Source: Myxococcota bacterium (GTDB lineage Bacteria > Myxococcota_A > Bradymonadia > UBA7976 > UBA1532). From it: a stretch of DNA of 21,136 nucleotides. Location: contig JAYZEG010000039.1 of NCBI GenBank assembly GCA_036337435.1, forward strand, positions 1 through 21,136. The letters are read 5' to 3'. The translations under genes were made by a program, and so were the position numbers. Below the pieces are notes generated by a model, which saw nothing but the letters and a program-made list of their open reading frames with translations, searched no databases and had not been told where the DNA came from. Below, piece after piece: positions 1 through 21,136 of the stretch (its first letter is position 1; the number at the start of each line of letters is the position of its first letter).

Positions 1-89
1 GTGGTTGCAACCACAGTAGATTGAGGCGACCTGTAATAGTCCAACCAAGCATCGGAGGTGATCTTGAGACTGAATTCAAACTCCTTCAT
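1..89 (-). CDS. Small protein, probable DUF2835 family (5' part only; runs off the window)
   Basis: Not in the ORF track. ATG at 89 reads MKEFEFSLKITSDAWLDYYRSPQSTVVAT..., resembling the DUF2835 N-terminus (F.L.IS...YL.YY.G....V.....G) as I recall it. The ATG overlaps the upstream TGA (86-88) in an ATGA junction. Confidence 0.6.
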   Translation of the reverse strand, partial: MKEFEFSLKITSDAWLDYYRSPQSTVVAT

Positions 90-328
90 GAGCGTGTCTT
101 CTTTTGTTGCTCAATTTGATGATGGGTTGTATTCCCAAGCACCTGGTCGGTTGATGTCCGTCGAGGCTCGTTCAGCTGGGTCGACGATTGCCGACTGCGC
201 TTCTTTTTACTTGTCCCAGACCCCATGCGAAGTTCGAAATGCAGCGCATGGCCACTGAATTCCGCCGAATCCAATGACACCTTATATGCTCTGGAGCCAA
301 AGGTAATCTCTTGGCTGAGGGCGATACT
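86..328 (-). pseudogene. In-frame C-terminal continuation (80 aa) of the 329..1480 lipoprotein beyond an internal TAG
   Basis: After TAG 329-331 the same frame stays open (SIALSQEITFGSRAYKVSLDSAEFSGHALHFELRMG...KKTRS) to TGA 86-88, which forms an ATGA overlap with the next gene. Track ORF 86..280 is in this frame (1480-280=1200). Confidence 0.6.
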
Positions 329-1480
329 CTAGGTCAGTGAAAAGACTCGCTTACTGATGCCGAGGACGTCTAATGCTTCCGAGATCAGTGGGGGACCAAG
401 GACCTCCTCAATACGTCCGTCTCTAAATCCAAATTTGAGTTTTTTACCCTTCAGGGACACGGTCGGTCTAGCCCCTGCCTGGACGTAAATACAAGCTGGA
501 AGCGTCTTCGGCTCAAGATTCCACAGTTTCACTTTTAATGGATGATTCGTTCGGGTCCATGCAAAACCGGCCGTGTATGCACCGTCGCTGGTCGGGCGAC
601 CATTGGCGTTGTACTGTGCGGGAATCCGCCCGTCATCAATCGCTTGGTTACCGAGAGATGCAACCATATCCGTCGAGATTGAAAATCGAACAGTCCTGGT
701 ATTCACAACTCGCTTTGGCGTTGGTAGGCCTTTTGCTTTCAAACTCGTACGAATACCAAACACCAAGTCATTCTGCGACGAAATCAGAGTGATCCGCTCA
801 ACCGGTAAATCGGGCACCTTGAACTTAAATCGGACGATTTCCCCCATGGGTTTCAACATGGTTTGACGGACAACGGGATAGAAGTCTCGCAGTAGTCTGC
901 TCAGATTTTTTTGAACGTAGCCGCGGAGGGTGTTGGTCGAGACCAGCTGTCTCGCCAAAGACGGGATTTTTGAACGAATCGCTCGGGTCAGGTTATCGGC
1001 GGCTCCCCTAGAGAGACTGGGCTCAACTTGTTCAAAAACATCGTATCGCACCACAAGGGTCATCGTCTGAGTTTTCCGATCATAAATGACTGGAACAACC
1101 GCCTTTAATTGAATGCCGAATAAGCGTGACCGTCCGTAGAAGGCATCCAGGTTGAGACCGAGCTTGAGGTTTGATGACCGGTCAAAGTCAAAGGCAAGCT
1201 CTTTTGGTCGAAGGCTTAATCCGTCGACATATTGGCCCACAGCGCCAAAGCCAGTGAGGGCCACCGGCATATCCGGGATCGCCCCAAACGCACGATCGAC
1301 GCCATTTTCGAACAGCCTCTTTGGAATGGAGACGAGGACGTGGTGCCCTCGGTCTGCCTCCTGTAATTGCCTTTGTGCCAGGAATTCATCTCGATTTTCT
1401 TGAACCACCTGACAGCTGCCGCATCCAAGATTAAGGGCGAGTATCGCTGTCATCACACCGACGTAAAACGACCGAATCAA
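329..1480 (-). CDS. Putative lipoprotein of unknown function (383 aa to the TAG; 464 aa if read to 86)
   Basis: TTG start overlaps the MBL stop (TTGA 1480-1477). Signal peptide with lipobox-like LNLGC/GCGSC. Long ORF with mixed alpha/beta character. Confidence 0.75.
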
Positions 1481-2361
1481 AGGACATCTCCGGAAAGGTT
1501 ATTGACTGTCTCGGTGACTCCATAGCGTAATTTCTGATCCTGCGACAGTCGGCCGATGGCGACAGATGGGTCATGAGTAAAAAAAAGACGCCCATTTCGG
1601 CTCAAAAGCGACGCGAGGATTTGTTCTTTCTCGTCAATAATCATTTCAGGATAGCGGTCATAGCCCATAGTGATGGGGAGATGAACCCATGGTACGCCGG
1701 GAATTAGGTCACCGCAGAACAACACCGGCCCCTCATCGCTTGGAACCTCTGCGAGCATGAGACCGGGTGTATGACCATAAGAAAAATGGAGCCGATAATC
1801 TGCGCCTAGAGTCTGCGATGTTTTGTCACCGACGATTTCCAATCGACCCGTCGACTCGAGCAGTGGCTGTAACTCGGGTATAAACGATGCCCTGTCACGG
1901 GCGTGGGGCTGACAGGCCCTCGACCACGCATCTTGACTCACGACATAGGCGGCATTGGGAAAAACCAGTTCGTATGGTTTGTGTTCAATGTATTCGGTCA
2001 GCAACCCACCAGCATGGTCAAAGTGAAGATGTGACAAGACGACCACGTCGATGTCATCCGGCTCAAAACCAGCATTGTTTAAACCGATGAGGAGCTGATG
2101 CTCATCGGACATCACACCGAAGCGTGCTCGTAATTTGGGCGGGAAGAAAATGCCGATTCCTGCTTCGAAAAGAATCAACCGACCTGAACTCTCTTTAATG
2201 AGCATCGCCCGGCAGGCTAATTCGATTCGATTCTCTGAGTCTGGTTTGCACCATCGGGCCCATAAGGCTTTGGGGACGTTTCCGAACATGGCGCCCCCGT
2301 CCAATCTCTGAGTGTTACCTGCGATGGACCAAATTTGCGTAGTGCCCATATGCTGACTCAT
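1477..2361 (-). CDS. MBL-fold metallo-hydrolase, YtnP-like
   Basis: [15 protein letters not shown] signature, HxHxDH motif [24 protein letters not shown] and FFTHD. The start is probably 2361 or 2349 (TAGGAG at the phoR stop), not the track's 2421, which lies inside phoR. Confidence 0.9.
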
Positions 2362-2365
2362 GCTC

Positions 2366-4171
2366 CTAATCGTCATCCCCATCACCGACTGGTTCATCCA
2401 TCGTGGTTGTGGATTCCCCAAGGAGTGGCAGGTTCAGCCAAAAGATCGAGCCGTTTGGCTTATTTGGCTTCATGCCAACCTCACCCTCCATATTTATCAT
2501 CAGATGTTTGACGATCGAAAGGCCTAACCCCGTGCCGCCCATATGCTTTGAGCGGCCCTTATCGACTCGATAGAAACGTTCAAAGATTCGTTTTCTATGT
2601 TTTTCAGCAATGCCGGGTCCGTTGTCCACGACTTCTATGCGCACATATTCACTGGTCTCAGTGCCCGTGAGTGTCACTTCACCCCCCGCCTGGGTGTAGC
2701 GGACCGCATTCTGCAGTAGATTGATCAACACATGTTCGAGTCCAAATCGGTCTGCTCGCACGGTTAAATCCGGAGCCACCTTGCAGACCATGGTGATCTG
2801 CTTCTGACTTGCGAGCTGTTCGATTCCATCCCAAATATCAGCTATGAGCTCCATCAATCGTATTCGCCCTGCCTCCATATCGTACTGCCCAGATTCGATT
2901 CGAGAGATGTGGAGTAAGTCCGCTATGATGTCCGTCAATCTCTTCGCATTGCGGACCAGTGCATCTACAAATTTAGGCCCCGTGACTGGATCCTGCATCG
3001 CTCCGTCTTTGAGGGCTTCTGCATTTAAGCTAATCACACTGACCGGCGTTCTGAGCTCGTGGGATACGTTGGCGACAAAGTCTCTTCTGACTCGTTCGAG
3101 ACGCCGCAGGCGAGTGACGTCATGGAGCACCAGTACGCAGCCAGCATCATTTCCGTGGGGTGCCACACGACCCATAACAAAGCGTGTGCTGCCACGATTG
3201 ATCTCGATGTCGAGCTCAGATGATTGACCGTTCAAAGCAGCATCTATTGCTGACAGAATTTCCCGCGTTTTAATCACCTTGTGAACGCGTTTCTTACGGG
3301 GTGATTTCTTGAGTTCAAAAAACTCGACTGCAGCACTGTTTCCAAGTGTGATTCGGCGCTCAGCGTTGACCACCAAAACGGCCTCGGTCATGCCTTCTAA
3401 AACAGCGGCGAACCGATCGCGTTCAAGGGCCAAGGTTGTTACGATTTCTTCGAGGGCTTGATCAAGACGGTCGAGTGATCGATGCAGGACTGAAATTTCA
3501 TCGGTGCTTTCAGGTCGAATACTGACATTACTCAAGTGGCCATCGGCCATCACCTTAGCTCGAGTCAACAAACTACGAAGCCGTTTCGACAATAAATGAG
3601 ATGCCAGCAGACTCACCATAATGGCCAAAATTAAGCCAAGAATCCCGGCGAAAAGTAGGAAATAGCGCATACGTGTGATCGCTTGATCCACGGCCGTCAG
3701 AGGCGTCGCGATTCGCAAGACGCCTGGCTTGATAGGATGTTTGAACGGAACGGCCACGTAGAGCGAGTGGGTTCCGAGGGTCTCACTGGACCGTCGTGCG
3801 AAGCCCTGACCGTCTTCGAGTGCAGCCATAAATTCAGGTCGATCTTTGTGATTCGGTAGCTGGCGTACGTGCTCGATGGGTAGCGCAGAATCACCCAAGA
3901 CAACACCGCTGTCGGCGATGAGTGTAATACGCTTGCGTTGGTAGCGGCCTAATTTATCTGCGAGGCGGTCGAATTGGTCTAGAGATTCTGTCTCGGGTGC
4001 CAGGTCGACGGCCGCAACCGAGGTGAAGGCATGGGCGAGAAGGTCTCGCTCCATGCGACTTTCGAGCCATTGTCGGAGTTCGCTTTCGAGATAAACGGCA
4101 CTGACTGAGCCCACCACCATAATCAGGGCTAATGAGACGAGAAATAAACGCCCCCGTAAGCTTACTTTCAT
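2366..4171 (-). CDS. phoR: PhoR-like sensor histidine kinase (TM-periplasmic sensor-TM-HAMP-PAS-HisKA-HATPase)
   Basis: H-box [16 protein letters not shown]-box [10 protein letters not shown]1 DNGPGI, F-box [14 protein letters not shown]2 [11 protein letters not shown]. Two TM segments and the NHKDRPEF sensor motif typical of long PhoR. ATGA overlap with the response regulator. Confidence 0.88.
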
Positions 4172-4872
4172 TCCTTACTCTGGTTTGGTCTGGCTTGCAT
4201 GCGATACCCCACACCGCGCACTGTCTCAATATATGTGCCTGCGGCCTTAAGCTTTTCTCTGAGTCGCTTCATATGCGTGTCTACCGTGCGCGTCGTCACC
4301 TCAGCTTGGTAACCCCAGACATCTGTCAAGAGTCGTTCGCGGGTTTGTACCCGACCGCGCCGGTCATAGAAGGTGGTCAAAAGACGAAATTCTAGAGCTG
4401 TCAGACGAATTTCCTGGTCCTCGACCCAGACTCGATGTCCGGGCCTATCCAGTTTAAGACAGCCAAATTCAATGTCTTCCGATTGGCTTTCGGCTCCTTT
4501 CGACCGTTTCAAGATGACGCTCACTCTCAACATGAGTTCTCGCATGCTGTAGGGCTTCACGACATAGTCATCTGCACCGACTTCAAAGCCGACAACGCGA
4601 TCGATCTCTTCGGCTCGTGCCGTCACCATCACCACGGGGATATCCTTAGTCTTTGCTCCATTCTTAAGGCGTCTACAAACCTCAGTACCCGACATGTCCG
4701 GCAACATGAGGTCGAGCAGAACCAAGTTCGGTAAGGGTTCTTTTTGCACCAATTCGAGGGCGTCTTGCGCTGTCGCTGCTGAGCGTGTCTGATAGCCCTC
4801 TCGCTGCAAACTGTATTCGAGTGTGGTCAATAAATCGCGTTCGTCTTCAACGATCAATATTAGTGCGGACAT
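4168..4872 (-). CDS. phoB: OmpR/PhoB-family response regulator, PhoB-like
   Basis: Receiver motifs ILIVEDE, LLDLMLPDMSG (phospho-Asp), MVTAR and GADDYVVKP; winged helix RTVDTHMKRLREKL and IETVRGVGYR; directly upstream of the PhoR-like kinase. Confidence 0.85.
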   Translation of the reverse strand: MSALILIVEDERDLLTTLEYSLQREGYQTRSAATAQDALELVQKEPLPNLVLLDLMLPDMSGTEVCRRLKNGAKTKDIPVVMVTARAEEIDRVVGFEVGADDYVVKPYSMRELMLRVSVILKRSKGAESQSEDIEFGCLKLDRPGHRVWVEDQEIRLTALEFRLLTTFYDRRGRVQTRERLLTDVWGYQAEVTTRTVDTHMKRLREKLKAAGTYIETVRGVGYRMQARPNQSKE

Positions 4873-4920
4873 ACGTTTTCTCTTTCAGCCGGTCTGCTTC
4901 GTATGGCCTAACAGTCCAGA

Positions 4921-4938
4921 TCAACAGCGGCGTGACAC
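4921..4938 (-). promoter_or_regulatory. Possible Pho box upstream of phoB
   Basis: Minus strand GTGTCAC-GCCG-CTGTTGA: two 7-mers at 11-bp period resembling CTGTCAT-N4-CTGTCAC, followed after 10 nt by a weak -10-like TAGGCC, ~50 nt before the phoB ATG. The second half-site is degenerate. Confidence 0.3.
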
Positions 4939-5454
4939 TCCCGTAGTGTTTATGTTTCGATATGACCTGCGAAGTCCAGCAAAAAAAGGCTTGAGTACCA
5001 CCGACGTAGACTCGATGATTTGAGGGTACTTTCAGGAGGTCTGGCTGTGTCCGACATCGAAATGACGCTTTCATTTGCCCATCACGGATCTTATGTAGCA
5101 CTTTTAAGCTGTTACGTGCTGCTGTGGACCTCACGGCGCGACTATGAGGCACCGTACAGACCGCACGCGAGTCGAGCTCCTATGAGCTTGGTTTGGGGCG
5201 TGTGGGGCAGGCGGATATGTCTTTACACCTATGCCTTGACGGGCATTTGGTATCTACATTTGAATCAGCAACTTCTGAGCGAACTGACCGTGCGCTCGCG
5301 AATTGTACTCTCGGTTATTCTGCTGGTGATTGACCAACTCTATGTCGCAGCCATGCGTCCAAGGCGGCCTCATGTCAAGCCGACCGGACGTCGAACAACC
5401 AAGGCCATCTCGCTTTTGACGCTCACCCTCTTATGTTTGATGTGGGTCTAGACT

Positions 5455-6780
5455 ATGAAATCAAAAAAACACGTTTGCCTGCAAACCCGTCGAGCCGAGC
5501 TTCTCAATGCATTAGATGGTCGTACTGCCGTCATCCCAGCGGGTTTACCAACCAGCCGTAACTTTCCTGCGAACCAGCACCCATTCCGTGCCTCGAGCCA
5601 TTTTTTGCATTGTGTCGGTCAAAACTTACCCGGTGCCGTTCTTATTTTGGATGAGCGGGGAGCCTGTTTGTATGTCGAACGACCAGACGCAGATGATGCG
5701 CTCTGGCATGGTCCGCGCCCGACGGCCCAAGAGTGGCGCGCGACGCTCGACGTCAAAACGGCTTATCTTGATGAATTGGTGTATCAGTCCGATGCGATGG
5801 TGCTGCCCGCCATGGACCCAGGTTCGAGCAAAAGGATTTCGGAAAAGCTGAACCGGCCTGTATCCGGTGGGTCTATCGATCCGTTTGACCGACCATTGGC
5901 CGAAGCGATGGTGGCGTCTCGACTTTGCCACGACCCATGGGCAATCGACCAATTGATCCGTGCGGCTCAGGTGACCGCCGAGGCCCATGAGCTCGCGCGT
6001 AATCGATTGCGATCCGGGGTGTCATGCCAATCTATTTGGGGGGTCATGAACGGCTATTTTTACGACCATGGAATGACCAATTCATACAACCCGATCATCA
6101 CGCCTGCAGGGGAAGTTCTTCATCAAAATGACCTGAGTGCAAAAATGCAGGCGGGCGACATGGTTTTGCTCGACGTTGGGGCTGAAACTGGCTCGGGTTA
6201 CGCTGCCGATGTCACGCGAACCTGGCCCGTGGAACAGCCAATGTCACCAACACAGTCGGCCATCCACGATGTCGTGTCAACCGCCCAAGACGCAGCCATA
6301 GCACTCATCAAACCAGGCGTTGAATACAGAGAAGTCCATCGCATGGCCTGTCTGACTCTCGTGAGTGGTTTGTGTGACTTAAATCTTTTGTATGGCGACC
6401 CGATTGATCTCGTCGAAGAAAATGTGCACGCCCTGTTTTTCCCGCACGGTGTTGGGCATTTGCTGGGATTGGATGTCCACGACATGGAAGATCTGGGTGA
6501 CCTCGCTGGATATGCACCAGGCCGACGACGCAGTGAGCGTTTTGGCTGGTCGTTTCTTCGATTGGACCGGCCCTTACAAGAAGGCATGCTTGTCACGGTT
6601 GAGCCAGGGTTTTACCAAGTCGATGACCTGCAGCGTCGTTATTATAACCACCCCCATTTGACTCAGTTCGTCAACTGGTCTGAATTGAGCGCGTATAGCG
6701 ATGTCCGCGGCCTGCGAGTCGAAGACGACATACTCGTTACGGCAGACGGCTCTCGTTGCCTATCGCAGACAACCGGTTGA
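5455..6780 (+). CDS. pepP: Xaa-Pro aminopeptidase (M24B, aminopeptidase P family)
   Basis: N-domain FRASSHFL; metal ligands in LLDVGAE, YAADVTRTWP, HGVGHLLGLDVHD, TVEPG and GLRVEDD. Confidence 0.88.
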   Translation: MKSKKHVCLQTRRAELLNALDGRTAVIPAGLPTSRNFPANQHPFRASSHFLHCVGQNLPGAVLILDERGACLYVERPDADDALWHGPRPTAQEWRATLDVKTAYLDELVYQSDAMVLPAMDPGSSKRISEKLNRPVSGGSIDPFDRPLAEAMVASRLCHDPWAIDQLIRAAQVTAEAHELARNRLRSGVSCQSIWGVMNGYFYDHGMTNSYNPIITPAGEVLHQNDLSAKMQAGDMVLLDVGAETGSGYAADVTRTWPVEQPMSPTQSAIHDVVSTAQDAAIALIKPGVEYREVHRMACLTLVSGLCDLNLLYGDPIDLVEENVHALFFPHGVGHLLGLDVHDMEDLGDLAGYAPGRRRSERFGWSFLRLDRPLQEGMLVTVEPGFYQVDDLQRRYYNHPHLTQFVNWSELSAYSDVRGLRVEDDILVTADGSRCLSQTTG

Positions 6781-6785
6781 GCCTT

Positions 6786-6917
6786 AAAAAGAAGGAAAGA
6801 TAAGCCGCCCCGAGCCGGTCGGGTCGCCCACCGGGCTGCCGAAAGGGAGGAGGGGGATCGACAAACACGAAGGCTCCAACTCAGAGCGGCTTAAAGCTGT
6901 ACGATTTACGTATGGTA
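6786..6917 (-). ncRNA. Candidate small structured RNA (rod hairpin 6801-6893 with C-rich apical loop and U-rich tail)
   Basis: 18-bp outer stem UAAGCCGCUCUGAGUUGG/CCGGCUCGGGGCGGCUUA with 4 G-U pairs that form only on the minus strand. Inner stem UGUCGA/UCGGCA closes loop UCCCCCUCCUCCCUU. Followed by UCUUUCCUUCUUUUU. Both ends are estimates. Confidence 0.55.
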
Positions 6918-6923
6918 TAGAGA

Positions 6924-6948
6924 GTCGAGATCCACCCCATTTGGTTAC
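6924..6948 (-). promoter_or_regulatory. Putative ECF-sigma-type promoter for the candidate sRNA
   Basis: Minus strand GTAAC (6948-6944)-N16-CGAC (6927-6924) matches the AAC-N16/17-CG(A/T)C pattern of ECF promoters such as B. subtilis sigma-X. Confidence 0.35.
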
Positions 6949-7185
6949 GCAGGTCGGATTAAAAAAAAGAATCAGCCTCAGTTTTTGTCTCGACCTCGGC
7001 CCGATTAACTTTCTCAAATCCCAAAGATTGAGAAGAATTCGGGTTCAGATAGACCTACGAAGCATCCCATTGGACTTCGCAGTTTGGCGTTCAAACCTGA
7101 TTGCTACCGTGTAAGAGAGTCCCTTGAATGTCGACCTGATCATGTCGGCATCCACCGTGCTTGAAATTGGTCCATGTGGACCGGG

Positions 7186-8109
7186 TCACCCGAATGAAAG
7201 GGCCAGGTGTTCGGCGAATAAATCAGCGGTTTCAACCACGACAAGACCCTCTGTTTTGAGTTGAATTGCATTGGGGTGACTGTCCGTTGCTATCACCATC
7301 TCGAAGAGACCTGAATCGAGAATCCGTCTGTAAGCACCCGGCGTGAAAACGCCATGGGTACAGACAGCAATCTGCTTCGTTGCCCCTGCTGCCTGATACG
7401 TTTCCGCTGCGCTGATGAGAGAGCCACCAGACCGAATCATATCATCGTAGATGACGACTGTCCGTCCGACCACATCGGCATTCATTGCCGTCACTCGCGT
7501 TTGGTTGTTTTGAGTGCGTCGCTTAATGATGAAGGCTGCATCGACACCGAGGTCGTTTGCCAGAGATTCAATCCATTTTGCGCGGCCCGCATCGGTGCTC
7601 CCAAGCACGAAATTTTGACCGCCCATTTTTGCGATGACCGGGGTGAGAAGGGCTTTTGCGTACACGTGAATGGCCGTCAGCCCGTCTTCGAAGTAGTGTG
7701 GGATCCCCTCGCTGTGAAGGTCGAGTAAAAAAACAGAGTTTCCATAACTGGCTGGTGGGATTGCCGACAGAAGCCGTGCTCTGGCCTTAGCTGTCACGAC
7801 CTCACCAGAATGAACGGCGCGCTCCATTGTCGAATACCCAAAATAGGGGAGGACCATTTGGAGCCGGCGCGCACCGTACTTGGTAATCGCACACGCTAAA
7901 TCGTAGAGAGTCAATGTCGATGGATCGTCTATCGTCCCGCCGACCAGAATGACCTGTCGTCCTTCGACGGCCTGCATGAGCCTTTGATAGCGTTCTCCAT
8001 CGGCAAATTGCCGACGTTCGACATCACCGCGTTCTGCATCGAGGCGAGCTAGAAGTGCCTCTTGCAGATGTTCATAGCCCGGGATGGAAAATATGATTGG
8101 TCTTTTCAT
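7186..8109 (-). CDS. prs: Ribose-phosphate pyrophosphokinase (PRPP synthetase), divergent type
   Basis: FADGE, PYFGY, DLHS, DAG, KRR, PRPP-binding loop VVIYDDMIRSGGSL, CTHGVF and TDSHP. Confidence 0.9.
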   Translation of the reverse strand: MKRPIIFSIPGYEHLQEALLARLDAERGDVERRQFADGERYQRLMQAVEGRQVILVGGTIDDPSTLTLYDLACAITKYGARRLQMVLPYFGYSTMERAVHSGEVVTAKARARLLSAIPPASYGNSVFLLDLHSEGIPHYFEDGLTAIHVYAKALLTPVIAKMGGQNFVLGSTDAGRAKWIESLANDLGVDAAFIIKRRTQNNQTRVTAMNADVVGRTVVIYDDMIRSGGSLISAAETYQAAGATKQIAVCTHGVFTPGAYRRILDSGLFEMVIATDSHPNAIQLKTEGLVVVETADLFAEHLALSFG

Positions 8110-8127
8110 GGTCTTCGTTGGCTCCGG

Positions 8128-9615
8128 CTACACTTCGTAAATGCAAAAGCCATCTTCCGAGCAATATCCAAACAGTCCGCCCTCTTGGCATGGGTCGTCT
8201 GTGTAGCCCTCGCAGTCATCCGACCACGTTCCACCGGGGAGGCACCATTGCCAACCACATTGGCCACAGTCTCGACGCGCCCCGTTGCTATTGCCGCATC
8301 CGTTCCATTCACAATCCATATTGCAAACTTGGACACCACACTCACCGCAGGGTTGCTCGTCGCCTGGTGCGCAGACCCCGTCGTTTCTGCACGGTTCCCA
8401 TTGACAATCATCACCGCAGAATCGAAGTCCGCAATTACCGCATGCTTGAACATCACCGGGTTGGCAGGCACCGCGTTCTTCACAGGCAAGCCATATGCCC
8501 CAGTCTCCGTTCCGGCAATCCCTGCGCTCCACACCACATTGACCGCATTCCCTCGTTTCCGTTTCACCGTCTCGGCACGCGTTCGCACACTCACCATCAC
8601 CCCGGCACTGTTGTCCACCAGGACATCTTTCGACCGGACCCCATGCAGCACACCCTTGGGCATCAGAACAGACCTGGTAACCGTCATTAACGCACCGGCG
8701 GCTGCCCGGATTACATTCTGGCTCACAGCCTTGGACACAGCCCAGTTGTTGACCATCACAGACTTGTCCAGGACCGCACGGCTGAATGGCACCCCATGTC
8801 GGACATCCGTTGAATTGGTTGGGCACGCAGATCTGGATACCGCCTTGGAAACATCTCTCGCGAACCAGTTGGCATTCGGGGGGAGATGGACATGGGTTCT
8901 CGCATTGTCCGTTTGCCCGATTGCAGCGGAGTCCGTCGGGACAATTTTGCGGCGAATTGTAGTCCAAACAAGAGTTCGCTTGGCGGCTGCATTGCTGGAA
9001 AGATGAGTCATCTAAACAGACGACGGAGTTTTCAGAGCAGCTATCGCGGCATGCTTGGCCCGCGCCCTGACATTGCCCCCCAGAACAGACCTGCCCTGCT
9101 GGACAGACTTCAGTATCGGACCAACGCGTACATTGTCCGTCCAGGACACAGCGAGAAAATGCTGCATCTCCTGTACAGCGGACAGTGCCTTCATCACATT
9201 GATCGCTACATCGCCCGGGCTCGCATCGCACCCGACCCGGTTGGCACACTTCGCCGACTGGACACGGCTGTGTTTCGCCCCAGACTCCACATTCACCTTG
9301 GCCCCTTTCACAGGTTTGCAGACCAGAGGGACGACACTGTGTTTCGCCCGGTGTACACGCCGATTCACAGGACCGCGTACAGATTCCGTCCTGGCAAACG
9401 CCGCTGATACAGTTCCGGGGCACCGTCCACTGTCCCCGGTCATTGCACAGTTGTGTCTTGTTTTGCCCGACGACGCATTTACGGCTGCCTGGCGAACATT
9501 CTTGGTCAGCACCACCACCCGGCCCCTGTCCGAGGCCTCCGTCGAGGCCCGATGGCAAGTCTCCGCTGACGCAGGCGACAAAACAGATGGATATCAAGGC
9601 TAATACGTACCGCAT
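8128..9615 (-). CDS. Cysteine-rich repeat lipoprotein (~495 aa, ~72 Cys)
   Basis: Likely start ATG 9615 (MRYVLALISICFVAC, lipobox FVAC), then a Gly-rich linker, six ~45-55 aa Cys repeats and four CGxCG-type repeats. The stop lies 18 nt before the prs ATG. Confidence 0.8.
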   Translation of the reverse strand: MRYVLALISICFVACVSGDLPSGLDGGLGQGPGGGADQECSPGSRKCVVGQNKTQLCNDRGQWTVPRNCISGVCQDGICTRSCESACTPGETQCRPSGLQTCERGQGECGVWGETQPCPVGEVCQPGRVRCEPGRCSDQCDEGTVRCTGDAAFSRCVLDGQCTRWSDTEVCPAGQVCSGGQCQGAGQACRDSCSENSVVCLDDSSFQQCSRQANSCLDYNSPQNCPDGLRCNRANGQCENPCPSPPECQLVRERCFQGGIQICVPNQFNGCPTWGAIQPCGPGQVCDGQQLGCVQGCEPECNPGSRRCVNDGYQVCSDAQGCAAWGPVERCPGGQQCRGDGECANACRDGETETRECGQCGVERRDCRNGDWGIWLACEERGACQPGDVQACGNCGLRFCGDDCQWEPCRNDGVCAPGDEQPCGECGVQVCNMDCEWNGCGNSNGARRDCGQCGWQWCLPGGTWSDDCEGYTDDPCQEGGLFGYCSEDGFCIYEV

Positions 9616-9755
9616 GTCATCACGATACTGCATGCCGCCGGTCTTTGTCTCACTTTTCGCACCACAGCCTTCGAATACCTCATACGGGGGTTGAAAACCG
9701 GCTCTAATTGGTACCAAATGTGAATAGTAAACGCATGAGTTTGGGGACATAAAAT

Positions 9756-10421
9756 ATGAAATCGAAGAAAGTAGGGGTCATTCTTGCTGGGTGTGGTTGG
9801 TTAGACGGTGCAGAGATTCAAGAAGCCGTCTGTACTTTACTCGCTCTGGATCAACGCGGTGCAGAGACCATCATCATGGCGCCAAACAAAGAGCAAATGC
9901 ACGTCGTCGACCATTTGGCCGAAGCACCCGCGGAGGGCCAGACGAGAAATGTCATGATCGAATCTGCCCGTATTGCTCGAGGCGCTATCGTGGATATCGC
10001 TACCGTCGATGCCGGAGATTTAGATGCGCTCGTCATCCCGGGTGGATTTGGCGCGGCAAAAAATCTTTGTAGTTTCGCGACGGAGGGTCCAGAAATGAGC
10101 GTGGACGATCACGTTGCAAACCTGATCAGAGCCATCCATAGCTCAGGCAAACCGTTAGGCTTCATTTGCATTGCCCCGGCCATCGCAGCCAAAATACTGG
10201 GTCCAGATCACGGTGTCGAAGTTACAATCGGATCCGATGCGGGCACGGCTGATGCAATCCGCGCCATGGGAGCCCAGCATGTCGACACAAATCCGGGAGA
10301 AATTCACGTCGATGAAACGAATAATGTGATCTCCACACCGGCTTACATGGTCGGGCCATCCATTGCGCAGGTTCATGCGGGCATCGATCGACTGGTCGGC
10401 ACGGTCCTCGATCGTTGCTAG
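9756..10421 (+). CDS. elbB: ElbB/ES1-type glyoxalase, DJ-1/PfpI superfamily ('isoprenoid biosynthesis protein ElbB')
   Basis: ILAGCGWLDGAEIQEAV, ESARIARG, PGGFGAAKNL, catalytic FICIAP and STPAYM; 221 aa. Confidence 0.93.
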   Translation: MKSKKVGVILAGCGWLDGAEIQEAVCTLLALDQRGAETIIMAPNKEQMHVVDHLAEAPAEGQTRNVMIESARIARGAIVDIATVDAGDLDALVIPGGFGAAKNLCSFATEGPEMSVDDHVANLIRAIHSSGKPLGFICIAPAIAAKILGPDHGVEVTIGSDAGTADAIRAMGAQHVDTNPGEIHVDETNNVISTPAYMVGPSIAQVHAGIDRLVGTVLDRC

Positions 10422-10485
10422 ACTTCTTTGGATTCAATCATTACCCCTTGACCGAGACCAATCAACTCGAAAGCAAGAAGGCGCA

Positions 10486-11550
10486 ATGACCGGTAGACAT
10501 CAGAGGAAATTAGACCACATCGACCATTGTGCGGATGACAGGGCGGTTTTCAAAAGCCACGAAGGGTTATTTGAAGACGTCACCTTGATACACAATGCCT
10601 TGCCTGAATTAGCGATGCATGAAATCGACCTGACGACACCGCTCATCAATTCAACCCTTTCAGCGCCTTTGATGGTGACAGGCATGACCGGGGGGCCAGA
10701 TAAAGCGGGCGAGATCAATCGTGGTATTGCACAAGTCTGCGACCGTCTGGGACTCGCGTTCGGCGTGGGGTCCCAAAGATTGCTCACCGATACACCAGAT
10801 GCTGTGCGGACCTATTCCGTTCGTGACATTGCGCCCAGCCTGGTTTTATTTGGTAATCTTGGCGTCAACCAAGCGCGTGACCTCGGGCCAATTAAGGTGG
10901 CCGAATTGATGAAAAGCATCGGTGCCGACTATATGGCGATTCACCTCAACGCAGCTATGGAATTATGCCAACCCGGGGCCGATGCTGATAGCGATTTTCG
11001 CGGCGGATTTGATACCATCGGTCGCGTCGTAGACGCACTGGATGGGCGTGTCTTGGTGAAGGAATGTGGCTGTGGCATTGGGCCAAATCAATTTCGCCGA
11101 TTGGTCGAACTGGGCGTACCGGCCATCGATGTCAGTGGGTCTGGAGGGACCAGCTGGGTCAAGGTCGAGGCATTACGAGCCACGGGACAATTGGCTCAGC
11201 TTGGGGAGACGTTTGCTGAGTGGGGCATACCGACCCTGGCGGCAACTGGGCTCGCAAGTCGAATTGGGGGCGCACAAATTATCTCATCTGGCGGTGTCGA
11301 TTCCGGATTGAAAGCCGCAAAGGCTCTGGCTTTAGGTGCGACGGTCGCTGGCAGTGCAAGACCTGTTTTGCAAGCTTTTTTGAGAGGTGGAGAAGAAGAC
11401 GCTACAGCATTTTTAGAGACGGTGATCGCAGGCCTTCGAACGGCTATGGCTTTGACGGGATGTCGGCGTCCCGCTGAGTTGGCCCAGAGGCCCAAATTAC
11501 TCGGTGGGCGCCTGCAGCAGTGGCTGGCTCTGTCTGAGACCACCCCATGA
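10486..11550 (+). CDS. fni: Type 2 isopentenyl-diphosphate delta-isomerase (FMN-dependent IDI-2)
   Basis: RKLDHI, MTGG, GVGSQR, HLN, VKECGCG, DVSGSGGTSW, WGIPT and SGG. Start ATG 10486 with AGAAGG upstream; the track's 10363 start overlaps elbB. Confidence 0.92.
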   Translation: MTGRHQRKLDHIDHCADDRAVFKSHEGLFEDVTLIHNALPELAMHEIDLTTPLINSTLSAPLMVTGMTGGPDKAGEINRGIAQVCDRLGLAFGVGSQRLLTDTPDAVRTYSVRDIAPSLVLFGNLGVNQARDLGPIKVAELMKSIGADYMAIHLNAAMELCQPGADADSDFRGGFDTIGRVVDALDGRVLVKECGCGIGPNQFRRLVELGVPAIDVSGSGGTSWVKVEALRATGQLAQLGETFAEWGIPTLAATGLASRIGGAQIISSGGVDSGLKAAKALALGATVAGSARPVLQAFLRGGEEDATAFLETVIAGLRTAMALTGCRRPAELAQRPKLLGGRLQQWLALSETTP

Positions 11551-12824
11551 CCGACTCTCGTATTCCCGGTTTTTATCGATTGCCGATCGACCGTCGACAT
11601 GCAGAACTGAAGAATAGACTCGGACTAACCGATGATGAATTACGGATTCTTTCCGATGGGTCGAGTCTCGAACCTGCACGCGCTGATAAGATGGTGGAAA
11701 ACTGTGTCGGTGTGTTCGCACTGCCGGTTGGCCTTGGGTTAAATTTTCAGATTAATGACCGCGATTATATCGTTCCGATGGTGGTTGAAGAACCCTCTGT
11801 CGTCGCCGCGGTCAGCAACATGGCAAAACTGGTCAGACAAAACGGTGGCTTCAGTGCTGATGCAGACCCGGGTATTATGATCGCGCAGGTTCAAGTCGTG
11901 AATGTAGCCGATCACAACCAAGCAGCAGCAGCACTCACGGGGGCTGAGGCTCAGATTCTGGCTCTGGCCAATTCGAAGAATCCAAATATGATCGCGCGCG
12001 GTGGTGGGGCTCACGGGATTGAGATCCGTCATTTTGATGAACCTTATCGGATGCTCGTTCTGCATCTCTTGGTTGATTGTGTCGATGCCATGGGTGCCAA
12101 CGCTGTCAACTCAATGGCCGAGGGGATCGCACCCCTTGTCGAAGAGCTGACAGGGGGCCGAGTTTATCTACGAATTCTGAGTAATCTTGCAGACCGGCGT
12201 TGTGCCAGAGCGCGTTGTCGAGTCCATGAGAACGCATTGGCAGGAAAAGGGTTTTCTGGTGCCGAGGTCGTTGAAGGCATCGTCCAAGCCTACAAGTTTG
12301 CAGCCATCGATCCATATCGGGCTGCGACCCACAATAAAGGCGTCATGAATGGAGTTGACGCTGTTGCTGTGGCGACCGGAAATGATTGGCGAAGTGTTGA
12401 GGCGGGGGCCCATGCTTTCGCTGCCCGAGGTGGGCGGTACACATCGCTGACAAAGTGGTGGCGAGATGGGGATTATCTGAGGGGGGAAATTGAATTGCCC
12501 ATGGCCATCGGCACGGTGGGCGGGTCGACCCGAGTCCATCCCACCGTGGGCGTCCTCAGGAAAATCCTCGCAGTCGAGTCGGCCCGGGAGCTGGCCATGG
12601 TTATGGCTGCCGTTGGCCTGGCGCAAAACATGGGCGCACTGAAAGCACTTGCAACTGAGGGCATTCAACGGGGGCACATGTCACTGCATGCTCGTCAAGC
12701 AGCGCTCGCGGCGGGTGTCAGCGAAAAGCTCATAGACCAAGTGGCGGCCCGGATCATTGCGAGTGGTGAAATCAAACCAGCGGCCGCGGCCGCCATCGCG
12801 GCTGAGTTGGAGGACGAGAGCTGA
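11547..12824 (+). CDS. mvaA: Class II HMG-CoA reductase
   Basis: ENCVG, EEPSVVAA, DAMGAN, RILSNL, RAATHNKG, TGNDWR and GIQRGHMSLH (catalytic His). ATGA overlap with fni. Confidence 0.95.
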   Translation: MTDSRIPGFYRLPIDRRHAELKNRLGLTDDELRILSDGSSLEPARADKMVENCVGVFALPVGLGLNFQINDRDYIVPMVVEEPSVVAAVSNMAKLVRQNGGFSADADPGIMIAQVQVVNVADHNQAAAALTGAEAQILALANSKNPNMIARGGGAHGIEIRHFDEPYRMLVLHLLVDCVDAMGANAVNSMAEGIAPLVEELTGGRVYLRILSNLADRRCARARCRVHENALAGKGFSGAEVVEGIVQAYKFAAIDPYRAATHNKGVMNGVDAVAVATGNDWRSVEAGAHAFAARGGRYTSLTKWWRDGDYLRGEIELPMAIGTVGGSTRVHPTVGVLRKILAVESARELAMVMAAVGLAQNMGALKALATEGIQRGHMSLHARQAALAAGVSEKLIDQVAARIIASGEIKPAAAAAIAAELEDES

Positions 12825-13771
12825 TGGAGACCCAGAGACGTGTCGGTCGTGGTGCAGCACCCGGAAAGGTCATTCTATTTGGTGAACACGCTGTTGTTTA
12901 CGGTCAACCTGCGATTGCTGCGGCCCTCGGGCACGGCTTAGGCGCGACCGTAATCGAAACCGGCAATAGACCCTTGTTACAAATCCCTCGTTGGACTGGT
13001 GGAGGTTTGTCTGTGTCGCCCGATGCTCAAGAAACCGCTGGTGGGATGGCACGTGCGTTTGCCATTGCCATGGAGGCGGTTGACCTGTCATCTGCAGGAG
13101 GATTCTCTGTCACCATCGACGGTGAGCTGCCACTCGGTGTCGGTTTGGGCAGCAGTGCAGCTTTCGCCGTTTCACTTTTGCGCGGTCTTGCTGATTTTCA
13201 GCGTCAGAAATTGGCTGAACCCGATCTCTTATTTCATGCTCAAGAGATCGAGAAATTATTCCATGGCAACCCAAGTGGACTCGACCATACAGTCGCCGCT
13301 ACGGGGCATTGTCTACACTTTTTAGCCGGGAAGAAACCCACATTCGAGACGATACACCTAAAGACCACAATCCCCCTCGTCGTTGCGTGGACACCGAGGC
13401 GTGGAACCACAGCCGATGCCGTTTATTCGTTACGAGAACGATGGGCAGCTTCGCGCAGCCATTATGACAGTTTGTTTTCTCAGATGGGCAACATCAGCTT
13501 GGCCGGCAGGGCTGCTTTAGAGGTTGGAGACCTCACGCAGTTGGGACAGCTGTTCCAGGACAATCATCGGTGTCTACAGGCGTGTGGCGTCAGTGATCCC
13601 AGCAATGACCAGATGGTTGATATTGCAATTGCTCAAGGTGCTTTGGGCGCAAAATTGACGGGTGCCGGGCAAGGTGGAGCCGTCATTGCTCTCTGTCCCC
13701 ATGAACCGCATCGCGTTGTCCAAGCGATGGCCGAAGCCGGCTTCTCAGCTCTCTTCACCCAAGTAAACTAA
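12824..13771 (+). CDS. mvk: Mevalonate kinase (GHMP family)
   Basis: APGKVILFGEHAVVYG, LPLGVGLGSSAA, HGNPSGLD and GAKLTGAGQGG. TGATG overlap with mvaA. Confidence 0.92.
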   Translation: METQRRVGRGAAPGKVILFGEHAVVYGQPAIAAALGHGLGATVIETGNRPLLQIPRWTGGGLSVSPDAQETAGGMARAFAIAMEAVDLSSAGGFSVTIDGELPLGVGLGSSAAFAVSLLRGLADFQRQKLAEPDLLFHAQEIEKLFHGNPSGLDHTVAATGHCLHFLAGKKPTFETIHLKTTIPLVVAWTPRRGTTADAVYSLRERWAASRSHYDSLFSQMGNISLAGRAALEVGDLTQLGQLFQDNHRCLQACGVSDPSNDQMVDIAIAQGALGAKLTGAGQGGAVIALCPHEPHRVVQAMAEAGFSALFTQVN

Positions 13772-14744
13772 GCCCGTTGTTGTCAATTTTCAGTCGAAAA
13801 CAGAGATAGCCGGATTCGCTTAGTTCCGCCTCCAAATCTTGCTCGTTAGCCTGGGTTGAACCGATTACCCACGCGAGGTCACCTCCCCCTGCTCCGGTGG
13901 TCTTTACGCAACCACGGCGACCCACATAATCTGAGAGCTTTTGGTGACTCTCTGTCCACAGCCCGACCTGTGTCAGGTGGCCGAGGGCTGAGGTGGCTTC
14001 GTTCGCGCTCTGTGCGGCACTGATTAACATCGATCTTTGGCCCGCTGTCCAAGCCAAGCGTCCAGCCTTCGCCGATTCACCTAGTTGAGCCATACAGTTT
14101 GCATCTTCCTTGGATGCTCTGTGTTTGTGAACTGCCTTGACTAAGGTTTTCGTATTGGCTGGCTGCCCCGTCCAAACTGTCAGAATCGATGTGATCGGTG
14201 TCGTGACGGATGTGACATGTGCGACGCCAAATTCCGTCTCGATCCGCTTCTCATGGGTGAAGCGGTCGCTGGAGACCCCGTCCCAATTGTACCATAGACT
14301 GCCGCCCAGCGTACTGGCCGCAACGTCTATTCCACTGCCCAGCCCTTGGACTCTACGATGACTCGTTTGCGCGATCTTGTACACGGTCTCTGGAGTCATC
14401 GCGCGGCCCATACTCGTGAGGGCAGCGCCAACAAATGACACTGTAGACGCAGCACTGCTGCCGAGACCCAATTTGCCTTCGCTGCATTCAAACCCTGTGG
14501 ACGACAGATCGAATCGACCGTTTTTGACGCCGAGTTCTTGGACCACATCTTTGATAAATGGCAACTCCAATCCGTGAGGTTTGGGGGGATGACAACCAAA
14601 CCGCCCCGCATCAACTTGGAGAGTTTTTTGGGGTCGACTCCTCGTTTGCACATGTCGATCGACAGCAACGACCAACGCATCGTACCCATCGAGAACTGCG
14701 TACTCGCCGAAGAGAATGACTTTGCCCGGTGCTTGACTGTTCAC
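13755..14744 (-). CDS. mvaK2: Phosphomevalonate kinase (GHMP family)
   Basis: APGKVILFGEYAVL, KLGLGSSAA, QGLGSGIDVAAS and KTTGAGGGD (PMK-type motifs). The probable GTG start at 14744 overlaps the mvaD stop (GTGA). Confidence 0.85.
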   Translation of the reverse strand: MNSQAPGKVILFGEYAVLDGYDALVVAVDRHVQTRSRPQKTLQVDAGRFGCHPPKPHGLELPFIKDVVQELGVKNGRFDLSSTGFECSEGKLGLGSSAASTVSFVGAALTSMGRAMTPETVYKIAQTSHRRVQGLGSGIDVAASTLGGSLWYNWDGVSSDRFTHEKRIETEFGVAHVTSVTTPITSILTVWTGQPANTKTLVKAVHKHRASKEDANCMAQLGESAKAGRLAWTAGQRSMLISAAQSANEATSALGHLTQVGLWTESHQKLSDYVGRRGCVKTTGAGGGDLAWVIGSTQANEQDLEAELSESGYLCFRLKIDNNGLSLLG

Positions 14745-15718
14745 AGTGCTAGACAATGTGCGCCTGGGCCCGGCTTGGCCACAGCAATTTGGTCTGGGTG
14801 AATCATCTCAGACAGCGCACTGACCACAGGTCTCACGTCGGTTTCCAGGCAGAGCACTTTGACATGTGGACCGGCATCCATAGTATACCAAGCACCTACG
14901 CCGCGATGCCTTAAAGATTCAATGCAATCCATCATCTGCAGTGTCACCCCTCTCAGATAGCGGAGAGGTGGGTCACTCGCCAACATACAGGCATGCATAC
15001 GCATGGTAGAGACCTCCATGACATGCCCGAGGGCCTCAATGTCTCGGTTCTCGATGGCTTGACGCGCTCTCGATAAGTGTTCTGGGTGTTGCTTGACCCA
15101 CGCTCGGTAGTACGGACTCGTCGCTTGAGTGATGGCCATGCCCTCTCTGGATGAGGTTTTCTTCGGTGCCTGAGTCGCTTGCGCGACGACCATTCGAATC
15201 GGCCAATCTGTTCCATTCCAGAGCGATTTGACATGACCGGAATCGCGCTCCAGTTCAACCAAGCCTGGCAAGAGCGAGCGTGGTGCCGAACCAGAACCCC
15301 GCCTCACCAAATCGAGGAAGGTTGGATTATGGACCAGCTGTTTGACTGGGAGCCCAGCGGCATGCCATGTGGCTGTAGCCAGTGCAGCTGTTCCGCTCGC
15401 TGAGCTGGCTAGTCCCGACGCGGTTGGAACCCGATTCGTACTGCTGATTGTCGCAAAAGAATCTATAGACGCAATGCGGCGGACTTCATCGACGAGTTGG
15501 TTAACACGGGTGTCTTCACGCGCGGTTCCATTCAGGATGAAGACATTCCGGTCATGATTATCGCTAAAGTGAACGGTCGTCTCAGTCGTAAACGTATCGA
15601 GGGTCAAAGACAGGCTGCCAACAGCCGGTTGATTGAGTTCAGAGTTCCTCTTTCCCCAGTACTTAATCAGAGCAATATTAATGCCGGCTTGTGCCTTTAC
15701 TTTCTTATGATTCGGCAT
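14741..15718 (-). CDS. mvaD: Diphosphomevalonate decarboxylase
   Basis: NIALIKYWGK, PTASGLASSASG, RRGSGSAPRS, SSREGM and YTMDAGPHVKV. Likely ATG at 15718, 13 nt after the pepP stop. Confidence 0.93.
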   Translation of the reverse strand: MPNHKKVKAQAGINIALIKYWGKRNSELNQPAVGSLSLTLDTFTTETTVHFSDNHDRNVFILNGTAREDTRVNQLVDEVRRIASIDSFATISSTNRVPTASGLASSASGTAALATATWHAAGLPVKQLVHNPTFLDLVRRGSGSAPRSLLPGLVELERDSGHVKSLWNGTDWPIRMVVAQATQAPKKTSSREGMAITQATSPYYRAWVKQHPEHLSRARQAIENRDIEALGHVMEVSTMRMHACMLASDPPLRYLRGVTLQMMDCIESLRHRGVGAWYTMDAGPHVKVLCLETDVRPVVSALSEMIHPDQIAVAKPGPGAHCLAL

Positions 15719-15731
15719 GGCGGCGCGTACA

Positions 15732-17075
15732 TTAAAGCGAGAGTGGTTGGCTACCAACCAACGCTTCTATTTCATCGATTTCTTTGGGGATTGCAGCGGT
15801 CAGATTTTCCGGGTCACCGGCCGTAATTACGATATCATCTTCGATCCGGATACCAATCCCTCGATAGCCCTCAGGAACATCCAAGTCCGCTGGAGATATG
15901 TAAATTCCAGGCTCTACCGTCAAGACCATTCCGGGTTCGAATGACCGAGGTGATCCATCACGTTGATATTCACCGACGTCATGGACATCCATGCCAATCC
16001 AATGGCTTGTCCTATGCATGTAGAAACGTCGATACGATTCATTTGCGATCGCTTCCTGAACCGGACCCTCTAGAAGATTTAGGGCGATGAGTCCCTCCAC
16101 CAGTGTCCGAACAGCTATGTCATGGACAGCATCGATGTTACCGCCGACAACACATGCGGCAATACAGGCTTTTTCAGCCTTCAGGACCAACTCATAGATG
16201 TCTCTTTGTTCATCGGTAAAACGCCCGCTGACGGGCCAGGTTCGCGTCACATCCGATGCGTAATACTCTTTTTCACAGCCCGCATCGACCAAGACCAGTT
16301 CGTTGGCTTCAAGCTCTCGTGTGCCGGCCCGATAGTGCAAGACACATGCGTTTGGTCCGCTCCCGACAATGGATGGATACGCATTTCGCGCGGACCCTCG
16401 TACGCGCCATTCAAACTCCATTGCGGCTTCGATTTGGTATTCCCGTGCTCCAGGGACTGTGACGGCCATGGCTTTCTTGTGGCCGAGCGACGTCAATGCA
16501 GCAGCCCGACGCATGGTTTCTAGTTCGGATGCATCCTTGATGAGCCGCATTTCGTGGAGCATCGGCGACACGTCAGACATCCCAGTCGGTACGTCATTAT
16601 CCCGCCGACGTGATCGCTTCGCACGCGTCACTGCATCGATGACCATTTGATCGTTCTGCTCACGGTCGTTTCGAGCGAGGTCATAATAGACGTGGTCAGC
16701 ACCCATCATAAGTTCATGCAGTTTTTGTTGAAGACTTTCGATGGGATAGGCGACATCAACTCCCAGTGTCTTGGGCGCGGCTTCGACTCCTAATCGAACA
16801 CCATCCCAAATTTCTCGTTCCACGTTGCGACTTCGAAGAAACATGATCGACTTTGGTTGCTCGTGCCCTCTGGCGTCTAAAACGAGCACACAGTCTGGCT
16901 CTTCAAAACCGCTCAGATAGTAAAGGTCTGAATCCTGCCGAAAGTCGTGATGGACGTCGTCATTGCGAATCGATTCCTTCGGCGCACAGAAAATTGCGAT
17001 GCCTCCGGCAATTTTTTTAATCAGTTTTTGTCTTCGTTCGGCGTACATTTCCGATCTCGTTTTGGCAATCTGCAT
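15732..17075 (-). CDS. pepP: Xaa-Pro aminopeptidase P (canonical PepP-like)
   Basis: RNDDVHHDFRQDSDLYYLSGFEEP, EIWDG, MRLIKD, VDAGCE, YASDVTRTWP, YMHRTSHWIGMDVHDVG, TVEPG and GIRIEDD. Start is 17075 or 17048. Confidence 0.93.
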   Translation of the reverse strand: MQIAKTRSEMYAERRQKLIKKIAGGIAIFCAPKESIRNDDVHHDFRQDSDLYYLSGFEEPDCVLVLDARGHEQPKSIMFLRSRNVEREIWDGVRLGVEAAPKTLGVDVAYPIESLQQKLHELMMGADHVYYDLARNDREQNDQMVIDAVTRAKRSRRRDNDVPTGMSDVSPMLHEMRLIKDASELETMRRAAALTSLGHKKAMAVTVPGAREYQIEAAMEFEWRVRGSARNAYPSIVGSGPNACVLHYRAGTRELEANELVLVDAGCEKEYYASDVTRTWPVSGRFTDEQRDIYELVLKAEKACIAACVVGGNIDAVHDIAVRTLVEGLIALNLLEGPVQEAIANESYRRFYMHRTSHWIGMDVHDVGEYQRDGSPRSFEPGMVLTVEPGIYISPADLDVPEGYRGIGIRIEDDIVITAGDPENLTAAIPKEIDEIEALVGSQPLSL

Positions 17076-17118
17076 CCAGAATAGCGTCAATAGCAGTCTC
17101 TTAGCACGACGAAAAGTG

Positions 17119-19254
17119 TCACTCGCTGGACTTAGACGATAATTTTTCGATCGCTGTGATAAGTGCTGGTCCGAATTTAGCCCATTTGGCTGCCCCTAAA
17201 CCATGAATATTTAAAAATTCAGATTCATTGGTCGGTCGCTTTAGCGCAAGCTGTTCTAGGCTTTTATTGTTAAAGATCGAATAGGCTGGGACTCCGTGGT
17301 CTTTAGCGAACTGCCGGCGAAATGCTTTGAGCCCAGCAAGCATACCATGCTGTTGAGATGAAACCGCTTTGCTATTCTCAATTTGGGGGGATAGTTCCGA
17401 CCGTGCGTGGCACCAATCTTGGCTGAGGCCCACCACGTCTTCGCGACCCTGCATGACTTCCCAGCCAATGGGTGAGATGGCGATGCGAGGATATCTGCCT
17501 CCCACGAGCATGGCCCATCCACGGTCAACGAGTGCTTGTAGCAACTCAGAGCATCTCTTCTGACCTACTTCTTTCAGCAGCCCAAATGTAGTCAGCTGAA
17601 CCAGGGTTGTATCTTCGATACCACTGCGCTTCCCGACGAGCATTTTTGTCACTTTGGTAAGACCGAAGTGCCCCTCGGCTCGTGCGATGCCCGCCAGTGC
17701 TTTTCTCACAAGGATTCGGTTTGCCTCAGAAAGTGGAGGTGCTTTTTCAGAGAGTGCCTCACACCGATCGCATCCCGGGCAGACCTCGGAATCGATATCT
17801 TCTCCGAAATAACTGAGTATGAAGTCGTGTCTACATCCACTTTCGTAGGGAAACCCGGCCATCACATCTAAGCGGTTCAGTTCTAATCGTCGTCTATTTT
17901 CGAAGGTCTCAAAATTAATTCCCAGTTCATCAAATGACGCTGGGCTGTGGGCGGATACCCGCCAGGTATCTGGACCGATTGGGAAAATGCCCCCACAGCG
18001 CGATAAAACCCTCAATGCAGCTTCTTGCTGAGGCCTATCGACTTGAGGCAACTCGGTGACCAGGTCCATTTCTGTAATTCCCGATGCTGCTGCTCGATAT
18101 ACTGTCTCGTAGACTGCCCGAGTGGCATTGTACGATGGGCAGCTCAGGTCGATTAAGAATTCATGGGTGCGTCGATCGATGGGGCTGAATAGAAGGGTAC
18201 ACTGGGCTTGACGACCGTCTCTTCCAGCGCGTCCGACTTCTTGGTAGTAGCCTTCAATTGACCTTGGTAGGTCCATGTGGATCACGTGCCGTATATCTGC
18301 GCGATCGATCCCCATCCCAAAGGCTTTGGTTGCGATGGCAACCTCGGCATCTCCACGCATAAACTCGTCTTGTGCATTTCTTCGCTGCTGTTCGTCCATA
18401 CCGGCATGATAGGCGACAACCGTTAAATCGGGTGCGACCTCGCGCAACTTTTTGTGAATTTGTTCAACGCGTTTCCTGGTCGCTGAATAGATGATTTTAC
18501 CACCGGCCTCAGTCTCCGTCAGCGTCCTTGATAATTCCTTGAAGCGTTCATTTTCGGAGCGGCATCTCTTGACTCGCAGAAACAGATTTTCACGCAAGAA
18601 CCCTGCAACATGAACGCACGGTTTAGTGAGCCCCAGGCTTGATACAATGTCTTTTCGAACCTCAGGTGTTGCAGTGGCTGTACACGCGAGTATGTGTTGC
18701 GGTTTGAGCTGTTCAAGAACATGACCAAGTCGCCCATAATCAGGCCGAAAGTCGTGTCCCCAGCGGGAAATGCAATGTGCCTCATCGATGGCCAGCAGTG
18801 AAATTCTTTGCTCGGATAGTCTGCGCATGAAGCGGTGGCTTCGGAATCTTTCTGGCGCAACATACACGATGGTAAAATCCGATTCTCCCAACCTGGATAG
18901 TATTTCGGTCTGCGTCTCGAGGGTTTGTGTGGAATTGATATAGGCGGATTTTATGCCTTTCGCATTGAGACCATCAACCTGATCTTTCATGAGAGAAATC
19001 AGTGGAGACACGACGACCGTAACACCCGGTAAGATGACCGCTGGTAATTGATAGCATAAGCTCTTTCCAGCACCCGTTGGCATGATGGCAACGGTTGGTT
19101 GGCCGGATAGCACATCACTGATAATTGCCAATTGGCCGGGGTTGAACTCTTCGAATCCAAAATTGGACGCGAGGGCATCTGTCAAAAATGGTTCGGCGTA
19201 GGTATCCAACGCGGGCTCAATTTCGACACGATTCGATTGATATTCGATGACCAT
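17119..19254 (-). CDS. recQ: RecQ-family ATP-dependent DNA helicase with RQC and HRDC domains
   Basis: MPTGAGKSLCYQLP, DEAHCISRWGHDFRPDY, TATAT, AFGMGID, YYQEVGRAGRDG, Zn site CRH...CPGCDRC and HRDC VPAYSIF...IHGLG. Confidence 0.93.
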   Translation of the reverse strand: MVIEYQSNRVEIEPALDTYAEPFLTDALASNFGFEEFNPGQLAIISDVLSGQPTVAIMPTGAGKSLCYQLPAVILPGVTVVVSPLISLMKDQVDGLNAKGIKSAYINSTQTLETQTEILSRLGESDFTIVYVAPERFRSHRFMRRLSEQRISLLAIDEAHCISRWGHDFRPDYGRLGHVLEQLKPQHILACTATATPEVRKDIVSSLGLTKPCVHVAGFLRENLFLRVKRCRSENERFKELSRTLTETEAGGKIIYSATRKRVEQIHKKLREVAPDLTVVAYHAGMDEQQRRNAQDEFMRGDAEVAIATKAFGMGIDRADIRHVIHMDLPRSIEGYYQEVGRAGRDGRQAQCTLLFSPIDRRTHEFLIDLSCPSYNATRAVYETVYRAAASGITEMDLVTELPQVDRPQQEAALRVLSRCGGIFPIGPDTWRVSAHSPASFDELGINFETFENRRRLELNRLDVMAGFPYESGCRHDFILSYFGEDIDSEVCPGCDRCEALSEKAPPLSEANRILVRKALAGIARAEGHFGLTKVTKMLVGKRSGIEDTTLVQLTTFGLLKEVGQKRCSELLQALVDRGWAMLVGGRYPRIAISPIGWEVMQGREDVVGLSQDWCHARSELSPQIENSKAVSSQQHGMLAGLKAFRRQFAKDHGVPAYSIFNNKSLEQLALKRPTNESEFLNIHGLGAAKWAKFGPALITAIEKLSSKSSE

Positions 19255-19448
19255 GAGAATGGCGTAACGCGACCATCATATTTTTGCAATGACTGATCTG
19301 TTTGTTGTCTCTTTGTGTTGTGCAAAATCAAGTGGCGAAAGGGTTTCTATCGTACAGCAGCATCGGCATACAAACTTGACGAATTTTGCTCTTGGCGACA
19401 GACAGGCGTGGGGCGTCTACTCTCTGCTTTACCCTGTGCGGGTGTTTG

Positions 19449-20363
19449 TTACGAGGGGGGGGTAAATGCTCGAACCTGGGGAGACTGATGCGGTTGAAAG
19501 CTGACCCCCATTCGCTTCTCCCGTTGCAGCCAGTGGAATTTAAAGTGCCCAAGAGAATCAACATCCAAGGCGCGCGCCATGCAGATAAACGAGGTTTCCA
19601 CGAGTTCGTTTGGAGACGGCCCCGCAATCGTATAAACCCGATGAAGTTCGACTCTCTGAGCTTTTTCGGGTGTGTCTCGTTTGACCAAATAGACTTGATC
19701 TTTGATGTTTTCAGACTCGACTCCAAAGGGCGAATTCCGTTTCAGCCCAGCGCGTTTACGGAACTCTGAAACGTAATGTTCTGAGGTTATTGAACCGAAG
19801 CCGAATGCTTCCGAGTAGAACTTTCGACGCGCGATGCAGTCGATGTTGTCATCGAGCTGGACTTTGACCGTTTGTCGGATGGCATGTTGAGCATAGTTAT
19901 CATCGGATTCAGCACTGTATCGGCGTCCAATGCTCTCGTGACGAATTTGTCCCTGTGTATAAGCTGAAGCCCATATGCTTTTTTCTATGGCCAGCCATTT
20001 GCCAGCATATTCAGGAGTCCGAGCTGGCATAGTGGCGATTGTATTTGACAGGTTCTTGGTCTTGAGAACTCGTTGCAGGTCTCCGGAACGCACGAAGCGT
20101 TCCGAAGACTCCGCGGCATCGTGGCGTAGGCCAATTAGGGTCGCTTGTCCACCCCCAACGAAACCTGACATTGTAATTTCGACCGCATCGAGTCCTGTAT
20201 CCGATATGTAATGAAACCGGTGGGTATGTTGAGTTGGGGGTTTATTCTGGCTCGATTGACCACCGTGCATATCGTTGCCAACAGTCCGTGTGCTGCCGAA
20301 TACAGCACAGCCGGACTGCAGCAGGATGACTGCTAAGGTAGAGACGATTAGCCAGGCATTCAT
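19449..20363 (-). CDS. Hypothetical lipoprotein
   Basis: Signal peptide with lipobox LQSGC. 304-aa ORF starting 4 nt after the upstream gene's stop. Confidence 0.7.
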   Translation of the reverse strand: MNAWLIVSTLAVILLQSGCAVFGSTRTVGNDMHGGQSSQNKPPTQHTHRFHYISDTGLDAVEITMSGFVGGGQATLIGLRHDAAESSERFVRSGDLQRVLKTKNLSNTIATMPARTPEYAGKWLAIEKSIWASAYTQGQIRHESIGRRYSAESDDNYAQHAIRQTVKVQLDDNIDCIARRKFYSEAFGFGSITSEHYVSEFRKRAGLKRNSPFGVESENIKDQVYLVKRDTPEKAQRVELHRVYTIAGPSPNELVETSFICMARALDVDSLGHFKFHWLQREKRMGVSFQPHQSPQVRAFTPPS

Positions 20364-20367
20364 GTCA

Positions 20368-20922
20368 TTATTGCTTCCGTAGTTTTTCGAGCTGGGTATC
20401 TAAATCTTTAAACTCCATCTTGGCCCGTGCTTTGAGTGCTGCTCGATGCCGGTCGCTGAGGTCATTCATCTTATCCAAAGCACCGGCAAATGCTTCTGGC
20501 TGTAAACAAACAAGAGCATAGTATTGCTGCGGGCCATCTGTGCTCAAGTGGGCGAGCTTCGTGGCCGTGCCAACCAAAGTGGTGTCCACGATCTGTCTAG
20601 ACACGCGAGTCGTCAGTTCCTCCGTGAAGTCTTTCTCTCGCGCTTCTCCGGATTCCTGATAATCTTTGATCATTCCTTCTACTTTTGTCTGTAATTGGCG
20701 GGCGAGCATATCGCGTCCTCGCGCCACAGCTGTTTGTTGTGCCATGCCCAGACTGCCCCTATGCTTAGCAATCCCAACGCCGCAAGCAGGTGGTGGTGTC
20801 ATAGCCCATTTGGGAATATCGGAGGTCGATTGACGAGCAGAACTCAATTGGTCACTGCCGCAGCCACTGGCCAGAAGGCCGATGGATACAAGCACAATTG
20901 TGTCACGAATCAGGGTCTTCAT
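20368..20922 (-). CDS. LPP20-family-like lipoprotein
   Basis: Lipobox LASGC, IPKW, CGVGIA and A...A..R..LARQLQTKV pattern typical of LPP20. RBS GGAAAGGA upstream of the ATG. Confidence 0.75.
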   Translation of the reverse strand: MKTLIRDTIVLVSIGLLASGCGSDQLSSARQSTSDIPKWAMTPPPACGVGIAKHRGSLGMAQQTAVARGRDMLARQLQTKVEGMIKDYQESGEAREKDFTEELTTRVSRQIVDTTLVGTATKLAHLSTDGPQQYYALVCLQPEAFAGALDKMNDLSDRHRAALKARAKMEFKDLDTQLEKLRKQ

Positions 20923-21136
20923 GATGTGATTCCTTTCCCGCTAGAGTGCGGATAATCAGGTCTAATTTAGTTAAAAATGCTCATGTAACGAACTGGCCGA
21001 CGCGCCAATGTCCGCTTTATGCAAAAAAAGATCGGTTTATTTGCCGGCTTAGTTCTCTCGACTGACAGTCAAGTTTCTGCTTGAATGGATCTCTAGGAGC
21101 CGTTCGCGGTATCCCTAATACACACTGCAGAAGAAG

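What the first reader, a model, noticed from the sequence alone, without database searches (positions are those of the whole stretch)
6786..6917. Candidate undescribed small RNA: G-U-rich rod presenting an anti-Shine-Dalgarno loop
Seen: between the convergent pepP and prs genes, the minus strand folds 6801-6893 into a 93-nt rod. The 18-bp outer stem has four 'mismatches' that are all G-U on the minus strand (A-C on the plus). An interrupted middle stem (GCCU-UCG/CGG-U-GGGC) leads to a 6-7 bp apical stem closing the loop UCCCCCUCCUCCCUU, and a U-rich tail follows. Strand-specific G-U pairing points to selection on RNA rather than on a DNA palindrome. Established: unpaired C-rich loops are SD-pairing seeds in several trans-acting sRNAs, such as the UCCC motifs of staphylococcal RNAIII and RsaE. 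Inference: an independently transcribed ~125-130 nt regulator of translation initiation. It is far larger than an ordinary terminator, and I do not recognise it as SRP, 6S, tmRNA or tRNA.
Basis: partly seen in the sequence, partly recalled or inferred. Interest (0 to 1): 0.75.

Follow-up and report, generated by a model that had tools for sequence, protein, structure and literature searches.

The report
Anti-ribosome-site small RNA, marine myxobacteria
An uncultured marine myxobacterium and its closest relatives carry a conserved gene for a roughly 125-base folded RNA whose exposed loop mirrors ribosome-binding sites, so it probably switches off translation of some messages, a known trick in a new RNA family whose expression and targets are still untested.

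Summary
Window 6801-6893 (minus strand) folds into a 93-nt three-helix rod with four G-U pairs in the 18-bp outer stem, a 15-nt loop UCCCCCUCCUCCCUU and a U-rich tail.

Comparative data show it is a real structured RNA:
- Nine homologues were found: four genomes of one genus of uncultured marine Myxococcota (record titles: Myxococcales/Bradymonadia), two second copies, and three metagenome contigs.
- 94.6% of pair cells are paired, and 21 of 32 pairs carry compensatory changes.
- There are 32 G-U cells against 2 A-C cells, which fixes the strand.

The loop and a 7-nt bulge (GACCCGA) are nearly invariant. The conserved island (about 6790-6970) is 93% identical between two species, against about 80% and 72% for the flanking genes. 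It includes an upstream GTAACC hexamer.

No Rfam family matches. The loop carries CCUCCUCCC, the anti-Shine-Dalgarno motif of the alphaproteobacterial 'cuckoo'/alpha-r14 sRNAs. This RNA fails that family's architecture, model and taxon tests, so it is an analogue and not a member.

The most likely function is an Hfq-independent, terminator-embedded anti-SD riboregulator. No transcript, promoter or target has been shown. This scan has noted the same design on other DNA (39 notes), but not this sequence. Interest is moderate.

The parts
6801..6893 (-). 93-nt three-helix rod: 18-bp outer stem, 4-bp middle helix, interrupted upper helix with a 5-bp apical stem
   Evidence: Fold. Consensus structure. 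Covariation (helix 1: 14 of 18 pairs with changes on both sides). G-U asymmetry.
6843..6857 (-). 15-nt apical loop UCCCCCUCCUCCCUU, containing the anti-SD motif CCUCCUCCC
   Evidence: Identical in all 7 first-locus sequences, 6 full-length plus the cut L022 (alignment). The exact 9-mer is present in 8 of 9 homologues; L029 has CCUCCUCC-U (alignment). Mean P(unpaired) of the core is 0.83-1.0 in 8 of 8.
6819..6825 (-). Conserved 7-nt bulge GACCCGA on the 3' side, opposite a single A (6875)
   Evidence: GACCCGA is present in all 7 first-locus sequences. The paralogues have GACCCUA and AACCCUG. ACCC is invariant in 9 of 9.
6786..6800 (-). U-rich tail after the rod, the presumed intrinsic termination tract
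   Evidence: 6-9 T in the 12 nt after the rod in 7 of 8 full-length homologues (L029 has 4). The 12 nt before the rod hold only 1-4 A, so no comparable tail exists on the other strand.
6894..6917 (-). Presumed 5' leader with a small 4-bp hairpin (about 6900-6912). The true 5' end is unknown.
   Evidence: Hairpin seen in the MFE. It is kept in G002 with a changed loop. The leader is not alignable in more distant homologues.
6943..6948 (-). Conserved upstream hexamer GTAACC, a candidate promoter element or regulator site. This role is an inference.
   Evidence: It is the only 6-mer present within 150 nt upstream of the rod in all 5 independent first-locus lineages. 3 of 2000 dinucleotide shuffles give any such 6-mer.
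6790..6970 (-). Conserved island: the likely gene, with promoter region, leader, rod and tail
   Evidence: In the G000 vs G002 identity profile, 149 of 160 positions are identical over 6949-6790. The spacer 7189-6990 scores 13-19 of 40 per bin, prs about 80% and pepP about 72%. No population variant falls in 6777-7019, against 10 in the rest of 6700-7250.
5455..6780 (+). Convergent neighbour: M24 Xaa-Pro peptidase (pepP/pepQ-like). Its stop codon lies 5 nt from the end of the RNA tail.
   Evidence: Pfam Peptidase_M24 8.9e-45 and AMP_N 7.2e-18. The NCBIfam Xaa-Pro peptidase models score below their equivalog cut-offs.
7186..8109 (-). Upstream same-strand neighbour: ribose-phosphate diphosphokinase (prs), 292 nt from the rod
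   Evidence: TIGR01251 scores 187.4 bits against a cut-off of 113. Pfam result.

Best explanation
Window ~6786-6917 on the minus strand (possibly starting further upstream, within the conserved island that reaches ~6970) encodes a small non-coding RNA of a previously uncatalogued family. The family is restricted, in what was searched, to one genus of uncultured marine Myxococcota plus a few marine metagenome relatives.

Shown:
- A three-helix rod maintained by compensatory changes.
- Transcribed-strand polarity, from G-U pairs and a U-tail.
- A nearly invariant 15-nt loop and a 7-nt bulge, both predicted single-stranded.

Inferred:
- The base of the rod plus the U-tract acts as the RNA's own intrinsic terminator.
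- The loop (CCCCCUCCUCCC, two overlapping copies of the 16S anti-SD core CCUCC) pairs with Shine-Dalgarno regions (GGAGG, especially G-extended ones such as GGAGGGGG) of some mRNAs. This would occlude 30S binding and repress translation.
- It works without Hfq, because the seed is pre-presented in a loop, as in NfeR1/CcsR, RsaE and RNAIII.
- The ACCC bulge may be a second C-rich contact.
- Expression probably comes from its own promoter, marked by the conserved GTAACC element.
For: Structure and strand:
- 9 homologues; 94.6% of cells paired; 21 of 32 pairs with compensatory changes; 0 of 500 shuffles as good; slid controls 27-44%.
- 32 G-U cells against 2 A-C cells. The same pairs are 83.0% paired on the opposite strand.
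- The sense rod is more stable than the antisense rod in 6 of 8. A U-rich tail is present in 7 of 8.

Selection on the exposed sequence:
- The loop is identical in all 7 first-locus sequences while the stems vary.
- Loop core P(unpaired) is 0.83-1.0 in 8 of 8.

Not coding:
- Homologues differ by single-base indels. L012 has +1 and +1, L028 has -1, L029 has -1 and -1.

Gene-like unit:
- The island 6790-6970 is 93% identical between G000 and G002. The adjacent spacer is at random level and the flanking genes at about 72-80%.
- No variant falls in 6777-7019 in three DNA runs, against 10 outside it.
- GTAACC lies upstream in 5 of 5 lineages.
- The upstream gene differs among loci: prs in 4, a DJ-1/PfpI-family gene in 1, another in 1, and DUF1501 at the two second copies.

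Targets are plausible:
- GGAG peaks 9-12 nt before ATG across 2615 long ORFs.

Hfq:
- Hfq was not found in 0 of 4 genus genomes, one of them 100% complete.

Precedent:
- CCUCCUCCC loops of NfeR1 repress ntrB and ABC-transporter mRNAs by pairing at the RBS, independently of Hfq (PMC10746234, passages).
- The cuckoo family is described in PMC4615179 (passages).
- M. xanthus sRNAs Pxr and MXnc1 contact mRNAs near the SD (bioRxiv 10.1101/2025.09.11.675593, passages).
Against: - There is no expression evidence of any kind.
- No sigma-70-type promoter is seen in 6600-7400.
- No hairpin terminator was called between prs and the rod, so the RNA could be made only as the prs 3'UTR.
- GTAACC is absent at one second copy (L028) and too close to the rod (15 nt) at the other, L029.
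- A genome-wide search for a matching extended promoter pattern gave only a coincidental second site.
- Target prediction discriminates poorly. 19 loop-complementary sites are followed by an ORF start, against 10 for a reversed control.
- The extended complementarity of three top candidates is not kept in orthologues, except in the near-identical species.
- The single-sequence fold is only z -1.6 to -2.3.
- The 16S 3' end of the genus is not assembled, so the anti-SD was inferred from SD usage and not read directly.
Confidence: 0.5

Rival explanations
1. It is only the elaborated intrinsic terminator or 3'UTR of the upstream same-strand gene (prs here). The RNA has no promoter of its own. Any small RNA would arise by processing of the mRNA tail, as CcsR RNAs arise from the ccaF1 3'UTR.
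For: It lies on the same strand as prs. The scan found no separate terminator and no sigma-70 promoter between prs and the rod. The 297 nt upstream have no significant fold (z -0.5). The rod ends in a U-tract. Cuckoo RNAs with the same loop motif are 3'UTR-derived (PMC8034643; search listing and abstract only).
Against: - The upstream gene is not constant: prs in 4 loci, DJ-1/PfpI in 1, another in 1, DUF1501 in 2.
- The 200-nt spacer after prs is unconserved, while the island starting about 75 nt before the rod is 93% identical.
- Ordinary terminators in this class are 8-11-bp GC stems with 3-6-nt loops.
- Termination does not require an invariant 15-nt loop and bulge.
- This rival concerns biogenesis. 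It is compatible with the same anti-SD function.
Confidence: 0.25
2. It acts in cis on the convergent peptidase gene. Either it is an antisense RNA or convergent-transcription insulator for the pepP 3' end, or the reverse complement is a structured pepP 3'UTR.
For: In 5 of 7 first-locus homologues (G000, G002, G001, G003, L021) the RNA abuts the stop codon of the convergent pepP-like gene within about 0-30 nt. On the plus strand no U-tract follows the hairpin, so pepP transcripts may read into it.
Against: - L020, L022 and both second copies are not next to pepP.
- pepP orthologues in 17 loci of other genera of the family have no related element downstream.
- G-U pairs (32 against 2 A-C) show that selection acts on the minus-strand fold, not on the pepP-sense strand.
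- An invariant loop is not explained by this reading.
Confidence: 0.08
3. It is a protein-binding or decoy RNA. The invariant loop and GACCCGA bulge would be recognition sites for a protein (for example a C-rich-RNA binder or a factor that binds the 16S 3' tail), or for a G-rich RNA that it sponges, and not seeds for mRNA SD sites.
For: Sequence invariance extends beyond CCUCC to the whole 15-nt loop, the closing GUCGA/UCG stem and a separate 7-nt bulge. That is more than SD pairing alone needs. No conserved extended mRNA target was found.
Against: No candidate partner was identified and no co-conserved neighbouring gene exists. Known RNAs with this loop motif act by mRNA pairing.
Confidence: 0.12
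4. It is not a functional RNA. It would be a DNA palindrome or protein site, a mobile repeat, or part of the 77-aa ORF 6784-7017.
For: An ORF of 77 aa (TTG start) spans it on the minus strand. The plus strand also folds, at -46.4 kcal/mol.
Against: It is single-copy in the genome. The G-U/A-C asymmetry is strand-specific. Homologues differ by frame-breaking single-base indels, and the overlapping ORFs differ in frame and extent. Compensatory changes keep the pairing.
Confidence: 0.03

Closest known systems
Cuckoo / alpha-r14 sRNAs of Alphaproteobacteria (Rfam RF02344; NfeR1, CcsR1-4/RSs0680)
   Same: Both have an exposed hairpin loop carrying the identical CCUCCUCCC anti-SD motif. In both, the stems vary by compensatory changes while only the loop is conserved. 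NfeR1 is Hfq-independent and blocks ribosome-binding sites (PMC4615179 and PMC10746234, passages).
   Different: - Cuckoo RNAs have 2-4 adjacent short hairpins, each with the motif. This RNA has one 93-nt three-helix rod that also serves as the terminator, plus a second conserved element (the GACCCGA bulge).
- No covariance-model match at E<=10 here or E<=1 in 7 homologue loci.
- The host is Myxococcota, not Alphaproteobacteria.
- There is no DUF1127 neighbour.
- It is therefore an analogue, probably convergent, and not a member.
C-rich-loop sRNAs of Firmicutes: RsaE/RoxS and S. aureus RNAIII (UCCC motifs)
   Same: Unpaired C-rich loops pair with SD regions, without a need for Hfq. RNAIII is only mentioned in passages of the TRIC-seq preprint.
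   Different: The sequences, architectures and phylum are unrelated. No Rfam hit to these families.
Myxococcus xanthus sRNAs Pxr and MXnc1
   Same: These are myxobacterial, Hfq-less regulation in which sRNAs contact mRNAs near the SD (bioRxiv 10.1101/2025.09.11.675593, passages).
   Different: No sequence or model similarity was detected; Rfam found nothing. The element was not found in the other 109 genomes of the class searched with the model.
Ordinary Rho-independent terminators
   Same: Both have a GC-rich stem base followed by a U-tract on the transcribed strand. The covariance model's weak hits in other genera are exactly such terminators.
   Different: The rod is 93 nt with three helices, a 15-nt invariant loop and an invariant bulge. 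The terminator scan did not call it as a unit.

Membership tests
Cuckoo / alpha-r14 (RF02344) | 2 to 4 adjacent hairpins, each a separate stem-loop module | tested here: not met
   There is one rod only. No second CCUCC-bearing hairpin exists in the 405-nt intergenic region. The same holds in the homologues.
Cuckoo / alpha-r14 (RF02344) | Loop motif CCUCCUCCC in the unpaired hairpin loop | tested here: met
   The exact 9-mer is in the loop of 8 of 9 homologues; L029 has CCUCCUCCU. The loop is predicted unpaired, 0.83-1.0.
Cuckoo / alpha-r14 (RF02344) | Match to the Rfam covariance model | tested here: not met
   0 hits at gathering score in the window. There was no RF02344 hit at E<=10 in 6600-7300 or at E<=1 in 7 homologue loci.
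Cuckoo / alpha-r14 (RF02344) | Occurrence in Alphaproteobacteria (Rhodobacterales/Rhizobiales), often beside a DUF1127 gene | tested here: not met
   The record titles of three homologue-bearing genomes read Myxococcales/Bradymonadia MAGs. The neighbours are prs, M24 peptidase, DJ-1/PfpI, DUF1501 and StiP.
Trans-acting base-pairing sRNA (independent gene) | Own promoter and a discrete transcript | tested here: inconclusive
   No sigma-70-like site was found. A conserved island starts about 75 nt upstream of the rod and GTAACC occurs in 5 of 5 lineages. No RNA run was available.
Trans-acting base-pairing sRNA (independent gene) | Conserved, accessible seed sequence | tested here: met
   The loop is invariant in the first-locus sequences and nearly so in the paralogues. 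It is predicted unpaired.
Trans-acting base-pairing sRNA (independent gene) | Conserved complementary sites in target mRNAs | tested here: inconclusive
   Generic SD complementarity is certain. Extended complementarity gives 19 sites against 10 for the control, and it is not conserved in orthologues of 3 candidates.
Rho-independent terminator | GC-rich stem immediately followed by a U-tract on the transcribed strand | tested here: met
   6-9 T in the 12 nt after the rod in 7 of 8 homologues, and the outer stem is GC-rich.
Rho-independent terminator | Simple short hairpin with no sequence constraint in the loop | tested here: not met
   The rod is 93 nt with an invariant 15-nt loop and 7-nt bulge. 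Contrast the class's plain terminators.
Cis-antisense RNA to pepP | Constant convergent overlap or abutment with the same gene | tested here: inconclusive
   5 of 7 first-locus homologues abut pepP. L020, L022 and 2 of 2 second copies do not.

The most novel reading that the evidence does not exclude
The RNA is a mimic of the 16S rRNA 3' tail, not an ordinary few-target sRNA. Its loop, with closing bases, reads GAUC-CCCCUCCUCC-CUUUC. That resembles the GAUCACCUCCUUUC end of bacterial 16S, which is recalled and could not be read in this genus.

It would be made from a stress-type (ECF-like, GTAACC) promoter. It would act as a global decoy that competes with ribosomes for strong, G-extended SD leaders, or that titrates a factor binding the 16S tail. 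The invariant GACCCGA bulge would be a protein-docking site. The result would be reprogramming of translation genome-wide in Hfq-less marine myxobacteria.
Probability: 0.1. Interest if true: 0.65.

Novelty: new variant of a known kind. Interest (0 to 1): 0.42.

Why it matters
If it is expressed, this would be a new RNA family. It would show that the exact 'cuckoo' anti-Shine-Dalgarno loop, so far reported only from Alphaproteobacteria (78 of 2,689 genomes in PMC4615179), has arisen independently in Myxococcota, on a different scaffold: a single long rod that is also the terminator. That would strengthen the view that loop-presented anti-SD seeds are a general, Hfq-independent solution for translational repression. 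It would also give a first regulatory RNA candidate for an uncultured marine predatory lineage. It is not a new principle, and this scan has already flagged many RNAs of the same design on other DNA.

Tried and rejected
- **RNA evidence.** No RNA holder was listed among 24 runs. The one metatranscriptome of a holder's sample (X21, polyA-selected) laid nothing. This gives no information on expression.
- **Known families.** Rfam at gathering score and at E-value thresholds, and ARAGORN, found nothing.
- **Multi-copy repeat.** Only the self-match was found in G000. The other CCUCCUCC-containing sites in G000 have no rod.
- **Second copy in G000.** The flanking genes of the second locus (DUF1501, StiP) were not found in this 87%-complete assembly by tblastn. 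Whether the copy is absent or unassembled is open.
- **Wider distribution.**
  - The model found the RNA in 4 of 28 family genomes, all of one genus.
  - Nothing beyond plain terminators was found in the other 109 of 113 class genomes.
  - A loop-plus-bulge pattern over 401 phylum genomes hit 149, but at the rate of the reversed control, so it is uninformative. Two look-alikes were rejected by the model.
  - The DNA matches in G018 and G021 were GC-rich chance hits.
  - L016 (Planctomycetota) and L023 are chance 20-mer matches.
  - Six viral-contig matches to the 18-mer belong to a protein-coding region of low-GC phages, with 0 model hits.
- **pepP downstream regions.** 17 loci of other genera hold no related RNA.
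- **Promoter ideas.** There is no sigma-70 match. Sigma-54 spacing, judged by eye, was inconsistent among homologues. The ECF-like pattern GTAACC-N14-16-YGAMTC has only one other genomic match, and that one lies across a stop and start codon.
- **16S 3' end.** It is not assembled in any of the 4 genus genomes.
- **Target prediction and orthologue check.** Inconclusive.
- **Pairing between the upstream GGGGUGG and the loop.** Seen by eye in only 3 of 6 homologues, and dropped.

Full report
**1. The observation**

The sequence and the ORF map place the element in a 405-nt gap. On one side is an M24 Xaa-Pro peptidase gene (5455-6780, +; Pfam Peptidase_M24 8.9e-45, AMP_N 7.2e-18). On the other is ribose-phosphate diphosphokinase (7186-8109, -; TIGR01251 187 bits against a cut-off of 113).

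- An 18-bp outer stem (6893-6876 with 6818-6801) containing four G-U pairs.
- A short middle helix.
- An interrupted upper helix ending in GUCGA/UCGGC.
- A 15-nt loop UCCCCCUCCUCCCUU (6857-6843).
- A tail UCUUUCCUUCUUUUU (6800-6786).

On this one sequence the fold is only modestly better than shuffles. The minus strand gives z -2.3 with 5 of 200 shuffles as good, and the plus strand gives z -1.9 with 8 of 200. For the rod alone z is -1.6. The single sequence therefore would not prove anything.

**2. Homologues**

The element is single-copy in its own 4.38-Mb, 87%-complete assembly.

A DNA search of 41 related genomes found it in all 3 other genomes of the same genus. The matches coincide with the rod even where the flanks are not alignable. 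Two further matches were GC-rich chance hits.

Exact-pattern scans for the 20-nt loop region gave these results:
- The species-genome collection returned the same three genomes. Their record titles read 'Myxococcales bacterium', 'uncultured Myxococcales bacterium' and 'Bradymonadia bacterium' MAGs. One chance hit in a Planctomycetota MAG was also returned.
- The metagenome collection returned five contigs. One is identical to G002's, two are full-length new homologues (L020, L021), one is cut in the loop (L022) and one is a chance hit.

A covariance model was built from six sequences. It found second, diverged copies in G002 (92 bits) and G001 (49 bits) at a different, mutually syntenic locus. 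That locus lies downstream of a DUF1501 gene and convergent with a StiP/PELOTA gene.

The model found the RNA in 4 of 28 genomes of the family, all of one genus, and in none of the other 15 genera. Over 113 genomes of the class, the only additional hits (7 genomes, 23-28 bits) are plain GC-hairpin terminators or unrelated sequence.

pepP orthologues in 17 loci of other genera have nothing similar downstream. A looser pattern scan of 401 genomes of the phylum matched at the rate of its reversed control, so it says nothing. Two look-alikes failed the model. Six viral-contig matches to the 18-mer are a protein-coding region of unrelated phages.

**3. It is a structured RNA read from the minus strand**

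On the model-guided alignment of the nine homologues (such an alignment leans towards the model's structure):
- 94.6% of 259 pair cells are standard pairs.
- 21 of 32 pairs show changes on both sides.
- None of 500 column shuffles reaches any of the five measures.
- Sliding the 3' partners by 1-3 columns drops pairing to 27-44%.
- An independent MAFFT/RNAalifold run on six sequences gave the same 32 pairs, 11 of them with compensatory changes.

The polarity is clear:
- There are 32 G-U cells against 2 A-C cells, so the same pairs are only 83.0% paired on the other strand.
- The sense rod is more stable than the antisense rod in 6 of 8 full-length sequences. The two second copies are about equal.
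- 6-9 of the 12 nt after the rod are T in 7 of 8, whereas the 12 nt before it hold only 1-4 A.

Homologues differ by single-base indels, and the ORFs overlapping the element differ in frame and extent. The 77-aa ORF 6784-7017 is therefore not a gene.

**4. What is conserved**

While the stems drift, the loop with its closing pairs (GUCGAUCCCCCUCCUCCCUUUCG) is identical in all seven first-locus sequences. It is nearly identical in the two second copies. A 7-nt bulge GACCCGA (6825-6819) opposite a single A is equally fixed, and ACCC is invariant in 9 of 9. In partition-function folds the loop core is unpaired with probability 0.83-1.0 in 8 of 8.

Between G000 and G002 the 40-column identity bins are as follows:

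| Region | Identical positions |
|---|---|
| prs | about 80% |
| Spacer 7189-6990 | 13-19 of 40 per bin |
| Island 6949-6790 | 149 of 160 |
| Around the pepP stop | 16 of 40 |
| pepP | about 72% |

The best-conserved unit is therefore an island of about 180 nt. It begins at a T8 run about 75 nt upstream of the rod.

Contigs from three marine DNA runs carry 10 differences in 6700-7250, none within 6777-7019. Those contigs have low depth, so this is a weak support.

Within 150 nt upstream of the rod, GTAACC is the only hexamer shared by all five independent first-locus lineages. 3 of 2000 shuffles give any shared hexamer. Its distance to the rod varies from 40 to about 125 nt. It is absent at one second copy and lies only 15 nt from the rod at the other.

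**5. How it most likely works**

The organism uses canonical Shine-Dalgarno sites. Over 2615 long ORFs, GGAG and GGAGG peak 9-12 nt before the ATG, and G-runs are enriched there too. The loop is two overlapping copies of the anti-SD core in a C-rich context, so it can pair with GGAGG and with extended GGAGGGGG(A) leaders.

Hfq was not found in any of the 4 genus genomes, one of them 100% complete. M. xanthus is reported to lack Hfq (preprint passages).

The best reading is therefore a loop-presented, Hfq-independent anti-SD riboregulator whose rod base plus U-tract is its own terminator. The structure, polarity, conservation, loop accessibility and SD usage are shown. Transcription, the 5' end, the promoter role of GTAACC and RBS occlusion are inferred.

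Target prediction does not sharpen this:
- 74 genomic sites have at least 9 nt of loop complementarity, against 50 for a reversed control.
- 19 of them, against 10, are followed by an ORF start.
- These include an acetyl-CoA-synthetase-like gene, a FliI-type ATPase gene and several large Cys-rich secreted proteins. Those names are my reading of the sequences and were not searched.
- The extended pairing is not kept in orthologues of three candidates, apart from the near-identical G002.

**6. Rivals**

- *Terminator or 3'UTR of prs only.* No sigma-70-like promoter and no separate prs terminator were found. This rival is therefore real for biogenesis. However, the upstream gene varies among loci, the spacer is unconserved while the island is not, and termination does not need an invariant loop.
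- *Cis-antisense to pepP.* 5 of 7 first-locus copies abut pepP, but four other copies do not, and the G-U pattern shows selection on the minus-strand fold.
- *Protein-binding or decoy RNA.* This is not excluded. The invariance is broader than SD pairing requires.
- *DNA palindrome, repeat or ORF.* These are disfavoured.

**7. Comparison with what is known**

The loop contains CCUCCUCCC. This is the defining loop motif of the 'cuckoo' family (RSs0680/CcsR, alpha-r14/NfeR1; Rfam RF02344).

That family has 2-4 adjacent hairpins, each with the motif. Its stems are conserved only in structure. It was found in 78 Alphaproteobacteria among 2,689 genomes screened (PMC4615179, passages). NfeR1 is a 123-nt Hfq-independent RNA whose three redundant aSD loops silence ntrB and ABC-transporter mRNAs at the RBS (PMC10746234, passages).

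The present RNA shares the motif and the principle but fails the other defining features:
- It has a single long rod.
- It gives no model hit.
- Its host phylum is different.
- It has no DUF1127 neighbour.

It is an analogue, probably convergent, and not a member.

Full-text searches found no description of such an RNA in myxobacteria. They covered 'CCUCCUCCC' (7 papers), 'myxobacteria' with 'small RNA' and 'anti-Shine-Dalgarno' (1 paper), and 'Bradymonad' with 'sRNA' (0 papers). Subscription-only papers were not searched.

The scan's own notebook holds 39 notes on anti-SD-loop RNAs in at least 37 other genomes, none on this sequence. It also holds one note on a sigma-54-driven C-rich-loop sRNA elsewhere in this same genome. 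I did not check either.

**8. Verdict**

This is a real, conserved, uncatalogued structured RNA, with confidence of about 0.9 for that part. It is most likely an anti-SD small regulator (about 0.5), with biogenesis and targets open. It is a new family built on a known design and is narrowly distributed. Interest is moderate.

Noticed in passing
L028:1501-1604 (G002:C28) and L029:1501-1603 (G001:C21): Second, diverged copies of the RNA lie at a different conserved locus, between a DUF1501 gene and a convergent StiP cysteine-protease/PELOTA-domain gene. Neither flanking gene was found in the G000 assembly by tblastn.
   Followed up: partly
window 6943-6948 (minus strand) and the equivalent sites in L010, L011, L012, L020, L021: A GTAACC hexamer is conserved upstream of the rod at variable distance (40 to about 125 nt), often just after a T-run. 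Whether it is a promoter -35-like element or a regulator site is unknown.
   Followed up: partly
G000:C95:86608-86650: This site shares GCGTAACC, about 14 nt of spacer, then CGACTCTCTAT with the region upstream of the RNA. It lies across the stop codon of one ORF and the start of the next, so I judged it coincidental.
   Followed up: partly
window 8128-9750 (minus strand): A 540-aa ORF upstream of prs has no Pfam or NCBIfam match. It is conserved next to prs in G002 and G001; C-terminal fragments are seen in L010 and L011.
   Followed up: no
L111-L116 (IMG/VR contigs): The 18-mer of the loop region occurs in six low-GC viral contigs, inside what looks like a conserved protein-coding stretch (a glycine-rich motif on the opposite strand). 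It is unrelated to the RNA.
   Followed up: partly
If real, the organism has at least two C-rich-loop RNAs. I did not locate or check it.
   Followed up: no
G000 genome-wide, -14 to -8 before ATG of long ORFs: GGGGG is enriched in the Shine-Dalgarno window alongside GGAGG, which suggests that G-extended SD sequences are common in this organism.
   Followed up: partly
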